Assembly: GCA_044344945.1 (NCBI GenBank)
Contig: JBIJBZ010000003.1
Coordinates: forward strand, 1 to 53,973
Source of the DNA: Bdellovibrionota bacterium
Lineage (GTDB): Bacteria > Bdellovibrionota_C > UBA2361 > OMII01
Direction: 5' to 3'
DNA length: 53,973 bases
Part shown: one piece after another, positions 1-53,973 of the stretch
Numbering within the stretch: position 1 is the stretch's first letter
Layout of the letters: each line of letters begins with the position of its first letter
Translations under genes and position numbers: made by a program
Notes under the pieces: generated by a model
Database searches by the model: none
Told to the model about the DNA's origin: nothing
The model's input: only the letters and a program-made list of their open reading frames with translations

Positions 1-311
1 AAATTTTTACCGGCTCCGGCGAGACCAAAGAGGTATATGACCGCGGGGGCAGTCGAGAGATCGAGAGAGTAGGGGGGGGGGGCAGGAGTGTTCTGCATCT
101 ACTATGCGGGAGTTGAATTGGGAACTACGCGGTGCGCCCCGAGAGTCTAGCTTGAATTCGATATGGGTTCAAATGTGGCTGTTGCGCCGGAATATGAGGG
201 GCTAATTCCCTGATTACGCGCCTACTTTGCCGTATTTCTAATGTCGGCCGCTCTGTTAGTGCTACGTGCTTTGGTGTAGTGTGGTAGGGCACACGGTCTC
301 AATATTTTAAT

Positions 312-1589
312 ATGAATTTGCCATCAAACACACTGAGTAAAGAGTCTCTCCAGCTTGCCTGGCTCGTTCGCATACGGTGGGCTGCGATACTCTCTCTGCT
401 TATTATCTTCTGTGGAGCCGACTACGTCTTGGGGCTCGACCTACCGTGGCTCGCGGTTGCCGGTACTCTAAGCTGGAGCGCCCTGGTAAATGTGCTTCTG
501 ATGTTTCGGTCGTCCGACGACTCACCTGCAGACGCAACGTTTGCAGGCATCTCACTAATCGTTGATGTGGTTGTATTGACGGTGCTGCTCTATCTCTGTG
601 GCGGTTACACGAATCCGTTTAGTATGATGTTTCTTGTCTATGTGACTTTAGCTGCGTTCTTCTTGAATGCCGCATGGACGTGGGCCGTGTTTGGAGTATC
701 GCTCTGCTCGTTTACTTCGCTTTTTATTTTTTACATCCCGATTCCACAGCTCAGCATGCATGCTCATCATGGGCACCATGCAGGATTTTCTTTGCATCTG
801 TACGGCATGTTTGTTGCCTTTGCCAGTATCGGGTTCATCACAGCCCTGTTTGTTACTCGTATGAACCGAGAGATCGCAACGCAGGCGCGGCGCATTCGAG
901 AGCTGGAACGAGTTGAGGATGAGCGTAGGAAGTTGATGGCCCTTGCCACGATAACAGCCGGCGCTGCTCATGAGTTGGGGACTCCATTAGCTACCCTCGC
1001 ACTTATCGGCGAGGATCTTCACCGTGAGTTTGCTTGCGATGACCGCTGGGGCGAGGATGTGCGGGTACTGAGTGCGGAGCTTGAACGGTGCGCGGTAATC
1101 CTTGGTCGGATGCGCGCGAATAATCCGGAGTTGAGTGGCGAAGCCCCGTCTGCGTTTCAGATAGCAGACGTTCTTGCGGAGGTAAAAAATGAGTTTGCCG
1201 GCAGTCCCGTAGTCGACTTCTCTGGTGCGGATGCGTCTGGCGTGTCAGTCCACTCTCTTCGTCGAGCCTTGATGTCCTCTCTCTGCGCGCTTGTTCGGAA
1301 TGGTGTGCAGGCGTGTGCTGCTGGGGGAAGAGTCGTGTGCGCTACCACAGTTGAGGATGATAGTATTGCGTTCTCAGTGTCAGATTCTGGCGTTGGTATG
1401 AGTGAAGAGACCAAGACTAGGGCTGGAGAGCCATTCTTTACCTCGAAGGAGCCAGGGCAGGGAATGGGTCTGGGGCTGTATCTTGCGAAGCTTTTTGTGC
1501 TTCAGGTCGGTGGTTCCCTGGATATTCACTCAGAGATGGGTCGGGGCACTCAAGTGAATCTGCGGATTCCAAGAGTGATGAGGGTGTGA
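312..1589 (+). CDS. regB: RegB/PrrB/ActS-family membrane sensor histidine kinase
   Basis: About six N-terminal TM segments; GGYTNPF (RegB GGxxNPF motif); H-box AAHELGTPL; Cys in LERCAVIL; G-boxes DSGVG and GMGLGL; overlaps a RegA-type regulator. Confidence 0.85.
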   Translation: MNLPSNTLSKESLQLAWLVRIRWAAILSLLIIFCGADYVLGLDLPWLAVAGTLSWSALVNVLLMFRSSDDSPADATFAGISLIVDVVVLTVLLYLCGGYTNPFSMMFLVYVTLAAFFLNAAWTWAVFGVSLCSFTSLFIFYIPIPQLSMHAHHGHHAGFSLHLYGMFVAFASIGFITALFVTRMNREIATQARRIRELERVEDERRKLMALATITAGAAHELGTPLATLALIGEDLHREFACDDRWGEDVRVLSAELERCAVILGRMRANNPELSGEAPSAFQIADVLAEVKNEFAGSPVVDFSGADASGVSVHSLRRALMSSLCALVRNGVQACAAGGRVVCATTVEDDSIAFSVSDSGVGMSEETKTRAGEPFFTSKEPGQGMGLGLYLAKLFVLQVGGSLDIHSEMGRGTQVNLRIPRVMRV

Positions 1590-2107
1590 TGGTGAGTTCA
1601 GTAGCGAGCATTGTGTTGTGTGATGATGATGCCACGTTTCGGCATCGGCTTGCTCGCTCTCTTCGAGAGCGGGGGTGTTGTGTTCATGAAGCGCAGAATG
1701 CTCAGGATGCGTTGGGGCTTCTCGATGAACATAATCCTGAGGCAGCGCTGATAGATCTGCGCATGCCTGGTGAGAATGGTCTGTGGTTTATTCGTGAGGC
1801 TAATGAACGAGGGTTCTCTGGAAAAATTGTAGTGTTGACCGGCTTTGGCAGTATCTCAACTGCGCTTGATGCGATTAGACTGGGCGCTCATAATTACCTC
1901 ACAAAACCGACCTCAGTGGATCAGATTCTCATGTCTTTTTTACCGCAAGGTACCACTAAACTCGGCGCGATACCGATGCCCTCGTTGGCTGAGGTGGAGG
2001 CCGAGTACGTACAGCGAGTTGTTGCGCAGTGCGACGGGAATGTGAGTCAGAGCGCAAAAATTCTCGGCGTTCATCGCCGCAGCTTGCAGCGAAAGCTCAG
2101 GCGTTAG
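1586..2107 (+). CDS. regA: RegA/PrrA-family response regulator (receiver + Fis-type HTH)
   Basis: Receiver motifs DDD, DLRMP, LTG, KP; C-terminal GNVSQSAKILGVHRRSLQRKL typical of RegA/PrrA. Confidence 0.88.
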   Translation: MMVSSVASIVLCDDDATFRHRLARSLRERGCCVHEAQNAQDALGLLDEHNPEAALIDLRMPGENGLWFIREANERGFSGKIVVLTGFGSISTALDAIRLGAHNYLTKPTSVDQILMSFLPQGTTKLGAIPMPSLAEVEAEYVQRVVAQCDGNVSQSAKILGVHRRSLQRKLRR

Positions 2108-2419
2108 AGTGTTTGCGTGCGGCAGAGTTCGCCGATTCCCGATATCAAAACGGGTCAGCTCGGCTTTGGTGCGGAGCAACATGCAATCTCTCGTTCGATC
2201 ACTCCAGAGTTAGAATAATTATTCTAAGAGTGTTTTTCACGCCCTGTGAGCGTGCCCATCTCCAGGCGACGTTCTCACGCTCAGCATGAGGGGGCTCATT
2301 CATTTTTTCGAACACTCCGTCTACTAATCCTGGCACCGCAGGTGTCGTCTCCACAGTGTTCCGTGAACGTGGCATGGGATCGCTTGCGGAATACTTTAGT
2401 AATAGGAGCCAAGGAAACT

Positions 2420-3814
2420 ATGGAACTGAGTAGGGTGGATGTAAGGAAAATGGACTGGCTGCGCGCGGCCCTGTCTGTTGTTGCAATGATTGCTACGATT
2501 GGGGTTGATTCGGTGGTTGCTGAGCCGCAGACAATTTACAGGGAGACATTCGGTTACTGCAGCGATTCACTCGGCAAAGAGGCAGCAGACCAGACGACAT
2601 GGATGGGCCTGGTACAGGGTATGCCTAAAGAGAAGGTCAGCAATCTCAAAGTTTTCTCCTACGGTAGCGTGGATATCGGAGGTTCAGTAAATAGCAATCC
2701 GAATGGTTTATCCCAGGGATACAGCTTTTGGTTTCGTCCGGTATACGGACTTAGTATTATAACTGCAGAGTTCCCGTTTGATGCTGGCCTCTTGAAGACC
2801 ACGCAGGCGCGGATCTCGTACAAGCAGCGGCTCAGTGGACTTGATGCCAGTCTGCAGCCCAACAAGACCCAACTGGCGGTGCTTATCGATGACTATTGGT
2901 ATATCTCAGGCGAAGCAGTTCCCCAGGTTCGGATCGGGATTTGGGAAGATGTCGTTGTAAATCCAGCAAACCTCACCTACGGTGTGGTGCCGTTGGTGCC
3001 GGGTTTAGGACCAACAATCCCCGCTGCGTACAACGCACCATTGCCAGCAGCAGGTACGGTTCGAGCCTTCGGACTGTTTCTCGCCGAGGTTAACGGCCGA
3101 GTGCGGATTGATAACTTTACGATCTCCTCGGTTTTACCGATGGGCAGCACGGTCTCTACGGCAGTCAAGGCACCAAGCGTCGACGCCTGTCCCGATGGTA
3201 GTCCTGATAAGACGGGAATGTTTACTCCTCAACCTACGCCGAATCCGGACGACGGTGACTCAACGCCGGATTACGGGACTCCTGATGCAACACCCACTCC
3301 AACGCCCACAGCTGGTGGGGATAGCATTCAAACGATCCAGTACGCCTTCTGCCCGTTGAAGCAGCAGGGAACTGGTCGAGCTATCAAGGTTTCTGGAGCA
3401 GCACGATCGAAGGTGTTGAAGAAGATCCCGCAAACTACTCTCCTCAATCTGCGAGACAGGGCGATCTTCTTCATCCTTGGGCAGCGCTCGGTACCGCTCG
3501 GAGCTTTGGTAAATGTGAAAGTAGGGGACTACAATATGCAGACCGGAGTTTTAACGCTATCGATACGTGCTTCGGCGAAGCCGATTCGGGTCAAACTACG
3601 CAAATCAGGGCAGCAGGCTCTGGCTCAGTACCTAGCAGCTGCAGGTGCTCCGAGTAGTATTACGGCGCCCCTGTTCATCTCAGCGTCTTCAATAGGCACA
3701 CTCAAGGACCTGCAAAGCGCGGTGTGCTTGTCTGAGATTACAAAAATGGCTCGAACGAGAAGTAAGCGAGCAAATGTAGTGCTTGCGGGGCTTCGTGGTT
3801 CTGTGCGGAAGTAA
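2420..3814 (+). CDS. Putative secreted protein: signal peptide, beta-rich domain, Pro/Thr linker, C-terminal degenerate tyrosine-recombinase-like segment
   Basis: Long ORF (track start 2246); ATG at 2420 or 2450, each preceded by AAGGA; hydrophobic signal ending VVA-EP; PTPTPT linker; RDRAIFFIL...LVNVKVGDY...ALAQYL...PLFIS resembles the XerC/D catalytic domain. Confidence 0.75.
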   Translation: MELSRVDVRKMDWLRAALSVVAMIATIGVDSVVAEPQTIYRETFGYCSDSLGKEAADQTTWMGLVQGMPKEKVSNLKVFSYGSVDIGGSVNSNPNGLSQGYSFWFRPVYGLSIITAEFPFDAGLLKTTQARISYKQRLSGLDASLQPNKTQLAVLIDDYWYISGEAVPQVRIGIWEDVVVNPANLTYGVVPLVPGLGPTIPAAYNAPLPAAGTVRAFGLFLAEVNGRVRIDNFTISSVLPMGSTVSTAVKAPSVDACPDGSPDKTGMFTPQPTPNPDDGDSTPDYGTPDATPTPTPTAGGDSIQTIQYAFCPLKQQGTGRAIKVSGAARSKVLKKIPQTTLLNLRDRAIFFILGQRSVPLGALVNVKVGDYNMQTGVLTLSIRASAKPIRVKLRKSGQQALAQYLAAAGAPSSITAPLFISASSIGTLKDLQSAVCLSEITKMARTRSKRANVVLAGLRGSVRK

Positions 3815-3840
3815 GGAACCTGTCCAAAGTCAGTGTTGGT

Positions 3841-3876
3841 GCGGCGCTTGAGGATTTCCTCCAGCGCCGCTTTTTT
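3841..3876 (+). terminator. Rho-independent terminator
   Basis: GCGGCGCT-TGAGG-ATTT-CCTC-C-AGCGCCGC stem followed by TTTTTT, about 25 bp after the upstream stop codon. Confidence 0.85.
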
Positions 3877-3988
3877 GTGTTTCACCATGTTTACCCTTGT
3901 TTGGGCGTTGGTGTGGTCGCTACGATGGTCAGGATTTGGCTACGTGTGTTCTTAATGCTACGTAGCGCCTTGTGGAAGGGTCTACGCC

Positions 3989-5818
3989 ATGAAAACTCTG
4001 AACGCCGCAATCGCGCTTCTGACTGTGATAGGAATCGTGCTTTCAGTTGTGTTACGATTCGTTTTCGGAGCCCCGGAGGGGATCGTTGATATCCCTGTTC
4101 TCGCAGTTTTGGCGCTTGGGGGTGGTGTACTCGTATTCCGTCTGATCGTAGGAATGCTCCGTGGCGAGTTCGGCTCGGATCTGCTCGCCGGGATCTCAAT
4201 TGTAACGTCGCTCTTGCTCGGTGAGTACGTTGCGGGCTCCCTGGTTGTTCTCATGTTATCGGGAGGCTCTGCCCTTGAGGAAGCTGCCATGCGCAGGGCC
4301 TCTTCTGTACTCGATGCACTTGCTAAGCGGATGCCCTCGATCGCGCACCGCAGACGAGGTCCCCATATGGAGGACCTCGCTGTGCAAGAGGTGCGGGCCG
4401 GAGACGAGCTAGTAGTGCTTCCGCATGAACTGTGTCCCGTGGACGGTATAGTAATAGAGGGGCATGGTTCTATGGACGAGTCGTATCTCACCGGCGAGCC
4501 GTATCGCATCTCAAAGACCCCGGGGTGTGAGGTTATCTCAGGTGCTATCAACGGTGAGGGTGCGGTTGTAATCCGCGCACTGCGAGAGGCGCAGGACTCG
4601 CGCTACGTGAAGATTATGATGGTTATGGACGCCTCTCGTCAGCGGAGACCGCGGATGCGACGTCTGGCCGATAAGCTCGGGGCTCTGTATACCCCGTGCG
4701 CTGTGGCGCTCGCGTTGATCGCGTGGATCACATCGGGGGATTCTCTGCGTTTTTTGGCGGTGCTCGTTGTTGCTACCCCGTGTCCGCTGATCATCGCGAT
4801 ACCCGTTGCAATTATCGGCGCGATCTCGTGGTGTGCAAAGCGCGGTATCATCATCAAGGATCCGATCGTTCTTGAGCGTGCGCAGAGCTGTGAAGTTCTT
4901 ATCACTGATAAAACGGGAACGCTTACGGTTGGAGAGCCTGTGCTTGAGTCGATTCAGACCCGAGGGGTATCAGAGGAGGAGATTCTACAGTTAGCGGCGA
5001 GTCTTGAGCAGTACTCAAAGCATCCGCTCGCATCGCCGGTTCTTGAATATGCTCGGGCGAGGAATATCGTCCTCGTGCAAGTGACAGATGCGCATGAGTT
5101 CCCAGGACAGGGGCTCGCTGGTTCGGTGCACGGTAAGGATGTGGTCATTACGGGTCGACGTTCAATGACGCCTGAGGCTATTGCCTGCTTTGAGCAATCT
5201 GCCTCGGGGCTTGAGTGCATCGTACTTATTAATGACGAGCCGGCGGCGCTCTTTCGATTTCGGGATCAAGCGCGACCGGAGAGTCATTCGTTTGTCTCGC
5301 ATCTGGGGCCGGAACACAATTTTCGCGATATTATTCTTTTGTCAGGTGACCGTAGTCAGGAGGTCGAGTACCTTGCGGGGCAGCTCGGAATTGCGCGCGT
5401 ATTCGCGGGTAAATCTCCGGAGGAGAAGGTGGCGATCGTTCAGGATGAAACACGGCGAGCACAGACCTTGTACTTAGGAGATGGTATTAACGACGCACCA
5501 GCATTAGCTGCAGCAACTGTTGGTGTGGCTTTCGGACCACGCAGCGATATCACTTCTGAGGCAGCTGGTGCTGTGATTCTGGAGCCGTCTCTGAGAAAAG
5601 TCGATCAGTTGCTTCACATTAGTGCCCACCTGCAGAGGGTGGCAACCCAGAGCGCCGTTGGTGGTATGGCTCTCAGCTTCCTGGGAATGTGCGTGGCGAC
5701 CTTCGGCTATCTCCCGCCAGTTCTGGGTGCGTTGGTTCAGGAAGGAATCGATCTCTTTGCCGTATTAAATGCGTTGCGTGCATCGTCGCTCCGAGGTCAC
5801 GAGAGTAATCATATCTAA
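3989..5818 (+). CDS. Heavy-metal-translocating P-type ATPase, P1B-5 subtype, without hemerythrin domain
   Basis: LTGE, TPCP, DKTGT, HP, GDGINDAP motifs; QSAVGGMALS (Q-x4-G-x3-S) and PVLGALVQEGID (P-x6-QE-x2-D); no N-terminal CxxC domain. Confidence 0.9.
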   Translation: MKTLNAAIALLTVIGIVLSVVLRFVFGAPEGIVDIPVLAVLALGGGVLVFRLIVGMLRGEFGSDLLAGISIVTSLLLGEYVAGSLVVLMLSGGSALEEAAMRRASSVLDALAKRMPSIAHRRRGPHMEDLAVQEVRAGDELVVLPHELCPVDGIVIEGHGSMDESYLTGEPYRISKTPGCEVISGAINGEGAVVIRALREAQDSRYVKIMMVMDASRQRRPRMRRLADKLGALYTPCAVALALIAWITSGDSLRFLAVLVVATPCPLIIAIPVAIIGAISWCAKRGIIIKDPIVLERAQSCEVLITDKTGTLTVGEPVLESIQTRGVSEEEILQLAASLEQYSKHPLASPVLEYARARNIVLVQVTDAHEFPGQGLAGSVHGKDVVITGRRSMTPEAIACFEQSASGLECIVLINDEPAALFRFRDQARPESHSFVSHLGPEHNFRDIILLSGDRSQEVEYLAGQLGIARVFAGKSPEEKVAIVQDETRRAQTLYLGDGINDAPALAAATVGVAFGPRSDITSEAAGAVILEPSLRKVDQLLHISAHLQRVATQSAVGGMALSFLGMCVATFGYLPPVLGALVQEGIDLFAVLNALRASSLRGHESNHI

Positions 5819-5856
5819 CGGGTGTCGTGCATGACGCCGTCGAAGATCCGTTTCTA

Positions 5857-5877
5857 CGTGAACGTGCTCGTGTCCGA
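5857..5877 (+). repeat. Hexamer array 1 (CGTGAA-like units ending in CGA)
   Basis: CGTGAA CGTGCT CGTGTC CGA. Confidence 0.6.
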
Positions 5878-5970
5878 AATTGAAACATCCTGAGTCTGTC
5901 TCTAAATTAGAGTGAGATAAGTAAATATGGCTCTTCGTGAAATCGAGCGGGTAAAATTGGTGTTAGCGGA

Positions 5971-6009
5971 CGTGAAGATGTTCGTGCACGTAAACCTGAA
6001 CGTACCCGA
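5971..6009 (+). repeat. Hexamer array 2, left arm of the inverted repeat around the four-helix-bundle gene
   Basis: CGTGAA GATGTT CGTGCA CGTAAA CCTGAA CGTACC CGA (39 bp). Confidence 0.8.
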
Positions 6010-6019
6010 AAAAGTGTGT

Positions 6020-6351
6020 TCACACGCCCTGAAGGCAGAGTTTAGAAAGCATGGCCCCAATCCGTGTAAGCAAAAGCTTTCCGGTGCGATATTCGTCCAA
6101 GGAGAGGTGGCCAAGAGCCTTAACAAATCAAAGAGGGCACCACACTCCGTGACGGACCCTCGTGCTATTGAGAAATAGCGCCGTTTATCGGCTTGTTTGA
6201 GCTTGCCGGCACCTTCGGCGATGTTGAGCACAATCGAAAATGATGCGCGCTTACACTGATCTTGGAGTTCTCCGTTTCCCCTGGGTAGCCGGTCTCGAAC
6301 CTACACAGCCAGAGGAATACGGTGAACATCCAATTTTTCGTAATCCAGCAT
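6020..6351 (-). pseudogene. Four-helix-bundle protein (23S rRNA IVS-protein/Avd-like fold), pseudogene
   Basis: ATG at 6351 after GAGGAG reads MLDYEKLDVH...; in-frame TAG at 6303-6301; then DQCKRASFSIVLNIAEGAGK...YFSIARGSVTEC; the family-like C-terminus GKLLLTRIGAMLSKL lies in a shifted frame ending at TGA 6022-6020. Confidence 0.85.
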
Positions 6352-6390
6352 ACTCCTCGATATCGATCGGCGGGGCAGAAAGTTGCTAGA

Positions 6391-6429
6391 TCGGGTACGT
6401 TCACGCTCACGTTTACAAGCACGTTCACG
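6391..6429 (-). repeat. Hexamer array 3, right arm of the inverted repeat
   Basis: Reverse complement reads CGTGAA CGTGCT TGTAAA CGTGAG CGTGAA CGTACC CGA (39 bp), in the same register as 5971-6009; the terminal 13 bp TGAACGTACCCGA are identical. Confidence 0.8.
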
Positions 6430-6541
6430 CGGAAATACGTGATGTATCACTAAAAACAATGGGTTGTGCCCCATCAGTAGTCATTGGCACCAATTTGATT
6501 TCCCGATGACTCGTAAATATGAAAGGCCTCCCGAACTATAC

Positions 6542-6580
6542 TCGGGTAGGTTTACGTTCACGTTTGCGAGCTCGTTAACG
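6542..6580 (-). repeat. Hexamer array 4
   Basis: Reverse complement reads CGTTAA CGAGCT CGCAAA CGTGAA CGTAAA CCTACC CGA (39 bp). Confidence 0.75.
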
Positions 6581-6741
6581 GGGCAGTCCAGTCAGGTGGG
6601 ATAGGCTAGCCCTGGCATAACCCTTGATATCCGATATAGGTGAGGGGCTTTGTTTCCTCGCGCCTGTCTTGAGTCGCCGCAGAGAGCGCACCCTTGAGCA
6701 GTCTTCTTAATACTTTATTCGTACAGTTAATCCAGGCTATT

Positions 6742-8148
6742 ATGAGACGAGCTGCCGTATTTCTCACCAGTATTTTCTGCATATGCTCTACCGCTCACGC
6801 AGCTGTTCCTAGTGACTTTGATGGCGATGGCGTTTCAGACCTGACACGGGTCGAGGAGCAGAGTGACGGATCTTTGACGTGGAAGGCGGTCTCCTCCAAC
6901 TCGGGAAATACCATAGAGCTTGGTTCCCTCGGAAAAGCAAGGGACTTGCCGGCGATGGCACAGTGGCTGAGCGCGGGCACTCAGATCGGTGTCGCCTCAC
7001 TCGATGAGACAGCGGGGACGATTACCTGGTCAATCCTCGATGGGGCATCTACTAGAGTAGACCGAATATTCGGGAAGAAGGGAGATCTCGTTGTTTCTGG
7101 TGCTGATTTCAATGGCAATGGGATCGCTGATGCCGCAGTTGTCCGGCTTGTTAGCGGAGTCGCTCAATGGCAGATCGCGTACGATCTCTTTTCAGTGGCG
7201 TCTCCTGAAACAGCTACGTTCGAATTTGGGAAGGCAGGAGACCGCGCATTTTACGCACGTGTTGAGGGTGGAGCCCTCGATTGGGTTGGAATGATGCGCA
7301 AGGGCCGGCGGAGTCGATCGACAGCGCTGATGCGAAATCCGGGTACGGGTGAAGTGCGACAATTCAAGCGCATGCCAAAGCTTGCAAGCACTGGGGCTCG
7401 CCCACGCGCGTTCCCAATCCGGCAATCAGTCGGCGGTGATTTGCTCGGTTTTCAATATGCCAAGGGTGGGGGAACTGTGATCGTGGCGTACTCCTTTGGC
7501 GGGGCAAAGATCTCCTCTGATACGTCGGCTGGAAGCGGGATCTCCGTGGTTGGCGATTTTAACGCCGGTGATGGCTTTGAGGTTGCGTATCAAAGTGTGC
7601 CGGAGAGTGTAGTCATCAATCCTCTCCAAGGCGAGGTTCGAGAGATATCGAATGCGGGCGGTATCCCGGTTGATGAGATCAACATTACAACCCTCGGTGC
7701 TCCTGCGGCTATGCCTACACCAACAGGAGGGTCGTCAGGGGGAGGAGATTCAACAGGAGGCTCGCTGGCTCAATGCTCCCAGATGACAAGCTTGCCGGGT
7801 GGCTACGTGTATAAGACTGTTGGTTCGCACCACTTCACTGATGTGCGTAGGAACACAATCGGTGTTGTGGTTAAGCCCGGAGGTCGAGGTCCGTTTCCCA
7901 GCTGTGTAAACGTAATCGATACGCAAGGGAACCTAGTCGCTAAACTGGCTTTGTATTCCAAAGGCGCTGGTTGGGCAGCTCGGTACTATGCAGGAGTAGG
8001 ATGCGCTACTGGCACTCCATTGAACGGTGCTGCTGTTGCCTCGAAGGCGCGCGCGAGGACCGGTAGCTCCAAGGTATACTTAAACTTTGGTGGAAACTGC
8101 TACGGTCCTATCGAAGGGAACAAGTGCGTCGGTAGCGCGCATTGCTAG
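6742..8148 (+). CDS. Secreted FG-GAP/VCBS-like repeat protein with Gly/Ser linker and Cys-rich C-terminal domain
   Basis: Signal peptide MRRAAVFL...TAHA; DFDGDG, DFNGNG and GDFNAGDG Ca-binding-type motifs; PTPTGGSSGGG linker; six Cys in the final domain. Confidence 0.8.
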   Translation: MRRAAVFLTSIFCICSTAHAAVPSDFDGDGVSDLTRVEEQSDGSLTWKAVSSNSGNTIELGSLGKARDLPAMAQWLSAGTQIGVASLDETAGTITWSILDGASTRVDRIFGKKGDLVVSGADFNGNGIADAAVVRLVSGVAQWQIAYDLFSVASPETATFEFGKAGDRAFYARVEGGALDWVGMMRKGRRSRSTALMRNPGTGEVRQFKRMPKLASTGARPRAFPIRQSVGGDLLGFQYAKGGGTVIVAYSFGGAKISSDTSAGSGISVVGDFNAGDGFEVAYQSVPESVVINPLQGEVREISNAGGIPVDEINITTLGAPAAMPTPTGGSSGGGDSTGGSLAQCSQMTSLPGGYVYKTVGSHHFTDVRRNTIGVVVKPGGRGPFPSCVNVIDTQGNLVAKLALYSKGAGWAARYYAGVGCATGTPLNGAAVASKARARTGSSKVYLNFGGNCYGPIEGNKCVGSAHC

Positions 8149-8329
8149 TCACACTTCCGTGTAGTTGCACGGATTATGCTGACCAATGTAGGTCTCGCAG
8201 GGCGGGTTGATTTTCAAGTATCTGAATACACAAAGGTTTAATCACAGCCACGCAACTGCCAACATTCCGGCTCATTTGCTAAACCTATCAGGGCTATCGG
8301 CCGACTCCTCTTTTCAGTGAGGTGAAGGC

Positions 8330-8677
8330 ATGAGCGGCTGTTATCAGTGCGGACTGGCAGAAGGTAGCGAGACTCGTTTGTGTGAAACCTGTTATCGAAA
8401 CAGGTTTTATCGGGAACTCGTAGTCGTGCAGCCTGCGTCTGGAGAAGATTGCCCGAGTATCGATATGTCCCCTCGGGTACAATGTTGGGTCTTGAGCGGG
8501 GGAGCGGTTTTGTGTGTCGGTATCCTCGGGCTCATGCTTCTTGTGCAGGGGCATTCATCCGGTCTTAGTACGTCAGCTTTACAAAAGGAGTTCGTTCGCA
8601 CAGAGTCAGGGTACGTTCCGGTGAGCCATGAGCGCCACTTTGGTGTCCTCTCTCCTCCTGTAAGTTCCAAGAGCTAA
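8330..8677 (+). CDS. Small hypothetical protein, N-terminal CxxC...CxxC zinc-ribbon-like motif and one TM helix
   Basis: CYQC...CETC; hydrophobic stretch WVLSGGAVLCVGILGLMLLV; GAGGTG upstream of the ATG. Confidence 0.55.
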   Translation: MSGCYQCGLAEGSETRLCETCYRNRFYRELVVVQPASGEDCPSIDMSPRVQCWVLSGGAVLCVGILGLMLLVQGHSSGLSTSALQKEFVRTESGYVPVSHERHFGVLSPPVSSKS

Positions 8678-8708
8678 TCTTACTCGGCATTGGTGCGATA
8701 TTCCGGCT

Positions 8709-9857
8709 CTATTTCTCTAGAACCTCGCGCGCGATAATCATCCGTTGAATTTGATTAGCGCCCTCTACTATCTGCAACATCTTCGCATCTCGCATGAGGC
8801 GCTCTACTGAGTACTCTTTCATGTAGCCAGCGCCTCCTAAGAGTTGTACCGCATCCGTGCAGATCGCCATCGCGGCATCGGTAGCAAAACACTTCGCCAC
8901 TGACGAAGATAGTCTGGCGTGTGTTTCGGGTGAGGGAGTACTTCTTGAAGCATCAATCTCTGCTGCCCCTTTGTGGGTGAGGAGCCGAGCAGCTTCGAGC
9001 TTCTGATACATGTCGGCGATCATGAATTGTAAACCTTGAAACTCTGCCAGGGGATGCCCAAATTGGCGACGTTCCCGGAGGTGTCGGGTTGCGATATCAA
9101 GCGCTGTTACAGAGAGCCCATTTGCGCATGCTGCAATGTTGACCCGTCCTGCAGCTAGCCCTGAAGTTGCCACGCTGAAACCTTTGTGGATCGGTCCCAG
9201 GAGTGCATCGCTCGGCACGAAAGCATCTTCGAAGAAGAGGGATGCAATTGGCGAAAGCTCTGCTCCCATCTTCTTCTCCGGTTTTCCGATCGAGAGTCCA
9301 GGAGTCGAAGCCGGAACGAGAAATGCCGATATCTCAGATCCAGTTTCAGCCTGCGTACGGGCGAACACGAGGTAGAGATCCGCGAAGCCTGCGCTCGTTA
9401 TGTAGCATTTGTTCCCTTTGAGTTTAAATCCACCCTGGGTCTGTGTTGCTTCGGTAGTGAGGGCTCTCGCATCAGAGCCGGCGTTGGGTTCAGTGAGTGC
9501 GAACGCCGCAAGGAATTCGCCAGAGGCGAGTTTCGGTAGGAATCGATTGTGTTGCTCTGCTGTTCCGAAGCGGGTTATGAGTCCGGATACCATTGCATGA
9601 ACTGAGATGAAGATGGCAGGACCGACGTCGAATCGCGCGATCGTTTCAAAGATCGATGCTGTTGTTGAAGCCGAGGCCTCCATGCCACCAAACGCCTCAG
9701 GGATGGCGAGCCCCGCGAGTCCGATCTCGCTTAGCGAAGTGTAGAGAGCTTTTGGCACCGTGTTGTAGTGCGTTTCATTTTGATATTTGGGGATCTCAGA
9801 CGAGCAGAGTCTCTCTACGGTTTCAAGGATCAGTCGTTCTTCATTCGATGGGTTCAT
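8709..9857 (-). CDS. Acyl-CoA dehydrogenase
   Basis: FALTEPNAGSD, GNKCYIT, RRQFG and GGAGY...ERLMRDAKMLQIVEGANQIQR. Start taken at ATG 9857 (track start 9905). Confidence 0.95.
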   Translation of the reverse strand: MNPSNEERLILETVERLCSSEIPKYQNETHYNTVPKALYTSLSEIGLAGLAIPEAFGGMEASASTTASIFETIARFDVGPAIFISVHAMVSGLITRFGTAEQHNRFLPKLASGEFLAAFALTEPNAGSDARALTTEATQTQGGFKLKGNKCYITSAGFADLYLVFARTQAETGSEISAFLVPASTPGLSIGKPEKKMGAELSPIASLFFEDAFVPSDALLGPIHKGFSVATSGLAAGRVNIAACANGLSVTALDIATRHLRERRQFGHPLAEFQGLQFMIADMYQKLEAARLLTHKGAAEIDASRSTPSPETHARLSSSVAKCFATDAAMAICTDAVQLLGGAGYMKEYSVERLMRDAKMLQIVEGANQIQRMIIAREVLEK

Positions 9858-10058
9858 AGCGGCATCGCCTTGCTCCTCTAGTGTAGTAGCGTCGTGTTGA
9901 ATCACTTTATTCTAGCCCATAGTGCCGTTCCCCTGAATAGTGAAATAACGCAGCGTTCTTCAGGGTGTTACCGAACTGCGTGGCTTCAAGGGATTCACTG
10001 GAACGACTAAAGCGGGTTAGTTGCCTCGCCTAATAGCTACAGAGCAGTCTCCGTGGTC

Positions 10059-10628
10059 TTACGGGATGGGCTGCGCTCCAGGGAGAGTGGCGATCGGAGA
10101 GGGAAGGATTATCTCCACGCGCTCCTTGCTGTCTGGAGCGAGCTCCAATCGAATACTTTCGCTGGCATGACTGAGCGCCTCCGCGTGTTTAAAGACAGAC
10201 GTTGCTAGTTCCTCAATCGTATCGAGATAGTCATGCTCGCGCGCGATAGCGTGGGTGTCTTCAGGAAGGGAGCTCCACATTGAGTGAATAAAGGGGTTAA
10301 AGCCTTTGTTTCGATGCAGCTGTTCTCGGCGCTTTGTTACGAGGGCCTTCACATCTACCCAGAAGGTAAAGTCTCTGTGGTCATCAATGCTCTTGCCGTT
10401 TCTCCACAAGAAGACATTCCGTTCGGTCTCCGCGAGGAACCAGAGAGGGGTGGCGCTTTCATGCGGTACGCCGAGCAGGTCGCGCTTTCGAAGTTCGGTT
10501 TCAACCGATTTTAAAACGCCCAACAGGATTGAACCATCGGGTGCTCCCTGAACATTTTTGCACCCGTGGGTGCGCAACTTCTGCGAGGGGTGGTTGATTC
10601 GTGTTTTATTTCGAGTCGGTGAAGTCAT
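10059..10628 (-). CDS. Hypothetical protein
   Basis: 189-aa ATG-initiated ORF with globular composition; no recognised motif. Confidence 0.55.
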   Translation of the reverse strand: MTSPTRNKTRINHPSQKLRTHGCKNVQGAPDGSILLGVLKSVETELRKRDLLGVPHESATPLWFLAETERNVFLWRNGKSIDDHRDFTFWVDVKALVTKRREQLHRNKGFNPFIHSMWSSLPEDTHAIAREHDYLDTIEELATSVFKHAEALSHASESIRLELAPDSKERVEIILPSPIATLPGAQPIP

Positions 10629-11170
10629 TGTTTCTGCTGGCTAAATGGGTACTCCGTCCTAGCATCACACGCGCTGGCTCACTCTCGTTGGTCGTCCCGC
10701 CATCGGTAAGCAATCGCTGGGCCATAAAATTGACGCGCACTAGCATCCATTCCAGCAGGTCACTCGCCTTAGACGAAGAGTTCGCCTTCTCTCTTCAAAT
10801 AACCGGTAGCCGGGAGGTATTTCTGGACCCTGTTGGCACCTATGGACCCCTAATTTTCCTTGTTGTAGAGGCTGGGATGGCGATTAACTGTCTGATATTG
10901 CAGTGTTATTGTCGGTTTTGCCGTGGTCTTTGTCCCTTGATTAGCCGTCCGGAAGTCGCTATCCTTCTACCTGGTCGTCACGACCCTTTTTTCTTTTCGC
11001 ACATATTCTTTCGTCGCTTTTAGACGAGCCAACAATTCGCACACGTAAGCGCCTCTTAGGGCGCCTTTTTGCGGCACCAGGGTGGTGCCGAAACTTTGCT
11101 TGGACGCGCCTATGGCCGTGCCAGGGATGGTATCGGCTCAGCTCCTGGGGATCTAACCACGGTGATTAGT

Positions 11171-11389
11171 ATGAACACTCCTTCTGGAACATTTGATACA
11201 CGGGCAGGCATTGTGGACGTTAATGAGTATGGGAACGATGGGGCATGGGATAACCTCAGCTTCAGCCCGACTACCTCAACAGGCTCGGTACGCGTTGTAC
11301 CCGGTGAAGTGGTTGAGCAACACTCGCTGAGTACTGAGATGCGAGCGATCGCTACCGATTACCACGATTCGATGGCAGCGGCAGCGTAA
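11171..11389 (+). CDS. Small acidic hypothetical protein
   Basis: ATG at 11171 within track ORF 11069..11389; 72 aa ending in AAAA; no recognised family. Confidence 0.4.
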   Translation: MNTPSGTFDTRAGIVDVNEYGNDGAWDNLSFSPTTSTGSVRVVPGEVVEQHSLSTEMRAIATDYHDSMAAAA

Positions 11390-11441
11390 GCGCTTTTTGA
11401 ACTAACGAGAGAAATTCTCGAAATTAAACGGCCTTCGGGGA

Positions 11442-12002
11442 TTAGCTCGGGGGCTGTTTTTTTTTGTCCTTGAACACCGATTCCCGCTGCAGCAACCACC
11501 GCTTCCGTTCAATCCCCCAGTGGTAGCCGCTGAGGGAGCCATCTGAGCACACAACCCGGTGACAGGGGATGAGCACGGCGATCCGGTTTGCCGCGCAGGC
11601 CTGCGCCACGGCCCGATTTGCTCTGGGTCGACCGATTGCTTCCGCTACCGCCTGGTACGACCGTGTCTCGCCGGGTGGAATGCTCTGAAGATACTGCCAG
11701 ACTGAGCGCTGAAAAGGGCTCCCTTGCAGGTGGAGGAGTGGGGCACCCGTTGTAGTGTGTCCAGTGCTGGCTATCTCGATGGCGGTCTCCAGCTGCTTGA
11801 TTACATCAGGAATAGCTGCTCGATGCGCGTTGATGACGGGGCTTGATGGAAACTCTCGTTGTAGGATCCCTTCGGGGTTGTTCAGGGTGTCCTGCAAGGA
11901 GAGGTATCGAATGCCGTGCTTCGAGCCGGCAGCGAGCACCGTTCCAAGCGGGGTGGCTCGTACGGTGTAGTAAACCGGTTCGGCGTCAGCTACGTGAGTC
12001 AT
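11442..12002 (-). CDS. ogt: Methylated-DNA--protein-cysteine S-methyltransferase
   Basis: GSPFQRSVW, IPPGETRSY, RAVAQAC and active-site PCHRV. Confidence 0.93.
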   Translation of the reverse strand: MTHVADAEPVYYTVRATPLGTVLAAGSKHGIRYLSLQDTLNNPEGILQREFPSSPVINAHRAAIPDVIKQLETAIEIASTGHTTTGAPLLHLQGSPFQRSVWQYLQSIPPGETRSYQAVAEAIGRPRANRAVAQACAANRIAVLIPCHRVVCSDGSLSGYHWGIERKRWLLQRESVFKDKKKQPPS

Positions 12003-12114
12003 CTCTAGTAGCCTAATGTGAATCGATCAAAAGTGCGAGATCTCGCGGTATCATTGCCACCTCTGGCCAAATTTGATTGAACTCTCGAAGCAGCTGCAGT
12101 ACCTTGTTGAGGCC

Positions 12115-13290
12115 ATGTCGGTTGTCGATTCTGCCCCTAAAAAACCTGCTCTCAAGGTCTGTCACCTCTCAGACGTTCACCTTGGCTATCGGCGTTACAA
12201 CAAGATTGCGCAGTCGGGGCTCAACCAGCGCGAGGTGGATGTAAACCTGGCTTTTCAGGAAGCCGTCACTAGAATTATCGCAGCGAAACCTGACCTGGTG
12301 ATAATCGCAGGCGATCTTTTCCATTCCGTGCGGCCCTCAAATTCAGTCATTACCTTCTGCTTTAGGCAGCTTCGAAAGCTTGCGCGTGAATCGGGCGCTC
12401 CGATCGTGATCGTCGGTGGAAACCATGAGGCTCCAAAACGTGTCGACACCGGCTCGGTATTGCAGCTCTTTTGCGAGATAGACGGGGTGCATGTCGCTGA
12501 CAGTGCGTTGCAGGTCTTTACCTTTCCAGAGAAGAGCGTCTCGGTAACGTGTCTTCCACATGCGGCAATCCTCAATCTTGAAGGGGTGAAGCTGCGGGCA
12601 GATGATCGCTTCGCGCACAATATACTGGTTGCTCATGCGCAGGTAAACGAGCGGTGGGTAAGCGATTTTGGTGGAGCTGAGGTCGAACTAAAGGCGCTGT
12701 CGCCTCACGAGTGGGACTACATCGCGCTTGGGCACGTGCACGTTCAGCGCATCGTTGGACTCAACGCTGTGTATTCGGGTTCGATCGAGCACACCTCGGC
12801 CAATATCTGGGCAGAGGCTAAAGAGTTGAAGGGATTTCTTGAGGTTTCGCTGCCTACGGGGAAGCGAATATTCCATCCGCTGACATCGCCCCGGGAAGTT
12901 GTCGTGCTTGAGCCCGTTGATGCTGCAGGCCTTGAGCCACAAGTATTAATGGAGCGGATCACTGAGCGCACTGAGGGGGTAGCTGGTGGTCTTGATGGTA
13001 AGATTGTTCGGCTTTCGCTTACCGATGTTTCACGTGAGTGTTACAAACACCTCGATCACAAAGCGCTGCGAGCGCTGCGAGCAAAGGCGCTTCATCTCAC
13101 CCTCGATATCACCTTTGCCTCTGTGGCTGGTGATATAAAGGCAGTGGGGCAGGCCGGTAGAGGCCTATTAAAGGATCAGTTGATTGATTTCAGTCAAACC
13201 TGGGAGGTGCCAGGTGTCGCTAAGGATGAAGTGGCAGCGGTGTTAGAGCGGTATCTGAACAAAGTGGAGGCTGCGCATGAAGCTTCGTAG
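12115..13290 (+). CDS. sbcD: SbcD/Mre11-family DNA repair exonuclease
   Basis: Metallophosphoesterase motifs SDVHLG, AGDLF, GNHE, YIALGHVH, YSGS; directly upstream of an SMC ATPase. Confidence 0.92.
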   Translation: MSVVDSAPKKPALKVCHLSDVHLGYRRYNKIAQSGLNQREVDVNLAFQEAVTRIIAAKPDLVIIAGDLFHSVRPSNSVITFCFRQLRKLARESGAPIVIVGGNHEAPKRVDTGSVLQLFCEIDGVHVADSALQVFTFPEKSVSVTCLPHAAILNLEGVKLRADDRFAHNILVAHAQVNERWVSDFGGAEVELKALSPHEWDYIALGHVHVQRIVGLNAVYSGSIEHTSANIWAEAKELKGFLEVSLPTGKRIFHPLTSPREVVVLEPVDAAGLEPQVLMERITERTEGVAGGLDGKIVRLSLTDVSRECYKHLDHKALRALRAKALHLTLDITFASVAGDIKAVGQAGRGLLKDQLIDFSQTWEVPGVAKDEVAAVLERYLNKVEAAHEAS

Positions 13291-15424
13291 CCTCTCGATG
13301 CACCTCTTCCGGCAGCATGTGAATACAACCATTCACTTCCCTGATGGTCTCGTCGGTATTATCGGAACTAATGGTTCGGGGAAGACTACGATCCTTGAGG
13401 CGATCGGATTTGCACTCTTCGGCTCAAAGGCGCTTCGAGGTCGTGTTGAGGATGTTCGCACAAGAACTGCTCCAGCCAAGAGTGGGCGAGGAAAGCGTGA
13501 GCAGGATATGCGCGTAGAGCTTATCCTGGAGCACGATGAGACGGTTTTCAGAATTGAGCGTTCTCTTGTAGATGCCGCGCTCTATGTGGGTGGTCAAGCT
13601 ACCGCTGTGGCTTCGGGCAACCGTGAGGTTTCAGCTCGAATCGGTGCCATCGTTGGCATGTCGCACGATGAGTTCATCGCAACCTACTGCACTGAGCAGA
13701 AGGGATTAGAGTTTTTAAGTGGCAAGAAAGGTGCAACGGAGCGCGAGAAGTTTATCATTCGGATGATGGGCTATCACCGACTGGAGGAGCTGCAAGAACT
13801 GTTACGCTCGGATCGGCGCGACATGCGCTCGGTTTTGCAGGGATACGAGGCGAGCGTTGGTACGCGGGAGGAGCTCGAAGGTCGCCTGACCTCAGAGACG
13901 GAGCAGCTCCGTCACGTGCAAGGCAAACACGCCGAAGCGGTGCAGGCTCTTCTCAAGGTCGAGGGTGAATTTGGGAGTGTGCACGAACGCATGCAGCGAC
14001 TTGAAGATCAACGCACTCGATTCCTCAAGGAGAGGGATGGCGTTCAGGCGTTGCAGGTTCGGGTTGAGGAGCGTGCTAAACGCCAACGTGCAATCGCTGA
14101 CTCTATTGTGCTTGCTGAAGATGAGTTGGTTCGTGCGTTGAAGCCTCTGATCGGTACGCGACCCCTGCAAGAGGTTCTGTCAGAAACAAAGCGTGAGATC
14201 TTGGTGCAACGTGAGCAGGCAGAAGCCCTGATACTCGATCTACAACGATCCGAAGTTACATGGCGTGAGGAGATCTCAGGTCTTAACGCTGAACGTGGTA
14301 TGCTTACTCGTCAAGCAGAGCAGCTGTCAAAGAAGATCGAAAAGATGGGCTCCCTCGACTCTCAAGGAGAGTGCCCAACGTGCAATCAGACCCTCGGCGC
14401 ATCGTTTAAGGATGCAAGCGCCCATTTAGCCGACGAGCTGAGGAGGATTCGAGGGCAGATCGCGGAAGTCGCAGAGCGTGAGCGCGCCATCGAAACTCCG
14501 CCCAATACGATAGAGGTGCAGCGCAAGAAGCATCAGGCCTTGACGCAGAACATCGAAAAGCTCTCGGTGAAGCAGCAGGAGCTTCTCAAGTGCCAACAGC
14601 TTGAGGAGCGAATCGTGAGCTTACGGAATGAGCAGCGACTAAACGACGCTGATATTCAGAGCGCTACAGAGAGTCTTGAGCGGGCGCAGGTGAGGCTCGC
14701 CGACATCAAGTTCTCAGAGGATGAGTATCTGCGAGAGAAGGGCGCTCACGATGCCTCGCAGCGCCTTCTTGAGATCGCGCGTTTACAGCGCGTGCGGCTT
14801 GAAGGTGAGCTTAAAACGCACGAGGCTCTCGTGAGCCGCTCGAAAGAGGATCTCGTTAAGTTCGACGATCGTATGGCTGAGCTTGAGAAGCTCCGTCGTG
14901 AGGTGCGGATCTTTGATGAATGCGATCGGATCGTTACTGATTTTCGAAAGTTTGTGAACTCGTCGATCCGGCCCCGTATGGCGGAGCTTGCAAGTGAATA
15001 CCTTACGGATCTTACCGATGGTCGTTATTCAGCCGTTGAACTCGAAGAGGATTTTACACCGACCGTCGTCGAGGATGGTGAACCGAAGCGCGTCATTAGT
15101 GGTGGGGAAGAGGATATCTTAAACCTCTGCATGCGTATCTCGCTGTCGCACATGTTGGCTGAGCGAGCGGGGCAGAATTTCTCGCTCCTAATGCTCGATG
15201 AGGTGTTTGGATCTCTCGACGAGGGGCGAAGGGGTAATGTCTTAGCGCTACTTGAGAAGCTACGACGCCGCTTTGAGCAGATAGTTATTATTACCCACCT
15301 CGACGACATAAAAGATGGGGTTCAGCACCTCATTCAAGTGGAGTATGATGAGGGCTCTGGAAGCGCCAGCGTCGTGAATGCGGCTGAGGCGAGCTTTGAG
15401 TTTGATCTCGCGCTTAATGTCTAA
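13277..15424 (+). CDS. sbcC: SbcC/Rad50-family SMC ATPase
   Basis: Walker A GTNGSGKT, long coiled coil with CPTC zinc hook, signature SGGE, Walker B LDEVFGSLD, ITH. Confidence 0.92.
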   Translation: MKLRSLSMHLFRQHVNTTIHFPDGLVGIIGTNGSGKTTILEAIGFALFGSKALRGRVEDVRTRTAPAKSGRGKREQDMRVELILEHDETVFRIERSLVDAALYVGGQATAVASGNREVSARIGAIVGMSHDEFIATYCTEQKGLEFLSGKKGATEREKFIIRMMGYHRLEELQELLRSDRRDMRSVLQGYEASVGTREELEGRLTSETEQLRHVQGKHAEAVQALLKVEGEFGSVHERMQRLEDQRTRFLKERDGVQALQVRVEERAKRQRAIADSIVLAEDELVRALKPLIGTRPLQEVLSETKREILVQREQAEALILDLQRSEVTWREEISGLNAERGMLTRQAEQLSKKIEKMGSLDSQGECPTCNQTLGASFKDASAHLADELRRIRGQIAEVAERERAIETPPNTIEVQRKKHQALTQNIEKLSVKQQELLKCQQLEERIVSLRNEQRLNDADIQSATESLERAQVRLADIKFSEDEYLREKGAHDASQRLLEIARLQRVRLEGELKTHEALVSRSKEDLVKFDDRMAELEKLRREVRIFDECDRIVTDFRKFVNSSIRPRMAELASEYLTDLTDGRYSAVELEEDFTPTVVEDGEPKRVISGGEEDILNLCMRISLSHMLAERAGQNFSLLMLDEVFGSLDEGRRGNVLALLEKLRRRFEQIVIITHLDDIKDGVQHLIQVEYDEGSGSASVVNAAEASFEFDLALNV

Positions 15425-15436
15425 GGGGAGTGCGCC

Positions 15437-15805
15437 ATGAGTTCTGTTACCAAACCGGTTGGGGGAGATACGATTTTCGGTAAGATTATTCGGAGGGAAA
15501 TCCCGGCCACGGTCGTGTACGAGAGTGAGTCGGTTTTGGCTTTCCGAGACATTAACCCGATGGCCCCAGTCCACGTCGTTATTATCCCGAAAGAGCCGGT
15601 AGAGAGTATCGCCCATGCTGAGCCTCAACACCGAGAGGTGCTAGGGGAGCTGCTCCTCGCGGCAGGAGAGATCGCGCGGCAGGAGGGGCTCGATGCCTCC
15701 GGCTACCGAGTCGTTACGAATATCGGCAACGATGGGGGGCAGACCGTGTTTCACCTGCACCTCCATCTCCTCGGAGGGCGTCAGCTTGGGTGGCCACCGG
15801 GGTGA
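15437..15805 (+). CDS. hinT: Histidine triad (HIT) nucleotide-binding protein
   Basis: TIFGKII, FRDINP and GQTVFHLHLHLLGGR. Confidence 0.93.
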   Translation: MSSVTKPVGGDTIFGKIIRREIPATVVYESESVLAFRDINPMAPVHVVIIPKEPVESIAHAEPQHREVLGELLLAAGEIARQEGLDASGYRVVTNIGNDGGQTVFHLHLHLLGGRQLGWPPG

Positions 15806-15917
15806 TGCGGTGGGTTAGGTCGCGCCTGGGGCTCCGGTGAGGGCGATCTATGTGGTAGCAGCAAGGCCAGAAGCCATATACAATAGGTGGTTAGTACGTT
15901 AACTACCCAGGGTGTGT

Positions 15918-16712
15918 ATGGCTACCGTTCACGAAGAAAACTGCGTCCTCTCCTCTCAAACCGGTAAGGTTCGAACGCTGACCATTAATCGACCCGAGAG
16001 CCTCAATGCGCTCAATCCGGATGTGCTGCAGAGTCTCTCAAACGAGTTTGCCGCGGTCGCTCGCGATGGCTCGGTCCGGGCAGTCGTAATTACCGGCGCA
16101 GGACCAAAAGCATTCGTCGCAGGTGCTGATATCCGCTCCATGGCCGACCTCGGTCCGCGAGCGATTGCAGACTATGTGGAACTCGGGCAGCGCACGATGC
16201 GTCTAATTGAATCATGCGAAGTCCCGGTGATTGCAGCGGTAAACGGCTTCGCTCTGGGTGGTGGTATGGAGCTCGCGCTTGCGTGCGATGTTATCGTGTG
16301 CGCCGAGAGCGCGAAGTTAGGGCAGCCAGAGGTTAATCTTGGCATTATCCCGGGCTTCGGTGGCACGCAGCGGCTCATTCAACGGTGCGGCATCGGACAG
16401 GCGCGGCGGCTTTGCTATACAGGGGAGCTTATCTCTGCGGATGAAGCTCGTATTATTGGACTGGTGGAGAAAGTCATTCCGGATGCAACGCTCATGGAGC
16501 AGGCGCTTGGGATGGCGGAGTTGATAACGCAGAAGGCTCCATTGGCTGTGCGCGGTGCGAAGCGGGTTGTCAACGCAGCGCAAGAGAATGTCCTTCTGTC
16601 GGGTTTGCGGATTGAAGTAGAGGAGTTTCTACGTCTCTTCGGAAGCGCTGATCGAGAAGAGGGGATGACCGCCTTTGTTGAGAAGCGTAAAGCGACATTT
16701 ACGGGTCGATAA
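15918..16712 (+). CDS. Enoyl-CoA hydratase (crotonase)
   Basis: AFVAGADI, ALGGGMELALACD, GQPEVNLGIIPGFGGTQRL with both catalytic Glu. Confidence 0.93.
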   Translation: MATVHEENCVLSSQTGKVRTLTINRPESLNALNPDVLQSLSNEFAAVARDGSVRAVVITGAGPKAFVAGADIRSMADLGPRAIADYVELGQRTMRLIESCEVPVIAAVNGFALGGGMELALACDVIVCAESAKLGQPEVNLGIIPGFGGTQRLIQRCGIGQARRLCYTGELISADEARIIGLVEKVIPDATLMEQALGMAELITQKAPLAVRGAKRVVNAAQENVLLSGLRIEVEEFLRLFGSADREEGMTAFVEKRKATFTGR

Positions 16713-16723
16713 GAGGTTTTACT

Positions 16724-17884
16724 ATGGTGTGGAGAGATAGCATCGCATTCGATCTTTCAGAGGAGGAGAACTTCGCGTGCGACACTGCGCATGCGTTCGC
16801 CGAGAAAGAGGTGGCGCCGCTCGCAGCTAAGATTGATAAGGAGCATTATTTTCCTCGTGAGCTTCTCCCAAAGATGGGGGATCTCGGTTTGATGGGGGCA
16901 ATCGTTCCGCAGGAGTATGGCGGAGCAGGGCTCTCAACGTTAGCGTACGCCTTAATCATCGAGGAACTCTCAGCTGCGTGCGCATCGACGGGAATTATTG
17001 TGAGCGCGCACACCTCGCTCTGTATTACCCCGATCATCGATTACGGAACTGAGGAGCAGAAGCAATATTTTCTGCCCCGTCTTGCATCGGGTAAAGCTCT
17101 TGGGTGCTTTGCTCTCTCGGAGCCGAGCACCGGTAGTGATGCAGCTGCAATCACGACGACCTACAAAAAGGATGGAGACGACTTTATCCTGAACGGGACC
17201 AAGAACTGGATTACCAACGGTCCTGAGGCCGATGTGTGCGTTGTGTTCGCCTCGCAAGATACAAGCAAGGGCAACAAAGGTATTACTGCGTTTGTACACG
17301 ACATGAATCTGCCCGGCATCTCGCGTGGTAAGCGAGAGGACAAGATGGGAATCCGAGGCTCTCCGACCTCAAGTATCATGTACGACAATGTTCGGCTCCC
17401 AAAGAGTGCGCTCCTGTATCAGGAGAATCGGGGCTTTACTGTTGCGATGACAACCCTCAATGGTGGGCGAATTGGCGTTGCGGCACAGGCCGTCGGGATA
17501 GCTCGTGCGGCGTTTGATGATAGTTTTAAGTACTCACAAGAGCGTCGAGCGTTCGGAAAGCAGATCTGTGAGCACCAGTCGATTCAAAACTACTTTGCCG
17601 ACATGGTGTGCCACATTGATAGCGCTCGCTATCTGACCCTCGATGCTGCGAAGCGAAAAGACCGCAAGCAGTCGTACGTGCGTCAGGCCGCCATGGCTAA
17701 ATTATTCGCATCAGAGAGTGCCATGATGTGTGCCGTAAAGGGCATTCAGATCCACGGCGGCTACGGATATGTGACCGATTATCCGGCCGAACGGCACCTC
17801 CGAGATGCAAAAATTACTGAGATTTATGAGGGAACTAGTGAGATTCAGCGTATCCTGATAGCCACACAACTCTTGAAGGAGTAG
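16724..17884 (+). CDS. Short-chain (butyryl-CoA-like) acyl-CoA dehydrogenase
   Basis: FALSEPSTGSD, NGTKNWITN, GGRIGVAAQA, HGGYGY and RDAKITEIYEGTSEIQR. Confidence 0.95.
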   Translation: MVWRDSIAFDLSEEENFACDTAHAFAEKEVAPLAAKIDKEHYFPRELLPKMGDLGLMGAIVPQEYGGAGLSTLAYALIIEELSAACASTGIIVSAHTSLCITPIIDYGTEEQKQYFLPRLASGKALGCFALSEPSTGSDAAAITTTYKKDGDDFILNGTKNWITNGPEADVCVVFASQDTSKGNKGITAFVHDMNLPGISRGKREDKMGIRGSPTSSIMYDNVRLPKSALLYQENRGFTVAMTTLNGGRIGVAAQAVGIARAAFDDSFKYSQERRAFGKQICEHQSIQNYFADMVCHIDSARYLTLDAAKRKDRKQSYVRQAAMAKLFASESAMMCAVKGIQIHGGYGYVTDYPAERHLRDAKITEIYEGTSEIQRILIATQLLKE

Positions 17885-17923
17885 GCTAGGGGGAGATAGC
17901 CCTAATAGCCGCAGTGCAACAGT

Positions 17924-19600
17924 ATGACCGAGTCAAAACCGAAGTCTCCACAAACAAAGCAGAGCGCCTCATACAAGGCGTGGCGTGAGGGTGCCTACGC
18001 TTCTCAGCGTGAGCGCAAGAAAAGCTTTTCGTCGATCAGTTTTCGTGAGCAACCTGAGTTGGTGACGCCCGAAAACGGTGGAGCCGTCGACTATGCGCGT
18101 GATCTCGGTTATCCAGGGGAGTTTCCCTTTACGCGTGGTGTGCAGCCAACGATGTATCGTGGGCGACTCTGGACGATGCGGCAGTTTGCGGGCTTTGGAA
18201 GCCCCGAGGATACCAATCAACGCTTCCAGTACCTGCTCGAACACGGACAGACCGGACTCTCGACCGCCTTTGATATGCCGTCATTAATGGGCTACGACCC
18301 TGACAGTGCTCGATCACTCGGCGAGGTAGGGCGGGAAGGTGTAAGCGTCGCTACGATCCAGGACATGGATATCCTCTTTAGTGGCATCGCGCTCGATCAG
18401 GTCACAACGTCGATGACGATCAACTGCACTGCGACGGTGGCTTTCGCGCTCTACTTTGCGACCGCCAAGAAGCGCAACATCTCTTTTGATAAACTCGGCG
18501 GCACTATTCAGAACGATATGCTCAAGGAGTTTATCGCACAGAAGGAGTGGATCTCGCCGCCTTCGCCATCGGTTAAGCTGGTGTGCGATGTGATTGAGTT
18601 CTGCGCCCAAGAGGCGCCAAAATTTAATCCGGTCAGCATCAGCGGCTACCACATACGAGAGGCGGGAGCGACAGCGGTTCAGGAGCTCGCTTTCACCATC
18701 GCCGATGGCTTGGCCTATGTAGATCACTGCCTCGGGCGTGGGATGAAGATCGACGATTTTGCGCCACGACTCTCGTTCTTCTTCGATGTACACAACGATT
18801 TCTTTGAAGAGATCGCGAAGTTCAGAGCTGCTCGGCGGTTGTGGGCGCGATTGATGCGCGATCGGTACGGTGCAAAGACCGAAGCGGCCTGCAAATTACG
18901 AACACATGCTCAGACAGCTGGAGTGAGCCTCACGGCCCAGCAGCCGGTTAACAACGTAGCGCGAGTGGCGTTGCAGGCTTTGGCTGCGGTGCTGGGCGGT
19001 GTTCAGTCACTACACACAAACAGTATGGATGAAACCCTCTCGCTGCCAACAGAGGACGCTGTGAGAGTTGCGCTCCGAACGCAGCAGATAATCGCTGAAG
19101 AGAGTGGTGTGGGAAATGTAGTCGATCCCCTTGGCGGATCGTACTATATCGAGCGCCTCACCAACGAGATCGAAGCCGAGGCGATGGAGTACATTAAGCA
19201 GATCGATGCGCTCGGTGGGATGTTGCACGCAGTGGAGCTTGGTTTTCCGCAGAAAGAGATCGCTGAAGCCGCCTATCAGTTCCAACTTCAGGTGGATGCG
19301 CAGGAGCAAACGATCGTTGGAGTTAATAAGTATCAGGAGGGGGGAGAGCAAGAGATTCCGACCCTCAAGATTGATCACGCGGTTGAGCATCAGCAGGTCG
19401 AGCGGATACGAGCATTTAAGGCAGGTCGAGATAAGACCAAGCACGCACACTCCCTCCAAGAGGTCGAACGTGCCTGCGTTGAGAATCGAAACGTCGTGCC
19501 GGTACTTATCGATGCTGTTCAGAATGGTGTCACGCTCGGAGAGGTTTCTGATGTGTACCGCAAGGTTTTTGGAATATATTCAGACCCGGGAATGTTATGA
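17924..19600 (+). CDS. icmA: B12-dependent acyl-CoA mutase large subunit (methylmalonyl-CoA mutase family; isobutyryl-CoA-mutase-type residues)
   Basis: [51 protein letters not shown]; Phe and Gln stand where methylmalonyl-CoA mutase has Tyr89 and Arg207. Confidence 0.85.
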
Positions 19601-20016
19601 CAACGGATCAAGGAAAGAAGCGACCAGTGCGGATCCTTATCGCCAAGGCGGGGCTCGACGGACACGATCGTGGCGCTAAAGTTATCGCGCGCGCTCTGCG
19701 TGATGCAGGTATGGAGGTTATCTATACCGGGCTCCACCAGACGACAGAGAATATCGTTCGGGCCGCTATCCAAGAGGATGTGGATTGTATCGGCCTTAGT
19801 ATCCTATCTGGAGCTCATATGACTCTGTTTCCAGATCTCCTAGAGAAGCTGAAAAAAGAGGGAGCCGATGATATAGTAGTTTTTGGTGGTGGGATCGTCC
19901 CAAAGGACGACATCGAGGCCCTGAAGAAACTGGGTGTAAAGGAGATATTTATCCCGGGCACGCACACACAGACAGTAATTTCGTGGATTACCGATAACGT
20001 TCCGGTTCATGAGTAA
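19597..20016 (+). CDS. icmB: Cobalamin-binding small subunit of acyl-CoA mutase
   Basis: DGHDRG (DxHxxG), SILSG and GGG motifs; overlaps the large-subunit stop. Confidence 0.88.
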
Positions 20017-20563
20017 GGCGTTCACGCGAGAAGATTCAAACGATACCGATAGTAGTGACTCCGAGGTTGATGCCTCGGTGCCAGGTGGCAAGAACTACAT
20101 TACGCCAGCCGGGGCTGAGGCTCTCAGGGCTGAGCTTAAAAAACTGCGCTACGAAGAGCGTCCCGAGGTGACGAAGGTCGTCTCATGGGCGGCAGGAAAC
20201 GGTGACCGATCAGAGAATGGAGATTACCTCTACGGCAAGAAGCGGCTGCGTGAGATAGACAAGCGGATGCGTTTCTTGGCGAAGCGACTTGAGGCGGCAG
20301 AGATCGTTGATCCGCTAGCGATTCAGGTTAGCTACGTTCAGTTCGGAGCGACGGTAACGTTGCGGTATGAAGATGATTCTGAAAAAACCTACTCGATTGT
20401 AGGCGTCGATGAAGTAGACCTCAGTAAGGGGCGTATTAGCTGGATGTCTCCGTTAGCCCGAGCTCTCTTGAAGGCCAATGAAGGCGATATCGTCACCTTT
20501 AATTCCCCCAAGGGGCAGCAGGATGTTGAGGTGATCTCAGTTCGGTATATTCCGATTGAGTAG
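20009..20563 (+). CDS. greB: Transcription elongation factor GreB
   Basis: [43 protein letters not shown]. Confidence 0.95.
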
Positions 20564-20571
20564 TTCGGGCA

Positions 20572-21789
20572 TTATCGCTCAACGAAATCCAGGTCGTCGT
20601 GAAAGCTCTCCCTGATGGCGAAGAGACTTGTCGTTGCCAAGAGGCACACGCCGAATCCAACAAACATCGCTCCGTGAATAACGCCGAACGGCTCTTTGAG
20701 TGCGATGAAGATAGTGCTCATCGGTACAACGGCGCCGCGAATAAAATTGGGAATAGTCGTTGTAACAGTAGCACGGAGATTGGTGCCGAAACGCTCCGTT
20801 GCTGATGTGATCAGCAGGATCCAGTATCCGCCGGCGATTCCAAGTAAGAGGATCAGACCGTAGAACTCAGCCACAGATATATTGGTACGCGTAAGAACTA
20901 TGTAAGGAAGGATGAGACTCAGCGCCAGAAAGAGCGCCAGGGGGCGTTTGCGACTCTGAAGGTATTGGCTCAAGAGACCTGCAACGATATCGCCCACAAA
21001 GAGCCCCAAGTAACAGAAGGCGATACACCATCCGGGCTTCGGTGTCCCAATCACACCGTTAAGGGCCGCAATTGTGTTTGCGTTCGACAGCAGTATCCCC
21101 ACGATAAACCAGATCGGAAGGCCAAGAACAATGTAGGCAAGATAGCGCGCCAAGCGCCGAGGGGAGCGCACGATCAGAGAGAACTCGCCACGACCGACGG
21201 AGGTGTGAGTGGTCTGAGTAAAGATCTCGGAGTCTTTGACCGAGATTCGCACAGTCAGGAGCAGGAGCCCCAGCGCGCCACCGACGATATAGGACAAACG
21301 CCAGGGGAGAACCTCACCGGTAAACCCTGCTACAACGGCTCCAAACACACCCACGGCCGCGATAATCGTGGTTCCGTATCCACGCAGATGCTTTGGAAGA
21401 AGTTCGGCTACCAGGGTTACTCCGGCGCCTAGCTCCCCTGCGAGTCCAAAGCCCGCTACGAATCGTAAAGCCGCGTAACTGGTCATCCCAGACACGAAGG
21501 CGTTGGCGATATTGGCCACTGAATAGATGATTATCGAACCAAATAGAACCTTGGTTCGTCCGACCTTATCCCCGAGGATCCCCCAGGTAATGCCGCCCAG
21601 GAGCATTCCTACCATCTGGCAGTTGAGGAGGTAGGTTCCAGCCGCGATAAAGTCGGATTGTGGCACCTGAATATCGGTCAGTGAGGGGTTCTTTACGACC
21701 AGGAAGAGAATCAGGTCGTACACATCAACAAAGTAGCCCAGGGCGGCCACTAAGAGGGCTGGGGAGAGAAGCTGGCGTGCTGTTGACAT
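20572..21789 (-). CDS. MFS transporter
   Basis: About 12 TM segments; motif A GILGDKVGR; RFVAGFGLAGELG. Confidence 0.92.
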   Translation of the reverse strand: MSTARQLLSPALLVAALGYFVDVYDLILFLVVKNPSLTDIQVPQSDFIAAGTYLLNCQMVGMLLGGITWGILGDKVGRTKVLFGSIIIYSVANIANAFVSGMTSYAALRFVAGFGLAGELGAGVTLVAELLPKHLRGYGTTIIAAVGVFGAVVAGFTGEVLPWRLSYIVGGALGLLLLTVRISVKDSEIFTQTTHTSVGRGEFSLIVRSPRRLARYLAYIVLGLPIWFIVGILLSNANTIAALNGVIGTPKPGWCIAFCYLGLFVGDIVAGLLSQYLQSRKRPLALFLALSLILPYIVLTRTNISVAEFYGLILLLGIAGGYWILLITSATERFGTNLRATVTTTIPNFIRGAVVPMSTIFIALKEPFGVIHGAMFVGFGVCLLATTSLFAIRESFHDDLDFVER

Positions 21790-21984
21790 GGGGTAGTTGT
21801 AGCTGGAAGGGGGCTGGCTTGGCTAGCGGGATGATGAGGAAAGGCTGCCTCGTTAGTGCTTTGGGAGTTTGAGTGCACAAGGCTGAGGGGAGGAGGAAGG
21901 CGGAGCGACTTCGACCTGCCTTCCGGTTCTTACGGAATCTGTTGCTAGACGGATTACAAGCCTGATTAGCGTACGGTGTGCACC

Positions 21985-22665
21985 ATGACACACCAAAGTT
22001 CTATCCAAAATGCTTCCAGACCTCAGAGCGCCAGCAGCAGCGCGGAAAAATCACACCCGTGTGACGGTACCCCCGAGATAGATAAAGCGCAGATGCCAGC
22101 GAACTTCCGACAGGAGTTACATGCCGGTGCTTCTCAAGCGCAGGAAGTGAGCAAGGGGGCACAACCGAAGCGTAGCTGGTGGCAGGCGCTTTCGCTGTTA
22201 CCGTTTGTTTATGCAACAAGAGAGGAGGCTGAACGGCAGCGGGCTGCGGCCGCACAAGCTTCTGTTAAGAACCTGAGCGAACATGAAAAACAACTTGATG
22301 TTTCGATGGAACGCCTCCTAGAAAACTTAAACAGTTTGGAAAAGCGCCGACTCGAAACACTCGACAAGGTGGTGGAGCTACTAAGACAGGGCGGCTCATC
22401 CGAAGAGACTTATGAAAAAATGAAGCTGTTGGCGATTCAATACCGCGCTAACCGGGTTCTTATCGAGAAAACGCTAGACTGTTACGAGACAGTTGAGAGC
22501 TATCGCGCAGGTTTGTCCCGCCCTCCGGGTCGTCGGTCCCTGAAGCCATTGGAGCAGTTGGAACAGTTAGAATTGAAAAAGGTGGTCGAGGTGATTCCGG
22601 TAAGTCCGAAGGAGATTGGGGATCTGATTGCACTCGCCATGCAGACTAACGCAGATTCGCGCTAG
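21985..22665 (+). CDS. Hypothetical coiled-coil protein
   Basis: ORF of ~226 aa, helical and E/K/L-rich; no family recognised. Confidence 0.6.
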   Translation: MTHQSSIQNASRPQSASSSAEKSHPCDGTPEIDKAQMPANFRQELHAGASQAQEVSKGAQPKRSWWQALSLLPFVYATREEAERQRAAAAQASVKNLSEHEKQLDVSMERLLENLNSLEKRRLETLDKVVELLRQGGSSEETYEKMKLLAIQYRANRVLIEKTLDCYETVESYRAGLSRPPGRRSLKPLEQLEQLELKKVVEVIPVSPKEIGDLIALAMQTNADSR

Positions 22666-22871
22666 TGCTCTAAGCTTATCAGGAAATGCGAGGAGGAGGA
22701 GTTGGGGTGCTCTTCGGTGACTGACTTGTTGGACCAGCCGCGATTTTCGCACTGAAAGTAAAAAGTATCCACAGCACCAGAGTATGGTGTGATGGATCCG
22801 TTATCAGTTTTGTTGAGCCTTAACGGGCAGGGAGCGATTCAGTCCTTTGAAGTCACCTCCCGTTTTCCATC

Positions 22872-23678
22872 CTAGTGGCAGGTCTTTTGGATCTGCGAGT
22901 CGCTCAACCCGAGTTTCTTCATCTCAAGAACTTGGCTAACAGAACAGCTCGACTGCGCAGATTCATTAGGGCTGGAATCGTTGTTATGCCCGGCTTTCGA
23001 ACTTCCACTTACTTTGATGGCCTTAGATTTGAGGCTCGCCTGTACCTCCGGATCGCCCAAAAGCTGCTCTAATTTCCCCTTGAACGCCATTGGTACGACT
23101 TTCTTTGCGTAGCCAGGAGCGTTCCAGAAGCTACCCCTGAGATCATCAACGCCACTTAGTCTTTTTGTGAGAAGCACGGTGCCGGATGGGGATAATACCT
23201 CCATAGCAACGTCGTAGTGAAGCGCTGTGTTCATCATCGTGTCGGATTTCCATTCGTTGAGAGTGAATAGTACGGCCCTCGGTGCACCACTTTTCTCTAG
23301 ACGCGCCTTGATGGAGTTCGTCTCTTCTGAGGGAATCGTGTCAAGTAAATCGCACTGACCGCCCGATGCTACAATTGATGCACAAGCGGCAGCGCTAAAA
23401 CTCTTTGAAAGAGCTTCTGCATTTTCGTTCTCAACATCGAATGGGTTGCCGTATCCGCCTCTCTGAAGTCCCACGAACAAGGGCGATTTGTCGTTATTGA
23501 CCACGTATGGTCGTCTGTCATGAGTTGCAATGGTAACGTTTTCTCCCGAAGTCGATGGTAGTGTTGCAAGGACATCTCGGTAGTTATGTTTGTTGCCGAT
23601 AGCGCAACCTGTATTCACTATGACGATGGCGACTAACGGGAGAAAACTAAGAATAGGTCGAAAAGACGATGGGATCAT
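22872..23678 (-). CDS. Putative lipoprotein with a short C-terminal helical module
   Basis: Hydrophobic signal with lipobox NTG-C; C-terminal CSVSQVLEMKKLGLSDSQIQKTC after a Ser-rich linker. Confidence 0.7.
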   Translation of the reverse strand: MIPSSFRPILSFLPLVAIVIVNTGCAIGNKHNYRDVLATLPSTSGENVTIATHDRRPYVVNNDKSPLFVGLQRGGYGNPFDVENENAEALSKSFSAAACASIVASGGQCDLLDTIPSEETNSIKARLEKSGAPRAVLFTLNEWKSDTMMNTALHYDVAMEVLSPSGTVLLTKRLSGVDDLRGSFWNAPGYAKKVVPMAFKGKLEQLLGDPEVQASLKSKAIKVSGSSKAGHNNDSSPNESAQSSCSVSQVLEMKKLGLSDSQIQKTCH

Positions 23679-24139
23679 ATAGCTCAGTGAAAATCCTAGA
23701 CTGTTATGCTCTGCGGCCAAGAGTATTCGTTATGGGCATGGGTGCCAAGTCCTTAGATGTAAGTAGCTATTCAACGAGAAGGTTTGGGGAGCGTCCGGCT
23801 CATTCAGGTTGCAGTTTCGAGGATCCTGGTCGGTATGTGCTGATTTACTTCGGTCTCCTCTTTGTCGCTCGTGCGGTGTCTAATCTGTTGTGGCTGGTAT
23901 GTTCGCGAGTTGGCAGCGGCGTGAAACGCCAGCATGGTCACCTAAGTCATAGGATGAGGCACGCTTGCACTTGGGGAGCGAGGCCTTTGCCGGTAAGAGC
24001 GTGTATCTAAAAGGCCTTTGTTGGGTGCGCCTCGCCAGTCAGTTTAGCAAAATTGACTTGCGTTTTTTCGTATCAATCGGGAACATCGCAGAAGCAAAGC
24101 CGATTTGCGGCTTTTGCGATAGCAACGAGGATATTTGCG

Positions 24140-24493
24140 ATGATTAAGAAGATGGGACTCTTGACTTTGACGCTGTTGGCGGGCTGCACTGGAAGGTACT
24201 ACAAGATGCCGACGACGCCTGTTGACCTAACGAAGTATGAGGTCGTTGGCTCGGGCACGCAGACAGCAACTGGAATAATGCTATTTAGCTTTATTCCGAT
24301 TCGACAGAACAATAAAATCGAGCGTGCTACCCAAAGGCTGATTGCGAATCACGGTGGCGATGCAGTCACTGATGTGACGGTGCGGGAGCGGTGGTTTTGG
24401 GCGTTGGTGCTGAATGGCTATAAGACGGATGTGCAGGGAACGGTTCTTCGCCGTCGGCCCGAAGCTCTTTCGTCATCAAAGAAGTCTCGGTAG
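24140..24493 (+). CDS. Small lipoprotein
   Basis: MIKKMGLLTLTLLAG-C lipobox; GAGG upstream; followed by a terminator hairpin. Confidence 0.75.
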   Translation: MIKKMGLLTLTLLAGCTGRYYKMPTTPVDLTKYEVVGSGTQTATGIMLFSFIPIRQNNKIERATQRLIANHGGDAVTDVTVRERWFWALVLNGYKTDVQGTVLRRRPEALSSSKKSR

Positions 24494-24523
24494 AAAAAAG
24501 GGGCCTCTCTATGAGGCCCTGTT
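24494..24523. terminator. Probable terminator hairpin, possibly bidirectional
   Basis: AAAAAA-G-GGGCCTC-TCTAT-GAGGCCC-TGTT immediately after the lipoprotein stop codon. Confidence 0.6.
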
Positions 24524-24896
24524 GATAAATCGTGTTTTTCGGAGTCGCGGGCATATAAGAGCGCTGTGCCGTCAATCGTCGAGTCATTGTAAAGTCCGCG
24601 AGAGCGATTGGAGTGATGATTTGAGAAAGGTTAGTGCGCTGTGCCTGTAATAGGAATCGTGACTCTTGAAGTGATTAACTAGCCCTTTTTCCCAACGGCG
24701 AATCGGGATGAGCGGAGGAATTTGAGCTAATTTCGTTGCTGGTAGACCAGGTTAGCGTCTTTCGTTGGGGCCTATATATTAGGCATCTTTCCCCAGATGG
24801 AGTTCACTTGAACCTTTACTCCAGCTACCCTCAGGCGTAGAACAGAAGTGTTGTTTTGGGCGCTCTTGGGTGCATAGGAGGAAATCGGGGCTTAAT

Positions 24897-25679
24897 ATGG
24901 GTATTCGATTTACAACGACACTTCTCGGATGGGCTTTCGCCCCTCAGGATCTCCTTCACGGGGCAGGTTCGTCCGAGACAAACTCGGGCTTTGCGGCGGA
25001 CGGTCTTGAGCTGGGCTTCATGCCAGCGATGCTTCGTCGCAGGTGTTCGGTTTTCGCGAAGGTCAGTCTTTCGGTCGCGCATGCCGCCCTGAGGGGGCTG
25101 TCCGGTGATGGGGCAGTTCCAACCGTATTTGCCTCGACCCATGGCGAGTCGCATGTTACCGCAGGTCTGTTGAATGAGCTTGCTCAAAGTCAGCAGCTGT
25201 CGCCGATGAGTTTCAGTTTGTCAGTTCATAACGCGGCTTCCGGATTGTTCTCGATCGCGACTGGAAATACAGCTCCCGCAAGTGCCCTTTCGTCAGAGTT
25301 TGATTGTTTGCTGATGGGATTGTGCGAGGCAATAACCATGCTCTCGCAGGGAGATGCCAAGCAAGTGTTGTTGGTATGTTCTGACGATATTGTTGCGGAG
25401 GAATTTCGCCGCGGTGATGAGCGGTGCTCTCCCCCTTTCGCTATTGCGCTGTTAATCGGCACAGGCGCGGAGGAGAGTAATAGTTGTCAGTTGTCGTTTG
25501 AGCAGATAGCAGGAATCAGCGAGAGAGTGGATGAGCAAGTTCCGCAGGGTGTTCTCGTCGCGCGCTGGCTCGCCGGCGATGGCGTAGAGCTCGATATTGA
25601 GGCTGTCAATGCGCGGTGGATACTCTCCCGATCGGGGCGAAATCCCTCAACCTTGTTTGCGTCTTCGAAGAGTTCCTAG
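24897..25679 (+). CDS. Beta-ketoacyl synthase chain-length factor (ApeC-like)
   Basis: PAMLRRR, VFASTHGE, LSPMSFSLSVHNAASG; truncated KS fold at the head of an ape-like cluster. Confidence 0.85.
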   Translation: MGIRFTTTLLGWAFAPQDLLHGAGSSETNSGFAADGLELGFMPAMLRRRCSVFAKVSLSVAHAALRGLSGDGAVPTVFASTHGESHVTAGLLNELAQSQQLSPMSFSLSVHNAASGLFSIATGNTAPASALSSEFDCLLMGLCEAITMLSQGDAKQVLLVCSDDIVAEEFRRGDERCSPPFAIALLIGTGAEESNSCQLSFEQIAGISERVDEQVPQGVLVARWLAGDGVELDIEAVNARWILSRSGRNPSTLFASSKSS

Positions 25680-26516
25680 ATGCAATCGGTATCGAGACGC
25701 AGGCGTGCTGCCGCAGGTGCGAGTTGCATGCTCCAGTCTATCTATGGACAACTTCTCTGTTGCTTGCGAAGTGCGACCTGCTTCGGATGTTATTGCGGCA
25801 TGCTTGTTGCGTTTGCCGGAGGAGCTGCGTGCTTTTATCTTGCGATGCGCCTCCACATTATTTTTGTTGAGCCTGAGAGGGCTCCACGGATAGCTCGCCT
25901 TTATATCCATCGCGGAGCACATCTTCTGTTCGCAAGCCTTCAGAGGTTTGGGCTGATGCAAGTTAAGATGGATCCGCTTGGGGCAAGCTGTGCCGGCACG
26001 GTTGTTGTTGCGAATCACCCCTCCATGCTTGACGCCATGCTGCTTTTAAGCGTAATTCCCAATGCCGTATGTGTTATGAAACGACCGCTCCTTCGATTGC
26101 CGGTTATCGGTGGGTTCGCCCGCTGGGCTCGCTATATTCCTCAAGCGGAGACGCCGGAGCTTTTAGAGGGCGCCTCGCAAGCTCTGGCAGACGGGGCATC
26201 GATCATCATATTTCCGGAGGGAACTCGTTCGGACCGGGTAGGAATTCGAGCCTTTAAACGGGGGGCTGCTCGGCTGGCTTTGGAGGCTAATCGCCCAATC
26301 GTTCCGGTGGCAATCGCCATGAAACCGGTGGTGTTGGGGGCAGGATGGCCTATTGAAAGACCCCCTTTGACCTCAATTAAGTACCAAGCTGTTCGGTTGG
26401 AGGCCCTTGGGGCCGAATCTACAGTCCTTGGGGGGGGGGTAGCCGATGACCTACGTGCCATGAGTATGCGACTTACTCAACACCTTGAAGATCTAATCGC
26501 AAATTCGCTATTGTAG
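25680..26516 (+). CDS. Lysophospholipid acyltransferase family protein (ApeD-like)
   Basis: NHPSMLD (HX4D) and FPEGTRS motifs; start codon uncertain. Confidence 0.88.
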   Translation: MQSVSRRRRAAAGASCMLQSIYGQLLCCLRSATCFGCYCGMLVAFAGGAACFYLAMRLHIIFVEPERAPRIARLYIHRGAHLLFASLQRFGLMQVKMDPLGASCAGTVVVANHPSMLDAMLLLSVIPNAVCVMKRPLLRLPVIGGFARWARYIPQAETPELLEGASQALADGASIIIFPEGTRSDRVGIRAFKRGAARLALEANRPIVPVAIAMKPVVLGAGWPIERPPLTSIKYQAVRLEALGAESTVLGGGVADDLRAMSMRLTQHLEDLIANSLL

Positions 26517-26542
26517 GGCGGTTTAGTATCCCGGAGTGGGTT

Positions 26543-26809
26543 ATGACAGGAAGTGAATCAATTGAGGCTGAGGTTAAGCAGTTCATCATTTCGACCCTCA
26601 AATTAGAGGACATGACAGCGGATGATATCAACAGCGATGCTCCGCTGTTCGGTGCGGGGCTTGGTTTGGATTCCGTGGACGCCTTGGAGCTTGGCGTTGC
26701 CCTGCACAAGAGTTACGGCATCAAGATTGATTCCAAGTCTGAGGATTCGCGTGCTCACCTGCGGTCGGTCCGTTCTCTCGCTGCTTTGGTGAGTGAGCGA
26801 CGCGGATAG
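26543..26809 (+). CDS. Acyl carrier protein (ApeE-like)
   Basis: PLFGAGLGLDSVDALE phosphopantetheine motif. Confidence 0.92.
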   Translation: MTGSESIEAEVKQFIISTLKLEDMTADDINSDAPLFGAGLGLDSVDALELGVALHKSYGIKIDSKSEDSRAHLRSVRSLAALVSERRG

Positions 26810-26820
26810 TTTTAGGTGAT

Positions 26821-27075
26821 ATGGTTTCTAATATGCAAGAAGAGGTGCTCGTCGTCCTTGAAGAGAAGTTTGGAGTGAAACGAGAAGATGTGACGATGGA
26901 GACTCGCCTCCATGAAGATCTCGATCTCGATAGTATCGATCTCTTTGATATGATGGGGGTCCTTGAGGAGCGAATCTGCGTGAGCGTTGATGTTAACGAT
27001 TTTCTGAGAGCAAAGACTGTCGGCGACTTTATTTCAATTCTTGAAGAGCTTGTGAAGCACCGCCCAGTGGCGTGA
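26821..27075 (+). CDS. Acyl carrier protein (ApeF-like)
   Basis: EDLDLDSID motif; acidic, 84 aa. Confidence 0.92.
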   Translation: MVSNMQEEVLVVLEEKFGVKREDVTMETRLHEDLDLDSIDLFDMMGVLEERICVSVDVNDFLRAKTVGDFISILEELVKHRPVA

Positions 27076-27410
27076 TTCAATATCCGCATATGGACTCTCA
27101 TGAGAATTCATTGACGTATCAAACAACGTGGGTTGTTGACCCTGGTCTTCCGATATTCCAAGACCATTTCCCGGGTATGCCGATTGTACCCGCATACCTC
27201 CAACTTGCTCGGATTCGAGAGGAGATCTCGCATTGGTTGCAACGCTCCAGCTCCCGCATAAAAATTAAAGGGATGAAGTACAAGCAGCAAATCCCGCCTG
27301 GACGTGAGGTCTTGATCTCTCTCCAGCTCGAGGCGCTGGATGGTCTTATCTCGGTGACAGTATCTCTAGACGGAGAGGTTGTTACCTCAGGTCAGCTACT
27401 ACTCGTATGA
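27072..27410 (+). CDS. Hot-dog-fold dehydratase (ApeI/FabZ-like)
   Basis: FQDHFPGMPIVP motif. Confidence 0.82.
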   Translation: MIQYPHMDSHENSLTYQTTWVVDPGLPIFQDHFPGMPIVPAYLQLARIREEISHWLQRSSSRIKIKGMKYKQQIPPGREVLISLQLEALDGLISVTVSLDGEVVTSGQLLLV

Positions 27411-29110
27411 TTGCTGCATTTCGCCCGTGTATCATCATCCCGTGCTACAATCATGGCCGCGCTTTGGTGCAGGTCCTTGAGCAGCTTCGAAGCTATAACA
27501 TCACGGTTGTCGTGGTTAACGATGGAAGTAGTGATGAAACACCCGCGCGTATCGCCGAGGCGTGTTCCCGCTTTGCGTGGTTAATATCTCTCTCGCGAGA
27601 GGTAAATGGAGGCAAGGGTGCTGCTGTTCTGGATGGGTTGCGGTGGGCTCTGCAAAATGGCTTTACCCACGCACTGCTTGTTGACAGCGATGGGCAGCAC
27701 AGCTGTTCTGATGTGCTGCGCTTCTTGGATATCGCTGCGGCAAGACCTGACGCCCTGATCCTCGGTAATCCCGTATTTGCCTCCGATGCGCCTCTGGCTC
27801 GCCGGATCGGTCGAGAGGTGTCTAATGTTTTAACTGCTCTCGTAACCTTGCGGTGTGCGGCTCGGGATGTTCTGTGTGGCTTTCGGGTCTATCCACTTGG
27901 GCCGCTCTTTGATGCGGTTGATTTCGACTCAATCAAATTGCGGATGGGTTTTGACGTCGATTTGGTAGTTCGGTGTCTCTGGGCTGGGATGGAGGTTGAG
28001 AACGTACCGACTGCTGTCGTGTATCCTGAAGATGGTGTCTCTCACTTCCGATATGGGGCAGATAACATCGAGATCGCACGTCTGTTTGCTAAGCGTGCGA
28101 TTAACGTCCCGTACTTTATCTATCGCCGCGTATCTCGGCGGTTTTCGGGAAAGAAGGAGGCCTCGAGCGAGTGGTTTTGGATACGAGAGCGGGGTTCGGT
28201 GGCGAGTCTGCGAGTTCTTCTGAGGATCTTAGAGGCTGTAGGACGACGGCCGCTCTATGTTTTGATGGCTCCAATAGTACTTTTTTTATTCGTGTGGGAT
28301 CGAACCTCGCGTCACGCTGCATTTCAGTTCCAACGCGCCGTTCTCAGGAACTTGGGTCGAGAGGCCGCGAGTTCGTTTTGTCTCTGGCGTGCCTTTCGTC
28401 AGTTTTGGGAATTCGGGGTTTCGATGGTCGACAAGGTCGTTTCGTGGCGTGAGGGGATCCCGCTCCGGCAATTTACCTGGAGTGGCAGGGACGAGGTTAA
28501 GGCTCGTTTGGCTAACGGCCAAGGGTTGATCATGATCGGTGCTCACGTGGGTAACCTTGAGGTAATTCGAGCCCTCGGAGACTCTCGGCAGGTGATGGTG
28601 AACGCCCTCATGTTCACCGGTAATTCGAGACATTTCAAAGCGCTTCTTGAAGAGGTCAACCATAAGGCGTTTGTGAGAGTAGTCGATATCTCAAGTATGG
28701 ATCCGTCGATCGTCTTCGATCTGAATGAGCGCCTCCGAGCCGGAGAGGTGGTAGCGTTGCTCGTTGATAGGCTTCCCAAAAACTCCTGGGGACGCTCCGT
28801 TAGGGTAGAGTTTTTGGGGGTGCCCGCGCCATTTCCGGAGGGGCCGTGGATTCTAGCAAGTCTCCTGGATGCTCCCGTCTACTCGGTGTTTAGTATGCGG
28901 GAGCGGGGCGGTAACTACAGGGTTGAATTCGAGTTGCTTGCGGAGAAGATTCTACTTCCGAGAGCAAATCGCTCTGGCGCACTCAAGGGATACGCTATTG
29001 AGTTCGCACAGCGACTATCCGCTACGGTCATGCGGTATCCGTACCAGTGGTTCAACTTTTTTGACTTCTGGAAGCATTCAGAGGAAAAGCGCCGCGGCGC
29101 CTGTCGCTGA
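27407..29110 (+). CDS. Family 2 glycosyltransferase fused to a lipid A-type acyltransferase (ApeJ-like)
   Basis: IIPCYN, VNDGS, GGKG, DSDGQH in the N-terminal half; AHVGNLE and YPYQWFNFFDFW in the C-terminal half. Confidence 0.9.
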   Translation: MIAAFRPCIIIPCYNHGRALVQVLEQLRSYNITVVVVNDGSSDETPARIAEACSRFAWLISLSREVNGGKGAAVLDGLRWALQNGFTHALLVDSDGQHSCSDVLRFLDIAAARPDALILGNPVFASDAPLARRIGREVSNVLTALVTLRCAARDVLCGFRVYPLGPLFDAVDFDSIKLRMGFDVDLVVRCLWAGMEVENVPTAVVYPEDGVSHFRYGADNIEIARLFAKRAINVPYFIYRRVSRRFSGKKEASSEWFWIRERGSVASLRVLLRILEAVGRRPLYVLMAPIVLFLFVWDRTSRHAAFQFQRAVLRNLGREAASSFCLWRAFRQFWEFGVSMVDKVVSWREGIPLRQFTWSGRDEVKARLANGQGLIMIGAHVGNLEVIRALGDSRQVMVNALMFTGNSRHFKALLEEVNHKAFVRVVDISSMDPSIVFDLNERLRAGEVVALLVDRLPKNSWGRSVRVEFLGVPAPFPEGPWILASLLDAPVYSVFSMRERGGNYRVEFELLAEKILLPRANRSGALKGYAIEFAQRLSATVMRYPYQWFNFFDFWKHSEEKRRGACR

Positions 29111-29130
29111 TTCTGTCGCAGTTGAGTCGG

Positions 29131-29586
29131 TCAATGTCCGTTAGGATCAATCTGAGCACGCAAGGTATCGGATTGTGCAGAGTGAGTGCTCGAATTCTGA
29201 GCTGCAGCGAGAAGAGAGAGGATATTCTCAACAGGCGAGTCGTCTGGAGATAGGTACGAGATCTCATCGTGCGCTTCCCCCGTGCTCGATACGGTTATCG
29301 TTCTGACCCGAATACCAACATTATTCAAGAGAACGACGGTTGTGCGCGAATCATCGCACGAGATCGCGCCGCTCAGATGAGTATCTCCCTTAAGTGAGAA
29401 GGTTACAGGTAATGTCCCGGACGAGCAGAGGCGCCGCGTTATGAGCGGATCAGAAAGTTGCGTGGAGTAGCTCTTTGGGGCCGGGACGTGCAGTGAGCAC
29501 GCAGTAAAGCAGCTGATTGTAAAAACCAAAAGTAGAGAGGATCTCACCGATGCCACTAATCTATCGAGCGCTGTACAGCATCTCAT
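29131..29586 (-). CDS. Lipoprotein, DUF3261/ApeN-like
   Basis: Lipobox FTA-C; follows the MMPL gene as ApeN does; ATG at 29586 just downstream of the MMPL stop (track start 29790 overlaps MMPL). Confidence 0.55.
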   Translation of the reverse strand: MRCCTALDRLVASVRSSLLLVFTISCFTACSLHVPAPKSYSTQLSDPLITRRLCSSGTLPVTFSLKGDTHLSGAISCDDSRTTVVLLNNVGIRVRTITVSSTGEAHDEISYLSPDDSPVENILSLLAAAQNSSTHSAQSDTLRAQIDPNGH

Positions 29587-29593
29587 ACGGCTA

Positions 29594-31915
29594 CTATCGC
29601 TCCGGTCCACGATGACTGGCAAGAGGGGCAAGGAGGGCTGCAAAAAACACCCCCACGGACAAAACAATGCCAAAACTCTGCAGAGCCGAAGTGGAGCTCC
29701 ATGAAAGCGCTCCGAATGACACGATCGTTGTGAGCGCTGAGAGGAATACTGAGAGGTGAGGTGCTCCCTCAGGATGGGTCTCCTCTGCAAAGAATATGAC
29801 GTAATCCACCGATACGCCCAGGAGTACCATTAATGCAAACATCGAAAATACGTTGATCGGAATCCCCATTACTCCAAGGGTCGCTAGAGCCCCGATTGCC
29901 CCCAGTAATGGAGGTGTAACAACTCGCCACAGCCTTGCAATTCCGTACCTGAAAGCAAGGAGTAGGATTACAGCGCCATAGAACAGACTAGTTGTTACTG
30001 AGGCAGAGGAACGATAGAGGTGGAGTGCATGTGAGATCGCATCGGCATGGTTCACGATCTCAACCGAGCCGGAGATCCCTACGGGAAGCGTTTGGGGGTC
30101 CCCGCGAAAGCCGTTGAGCGCGATCGTAGTGACTACCTGACCTCGCTGAGGTCCAAGCCAGAGATCCTCCACGGTGCGACATGCATGACGTGCGATGCAA
30201 TCTGATGGACGGGCAAACTGCTGTGGCCCCGCCGTGTTGATCGAGAGGAGCGTATGCTCTGCTTTCTGAGAGAGGTGGAGATCGTGAGCAAGCTGCGTAA
30301 ATGAAATAGGAGCTGATTCGATAGTAGCTGCCAGAGTTCGGTAGCTGGTTTCTTGAGTTCGACGCGAAGGAACTAGATCCGAGACTGCTCGGTAACTCTC
30401 AAGTTGCCCAGATTTAATGAGCGCGCGAAGTCGAGCTTTGACCTCTTCCTCAATCTGGAGCGCCTCATCCTCGGAGGCCGCTCGAATAATAAGGACCGTT
30501 CCTCCATCCTTCATCCCAGTTAGCTCGGCCACCTCACGTTGTGCGTTTAGCAGCGCCGGTGATGGCTTATGGAGCGTTCGGATGTCGTCAGAGATTGTGA
30601 GGCGTAGCATACCAAAGGCGCACAGCGCTACGACTCCGAATATCGAAAGGTAGCGGACCTGGGGGCGGAGTATCACTTTTGAAATGTAAGCCAGTTTTCT
30701 TAGTCTCGGATCTGTTCTTGGAGTACCCGCTATCGCTGGAAACACGAGACCTACCGTGAGGAGGGTAAGGATAAGCCCAAGTACACAGAAGATCGCCAGC
30801 TCTTGAAGTCCAGGAAACGGGGACACAGCGATGCCAACAAAGCCGATCACGGTAGTGACAAAACCGAGAATAAGACCGGCTCGAATCCTCGATAGAGGCG
30901 ATTGTAGCTCGCTTGCAAGGGTTGTTCGGTGGGCGATAAAAAAGTGCAACGCATAGTCAATGGCGACGCCGAGCAGCGAAGAGCCGAAGCCGAGTGTAAT
31001 GAGGTGCAAGGAGTGGCCGTGTAACGACTCTACTATCAGTGAAGTGCCCCACAGCGAGGCCAGGAAGCTTGTTGTAATGCAGGCGGCGATAGCGAAGACA
31101 ACGGATAGCGATCGGAATACAAAGATCAGTACTCCAACCAGGGCGCAAAGGGTGAGGGTCGAGATAGTAGTAACTTCCCGCTCCGTGCGCTGCGCGGAGT
31201 CGTTCGCGAAGAGTACGATCCCTGAGGGGACAATCCGCACGGAACTGTTCGGAGTGAGCGAGTTGAGGAAGGTGATGAGGCGCGCTTGAGTTGTCCTGGC
31301 ATAGGGAGATTCGCGGAGTTCAGCGGAGATAAGTACGTTACGAGCCGACGGTGTATCGAGGTGGATAAAGCCGTTCCGAAGGATATACCGCCCCCCGTTT
31401 GAGGTGAGAGTCTTTAGGTATGTAGGAAGAAGTAGAAGAGGGTCCCTTTCGGCATATTGAAGCCACTGTAAAGAGTCCGGCGCGAAGGCCCTCTGGCGAG
31501 CCCCCTCTATGAGGTTGTCGGCGTTTGCGAGCGCCGATGTGGGGATCCCTGCGGTGGCGAGTTGGAATGGATACTGTAAGAAGAACTCAGCAAGAGGCTC
31601 GAGATCCTTTGTCGAGACTCGACCCTGAACCGACGCAAATAGACCGCTTGCGGTCATGCTGGTAGCAACACGGGTTGCTTCCTGTTCGGTGGCCTGATCG
31701 GTCGGGCCCTGCACAAGGATAACGAGCTTTTTGGCAAGGGATTCGGCTTGTGCGTGCACTACATGCTCAAGAACCGGATCTCGGTGAATTGGGGGGAGCA
31801 GGGAGAAGATGTCGGTACGAAAGGGGGGCCCTTGAACGAAGAGAATAATACTCCCGATAACAGCGGTAAGGAGGAGTGCCAGATACGAAAAGGTTAGGAG
31901 CTTAGAGGGCTTCAT
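29594..31915 (-). CDS. MMPL/RND-family exporter (ApeM-like)
   Basis: TDIFSLLP, two TM clusters with GVAIDY and GVSVDY; ATG at 31915. Confidence 0.88.
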   Translation of the reverse strand: MKPSKLLTFSYLALLLTAVIGSIILFVQGPPFRTDIFSLLPPIHRDPVLEHVVHAQAESLAKKLVILVQGPTDQATEQEATRVATSMTASGLFASVQGRVSTKDLEPLAEFFLQYPFQLATAGIPTSALANADNLIEGARQRAFAPDSLQWLQYAERDPLLLLPTYLKTLTSNGGRYILRNGFIHLDTPSARNVLISAELRESPYARTTQARLITFLNSLTPNSSVRIVPSGIVLFANDSAQRTEREVTTISTLTLCALVGVLIFVFRSLSVVFAIAACITTSFLASLWGTSLIVESLHGHSLHLITLGFGSSLLGVAIDYALHFFIAHRTTLASELQSPLSRIRAGLILGFVTTVIGFVGIAVSPFPGLQELAIFCVLGLILTLLTVGLVFPAIAGTPRTDPRLRKLAYISKVILRPQVRYLSIFGVVALCAFGMLRLTISDDIRTLHKPSPALLNAQREVAELTGMKDGGTVLIIRAASEDEALQIEEEVKARLRALIKSGQLESYRAVSDLVPSRRTQETSYRTLAATIESAPISFTQLAHDLHLSQKAEHTLLSINTAGPQQFARPSDCIARHACRTVEDLWLGPQRGQVVTTIALNGFRGDPQTLPVGISGSVEIVNHADAISHALHLYRSSASVTTSLFYGAVILLLAFRYGIARLWRVVTPPLLGAIGALATLGVMGIPINVFSMFALMVLLGVSVDYVIFFAEETHPEGAPHLSVFLSALTTIVSFGALSWSSTSALQSFGIVLSVGVFFAALLAPLASHRGPER

Positions 31916-33044
31916 TGAGAGATGTCTGCAACTCCAGAACCTCACTTTCGGAGAGGGGGATTGGCTCAGCAAATGAGGTGATGATCGTGTCTGTATTTGC
32001 GTGGTGAACCTCAAGGACCTCAGGGCGATCGGACCCCTGGACGACTATTTTAGCGACGATCTCTGCGACCAGGGAGTCCTTCGGCGTCAGAGTAATCATC
32101 CAGGCATTCACACTGCCGGATGCTGTGATCATGAAGTCTTCCGCGGCTTCCTGTAGGTCGCCCCCCATCAGCGAGAGTAGGGCTGCCGAGATATTAGCCC
32201 GATCAGAGACCTGCTCGGATGCGCCGATGCGGTCGATGACCTTCAATCCCGAGGGGGTTATAATTGTAGTCCGTTCGACGGGGTGCTTCATTCGCCATTC
32301 AATTCCGCGTTGTGGCAGACACCGCATCTCGCCGCTAGAGGACAGCGGCGCCGTCAGTGCTGCGATACGGCGCTCTTCTCGGAATGTAGAGCGAAAAGGG
32401 GTGGCGGGTTTTAGGTGCTGGCGGATCTGCTGAAGGTCAAGAGTGGGCTCAGCGTACGCTCGTGATATGGGAAAAGCTAATGCTGCTAGCAGGAGTGAGG
32501 AGATAATGGGATGGATTCGTCTCATAACTCGGAGCCTTATGAGGTACTCGACTACAAAAAGAGTCCCCATTATCAAGTAGCTAATACAACCGTTGTACAG
32601 ACTCCACCACTCTAGAGAGCGATGCAGTGAGTCAAAGGCGATGATGGTGTTTGTCACGAAGAAAGCTACCCACACCTGACACACGCGACGACAGTATCGT
32701 TGGCCCTCGGCAGGAAGTGGTCCCTGAGTGATCGTAGCAAACCGTTCGATAATAGAAGGGGGGCGGATAAGCGATGTGGTAAATATCGTCAACAACACTA
32801 GGTTCACGACGAACGGATAGTATAGTGGAATGGTCGGTAGATAGTGCGAGGCGACCAAGGCGATAGCCCCAACACTCAACGCCACGATGAGAGATCGTGG
32901 CTGTGTCAACGTGCTCCCCGTTCGCACCTTGATCATAAGGGCGACAGCGAGTAGTGCTGCAGTGATGCCGAGGTATCCCCGGGTCGTAGCGAGGTATACG
33001 GACAATGGATAGAGTAGGGTAAGAATTGCAAACGCAACTCTCAT
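31902..33044 (-). CDS. Fusion of an ApeG-like membrane protein and a LolA-like lipoprotein carrier (ApeL-like)
   Basis: N-terminal half: LYYP, IIERFA, YCRRV, WSLYNGCISY (COG4648-like). C-terminal half after an internal signal peptide: FREER...PLSSSG...GIEW...W.ITLTPK (LolA-like). Confidence 0.8.
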   Translation of the reverse strand: MRVAFAILTLLYPLSVYLATTRGYLGITAALLAVALMIKVRTGSTLTQPRSLIVALSVGAIALVASHYLPTIPLYYPFVVNLVLLTIFTTSLIRPPSIIERFATITQGPLPAEGQRYCRRVCQVWVAFFVTNTIIAFDSLHRSLEWWSLYNGCISYLIMGTLFVVEYLIRLRVMRRIHPIISSLLLAALAFPISRAYAEPTLDLQQIRQHLKPATPFRSTFREERRIAALTAPLSSSGEMRCLPQRGIEWRMKHPVERTTIITPSGLKVIDRIGASEQVSDRANISAALLSLMGGDLQEAAEDFMITASGSVNAWMITLTPKDSLVAEIVAKIVVQGSDRPEVLEVHHANTDTIITSFAEPIPLSESEVLELQTSLNEAL

Positions 33045-34288
33045 GAGATCCTCACCCGAGCTGGCATGCGTAATTTTTCTAGGTAGCGCAGCAGGAAATT
33101 CAAAAGCCAGAGCCTACGCTTACTTGTCGGTGCTACCCCACTTAATGCCAGAGATAGCTGCTGCTCAACGCGCCGGGTCAGAAGACGCATGAGTCTCGAT
33201 CCGTGATAGAGTCTTTGTAGTCGAAACAGGGTGAATATTCGGCCGTCGTAGTAAGCATCGATTAGTGAGCGCCAGGCTTTGAGTTTGGCTCGCATCCGCT
33301 TTTCGTAACGCGCTGCATGGGTGTCCCATCCAGCAAGTATCGCTCGTGTTAGCTCCGAGGCTCCTTCAAGTGCAAGCAGTAGACCACTTGAAAAAATGGG
33401 GTCGATAAAGCCACCGGCATCACCGACCAGTGCCCACTGCTTCCCAGTCCAGCGATCAGATGAGAGCTGGTAATTAGTGTACTTCATAACGGGGGTAAGT
33501 CGTTCAGTCGACGTAACATACGATTGCATTACGGGCTCTTCGTGCAGGAGGCGATCGTATTGCTCTTCAGCAGAGGCGCCGTAGTTTTTGAGCGCTTCGC
33601 GCGGAATTACAACACCCACAGACACCCGGTTCGGTAGCGGGATTCTCCACGACCAGCCGCGTTTTAAGCGATTGATGTGAATGTGCCCCTCATGGGGAGT
33701 TTCGGCCGCGGGAACGTGAGCAAAGAGGGCCACATCTTTGCGGCCACCCGCAGAGCTTGGAAGGTTGAGAAGCTTGGTAAGCACTCGATTCCGTCCAGAG
33801 GCATCGACGATAAGATCTGGTTGATCGAGCCCTGTGGCTTGCTTCCATATATCGAGCGTCTTCTGATCGAAAGCGACCTCCCGGTCTTTGGATGGAGGAG
33901 CGAATGTTGCAATCTGCGGGATATGAATAGCGCCGAGACGGATGGCATTTGTAAGTACCAGCGCATCGAACTCTGCTCGCGGTGAGTTGTACGCATATGT
34001 AGGGGATCCCTTACCTGCTCGATTAAAGAAAAACGAGTTCTCTTGCTCTGGCGTCGTGTAGAAGGTTGCTCCCGGCTTGTAGGTGCTTATCGCAGCGACC
34101 TCCTCTTCGATCCCTAACTCTCGCAGGAGTGGTATGAGTGCTGGTACCAGCGATTCTCCAACGAGCAGATCGGGCCGTTTGCCCGGATCGAAGAGAGCCA
34201 CCGTTATCTGCTTTCGACGGAGGTGTGTGGCGAGAGCTGCTCCAGCGGGACCGCCACCGATGACAGCAACGCTCGAGATCTTCTTCAT
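33041..34288 (-). CDS. Flavin-dependent halogenase-like oxidoreductase
   Basis: GGGPAG, VGES, Lys in YKPG, DASG, WSWRIP (WxWxIP), GDAGGFIDPIFSSG. Confidence 0.85.
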   Translation of the reverse strand: MKKISSVAVIGGGPAGAALATHLRRKQITVALFDPGKRPDLLVGESLVPALIPLLRELGIEEEVAAISTYKPGATFYTTPEQENSFFFNRAGKGSPTYAYNSPRAEFDALVLTNAIRLGAIHIPQIATFAPPSKDREVAFDQKTLDIWKQATGLDQPDLIVDASGRNRVLTKLLNLPSSAGGRKDVALFAHVPAAETPHEGHIHINRLKRGWSWRIPLPNRVSVGVVIPREALKNYGASAEEQYDRLLHEEPVMQSYVTSTERLTPVMKYTNYQLSSDRWTGKQWALVGDAGGFIDPIFSSGLLLALEGASELTRAILAGWDTHAARYEKRMRAKLKAWRSLIDAYYDGRIFTLFRLQRLYHGSRLMRLLTRRVEQQLSLALSGVAPTSKRRLWLLNFLLRYLEKLRMPARVRIS

Positions 34289-35739
34289 GCAGCCACCTCT
34301 TGCTCACGTCGCATCGTGTGTCGAACGAGTTTGCCCGAGCCGGTCTGCGGAAGCTCCTCGACGATACGGAAATCTTTCGGAACCTTAAAACTAGAGAGTT
34401 CCGAGTAACACAGGGTTCTCCATGTTTGCGGATCGTAGGGCATTCCTTTTCGTACTACAACGTCAGCGACGACGAGGCAGCCGAGGAGGGGGTGCGGTTC
34501 CGCGGAAACGCGGACCTCGCGGATCTCAGGGGCGCGGCGTAAAACCGCCTCAACTTCTTCCGGGAACACCTTGTTACCGCCACTGTTAATGATGCTCTTT
34601 CGTCTTCCTTTGAAGGTTATAAGGCCGCTGGGATCAAGCGTTACGAGGTCCCCAGTTGCAAACCATGAGTTGCGCGGTACGGATAATCCACAAGCCTCAC
34701 CAGTAAGGTAGCCGGCAAAGAGGCCGGGACCTTGAATAAAAAGTTCTCCGATTGAGCCGTACGGCGATGATCGTCCGTTGTCATCGCGCACCTCTGCTAA
34801 GTATGGCGGCATGCACCGCCCAAGTGCCGTTACAGGAGCGGACGGGTCGTTGTTCCAGAGCGGAAGGCCCACTTCGATAACTCCGTATACCTGGGTGAGG
34901 CGAATTCCGAATCGCTCCTGGAATCTATCTGCAATCGCTTGCGGCAGGAGGGATGACGTGGAGATAGCTCTTCGGAGGTTTGAAAGCGTGTGTGACGGAT
35001 CAGCTCGAGCGATAAGCTCGTATTGGATTGGTGACCCATAGATCACGGTGGCGCCGTGGCGTTCTCCAAGACGAAGCGTTTCGGATGGGTTGAGCGAAGC
35101 GCAGTCAAGTATCGTCGCGCCTGCGCGGAGAAATGAGAGGGCTGATGCAACGAAGTGATAGGGAAGGGGAAGCGGAGCAAGAACGGTATCCTGCGCTGAC
35201 ACACCGAGAAGGTACTCCGCTGCCTCAGTTCGTTCCAGCACGGCTTTATGAGTCAGCACTACTCCGCGAGACAGAGCCGTTGTTCCGGATGTGTGTCGAA
35301 GAACGGCTGCATCTGGAAAAACGCAGGGGTGAATCGCTTCATGTTTATGCGGTATTAGGATCAAGTCACCCAGGCGATCATCCTGAAAACGACGCGGCTG
35401 ATGCCCCTCGGTGTGCCCAGAGCATTTCCCGATCGACCATGCGACTTGAGTTTCGGAGATAATTCGCTCCCGCTCGGCAGCCGGAAGAACCGGAGATATA
35501 GGTATCGCAACACATCGCGCCGCCACGACACCAAAGAGAGATGCAAGAAACTCGCGGGCATCGAGGAGAGAGATTCCAATGATTGTGCCGGGGGCGGCGT
35601 GCAGTTGCAGGGTATTGCGTATGCTTGAGGAGAGGGACGCAAGCTCTCGGTACGTGGTGGTTTGTGAGCGATCGATGACGGCTGCTTTGTCGGGCCATTG
35701 CTGAGCAGCGTGTTCAATGATCTCCTCTGTTCGAATCAT
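34285..35739 (-). CDS. AMP-dependent acyl-CoA/acyl-ACP ligase
   Basis: TSGTT, YGVIE, TGD, GRRK, PQTGSGK adenylation motifs. Confidence 0.9.
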   Translation of the reverse strand: MIRTEEIIEHAAQQWPDKAAVIDRSQTTTYRELASLSSSIRNTLQLHAAPGTIIGISLLDAREFLASLFGVVAARCVAIPISPVLPAAERERIISETQVAWSIGKCSGHTEGHQPRRFQDDRLGDLILIPHKHEAIHPCVFPDAAVLRHTSGTTALSRGVVLTHKAVLERTEAAEYLLGVSAQDTVLAPLPLPYHFVASALSFLRAGATILDCASLNPSETLRLGERHGATVIYGSPIQYELIARADPSHTLSNLRRAISTSSLLPQAIADRFQERFGIRLTQVYGVIEVGLPLWNNDPSAPVTALGRCMPPYLAEVRDDNGRSSPYGSIGELFIQGPGLFAGYLTGEACGLSVPRNSWFATGDLVTLDPSGLITFKGRRKSIINSGGNKVFPEEVEAVLRRAPEIREVRVSAEPHPLLGCLVVADVVVRKGMPYDPQTWRTLCYSELSSFKVPKDFRIVEELPQTGSGKLVRHTMRREQEVAA

Positions 35740-35777
35740 AGCATCCGCCCGATCTTCGAGTACTCTACACGCTCCAG

Positions 35778-37070
35778 CTACGCCAGAGTGTGTCTGTCAT
35801 AGTATAGCGGCTCTACCTGCTGTTCGCGCAACGCACGAACGATATCGTCTTCCGATTGCCCCTGCAGTCGTCCTGCTGCGAGCCATCCCGCGGCGTATCC
35901 AGTGGAGAGGGAGGTCCCTATCACACGGGCAGATCCGATCGCATAATCAGTTGCGGCTAGGCCGCGCCCGGCAAAGTATACCCCATCAATACCTTTGGCG
36001 CACAGGCTTCCCATCGGTATTTCGTACCCTTCGCCTTCATCTGGAAAGGTTACTTTCGGCTTGGCCGGGCTATCCCACAGCTCCACAGGCCACAATCCGA
36101 CGGCTATCCCCTTGATGTGTCGTTGTGAGAGCCTCACACCCTCTGTTGAAAGCTCCTCCTCTCCTAGCCCCCTGTCGCCACTGCGGATACCGAGGGCCGG
36201 CGCGGTTCCGGAGTGGGAGATCGATTGGAACCCACTTCCGTGACCCTTCAGGTATGAAACAATGTGCGGTATCGAGCTTGAGAGTTGAGAGTAGATCTGT
36301 TCAGTCCATGCCTTGTGCATCTCTGTCGTCGGAGCGGCGGTTCCTAATTTGAACAGGGCCCGATTGTGCGAAAGTGAGCCAGGAACTATTGAGATATACG
36401 AGAGCTCATCGGGTAACATGTCATCGAGTACGGCTTCGCGAAGGAGCTTGCGAACGGTGAAACCGATGCTCTGCTCATCAAGATCCGGTAGACCAGAGAG
36501 TTCAAAAACAAGAGCAGCTGCCTGGGACGGAGACGGGGCTACCGTTGGCAGATTTAGCAGTTTTAGCGCCTCACTGTTGCCCGAGCAATCAACGAGGGTG
36601 GCAGCTTGGATCTCAAGATGCCGATCTAACGCGTTCGACATTCGCAGCACAAATCCGCCACTAGAGCCCATGCGCTCTATCGCACTGATGGAAATTTCAG
36701 TGAGAAGGCTAGTCGCAGGATGTTCGGCTACAAGTGTACAGGACACCGCCTCAAAGGCCTCCGCAATGTACGGGAGGTAGGTAAGACCTAACGGATTTCG
36801 AACAAGCTCTTTCCCAGATCGTTCTGCCACGCGGCGCGAGAATTCGGTTGCAAATCCTGGGTTGTCGAAGCGAGGAGAGGTGTGGAGGTGTGGTCCGCAA
36901 CGCGAGACACCACAGATGGTCCCCACCATTGCTGCCGTTGCGTTGCCACCGACAATCCTGCGACGCTCGATAATCACAACGCGAGCCCCTTGCCGAGCAG
37001 CGCCGATCGCTGCCGCAAGGCCAGCGGGGCCGGCACCGACTATGCCGACGTCAAAGCGCTCGGCTGACAT
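35778..37070 (-). CDS. FAD-dependent oxidoreductase
   Basis: GAGPAG, GGNAT, DCSG, YEIPMGSL, AGR and SARVIGTSLSTGYAAG. Confidence 0.85.
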   Translation of the reverse strand: MSAERFDVGIVGAGPAGLAAAIGAARQGARVVIIERRRIVGGNATAAMVGTICGVSRCGPHLHTSPRFDNPGFATEFSRRVAERSGKELVRNPLGLTYLPYIAEAFEAVSCTLVAEHPATSLLTEISISAIERMGSSGGFVLRMSNALDRHLEIQAATLVDCSGNSEALKLLNLPTVAPSPSQAAALVFELSGLPDLDEQSIGFTVRKLLREAVLDDMLPDELSYISIVPGSLSHNRALFKLGTAAPTTEMHKAWTEQIYSQLSSSIPHIVSYLKGHGSGFQSISHSGTAPALGIRSGDRGLGEEELSTEGVRLSQRHIKGIAVGLWPVELWDSPAKPKVTFPDEGEGYEIPMGSLCAKGIDGVYFAGRGLAATDYAIGSARVIGTSLSTGYAAGWLAAGRLQGQSEDDIVRALREQQVEPLYYDRHTLA

Positions 37071-38343
37071 GACTGCTCTCCGTCAACTCATTGATAAGAT
37101 GGCTCGAAAATCGGGCGATGGTAGCCTCATCTACTACCTTTGTATCGAAACAGATCGTGACCTCAAGCGAATCCCGATACCGTGACCACACAGTCGTAAA
37201 ACCGGGGGGGGAGAGTACTGGTGGATAGTGTGTTGCATAGACAACCGGAGACGCGCCGAAGGAACTAAGGTTGGAGAGTGAAGCTCCGATGTCCGAGAAG
37301 TAAAAGCTAGCGGGGTGTCCCTTCGTTGGCTGTTCAATAATCCTCCAGAGTAGTGATAGTGGGAGGCGGCGTAGCAGGTGAAGGAAGTCGACCATGCCAC
37401 GCTGATACCCTTCAAATATGGTGTCATGGAGCTGCTGGATGATCGCGTTGGTGCACTCCGCGAGTGAACTGTTGAGCGGTGAGGTGATTCTGAAGAATGC
37501 GACCGATATCTGATTCGAGAGCGGAGAACGTTGCTTAGAGGAGCGCCGAATATCGTGGGGAACCGGAACAAAGAGGGGAACGTGTTCCTGTCTGCCCATC
37601 TCGGTTGTTGCTGCGACGGCTCGTGATGTTGCGGCCAGGTACGCTGCGGTCGGAAACATCCCGCCGGTGAGCCGTTGTACCGTTTGGTCGGTACGCTTTG
37701 TCTGCTCAGCGCTGAAGATAAGCTTCGAAAAGTGAGGAGTCGGGGCGTTCTGTACTGATGGGTGTAATCGAGCGATCGTCCCACGAGCTTTCGAAAAGAT
37801 CATTCGTGCTGTTTTTCGAGCTTGGATTATTCGTTCTTTAATTGAAACGGGGCGTTCTTGCGAGAGTGCCAGGGACCCTCCGGTATTATGAGCGAGTAAC
37901 GAAACAAGAATTTCTGCGCCGTGTGCATCGCATAACGCGTGGTGCCAATAGAATAGAAGGGAAGGGCCATGTTCGTAGTGTGGTAAAAGTATCACTCCAA
38001 AAGGGCTCTGGACCTTGATATCTAAGGAGTGAGTTAGAACAATCGTGCGGAGATCGAGTTCAGACCTACACGAGTCAGAGATTGCAATTTCAGAGGTTGC
38101 AGCGCCATAAGAGATCCAACGAGGTGCTCGGAAGAGCGGTTGAGAGAGCCGAAGCCGCGTTACTGCTTGAAAAGCTGGATGAGCTATAAGTCGAGAGCGC
38201 TGAGCACTGATGTCACTATCCAACGGCAACGTGACGAGTAGATGGCAGATATTTCCGGGGCTCCCCGCGCGGCGCATGGAGCGTTCCATCGCCAGCATAA
38301 AGGTATCACACCCATTAAGAGCTATCGGGGGAAGCTCTTTCAT
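37051..38343 (-). CDS. Stand-alone condensation-domain / CoA-dependent acyltransferase
   Basis: WHHALCDAHG (HHxxxD) motif, VPHDIRR; lies directly after an ACP gene. Confidence 0.7.
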   Translation of the reverse strand: MKELPPIALNGCDTFMLAMERSMRRAGSPGNICHLLVTLPLDSDISAQRSRLIAHPAFQAVTRLRLSQPLFRAPRWISYGAATSEIAISDSCRSELDLRTIVLTHSLDIKVQSPFGVILLPHYEHGPSLLFYWHHALCDAHGAEILVSLLAHNTGGSLALSQERPVSIKERIIQARKTARMIFSKARGTIARLHPSVQNAPTPHFSKLIFSAEQTKRTDQTVQRLTGGMFPTAAYLAATSRAVAATTEMGRQEHVPLFVPVPHDIRRSSKQRSPLSNQISVAFFRITSPLNSSLAECTNAIIQQLHDTIFEGYQRGMVDFLHLLRRLPLSLLWRIIEQPTKGHPASFYFSDIGASLSNLSSFGASPVVYATHYPPVLSPPGFTTVWSRYRDSLEVTICFDTKVVDEATIARFSSHLINELTESSHVSRAL

Positions 38344-38606
38344 CCGTTTGAGTTCCGAGCTGCTGAGTGAAGGTTGGCGATACCCGTTGTGAGGGCTGCT
38401 ACGGTTGATAACGGTTGAGAGGTTAGCAGTTCGAGGGGGAGGGGAATTTTGAGGGTCTTCTCCAGGAAAATGACCACTTCCAGGAAGCCAATCGAATCGA
38501 GGCCGAGGGCGCGCAGATCGTCGTGAAGAGTGCAGGGTTTACCCACCATCGATGCGATGAAGGCGCAGAGCTGACTCTGGAGATGTTCTTCAGAGAACGT
38601 TTGCAT
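38340..38606 (-). CDS. Acyl/peptidyl carrier protein
   Basis: LGLDSIG motif; 88 aa. Confidence 0.85.
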   Translation of the reverse strand: MQTFSEEHLQSQLCAFIASMVGKPCTLHDDLRALGLDSIGFLEVVIFLEKTLKIPLPLELLTSQPLSTVAALTTGIANLHSAARNSNG

Positions 38607-38869
38607 ACAGGCTTCCTGAGGGGGATGTCGAGCCGAAACAGGCTAAAAACTAGTGCCGTTTGGGCCTTGGGTCAACTCCCCGGAGCGGCTTTTGGCAGAG
38701 GATTTGGCGTTTTACCGGTTGTTTTCGGGGAGTGTTTTAGTGGAGGCTCCGGGGTAACTGTGCTACGAATGATATAGCGTGCCTATTCTCCGTAGCGAGC
38801 GGCGCGGGTAGGTAAATACGCAGCTCGGCAATAAGCGGGTTTGGCCCAACTTGAATATTCCTCCATCGC

Positions 38870-40072
38870 ATGAAATCAAATGTAGTCATCTCGGCCGTTG
38901 GAATGCTCAATGCACTGGGAGACGACCTGGAGAGCATCCGCGACGGGTTGTTCCGTGGAGATCAATCCGGGATTCGAAAGTCTGATCGATTCATTCCAGG
39001 AGTGTCATGTTATGTTGGCGGGGTTGTCAGCGCACTGCCTGAGTGCCCCAACGGACTTGAGCGCTTATGGTCACGAAATGCAGCGCTCTCCCTAGCGGCG
39101 CTGCGGCAGATAGAGCCGACGGTACGGAGTGCGATTGACAGATTCGGCAAGGACCGGATCGGGGTTGTGATGGGCTCGAGCACATCGGGCATCGACGAGG
39201 GAGAGGAGGCTCTCCGAGTCCGTGCTGAACGTGGAGATCTTCCCGCCAACTATTCATATTCCAAGCAGATAATGGGGAGCGTCTCCGAGGTGCTTGCGTG
39301 CCTGCTCGGAACTACTGGCCCTTCATATACTATCTCGACAGCGTGTTCCTCGAGCGCAAAAGTATTTCGCGCCGCCCGCGGACTCATCGACAGCGGTTGC
39401 TGTGATTGCGTACTTATCGGGGGTTTTGATTCTCTGTGTAAGCTAACTCTCAACGGATTCTCTGCGCTGGAGCTCGTGTCTGATGAAATTACAAATCCCT
39501 TCAGTAAGAACAGAAAGGGAATAACGATCGGGGAGGGTGGGGCGATCTTCCTGGTTGAGCGATGCGGAGATGACGAGTTGCTTGAGGATACCATCTCGAT
39601 TGTGGGTGTTGGGGAATCGTCCGATGCGTACCATATCTCTTCCCCAGATCCGAGTGCTGCTGGTGCAATCTCGGCAATTGGGGCGGCGTTACGGCAGGCA
39701 GGTGCGAGCCCCCCAGAGATCGACTACGTAAATCTGCATGGCACAGGAACTCTGCACAACGATGCGATGGAGGCTCGGGCCATACGCGAGGTGTTTTCGT
39801 CGGAAACGCCGTGCAGCTCGACAAAACCGCTCGTTGGGCACGCCCTGGGGGCCAGTGGTGCAATTGAGGCTGCGTTCTGTTGGATGGTGCTGCAGGATCC
39901 AAATTATCGCCTGCCTCCGCACTGCTTCGATGGTCAGCAGGACCCTAAGCTGCCCTCCCTAAATTTGGTGAATAGGGGAGCCGTGCTGGCGGGGCAACCT
40001 CGATACGCGCTCAGTAATTCGTTTGGGGTTGGTGGAAGTAATTGCGCCGTCGTATTGAAGAGGGGGAGGTAA
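38870..40072 (+). CDS. Beta-ketoacyl-ACP synthase (ApeO-like)
   Basis: TACSSS (catalytic Cys), HGTGT, GHALG, SNSFG. Confidence 0.92.
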   Translation: MKSNVVISAVGMLNALGDDLESIRDGLFRGDQSGIRKSDRFIPGVSCYVGGVVSALPECPNGLERLWSRNAALSLAALRQIEPTVRSAIDRFGKDRIGVVMGSSTSGIDEGEEALRVRAERGDLPANYSYSKQIMGSVSEVLACLLGTTGPSYTISTACSSSAKVFRAARGLIDSGCCDCVLIGGFDSLCKLTLNGFSALELVSDEITNPFSKNRKGITIGEGGAIFLVERCGDDELLEDTISIVGVGESSDAYHISSPDPSAAGAISAIGAALRQAGASPPEIDYVNLHGTGTLHNDAMEARAIREVFSSETPCSSTKPLVGHALGASGAIEAAFCWMVLQDPNYRLPPHCFDGQQDPKLPSLNLVNRGAVLAGQPRYALSNSFGVGGSNCAVVLKRGR

Positions 40073-40515
40073 TGGATCAGCGTGTACCTGATCCTGCTCT
40101 ATTTTTGCCACACGGGCCCGGTATGCGGCTGCTTGATGGGCCTGGAAGTGTTGTGGATGGGTGGCTAACGTTTCAGGTTCGATTAAGCACTGAGTTAGTT
40201 GTGTGTGGGGAGGATGGGGTCGCTCCAGCGGAGTTGGGACTTGAAATTATGGCTCAGGCGTGTGGAATGGCGATTGTCATTGATGGGCGCTCAGGTTCTG
40301 CCGGTGCGATGCGAGGAGTTGTTGGAGCTATCCGCGGATATGAGTACTCTACGAATCCGCTCGTGCTCTCTCAAAGTCTTGTGGCTCGAGTGAAGAGGGA
40401 CCTAGTTGATGGTAATGTTGTGGTCTGTGATGCGGAGCTTCTGCACGAAGGGGAGACGAGCCCTCTGCAAATGGCTCGGATTACGATCGTTTTAATGGGA
40501 GAAGATTTCACGTGA
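40072..40515 (+). CDS. Hot-dog-fold dehydratase (ApeP-like)
   Basis: LPH..GMRLLD and EIMAQAC; ATG overlaps the KS stop codon. Confidence 0.82.
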   Translation: MDQRVPDPALFLPHGPGMRLLDGPGSVVDGWLTFQVRLSTELVVCGEDGVAPAELGLEIMAQACGMAIVIDGRSGSAGAMRGVVGAIRGYEYSTNPLVLSQSLVARVKRDLVDGNVVVCDAELLHEGETSPLQMARITIVLMGEDFT

Positions 40516-41234
40516 AGCGAGTGTTAATTACCGGGGCATCGGGGGCGATCGGTCAGGCTGTTTCCCGAAGCTTAGCGGCGCGAGGTTTTCATACGACTTT
40601 GCACTATCGCTCTCAGGTCGAGGTTGTATCAGCGTTGGTGGAGGAGCTTACGTCCGCCGGCGGAAGCGCTGATGCAATCTCCTTTGATGTCAGTGATCGT
40701 GAGGGGACTGCAGTAGCCATAAACTCGACAATAGAGGCGCTGGGGCCATTTTACGGTGTTGTGTACAACGTTGGGCTACACAGAGACGGCCCGATGGTGG
40801 CGCTTAGTGGTGAGGATTGGGACTCAGTTATCACGACCAATCTGACCGGGGTGTACAACGTTTTGCACCCGCTGTTGATGCCGATGGTTCAGGCCCATGC
40901 CGGTGGCCGAATCGTTACGATGGCATCGGTTGCGGGTATTACGGGGAATCGAGGGCAGACCAACTACAGCGCAGCGAAAGCAGGAATCATTGCGCTTACA
41001 AAATCGCTGGCATTCGAGATGGCGAAGCGGAATATCCTGGTTAACTGCGTTGCTCCTGGGTTTATAGAGAGCGAGATGATTAGCGAAATTCCCCTCGATG
41101 AGATTCGGCGGATGGTGCCCCTCAGGCGTGCCGGCACTCCTAACGAGGTGGCGGGAGTGGTAGAGTTTCTCTTTTCCGACGCGGCATCCTACCTGACGGC
41201 TCAGGTTATATCGCCTAATGGTGGATTGATATGA
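40512..41234 (+). CDS. fabG: 3-oxoacyl-ACP reductase (ApeQ-like)
   Basis: TGASGAIG, NYSAAK, VNCVAPG, NGG. Confidence 0.92.
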   Translation: MKRVLITGASGAIGQAVSRSLAARGFHTTLHYRSQVEVVSALVEELTSAGGSADAISFDVSDREGTAVAINSTIEALGPFYGVVYNVGLHRDGPMVALSGEDWDSVITTNLTGVYNVLHPLLMPMVQAHAGGRIVTMASVAGITGNRGQTNYSAAKAGIIALTKSLAFEMAKRNILVNCVAPGFIESEMISEIPLDEIRRMVPLRRAGTPNEVAGVVEFLFSDAASYLTAQVISPNGGLI

Positions 41235-42454
41235 GACGGGTTGTCGTTACTGGAGTGGGAGCTCTCTCGCCTCTCGGAGCAACATTCTCCGCGACGTGGC
41301 AGGGATTGAAGGAGGGGAAGCGAGGCGTGCGCATCCTACCTGAATGGAGTGATATTGCGGGGGTTCGAACAAAATTGGCAGCGCCGGTGGCTCCGTTTGA
41401 GCTGCCCGAGAACTACTCCCGTAAAAAGCTGCGAAGCATGAGTCGTGCGGGCATAATGGCGGTTCGCGCGTCCGAGATGGCTCTTGAGGATGCGGGACTT
41501 CTCGGTCACCAGGTCCTTAGTTCGGGGAGCTGTGGTGTTGCGTACGGCTCGTGTTTAGCTGGAAGCGATATGATGCTCGATATCGCAGAGCGGTGTTTGC
41601 GCAAGGATGCACGAGGGATGCAAGCGAGCGCGTTTACGCAGGCGATGAGTCACAGTTGCGCCGCGAATATATCGATATTTTTTGGTACCACTGGAAGGAT
41701 AATCCCGACTTCTAGTGCGTGTACCTCAGCGAGTCAGGGGATCGGATACGCAGTTGAATCGATCCGCTCCGGGGCTCAAACGGTTATGATTGCTGGAGGA
41801 GCCGAGGAGATCTCTACGGCACTCCTCTTTCTGTTCGATTCCATGTACGCGACATCGCCGGCGGATGGAGAGAGTGCAACCGCTCCCCGTCCCTTTGATG
41901 CGCACCGGGATGGTTTAGTAATCGGGGAGGGGGCATGCACCCTTATTGTAGAGGAGCTTGCATTCGCGCAAGCGAGAGGCGCTCGGATATTGGCAGAGGT
42001 TGTCGGCTTCGGAACAAATAGTGATGGTGCCCACATCACGGCGCCTACATCGGGCACGATGAGTGCGGCAATTCGTTTGGGGCTACGTGATGCGGGCATT
42101 GAGCCCCAGCAGGTTGGTTTCGTTCATGCGCATGCTACTGGAACAACCCTCGGTGATGCGGCAGAAGCCGCTGCGATGCGGGATGTATTTGCAGGGCCGG
42201 TGCCCGTTGGCGCACTCAAAAGTTACAGCGGCCATACGTTGGGTGCCTGTGGCGCGCTTGAAGCTGCAATAACTATTCAGATGATGCGAGAGGAGCTTTT
42301 TGTGCCTATCGCGTCTCTGATCGAGGCTAGTCCTGAGTGCGCGCATCTCGATCTTATTCGTGGCGCTGCGCGCACAATCTCGTGCGAATTCGCAATGTCG
42401 AACAACTTCGCCTTCGGTGGGGTGAATACATCGCTCGTTTTTAAGCGGCTTTGA
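41231..42454 (+). CDS. Beta-ketoacyl-ACP synthase (ApeR/FabF-like)
   Basis: SSACTS, HAHATGT, GHTLGACG, NNFAFGG. Confidence 0.92.
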   Translation: MRRVVVTGVGALSPLGATFSATWQGLKEGKRGVRILPEWSDIAGVRTKLAAPVAPFELPENYSRKKLRSMSRAGIMAVRASEMALEDAGLLGHQVLSSGSCGVAYGSCLAGSDMMLDIAERCLRKDARGMQASAFTQAMSHSCAANISIFFGTTGRIIPTSSACTSASQGIGYAVESIRSGAQTVMIAGGAEEISTALLFLFDSMYATSPADGESATAPRPFDAHRDGLVIGEGACTLIVEELAFAQARGARILAEVVGFGTNSDGAHITAPTSGTMSAAIRLGLRDAGIEPQQVGFVHAHATGTTLGDAAEAAAMRDVFAGPVPVGALKSYSGHTLGACGALEAAITIQMMREELFVPIASLIEASPECAHLDLIRGAARTISCEFAMSNNFAFGGVNTSLVFKRL

Positions 42455-44039
42455 GATCTTCAGCGGTGTCTCTCGTGAGGAGAGCGAGTAGCTCGGGGAT
42501 AGAATTCCACGACGGGGTTGGCTCCTCAAGAATGAATTGGATCTTCCGAAAGGTGTCGTTGATCACCACAAGATTTTTTTCGAGTGCGCCCAAAAAAGCA
42601 TCATCGGAACAAAGAATAGTGAGAGTTTTGTTCAGGTTTCTCAGAAACTCAATATGTTTAATATCCAAGAATCCAGGCTGAACTGGCTGATTAAGTCTCG
42701 GGTTGTGTTCGCGAAATAGCTTCTGCATCGAGTCGCCGAGGTCATACACCTGAGAGGCAGTGGTTCTAATGGTAGCGAGTGTTTCGAGGTCCGTTAACCG
42801 GCCTTGGTTTACGATAAACGCCAAAAAGCCCCAATAGATAGCGTAGTCCCATATCACCTTGAGGGGCATAATGCGTGGGTTTCCAAAAACCGAATACTGA
42901 TTGTAGAAGGTTTTCAAGAAGCCTTCGGTAATCTCTTGATATATATCGTTGAAGGCTTCGCATCGACCGATGAAGCGTTCGGCGCGCATATCGCGGGAGA
43001 TAGCGTCAACGATGAAGGTGTTCTGTATAGCGATGAAGTCGCTTCCAGGGCTGTACAGGGGATCAATGAATACCCCGGCATCTCCCGTAATAGCCCATCG
43101 TTCGCCGGATATCATGCGGGAGCATTTGTGGGCGTAGTGCTTGATAGCAAGGTAGTCGGCGACATCATCCTCAAGCGCCGAGAGCTTGTGCGCGCACTGC
43201 GGTTCGTGCAGGCGCATCCACTTCATGGTGTCGGCAAAGCTTCGGAAATTGGAGAGAGGGTGAATCTTTGGGTCAAAAACGACACCGATACTGGTGTAGC
43301 CGCTCGAAAGAGGTATCAACCAAACCCAGTATCCCGCACCAGTAAGGTGATTCGTGCTGTACCAGCGCGAGTATATGCCCTCGTGCTCGTCTCTCCATGA
43401 CGGATGTTCGCACCACTGATCGATATCTATTCGGCCCTTCACGCGAAACCACACGGCATCCGAGTCGTGTTCGCTCGGTTGTTGGAGGGAGAACTTTCGT
43501 TTTAGGAATCCGGCTCGGCCTGAGGCATCAATAACCCAGGTGCACGAGAGGGATTGGGTCGCGCCGTCTCGCTCATAGGCAACGGTGTGAGCTCGTTCGC
43601 TGCTCCCGAGGGTTAGAGAGGTAACCTTGCTTTCGGTCATGATCGTAATGCCCGCTGCTTCCACCTGCTCTGCCAAGTGATTCTCAAAGACCCCACGATC
43701 AAGCTGATAAGTTGGGACGTGAAAGTGAGTATTCGACCCCATCTCTACCCGCTCTTCGATCTTCTGGTTCGAAGGGGTCGAGAAGAAGAGGCGAATTCCC
43801 AGCTTCTTCAACTGTGCGGCCTCAAGGTGATTTCGCAGCCCGAGGGTTTCTGAGAAATAGTGAGCAGCTATCTCAACCGTGGACTCTCCAACCTTGTGGG
43901 TTGCAACCGGGTATGGGAGCGAGCGGCGCTCAAGCAGGAGTATCTTAGCGGAGGGGGCTTCCTGCTTGAGGTGGAGTGCGAGCGTTAGGCCAGCCAGGCC
44001 CGCTCCAATTATCACCACAGTATAGTGTTCGGTCCCCAT
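42441..44039 (-). CDS. Flavin-dependent halogenase-like protein
   Basis: GAGLAG, HKVGES, KKLG, DASGR, WVWLIP (WxWxIP), GDAGVFIDPLYSPG. Confidence 0.85.
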   Translation of the reverse strand: MGTEHYTVVIIGAGLAGLTLALHLKQEAPSAKILLLERRSLPYPVATHKVGESTVEIAAHYFSETLGLRNHLEAAQLKKLGIRLFFSTPSNQKIEERVEMGSNTHFHVPTYQLDRGVFENHLAEQVEAAGITIMTESKVTSLTLGSSERAHTVAYERDGATQSLSCTWVIDASGRAGFLKRKFSLQQPSEHDSDAVWFRVKGRIDIDQWCEHPSWRDEHEGIYSRWYSTNHLTGAGYWVWLIPLSSGYTSIGVVFDPKIHPLSNFRSFADTMKWMRLHEPQCAHKLSALEDDVADYLAIKHYAHKCSRMISGERWAITGDAGVFIDPLYSPGSDFIAIQNTFIVDAISRDMRAERFIGRCEAFNDIYQEITEGFLKTFYNQYSVFGNPRIMPLKVIWDYAIYWGFLAFIVNQGRLTDLETLATIRTTASQVYDLGDSMQKLFREHNPRLNQPVQPGFLDIKHIEFLRNLNKTLTILCSDDAFLGALEKNLVVINDTFRKIQFILEEPTPSWNSIPELLALLTRDTAEDLKAA

Positions 44040-44207
44040 TCCAAGCCCCTGCGGGGACTCTAGCAGGTCACTGGAACTGGTTCAAATCGAATCTAAGAGA
44101 GGGCGTGATGAAGCACCCCCGGCGCGGTATTGTTCGGTGTTAGCCCACTCGGCGATGAGGAGGAGTAGCTGTCCGGCACAAATTGCTGCGTCGGAGGCCC
44201 GTGTTGA

Positions 44208-44609
44208 TTACAACTTCTTTCCGATCTCAACCTGGATATCACGTTCGAGATTCGCCACCCATGTGTTGTATCGGCGATTAATGTGCGGTGAGCCGTCTGC
44301 GTCACTGTAATCGAGGTTAGAGCTGCTAACATACTTCACGGTTACAGTATCACCGTGGTGGATTACGTTCACACGCGCTCGTATGTTAGCGCTTCGTTGG
44401 TATTCTGCGTCAAAACTGGTGGGGGTCTGGCCGGTAATAGACCACCGCCGGGAGAGGAGAGCTTGACGGACTGCCTCGTGGACCTTTGCTTGATTGGAGA
44501 TAGCAACGTTGAAGGATGGTTCGTTAACAGGTTGTAGGCGATTGCAGCCGACGAGGCCTGGTCCGATCGAGAGCGAGAGTGTGAGTAAAAGCATGCGTTT
44601 AATAAACAT
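44208..44609 (-). CDS. Small lipoprotein
   Basis: Lipobox LVG-C; YVSSSNLDY...YNTWVANLERDI; AGGAAGG upstream. Confidence 0.75.
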   Translation of the reverse strand: MFIKRMLLLTLSLSIGPGLVGCNRLQPVNEPSFNVAISNQAKVHEAVRQALLSRRWSITGQTPTSFDAEYQRSANIRARVNVIHHGDTVTVKYVSSSNLDYSDADGSPHINRRYNTWVANLERDIQVEIGKKL

Positions 44610-45128
44610 AGGCCTTCCTGTGTATGTGTTTATACAGAAGCGGTTATAAAAGTTGATGTCTTCTTCTAAACCGCGGTCGCAACGTGTCGCTAGTGTTGTC
44701 CATGGGCGGGGCGCTTAAATGTACATCAGGCTACGATCAAATGTACCTCAACGCGCTTGTCCGTCCCGTTGCCTCACTTTGTTACATGTAGCAAAATCCT
44801 CACGAGAGATACTTACTGACGTTGCCCGCTACAACAAGGGTATTCTTCAGACGTGTGGGGGAATGTGTGCCTGGCTAGCAATCATAGACCTAACGAACAT
44901 AGCGCATTTTAGAGTGGATATTTGGGGTGTGGTGCAGTGGCGTATGCCCATGGGGAGGTGGCTCGACTCGGGGAAATTTGCACTTGGCGGCGAGAGGTGG
45001 GAGACCCTACCATGAAGAGTATGAGCTGGCTGTGCGTGTAGTGGCAGACCTGTGTACGTTTTGCGTTTGGAGTAGGGTGTTGTTAATAACACGCGTCCCC
45101 GCTCAAGGTTGAGGGAGATAAGTACGTT

Positions 45129-46037
45129 ATGAGATGGATACACGCACTAGTAATCGCTAGTTCTCTCATGAGTAGTGCATGTGCAAGAGCTCCGTATCAC
45201 CCTCGTGGAGATGTGTATCCTAATCCAGAACTCTTTGTTGACGAGCCTCAGATATCACGAGGTGAGCCGAATACGATAGCTGATGGTCTTGGTCACTACC
45301 TATTTTCCCTTCCGGAGAAGCTCATTCTCTGGAACTGGAAGATGGGGCGTCACAATATCTCGCCAGAAACCGAGGAGTCGATTCAAGCCTATCTTGCGCG
45401 AAACGAACTGCGTGAGGTCAAGGTTCGGCTGAATGAGTATGCACCGATTGGAGAGTGGAAGCGGCTTGTAAGCAATGAAGGTGTAGGGGCTGGGTGGCGC
45501 TACACTCTGGGAGTCGTCTCGTGGCTCATGTATACTATACTTCCTGGTCGTATACTGGGCGGGGATGCGTACAATCCATACACCAATTCGATTTACCTGT
45601 ACTCAGATATCCCAGTAGTTGCGCTCCACGAGGGTGGTCATGCCAAGGATATCGCCGGCCGCAAGTGGAAAGGGAGCCGCGCAGCGCTGTATATCCTCCC
45701 GATCGCGCCGCTCTTTATCGAGGCGCGTGCCACAAATGACGCGCTTGGGTATTCGCTCGATGCGGACCCAAAGCTGCTTGAGTCGGGGTACAAGATACTC
45801 TATCCGGCATATGGTACCTACGTGGGCTCGGAGGCTCTTGGAGGGGTACCAGTTGTTGGACCTCTTGCTGGAGCGATCGGTGCGATTCCAGGCCACATCG
45901 TGGGACGTATTAAGGCGAGTCGAGTAAGGGCGCGTTACCCGGAGTCCTTCCCGGATGAGAAGGATGAGGTTGATAGCGATCATAAGGAGGGCGCGCAGGT
46001 GGCGGAGCCAATCGAATCGCGATTGCCGGCTCAGTAA
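45129..46037 (+). CDS. Lipoprotein with HExxH (possible zinc metallopeptidase) motif
   Basis: Lipobox SSA-C; ALHEGGH with a downstream Glu in FIEARA. Confidence 0.7.
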   Translation: MRWIHALVIASSLMSSACARAPYHPRGDVYPNPELFVDEPQISRGEPNTIADGLGHYLFSLPEKLILWNWKMGRHNISPETEESIQAYLARNELREVKVRLNEYAPIGEWKRLVSNEGVGAGWRYTLGVVSWLMYTILPGRILGGDAYNPYTNSIYLYSDIPVVALHEGGHAKDIAGRKWKGSRAALYILPIAPLFIEARATNDALGYSLDADPKLLESGYKILYPAYGTYVGSEALGGVPVVGPLAGAIGAIPGHIVGRIKASRVRARYPESFPDEKDEVDSDHKEGAQVAEPIESRLPAQ

Positions 46038-46393
46038 TGACTTTATCGCTTGAATTTAGTAGCGGTTTTTGTCAGACATCTAGCCCCTTAAGAGTCGATT
46101 TGTCTCTCTATTGAGGGGTGTATGCTCCTTAAACAACCGTGTGGATTGAGCAGTGCAAACGCACTAATACGTATCGCAGCGCTAACGGCGAGTGCTCCTT
46201 GCGCCGAGGTTATCTTCTCTGTGCTACTCGATATCGCGTTGAGCCGCTCTCTGGATACATGTCCCAAACGGCACCCACAATGGCCGGGCGCTTGGATGAT
46301 AACTATCCGTAAATATGAGTGCCTCTGTTCACGTCATAGGTTGTACTGTGGTCCTCAGAGTTCTCGGTAGTCTCTGGTAGTCAGTACTAAATG

Positions 46394-46449
46394 ATTGAAC
46401 CACCGGAAGGCTGGAGGGGAGGGCTCCACTATCCTTTCGATGGTTCAAT
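46394..46449. terminator. Long hairpin downstream of the sigma factor gene (terminator or RNA stability element)
   Basis: ATTGAACCACCGGAAGG pairs with CCTTTCGATGGTTCAAT at 15 of 17 positions, with an inner TGGAG/CTCCA stem; lies between convergent genes. Confidence 0.5.
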
Positions 46450-46503
46450 TGAAACGTGTTGCTACGCACCCGTAGCGGGGTTTCGTGCTATCCCGAGGAG
46501 CGC

Positions 46504-47154
46504 TTACGCTGCTACCTCTTGATCGTTGGTGTCATCATTTGCCTCCTCGATCACCGCCTTGTTGCCGGTGAAATCCTCGTAGTAACGCTGTAGCTTCTTG
46601 CGCAGCATGATCCGTGAGCGGTGCAGGCGGGACTTCACTGCAGGAATAGAGAGGTCAAGGATTTGGCCAGTCTCTTGGTTTGAAAGTCCGTCGACATCTC
46701 GGAGTACAAAGACAGCGCGGTATTGATCAGGAAGCTTATCGATTGCTCGTTGTAGAACCTCTTGTAATTCACGGCTTACAGCGATGTTGTATGAATGCTT
46801 GGATGCAGCGGTATCGCGCTCCATGCAGTATTGTTTAACGGCGGGTGCGAGATCTTCGATTGAAACGGTTTGATTCTGCTTCTTCTTGCGAAGCTTCATG
46901 AACGCTGCGTTTACGACGATTCGGTATAGCCAGCTTGAGAAAGCAGATTGACCTCGGAATCCGTCGATCTTGCGATAGACTGTCGTGAACACATCCTGCA
47001 TTACCTCTTCTGCATCCTCTTGATTGCGTGTGAAGCGTAATGCAAGGTTCATCACCTTTGCTTCGTAGCGCACAATGATCTCCTCAAACGCGCCAACGTT
47101 GCCCTCTTTGAATTGGTCAACCAAACCTACATCTGAAATTCTCTCGTCCTTCAT
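46504..47154 (-). CDS. ECF (RpoE-like) RNA polymerase sigma-70 factor
   Basis: DAEEVMQDVF, FSSWLYRI, LPDQYRAVFVLRDVDGLS, AVKSRLHR; GGGAGG ribosome-binding site. Confidence 0.93.
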   Translation of the reverse strand: MKDERISDVGLVDQFKEGNVGAFEEIIVRYEAKVMNLALRFTRNQEDAEEVMQDVFTTVYRKIDGFRGQSAFSSWLYRIVVNAAFMKLRKKKQNQTVSIEDLAPAVKQYCMERDTAASKHSYNIAVSRELQEVLQRAIDKLPDQYRAVFVLRDVDGLSNQETGQILDLSIPAVKSRLHRSRIMLRKKLQRYYEDFTGNKAVIEEANDDTNDQEVAA

Positions 47155-47492
47155 GACATCCTCCCAAGTTTTTCAAAAAGCGTGATTGAAGCTGTTTCAA
47201 TCAACGGGGAGCGTTGTCTCACATGTCGGCGAGGCAGTTGTCACAACCTACTGAAAACGCTGTAAAAAGTTTGTATCAACTTAGGGTTCACTTTGTGACA
47301 AACAAACTAAGGTGTTGAAATAGTTTGGTGTTTCGGGGCGGTGTAGCCGGAAATTTTCCGCATCTTTTTTTAAAAAAAGAGGGTTCAGCGATTAAAAAAT
47401 CGCACTTTGATGTTCAGATCGTGAACGAGAGTGCGCGTTTTTTACTCGTGAGAAGGTGAAATTGAACTCGCTATGAGCAGCGATGAGTAGCG

Positions 47493-47888
47493 TCACACCG
47501 CAACAAGGGTCTTGGGGCGTTCGTCCCGGATGTTTTTTACGGTGTTGTCGGGATTGAGGAACAGGGCAGTGGGGTTGTGAGTAACAGCTTCGTTGTGTGG
47601 AAGGAATCCGAATGCAGCCACAATCAGAGTATCACCGAGGTTTACGAGGTGTGCAGCCGCGCCGTTAACATGGAATTCGCGGCTGTGAGCGACGCCCTTC
47701 AGGATATACGTCTCGAAGCGGGTCCCGGTGGTCACGTTCCAAACGTTAACGGCTTCATGGGGTAGGAGGCCAGTGAGGGTAAGGAGGTCCTCTGGAATGG
47801 TGATGCTTCCCTCATACTGAACGTTAGCCTCCGTGACGGTAGCTCCGTGTATCTTCGCAATTAGCACCTTTCTAATTAAACCATCCAT
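47493..47888 (-). CDS. panD: Aspartate 1-decarboxylase
   Basis: KIHGATVT, YEGSITI (Gly-Ser autocleavage site), RFETY, NGAAA. Confidence 0.93.
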   Translation of the reverse strand: MDGLIRKVLIAKIHGATVTEANVQYEGSITIPEDLLTLTGLLPHEAVNVWNVTTGTRFETYILKGVAHSREFHVNGAAAHLVNLGDTLIVAAFGFLPHNEAVTHNPTALFLNPDNTVKNIRDERPKTLVAV

Positions 47889-48048
47889 AGGCGGGTAGTC
47901 TATGGTGTTGAAATGACAGAGGTCAAGGTTTCCAGGGGGATGTTTGGGTAGTTTCAAACAGGCCGAGGCACTCAGAAAACCTCTTAAGTTATTTAATCAA
48001 GGTGCCGTCCACACTAGTTGGATAGAAGGTTTTTAAAAGGGGAAGCGT

Positions 48049-48456
48049 ATGCATCCACGCAAAGATCGCCAGCAGGGACGAGTTCTCGTTGTGGACGACA
48101 TGCCGTCAACAAGGGGTTTGCTCAAGGATATGCTTGAAGGTCTAGGCTTCGGTCATGTTGCCGAGGCCCGCAATGGAGAGGAGGCGCTCACGTCTTTGCG
48201 CGAAGATACTCCCGACTTGATTATCAGCGATCAGGTGATGGATGGGATGACAGGGACCGAGCTTGTGGAAGTGCTGCGAGGGCATCCTGAGTTCTCAGAC
48301 ATACCGTTTATTATGGTAAGCGCTGTGCGAGACGCCCCGTCGATTGATTCAGCTCTCGACTTAGGGGTAGATGATTACCTCGCCAAACCGATCAGTATGG
48401 GGCTTCTCGATCGCAAGATAGACGACGTCTTCCGGCGCCGACTCACCATGCTCTAG
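48049..48456 (+). CDS. Single-domain CheY-like response regulator
   Basis: VVDD, ISD, MVSA, KP; no output domain. Confidence 0.9.
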   Translation: MHPRKDRQQGRVLVVDDMPSTRGLLKDMLEGLGFGHVAEARNGEEALTSLREDTPDLIISDQVMDGMTGTELVEVLRGHPEFSDIPFIMVSAVRDAPSIDSALDLGVDDYLAKPISMGLLDRKIDDVFRRRLTML

Positions 48457-48721
48457 TCTCCTCGATCTAGTACACCCCGACTTTTTTGAGTTCGGCGCGC
48501 AACTACGGTTGATGATCTCTCGAATAGAGAGAGAGTATGCGCCGACGAAGAATGCTTAGAAGTAGAAAGATGTACGACCTGTGCTTTCGCGCCCTGCAGG
48601 GGGTGCGCCTGCCTGCCCGGGCTCTGACAAAGCTCCTCATAGAGAGCATCATAGGGAGACTTCTACAGTCCGAAGCAGTTGTAGCGCCTCAAAGCGGCCC
48701 TACTGCTATCGTGAAATTTCA

Positions 48722-49033
48722 ATGAGCCAGACCTTGACGACTACCTCTGCACCCGTCTCCGAGTCCCTTAGCCGTCTCCGTGTTGCTCACATGACGAGTA
48801 AAGAAACCCGCCGCATCGTAGACGAGTTTGACGATCGCTGCGAATCGTTCCCCCTGTTCTGCGAAGGGGAGTCCAAGATTGTGCGGGAGATCACGCAGGA
48901 ATTAGTGATTGTAAGGCTGAAACCGACCCTGTTCTCTTATAAAGCGAACCGGGCTGGGGTTGTGGCCGGTACGGATTCCCTACGACTTCAGATAAGCAGA
49001 ATCCTTTGGAACTGCCTGGCCGAAGCCGGTGTA
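48722..49033 (+). pseudogene. 5' fragment of a SAICAR synthetase (PurC)-like gene, truncated at an IS remnant
   Basis: EGESKIVRE...RLKPT...GTDSLRLQISRILWNCLAEAGV resembles the PurC N-terminus; the reading then runs into the antisense strand of the IS orfA. Confidence 0.55.
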
Positions 49034-49402
49034 TACATCCCCATCAAAGGTGTCGATTCCAGCTGTCGAGAAAATACAAGACTTCGAATGCGTTCATCCG
49101 CTAATGCCTTCTTTAGCTCATTGATTTCGTCTCGTTCGCTCTTCATCATTACCCTCACTATCTTTGTCTCGTATCTCCTTGACCCGTATTTCCTGAGCCA
49201 ACTCGGAATGGTACCCCCATAAGGGATACCATAAGTTCGGGCAGCTTCTCGACTATTGAGCTCTCCACGCTCAATCTCCTCCACTACTTTCCGCTTAAAG
49301 GCTCCACTATATTGGGTTCTTTGCTCCCTATGCTTCATCTTCATCGCTTACACCCTCCTTAAAAAGGAATCCGTTGTGGTGTAAAGCTATTTCAGGGATG
49401 TA
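49034..49402 (-). mobile_element. IS3-family remnant: orfA (HTH) only, with imperfect terminal inverted repeats
   Basis: ORF from 49344 (AAGGAGG RBS) reads YSGAFKRKVVEEIERG...WLRKYG...ELKKALAD; ends TACATCCC (49034) and GGGATGTA (49395-49402); no DDE orfB. Confidence 0.65.
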
Positions 49403-49487
49403 CCCCTACACAAATACCCTTTCCCTCCCGGTCTCTTTTGGTTGAGACTGCCAGGTGTAGGCTGCCTTTGAATCAGCAGAGAGGGGT

Positions 49488-50486
49488 ATGAAGCTATCAT
49501 CACGCCAGGTCTTATCTCGCGAGGTGTCCGACTGGTACCACCGGGGGATAATTACGACGGAGCTGCACGATACGTTGCAAACGCGCTACGACAAGCGCGG
49601 ATCGATGCTTGCGTCACTACTTAAGTGGCTGGGGATCTTCGCAGCAACGATGCTCGGGTTTAGCATTCTTGGTGCGATTGGAGCGGCAACAAGCTCACCG
49701 CTTATCGGCGCAATTGAGGTTGCAATGGTTGGGGTGGTATTGGGCTACAATGGCCGAAGGCTCGCTCTTGATCCGTACAATCGGCACCCGGTGGTAGCCT
49801 CAAACCTGCTCACCACCGCCCTGTGTTGCTTTTATGGCACCCTCATCCTGTTTTCGTTCGCCTTCGCTCCTGAAGGAGTGACCGCTGACGATTCCAATTC
49901 GGTTTTTATCACAGCTCTGTTCCTTACGGCTGCGGCGGCCATTGCAGTTGCCTATCGGTACAGGTTGGCATGGCCGTTACTCCTCGGCCTCTTGCTCCTG
50001 TTTCATGCCGTGGGCTCCTGGCACAAATACATCGGTCACGGCACGTACACCTTTGCTATCCAAGATCCGCGCGCAATGGCGGTAATCGCCACCCTTGTCG
50101 CCCTGCTCGGATTTGTGCATGAGCACGACCTTGAGCGTACCACGTTTAAGCACCACGTCGGATTCGGGCATCACTACATCGTGCTTGGCTTGTTGTACCT
50201 CAATATGTCGCTCTGGATCCTCTCTTTGTATCCAGGAACGGTCGGGTGGGTTGCGATCTTTGGCATCGCATCGGTCGCGCAGATCGTGCTCGGCGCACGC
50301 CTGAAAGACGGCCGTGCCACTGGGTTCGGAGTCGTATTTCTTTCAATCAACATGTACACCCGGTTCTTTGAGACCTTTTGGGATAAGCTCTCGGCTGGTT
50401 TGATCTTCCTGGCATCAGGCGTAGCCGCATTTGCATTTGGCTACCTGTTTGAGAAGCAGCTTCGAACATCGAGCAAGGAGGCGTGA
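49488..50486 (+). CDS. Polytopic membrane protein, DUF2157-like
   Basis: N-terminal W..RGIIT...L..RY motif followed by about 10 TM segments. Confidence 0.75.
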   Translation: MKLSSRQVLSREVSDWYHRGIITTELHDTLQTRYDKRGSMLASLLKWLGIFAATMLGFSILGAIGAATSSPLIGAIEVAMVGVVLGYNGRRLALDPYNRHPVVASNLLTTALCCFYGTLILFSFAFAPEGVTADDSNSVFITALFLTAAAAIAVAYRYRLAWPLLLGLLLLFHAVGSWHKYIGHGTYTFAIQDPRAMAVIATLVALLGFVHEHDLERTTFKHHVGFGHHYIVLGLLYLNMSLWILSLYPGTVGWVAIFGIASVAQIVLGARLKDGRATGFGVVFLSINMYTRFFETFWDKLSAGLIFLASGVAAFAFGYLFEKQLRTSSKEA

Positions 50487-51553
50487 GTACGATGAATCAG
50501 CTAAAGAAGAATAAGTTGATCCGAACTCAATGTGATCTCCTTCTGCGTCAGGGGGTGCTTAACGACCAACAGTATGACGCGATCATCGATATCTACCCTG
50601 TGACCTCGTGGGACTGGCGCTCATTAGGACGATGGTTTCTATTTTTCGGCGCAATCAGTGCTGTGGCCGGCGCTTCTATCCTCTTGTATCAGCACTTTGA
50701 GTTTACGCTCGCCCGACTGGCGTTGCTTCTCGCCGTTGTGCTTTTCGCGCTGGCAGGAGGCTCCGCTGTGGCCCGTCGCAGGGGAATGAACTTGACGGCA
50801 CATGCTCTTGAGTTAGTAGCTGCCTTCGATCTCATCGGCCTGACGTTTACGGTGGGCATGCTCTATTCTGATGGCTCCGGCAACTGGCCGATGCTGCTCT
50901 TGATAGACCTCTGCGTCATTCTGCCGCTCTCGTATCTGCTCCATAATGTGTGGCTGCTGGTGCTTAGTGCTGTTTTATTCTTCACGTGGTTCGGCGGTGT
51001 GACGGGCTACGTGTCGGGGTGGGGAATGTACTACTTCGGTATGAATTACCCGCTACGTTTCTTGGCAGTATCGGTAGCAATTATCGCGAGTGCCCTGCTT
51101 CACCTACGCAGTGAAGAGGGAATGCTATCCCGCTACCGGGGCTTCTTTAAAGTATGGCTCTCGACAGGTCTCTTTTTCGGCGAGATGTCGCTGTGGTTGC
51201 TTTCACTCTTCGGAAACTTTGGCGAGATCAATAGACCACGCTACGACTCTACCGTTTCGGAAATCTTTCTCTTTAACTCGATGTGGACGATCGCAAACGT
51301 GTTGCTGGTCTACGTTGGATCACGTGATGCGCTGCGCATGATGGTGGGCTACGGAGCGACGTTTCTAATCGTTCAGGGCTACACCGTGTATTTCAGGTAT
51401 GTAGCGATTGAGCTCCCGTGGATAATCTCGTTTGGATTCGCTGGCTTCGTAGCGTTGATGCTTGCGCGCGAGCTTGAAAAGCTACTCTCCGGTCGAAGAA
51501 AGACGAAGCAGTCGACAGCTCAGCGTAACGACCAATGTGCGCCGGAGCGTTAG
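50483..51553 (+). CDS. Polytopic membrane protein, DUF2157-like (paralogue of the upstream gene)
   Basis: QGVLNDQQYDAIIDIYP motif and about 10 TM segments; LWLLSLFG matches LWILSLYP of the upstream protein; 4-bp overlap. Confidence 0.75.
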   Translation: MSTMNQLKKNKLIRTQCDLLLRQGVLNDQQYDAIIDIYPVTSWDWRSLGRWFLFFGAISAVAGASILLYQHFEFTLARLALLLAVVLFALAGGSAVARRRGMNLTAHALELVAAFDLIGLTFTVGMLYSDGSGNWPMLLLIDLCVILPLSYLLHNVWLLVLSAVLFFTWFGGVTGYVSGWGMYYFGMNYPLRFLAVSVAIIASALLHLRSEEGMLSRYRGFFKVWLSTGLFFGEMSLWLLSLFGNFGEINRPRYDSTVSEIFLFNSMWTIANVLLVYVGSRDALRMMVGYGATFLIVQGYTVYFRYVAIELPWIISFGFAGFVALMLARELEKLLSGRRKTKQSTAQRNDQCAPER

Positions 51554-51572
51554 CGCTGATATGGATTCGGAT

Positions 51573-51592
51573 GGATAGTAAGATCAATTCAC
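51573..51592 (-). mobile_element. Putative oriIS end of the IS91/ISCR-like element
   Basis: Minus strand reads GTGAATTGATCTTACTATCC, resembling the ISCR/IS91 oriIS consensus (TTGAAnTTCCTATnC), about 210-230 bp downstream of the transposase stop. Confidence 0.55.
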
Positions 51593-51800
51593 TTTTTGCA
51601 AGTAGTTGAATCGTGGTAGTCGGCTGCATCCTGAGGTCCAAATAACCCTCAGCGAGGTGTTAGGTAAGGGTCGAAATGCGTGGTCTGCCGGGTCGGGCTG
51701 GGGTTTCAACGGTCGCGGTCAAGCCAAAGCTGCGCCGCTAAGTTGCGAAAAATAGCATTACAGATACACCTCTCCCGCCCCGTCACGAAGAAATCGGATT

Positions 51801-53099
51801 TTAGAGTTCATCGGGACCCGACTCGAAGGAGTCGTAGGAGGGGAGTTCATCGATAGCCTCTACGGTGTCGATGAAATTTGGGATGAGAGGTGGAGCCTGA
51901 AAATCCGGGATCCCTTGAGCCTTCATGATATCCTTGATTGAGTGCTCGTCTTGAATGAAGGCGATGATGCGCATCTGTGCTTTGCACTTGGGGCACTCTA
52001 AGGGGTCTATCTCGTAGATTCTCTTTATGCACGCGGCCCAACTACTCCTACGGAACTCTCTATGATAGTGACTCTAAGTTTCTTCAGGTGGAGGAGGGGA
52101 GAGCTTGGCGCGTTCACCCCGTCTCCTGCAGGAGTAGCGTCCGTAGTATCGTGTGATGCTCTCATAGGTCTTCGGTACATGACACGAGAGCGCCGCCAAA
52201 AACCCCAGAGCGTCAAATTCGTGGGCAGAGCCGTCTGTAGTGGTATAGGTAACGATGTCGTCCTGTATTTAGAGTTTTTCCAAGGATAGGGGAGCGCGCT
52301 CGATGTAGCGTGCGACGAACTGCTCGCTCTCTTTATCGTGGAAGGGGTCACCCATCCAGACGCCAAAGCCGGTGTGCTCTTGAGAGAGAATCTGGGCTAC
52401 GTCATCGTCAGTGATAAGCTCTTGTTTGTGAAGCTGCGCGAGGACCCGTTCAGCGAAGGCATCCTCGATTGCTTTGAGTTCTAACTCCCCAAACCTGGTG
52501 AAGACGCCGTCCTTCCAGTATCCGTCAGCGAGGAGTCCGTGCAAGTGTGGATGATAGTTTAGCGCCTCGCCGGCAGTTTGCACGGTGAAGATAGCGGCGA
52601 GTTCGTGGTCGTCAATTCCGAGCACCTCAGAGAGTGCTCCCCAAGCGGCACGAAAGAGGATGGTGTTGAGCTTGCGGTCGTACCGAAAGAACACCCGTAG
52701 GCGTTTTGGGATGGTGAAGACGGTATGGCGATGAGGGATCTCTTCGATAACTTCGCTGTAAATGTGCTCGGCGAATTTTACCGCTCTCTTCGCCCCGCAG
52801 GAGGGGCACACCCCTCGGCGTTTGCAGGAGAAGGCGAAGAGGAGCGAGTGCTTGCAGCCATCACAGTATACCCTTGCGGCACCATGAGCGAGGATACCGC
52901 AGTTTAGGTACTCGTCGAAGGTCTTCAATACCTCATCCCGCAAGCACCCGTACTGGTGCTGGAACCGAGCCTCCCACTGGAAGTGTAGGTCATCCCGAGA
53001 GTGGTAGACGATTTGGTAAAGGGGAGAGGCTTCCGGAGTCCGTCTCCGGTAGTGGTGCAGCTTCTCCTTCGCCTTCTCCCACGTGTAGCGCCTGAGCAT
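51801..53099 (-). pseudogene. IS91/ISCR-family rolling-circle (HUH) transposase, pseudogene with two in-frame stops
   Basis: Zn-binding C..C...SCKRRGVCPSC, VFTIP, HPHLH, ARYIER. The frame continues past TAA 52271-52269 (IQDDIVTY...RYYGRYS) and TAG 52076-52074 (WAACIKRIYEIDPLECPKC) to TAA 51803-51801. Confidence 0.9.
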
Positions 53100-53201
53100 A
53101 CAGGCTGGTTCGGGGAGGGGAGGCTGTGCGTTGTGTCGGATTTGGGCAGGAGTGCCGAGAGGAGTTCAGGTGAGGCTTCAGGTAGAGTCGTGAGCCTGCG
53201 G

Positions 53202-53973
53202 TCACGAGGACTGTATGGCTCCCTCGAACCCCAATCGCTCAGCAAGCTCCCGCGGCGTGAGCCCCTTAATCAAAACCGAGGCTACTGTTTGATACTTTGA
53301 GGGAATGAACTCCACGTTCTCGTTGGGCACTCGCAACCACTCCGCCATCGCGTGCGCGACCTCGCGTCCCTTGTCTGCGGAAGCTGTAGGAGACATCGTT
53401 ACCACTATATTGATGGAATCGTAGAACCGTCCCCCAGAGTAGCGGTCACGGCTGGCGGACACCGTTGTCCGGTCACCGGAACCCTCAAGGGTGCGCACCT
53501 CCAGAAGAAGCCCCTCCCGATGGCGACGGACCATCACCGCAATGCCGGAATCGCTCCCGCCGTATCCATCGTCCCAATCCCACAGCAGTATCCGCTCGGC
53601 TCGACTAAGAGCGCTCGCTACCGTGGGGGTGCATGAGCACTCTCTCTCGCCAGGCGCGCGGGAGAGCGCGATCGCCTGATCGAACGAGCGCGCGAGAGGA
53701 TCCAAAAAAGCGCGGGGAGGAGCTGCAGCGACTTTGCGGGAGTCGAGTAGGGCATCCGCCGAGCGAAGGTCGTTTAAAAAACGCGAATACACGCCGTGCC
53801 GCTCATCCGACTCGCCCAAGAGCTCGAGCTCTACCCGCGATACTCCCTTCGCCACTAAGTGCTCTATCGCGGCGCTTAGTTCGTGCGCCGAAGCCGCGTT
53901 GAACGGTTCATATTCTGGTGCTGGAAGAACGGTTCGCGCCACAGTAGAAAGCGCCCGAAAGTCAGGGTTCGAT
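53202..53973 (-). CDS. Hypothetical protein, probably 5'-partial
   Basis: At least 246 aa; the frame stays open to the window edge; no family recognised. Confidence 0.5.
   Translation of the reverse strand, partial: SNPDFRALSTVARTVLPAPEYEPFNAASAHELSAAIEHLVAKGVSRVELELLGESDERHGVYSRFLNDLRSADALLDSRKVAAAPPRAFLDPLARSFDQAIALSRAPGERECSCTPTVASALSRAERILLWDWDDGYGGSDSGIAVMVRRHREGLLLEVRTLEGSGDRTTVSASRDRYSGGRFYDSINIVVTMSPTASADKGREVAHAMAEWLRVPNENVEFIPSKYQTVASVLIKGLTPRELAERLGFEGAIQSS

What the first reader, a model, noticed from the sequence alone, without database searches (positions are those of the whole stretch)
5857..6580. Four-helix-bundle gene caged in nested, inverted 6-bp-period arrays, like a transposase-less cassette
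Seen: four arrays of CGTGAA-like hexamers, each ending in (C/T)CCGA. Two point right (5857-5877, 5971-6009) and two point left (6391-6429, 6542-6580). The inner pair are both 39 bp, in the same register, share 13 identical terminal bases and sit tightly around the gene (6020-6351). Established: this protein family shares its fold with 23S rRNA IVS proteins and with Avd, the nucleic-acid-binding DGR accessory protein; its stand-alone function is unknown. Inference: the gene and arrays form one unit, either a non-autonomous mobile or self-excising element, or an RNA/ssDNA long-stem target bound by the protein. The gene is decayed (TAG, frameshift) while the repeats persist.
Basis: partly seen in the sequence, partly recalled or inferred. 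Interest (0 to 1): 0.75.

Follow-up and report, generated by a model that had tools for sequence, protein, structure and literature searches.

The report
Dead transposon copy carrying IVS-type gene
The caged gene is a broken copy of a small, roughly 50-copy jumping element whose cargo is a "23S rRNA intervening-sequence" four-helix-bundle gene flanked by mirror-image six-base repeats. The same gene-plus-repeats package recurs in distant bacterial phyla and has no known function.

Summary
Such arrays are far above chance in this genome: 174 with at least 4 units, against 0-2 in simulations.

The unit is not the nested cage. The real element is window 5929-6512:
- It has about 25-bp ISL3-type inverted ends (GGCTCTTCG...).
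- It has a perfect 8-bp target duplication, GTAAATAT.
- The Bdellovibrionota MAG holds 107 such ends.
- The inner arrays are subterminal arms hugging the gene.
- The outer arrays are a separate, degenerate hairpin remnant that the element landed in. That nesting is a one-off: 2 of 106 element ends have such a flank.

Relatives keep a short ATPase-to-next-gene spacer without arrays.

Array-less mini copies with their own duplications suggest the arms are not needed for this transposition.

In 36 distant loci (Sorangium, Planctomycetia, Chloroflexota and others), 23 have significant inverted arms, and 62 of 72 flanks have a 6- or 12-nt period. Gene plus hexamer arms is therefore a cross-phylum cassette.

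Earlier agents of this scan found this cassette on other DNA. I found it in no paper.

What the arms do is unresolved. My best guess is an RNA hairpin recognised by the pentameric protein, by analogy with Avd.

The parts
3989..5818 (+). P-type (E1-E2) ATPase gene, the upstream neighbour. Not part of the element.
   Evidence: Pfam PF00122 4.4e-39 and PF00702 2.4e-16. Orthologues in 13 of 13 fetched congener loci.
5857..5877 (+). Outer left array (3 hexamers plus CCGA). Probably the left arm of an older, gene-less hexamer hairpin remnant.
   Evidence: Sequence. Weak alone: flank score 3.5, reached or exceeded by 51 of 1500 random windows. Lies in about 165 nt that congeners lack.
5921..5928 (.). 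Left copy of the 8-bp target-site duplication GTAAATAT.
   Evidence: Identical 8-mer at 6513-6520.
5929..5953 (+). Left terminal inverted repeat (the end on the 3' side of the gene), GGCTCTTCG...GGGTA, ISL3 type.
   Evidence: Similarity to about 50 other copies starts here. It resembles the repeats beside ISL3 transposase genes in congeners.
5971..6009 (+). Arm B: the hexamer array just 3' of the gene, ending in CGTACCCGA towards the gene.
   Evidence: pair I1. Pairs with arm A in the MFE and centroid folds.
6020..6351 (-). PF05635 / TIGR02436 four-helix-bundle gene, now a pseudogene (15-nt deletion, in-frame TAG, 1-nt deletion).
   Evidence: 49.6 bits, profile positions 30-80. Alignment to intact copies. 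The intact paralogue P0001 scores PF05635 3.6e-21 and TIGR02436 3.8e-17.
6352..6390 (-). 39-nt leader between arm A and the ATG, containing GAGGAG (ribosome-binding-site-like). Conserved among copies.
6391..6429 (-). Arm A: the hexamer array 5' of the gene, ending in CGTACCCGA towards the gene.
6457..6476 (-). Terminator-like hairpin plus T run inside the 5'-side end of the element. Conserved in copies, including the minis.
   Evidence: conservation seen.
6486..6512 (-). Right terminal inverted repeat (the end on the 5' side of the gene).
   Evidence: Similarity to other copies stops at 6509-6512. 13 nt at 5932-5944 pair with 6497-6509 (pair I13).
6513..6520 (.). Right copy of the target-site duplication GTAAATAT.
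6542..6580 (-). Outer right array: the right arm of the older hairpin remnant.
   Evidence: 93% identical to the array at G000:C31:33516-33559. Flank score 4.5.
6613..6627 (+). Sigma-54-type motif (TGGCA-N6-TTGA) of the downstream gene. Marks the native right edge of the spacer.
   Evidence: The same motif is seen in 7 of the 9 congener spacers printed. That it is a sigma-54 site is my reading of the consensus, from recall.

Best explanation
SHOWN
- Window 5929-6512 is a dead copy of a 584-bp non-autonomous DNA transposon.
- It has about 25-bp ISL3-type terminal inverted repeats and an 8-bp target duplication.
- It has multiplied to roughly 50 copies in this freshwater Bdellovibrionota genome and occurs in most congeners searched.
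- It carries no transposase.
- Its cargo is a cassette: a 115-aa PF05635 four-helix-bundle gene with a short leader, bracketed by two inverted arrays of (CGTGNN) hexamers.
- This copy landed in the middle of an older, degenerate hexamer hairpin remnant. That remnant had itself been added to a spacer that is mostly about 60-100 nt in congeners, between the ATPase gene and the next gene. This is why the locus looks like a nested cage.

INFERRED
- The element is moved in trans by an ISL3-family transposase that recognises the outer repeats, not the arrays.
- The arrays belong to the cargo. In the transcript they form a long imperfect hairpin enclosing the reading frame, as in ORF-bearing 23S rRNA intervening sequences.
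- The conserved CGTG core and the strict 6-nt period mark this hairpin for recognition by the pentameric protein itself. The model is Avd, whose five protomers grip an RNA stem-loop.
- What the resulting particle does is unknown.

The confidence figure covers the anatomy and the transposon reading. For the arm mechanism alone I give about 0.35.
For: Boundaries and copy number
- BLAST of window 5700-6800 against the genome gives 148 matches outside the window. These start at 5912-5935 and stop at 6505-6523.
- 107 ends match the inverted-repeat consensus with up to 4 mismatches: 60 on the 3' side of the gene and 47 on the 5' side.
- 8 of the 14 PF05635 matches lie within 350 nt of a contig end, as expected if near-identical repeats break the assembly.

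Transposition
- Of 18 copies with both ends on one contig, 9 have a perfect 8-bp duplication and 2 have one mismatch. The window's is GTAAATAT.
- Nearest-neighbour identity of ends is at least 98% for 10 of 44 and 12 of 54.

ISL3 link
- The repeat starts GGCTCTTCG and the duplication is 8 bp. The same is described for Microcystis ISL3 elements and their MITE (PMC11448079, passages read).
- All three ISL3 transposase matches in the genus (3 of 35 genomes) are bounded by a repeat of this family.

Insertion
- 12 of 13 congener loci keep the ATPase gene next to the same downstream gene. None of the 13 has an array of 4 or more units or an inverted-repeat end.

Arms not needed for this transposition
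- Mini copies of 96-118 bp lack both arms and gene.
- Three of them share one junction.
- Three of five have perfect 8-bp duplications of their own and one more has a single mismatch.

Cargo is functional in other copies
- Median dN/dS is 0.14 over 20 pairs among the 8 intact ORFs, out of 14 ORFs examined.

Arms belong with the gene
- In 36 distant loci, 23 have significant bracketing inverted repeats (z > 5).
- 62 of 72 flanks have their best period at 6 or 12 nt.
- 25 of 72 reach at least 80% self-identity at that lag, against 2 of 72 and 0 of 72 in control windows farther away.
- All 3 PF05635 genes of Sorangium cellulosum So ce56 are flanked this way.

Hairpin
- The arms pair in the MFE and centroid folds, z = -4.92.

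Protein analogy
- P0001 matches the solved protein 2gsc (5 chains) at 4e-8.
- Avd is a pentameric barrel described as similar to S23 proteins. All five of its protomers contact an 11-bp RNA stem-loop through flipped-out bases (bioRxiv 10.1101/2023.10.23.563531, passages read).
Against: Transposase
- No ISL3 transposase (PF01610) was found in this 93%-complete assembly. The mobilising enzyme is inferred from congeners.
- 7 of the 18 two-ended copies have no duplication.

RNA-hairpin reading
- Mismatches in the arms show no bias towards G-U on the gene's sense strand: 83 sense against 104 antisense (p = 0.14). Transversion-type mismatches dominate (275).
- Arms of one copy pair no better than arms taken from different copies: 0.768 against 0.774, and 1421 of 2000 permutations reach the observed value.
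- Arm A gains and loses whole units without matching changes in arm B.
- I saw only one compensated change, in L043.

Transcription
- A terminator-like hairpin lies upstream of arm A.
- No promoter was recognised on the gene's strand, so it is not shown that arm A is transcribed.

Protein recognition
- The Avd model scores only 16.2 bits against a cut-off of 80.
- Array lengths range from about 20 to 173 nt across taxa, which does not fit one pentamer per arm.
- Some congener genes have no clear hexamer arms: three G042 copies, G014 and G047.
Confidence: 0.75

Rival explanations
1. The arms are only an RNA processing or insulating stem, as in 23S rRNA intervening sequences. RNase III cuts the long hairpin and releases a self-contained transcript. 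The 6-nt period is a by-product of slippage, and the protein does not recognise the arms.
For: - ORF-bearing intervening sequences have exactly this layout. The Coxiella element has a 28-bp terminal stem cut by RNase III (PMC4990558, passages read).
- The arms pair in the predicted fold, z = -4.92.
- Across phyla the arms hug the reading frame: 15-97 nt upstream and 2-31 nt downstream in most of the armed loci.
- Whole-unit gains and losses fit slippage.
Against: - There is no sense-strand G-U bias (83 against 104).
- Copy-specific pairing shows no signal.
- Pairing alone does not explain why 62 of 72 flanks in several phyla settle on period 6 or 12 with a fixed CG-containing core.
- It also does not explain why gene-less hairpins are numerous.
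Confidence: 0.25
2. Gene plus arms is itself an independent mobile element that acts at the DNA level. The arrays are its cis-acting ends and the four-helix-bundle protein is its mobility factor (the old Ralph and McClelland idea for intervening sequences). Gene-less hexamer hairpins are its non-autonomous derivatives. The ISL3-type ends merely captured one copy.
For: - The cassette sits in unrelated contexts and phyla.
- Gene-less inverted arrays far outnumber genes. So ce56 has 378 pattern windows against 32 control windows, and 3 genes. This genome has 30 convergent array pairs with loops of 7-594 nt.
- Arrays occur inside MITEs with at least two unrelated kinds of terminal repeat.
- Arrays are intergenic: 18 of 174 lie in frames of 200 codons or more, against 78% of the genome.
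- The mobility hypothesis is quoted in PMC4990558 (passages read).
Against: - Genome-level co-occurrence in the genus is loose. G017 has 201 array windows and no PF05635 match; G042 has 6 matches and no CGT array.
- I saw no duplication or fixed outer end at bare hairpins.
- The protein has no known catalytic motif.
- No reverse transcriptase (PF00078) was found in this assembly.
- No arrays lie near the 3 Y1-transposase matches.
Confidence: 0.2
3. The hexamer arrays are subterminal transposase-binding repeats of the ISL3-type element, comparable to the subterminal repeats of some eukaryotic transposons, and are needed for its transposition.
For: Three element classes with ISL3-type ends in this genome all carry inverted arrays just inside the ends.
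Against: - Array-less minis have spread, each with its own duplication.
- The sequence just inside the repeats of the ISL3 transposase remnants shows no arrays.
- The same arrays occur in a MITE class with a different terminal repeat, CCCTAGGGAAGCGAGGCAAAAC.
- Arrays flank PF05635 genes in other phyla. I did not check those loci for ISL3-type ends.
Confidence: 0.05
4. One reading: all four arrays form one nested, self-excising cage around the gene.
For: Inverted orientation of both pairs, with a shared CCGA end.
Against: - Similarity to the other copies ends at 5929 and 6512, inside the outer pair.
- Only 2 of 106 element ends have an array-like flank, against 16 of 1500 random windows. With arrays of 4 or more units the count is 0 of 106.
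- The outer arrays do not pair with each other in the predicted fold.
Confidence: 0.03

Closest known systems
ISL3-derived MITEs and mobile insertion cassettes, for example the 187-nt Microcystis aeruginosa MITE (PMC11448079, passages read)
   Same: Terminal repeats starting GGCTCTTCG, 8-bp direct duplications, no transposase inside, tens of copies, mostly intergenic, and a stem-loop-forming interior.
   Different: - This element carries a protein-coding passenger (PF05635) framed by hexamer arrays.
- No matching transposase was found in the same assembly, only in congeners.
- The term 'mobile insertion cassette' for transposase-less elements with passenger genes is from recall, not from a paper read here.
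ORF-bearing 23S rRNA intervening sequences (Coxiella burnetii, Leptospira; PMC4990558, passages read)
   Same: - A PF05635 / S23p reading frame enclosed by terminal inverted repeats that form a long stem.
- Short tandem repeats next to the frame. Coxiella has GACAGAT heptamers of variable copy number, and a G047 congener copy here has ACGTCCT heptamers.
- Regarded as selfish and horizontally spread.
   Different: - This copy is not in an rRNA gene: it lies between protein genes and inside a DNA transposon.
- The arms are periodic hexamer arrays rather than a unique 28-bp stem.
- RNase III processing is untested here.
Avd, the accessory protein of diversity-generating retroelements (bioRxiv 10.1101/2023.10.23.563531, passages read)
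   Same: Small four-helix-bundle protein, with a weak NCBIfam match. Avd forms a pentameric basic barrel that grips an RNA stem-loop with all five protomers.
   Different: The Avd model scores 16.2 bits against a cut-off of 80. There is no reverse transcriptase, template repeat or variable repeat nearby, nor any PF00078 match in the assembly.
REP / REPIN elements mobilised by RAYT transposases
   Same: Abundant intergenic palindromic repeats occurring as inverted pairs.
   Different: The 3 Y1-transposase matches in the genome have no arrays within the fetched loci, which extend about 1.4-1.5 kb to each side. The repeats here are periodic hexamer arrays, and the associated gene is a four-helix bundle.

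Membership tests
ISL3-family non-autonomous element (MITE or cassette) | Terminal inverted repeats of ISL3 type (starting GGCTCTTCG). | tested here: met
   The left end is GGCTCTTCG...; consensus over 107 ends. The motif is as described in PMC11448079.
ISL3-family non-autonomous element (MITE or cassette) | 8-bp target-site duplication. | tested here: met
   GTAAATAT on both sides in the window. 9 perfect and 2 one-mismatch among 18 two-ended copies; 7 of 18 have none.
ISL3-family non-autonomous element (MITE or cassette) | No transposase gene inside. | tested here: met
   The element is 584 bp and its only family match is PF05635.
ISL3-family non-autonomous element (MITE or cassette) | A cognate ISL3 transposase with matching ends in the same genome. 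| tested here: not met
   No PF01610 match in G000, which is 93% complete. Matching ends beside ISL3 transposase genes were found in congeners G015, G009 and G019.
PF05635 / TIGR02436 four-helix-bundle protein | Profile match above the curated cut-off. | tested here: met
   The window copy scores 49.6 bits against 33.8, covering only profile positions 30-80. The intact paralogue P0001 scores 75.8 bits on PF05635 and 62.5 bits on TIGR02436.
23S rRNA intervening sequence | Located in a helix of the 23S rRNA gene. | tested here: not met
   It lies between an ATPase gene and a protein gene. There is no rRNA match in 5700-6800.
23S rRNA intervening sequence | Flanking inverted repeats that form a stem around the reading frame. 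| tested here: met
   39-nt arms, 77% complementary, paired in the MFE and centroid folds.
23S rRNA intervening sequence | Excision from the transcript by RNase III. | not testable with these tools
   No RNA run was listed for this stretch.
Diversity-generating retroelement (Avd) | Avd equivalog match, and an adjacent reverse transcriptase with template and variable repeats. | tested here: not met
   NF033474 scores 16.2 bits against a cut-off of 80. No PF00078 match in the genome.
REPIN / RAYT system | Repeats flank a Y1 (RAYT) transposase gene. | tested here: not met
   None of the 3 PF01797 loci holds an array of 4 or more units.

The most novel reading that the evidence does not exclude
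PF05635 proteins are sequence- and register-specific binders of the hexamer-repeat hairpins that flank their own genes. Successive protomers of the ring (or stacked rings) would read one CG-anchored unit every 6 nt, as Avd protomers read flipped-out bases of an RNA stem-loop. Gene plus arms would then be a self-recognising ribonucleoprotein cassette. It would be the free-living form of the ORF-bearing rRNA intervening sequences. It can ride on other mobile DNA (here an ISL3-type transposon) and leaves gene-less hairpins behind.
Probability: 0.3. Interest if true: 0.8.

Novelty: new variant of a known kind. Interest (0 to 1): 0.6.

Why it matters
The function of the S23p / PF05635 proteins and the origin of rRNA intervening sequences have been open since the early 1990s. 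PMC4990558 (passages read) still lists mobility and selfishness as hypotheses.

This locus shows the same gene-plus-inverted-arms package outside rRNA, captured by an ordinary DNA transposon and amplified to about 50 copies. Three points follow:
- Intact copies are under purifying selection.
- Array-less derivatives still spread. This separates how the element moves here (ISL3-type ends) from what the arms are for.
- The 6-nt period recurs in several phyla.

That gives concrete, cheap experiments: protein against arm RNA or DNA, and expression with and without RNase III.

In practice, these elements break short-read assemblies and add hairpins, and possibly terminators, between genes of freshwater Bdellovibrionota.

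Tried and rejected
- RNA evidence: no RNA holder was listed for window 5300-7300.
- Rfam: nothing at or near a gathering score in 5700-6800 or in four other element loci.
- Copy-specific compensation in the arms: no signal. The comparison was ungapped, so whole-unit indels blur it. A stricter arm census recovered only 11 distinct arm pairs.
- Sense-strand G-U bias: none.
- Retro-mobility: no PF00078 match in the assembly.
- REPIN / RAYT reading of the hairpins: rejected.
- Preference of the element for hexamer hairpins as targets: rejected.
- Genome-level dependence of arrays on the gene within the genus: only loose. Of 10 genomes with 50 or more array windows, 8 have a PF05635 match. Of the other 25, 12 do. 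Related genomes are not independent samples.
- Exact empty site: congeners are only 64-71% identical in the ATPase DNA, so only synteny and spacer length could be compared, not a base-exact empty site.
- Literature: six full-text searches (and a failed first try) found no description of hexamer arms around PF05635 genes outside rRNA.
- Complex prediction and structure prediction were not used. They cannot include nucleic acid, and a solved homologue exists (2gsc).
Full report
OBSERVATION

- The inner pair, 5971-6009 (+) and 6391-6429 (-), are both 39 nt and 77% complementary. Both end in the same 13 bases towards the gene.
- The gene (6351 to 6020, minus strand) matches PF05635 over part of the profile.
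- Against intact copies it has a 15-nt deletion, an in-frame TAG and a 1-nt deletion.
- Arrays of this kind are not chance. The genome holds 174 arrays with at least 4 CGT at period 6, against 0-2 in three Markov-3 simulations. It holds 115 oriented ends of the form ...CGTNNCCGN, against 1.

WHAT THE UNIT REALLY IS

BLAST of 5700-6800 against the window's own genome (a 281-contig, 3.35-Mb MAG) gave 148 matches outside the window. These begin at 5912-5935 and stop at 6505-6523. The repeated unit is therefore 5929-6512.
- Its ends are inverted repeats of about 25 bp: GGSTCTTCGTGGAATCGAGTGGGTA and the reverse complement of ...ACCCACTYGATTCCSCGATGASCC.
- In the window it is flanked by GTAAATAT on both sides.
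- 107 such ends exist in the genome. Of the 18 copies with both ends on one contig, 9 have perfect 8-bp duplications, 2 have one mismatch and 7 have none.
- Sizes run from 72-118 bp (minis) through 300-400 bp (internal deletions) to 584-587 bp (full length). Two copies of 720-767 bp carry extra insertions.
- 8 of the 14 PF05635 matches sit within 350 nt of a contig end.
- A fifth to a quarter of ends have a twin at 98% identity or more. Part of the family is therefore young.

WHICH TRANSPOSASE

- A repeat beginning GGCTCTTCG plus 8-nt direct repeats is what a Microcystis study reports for ISL3 elements and their MITE (PMC11448079, passages read).
- This assembly has no PF01610 match.
- In the genus, 3 of 35 genomes have one, and all three are bounded by a repeat of this family: GGCTCATCGGGTTTTCGAGTGGGTA in G015, a near copy in G009, and GGGTCTTCGACGGAATCAGTGGGTG in G019.
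- The G019 repeat is nearly identical to the ends of a second MITE class in G000.
- The element's DNA occurs in 19 of 24 congeners and in 0 of 16 genomes from other families of the order.
- Record titles of close relatives name freshwater Bdellovibrionota MAGs.

THE LOCUS

- Twelve of 13 congener loci keep the ATPase gene followed by the same downstream gene.
- The spacer is mostly about 60-100 nt. Three are about 200-600 nt.
- None of the 13 has an array of 4 or more units or an element end.
- A TGGCA..TTGA motif upstream of the downstream gene is shared. In the window it lies at 6613-6627.
- The window therefore holds about 755 nt of added DNA. The 584-bp element and its duplicated target 8-mer account for 592 nt. 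About 165 nt remain, and these carry the two outer arrays.
- The right outer array is 93% identical to an array on contig C31. The left one is weak on its own.
- Nesting is not a property of the element. 0 of 106 outward flanks hold an array of 4 or more units. 2 of 106 reach the window's score, against 16 of 1500 random windows.
- In the fold of 5845-6592 the outer arrays do not pair with each other.

THE ARRAYS ARE CARGO, NOT TRANSPOSON ENDS

- Mini copies of 96-118 bp lack arms and gene. Three share one junction. Three of five have perfect 8-bp duplications of their own and one more has a single mismatch. They could be deletion derivatives or the empty progenitor. Either way, transposition does not need the arms.
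- The ISL3 transposase remnants show no arrays just inside their repeats.
- The same arrays occur elsewhere in the genome: in about 330-bp elements with a conserved cargo of about 131-nt loop (143 nt by the array census), in short hairpins bounded by an unrelated repeat (CCCTAGGGAAGCGAGGCAAAAC), and as bare hairpins with loops of 7-240 nt.
- Arrays are intergenic. 18 of 174 lie in open frames of 200 codons or more, which cover 78% of the genome.

THE CROSS-PHYLUM PATTERN

I took 36 loci with full flanks whose proteins are 44-59% identical to the intact paralogue P0001. They come from Sorangium, other Myxococcota, Bradymonadales, Planctomycetia, Chloroflexota, Thermoanaerobaculia and others.
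- 23 have a significant inverted repeat bracketing the gene (z > 5 against shuffles).
- The arms are again hexamer arrays, with lineage-specific units: CGTGCG, CGTGTT, CCCGTG, GGGCTC, ACGTAG and others.
- 62 of 72 flanks have their best self-similarity at lag 6 or 12.
- 25 of 72 exceed 80% at that lag in a 36-nt window, against 2 of 72 and 0 of 72 in control windows 700-1300 nt away.
- In Sorangium cellulosum So ce56 all 3 PF05635 genes are flanked this way. The genome also has 378 six-unit CGT windows against 32 in the reversed-pattern control, mostly as inverted pairs without a gene.
- There are exceptions within the genus. Three G042 copies have 90-nt unique inverted repeats. One G047 copy has ACGTCCT heptamers. 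G019 and L050 have arrays only downstream.
- Earlier agents of this scan reported the same cassette on other DNA. I reached it independently before reading those notes, and took from them only the pointer to PMC11448079.

IS THE GENE ALIVE

- The window's copy is dead.
- Among 14 close ORFs, 8 are intact. Their median dN/dS over 20 pairs is 0.14, so the protein is under purifying selection.
- P0001 matches PF05635 (3.6e-21), TIGR02436 (3.8e-17) and the solved Xanthomonas protein 2gsc (4e-8, five chains). It matches Avd only weakly.

WHAT THE ARMS DO

For an RNA stem:
- The intervening-sequence precedent. In Coxiella a 28-bp stem is cut by RNase III, and variable heptamer repeats lie next to the frame (PMC4990558, passages read).
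- The predicted fold.
- The arms' tight embrace of the frame.

Against a simple stem:
- No sense-strand G-U bias (83 against 104).
- Many transversion-type mismatches (275), coming from differences in unit order.
- No copy-specific pairing.
- Unit gains and losses in one arm only.

What stays fixed is a CG-containing core every 6 nt, in several phyla. That points to recognition of units rather than of pairing alone.

The only structural precedent I could read is Avd. It is a pentameric barrel, described as similar to S23 proteins, whose five protomers each contact an RNA stem-loop through flipped-out bases. I therefore favour a hairpin read by the protein at about 0.35. I put a plain processing stem at about 0.25, a DNA-level mobile cassette with the protein as mobility factor at about 0.2, and the remainder on other or unknown roles.

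Against the mobility-factor idea:
- Loose genome-level co-occurrence. G017 has 201 array windows and no gene; G042 has 6 genes and no CGT arrays.
- No reverse transcriptase in the assembly.
- No RAYT association.

KNOWN OR NEW

- ISL3-type MITEs are known, and ORF-bearing intervening sequences are known.
- I found no paper describing hexamer-armed PF05635 cassettes outside rRNA (searches; supplements closed).
- Two papers list 23S_rRNA_IVP genes near CRISPR loci without explanation.
- I file this locus as a new variant of a known kind: a dead copy of an ISL3-type non-autonomous element whose passenger is an intervening-sequence-type cassette.

Noticed in passing
window 6613-6627 (+): A TGGCA-N6-TTGA motif about 115 nt upstream of the likely ATG (6742) of the 484-aa downstream gene. 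The same motif appears in 7 of the 9 congener spacers printed. It looks like a sigma-54 (-24/-12) promoter; the consensus is from recall.
   Followed up: partly
The FG-GAP label is unconfirmed.
   Followed up: partly
window 6457-6476 (-): A terminator-like hairpin plus T run just inside the element's 5'-side end, conserved in full copies and in the minis. The element may act as a portable terminator.
   Followed up: no
G000:C186:19656-19845 (L002): The only complete copy in G000 with an intact ORF carries a second 190-bp MITE (inverted ends CTAGCAGGGTGGTGAAAAAAG) between arm A and the start codon. Similar ends abut two other copies, C168 and C81.
   Followed up: no
G000 C41:6760-7100, C41:18740-19070, C78:9430-9770, C240:4050-4390, C165:3690-4020, C152:20420-20760, C193:19000-19340, C235:500-830: A second MITE class of about 330 bp, seen at the 8 loci printed. 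It has ISL3-type ends (GGGTCTTCGACG..AGTGGGTG), inverted hexamer arms and a conserved cargo of about 131-nt loop (143 nt by the array census) with an internal hairpin. There is no Rfam match and no ORF longer than 76 aa.
   Followed up: partly
G000 C31:23170-23370, C176:4000-4200, C249:6690-6890: Short hexamer-arm hairpins (18-nt loop between the arms) bounded by an unrelated inverted repeat, CCCTAGGGAAGCGAGGCAAAAC. This is a third carrier of the same arms.
   Followed up: no
flanks of copies on G000 C243, C89, C32, C148, C190, C68: Another repeat (AGACCGGAAGGTATCTCGATACGATTCCGCCCTGAAAATA) lies directly beside six insertion sites of the element. It may be a preferred target or a further mobile repeat.
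   Followed up: no
L133 (G047:C77:10100-11700): A congener PF05635 gene followed by ACGTCCT heptamer arrays instead of hexamers. This recalls the GACAGAT heptamers beside the Coxiella S23p frame.
   Followed up: no
L056 1200-2150 (Bradymonadales MAG): The roughly 120-nt block upstream of the gene, including its arm, is repeated directly after the downstream arm. It could be tandem cassettes or a long duplication.
   Followed up: no
literature (PMC3936711, PMC10910872): Two CRISPR surveys list 23S_rRNA_IVP genes as CRISPR- or cas-linked (passages). Periodic arms next to these genes might contribute to such calls, or the link may be real.
   Followed up: no
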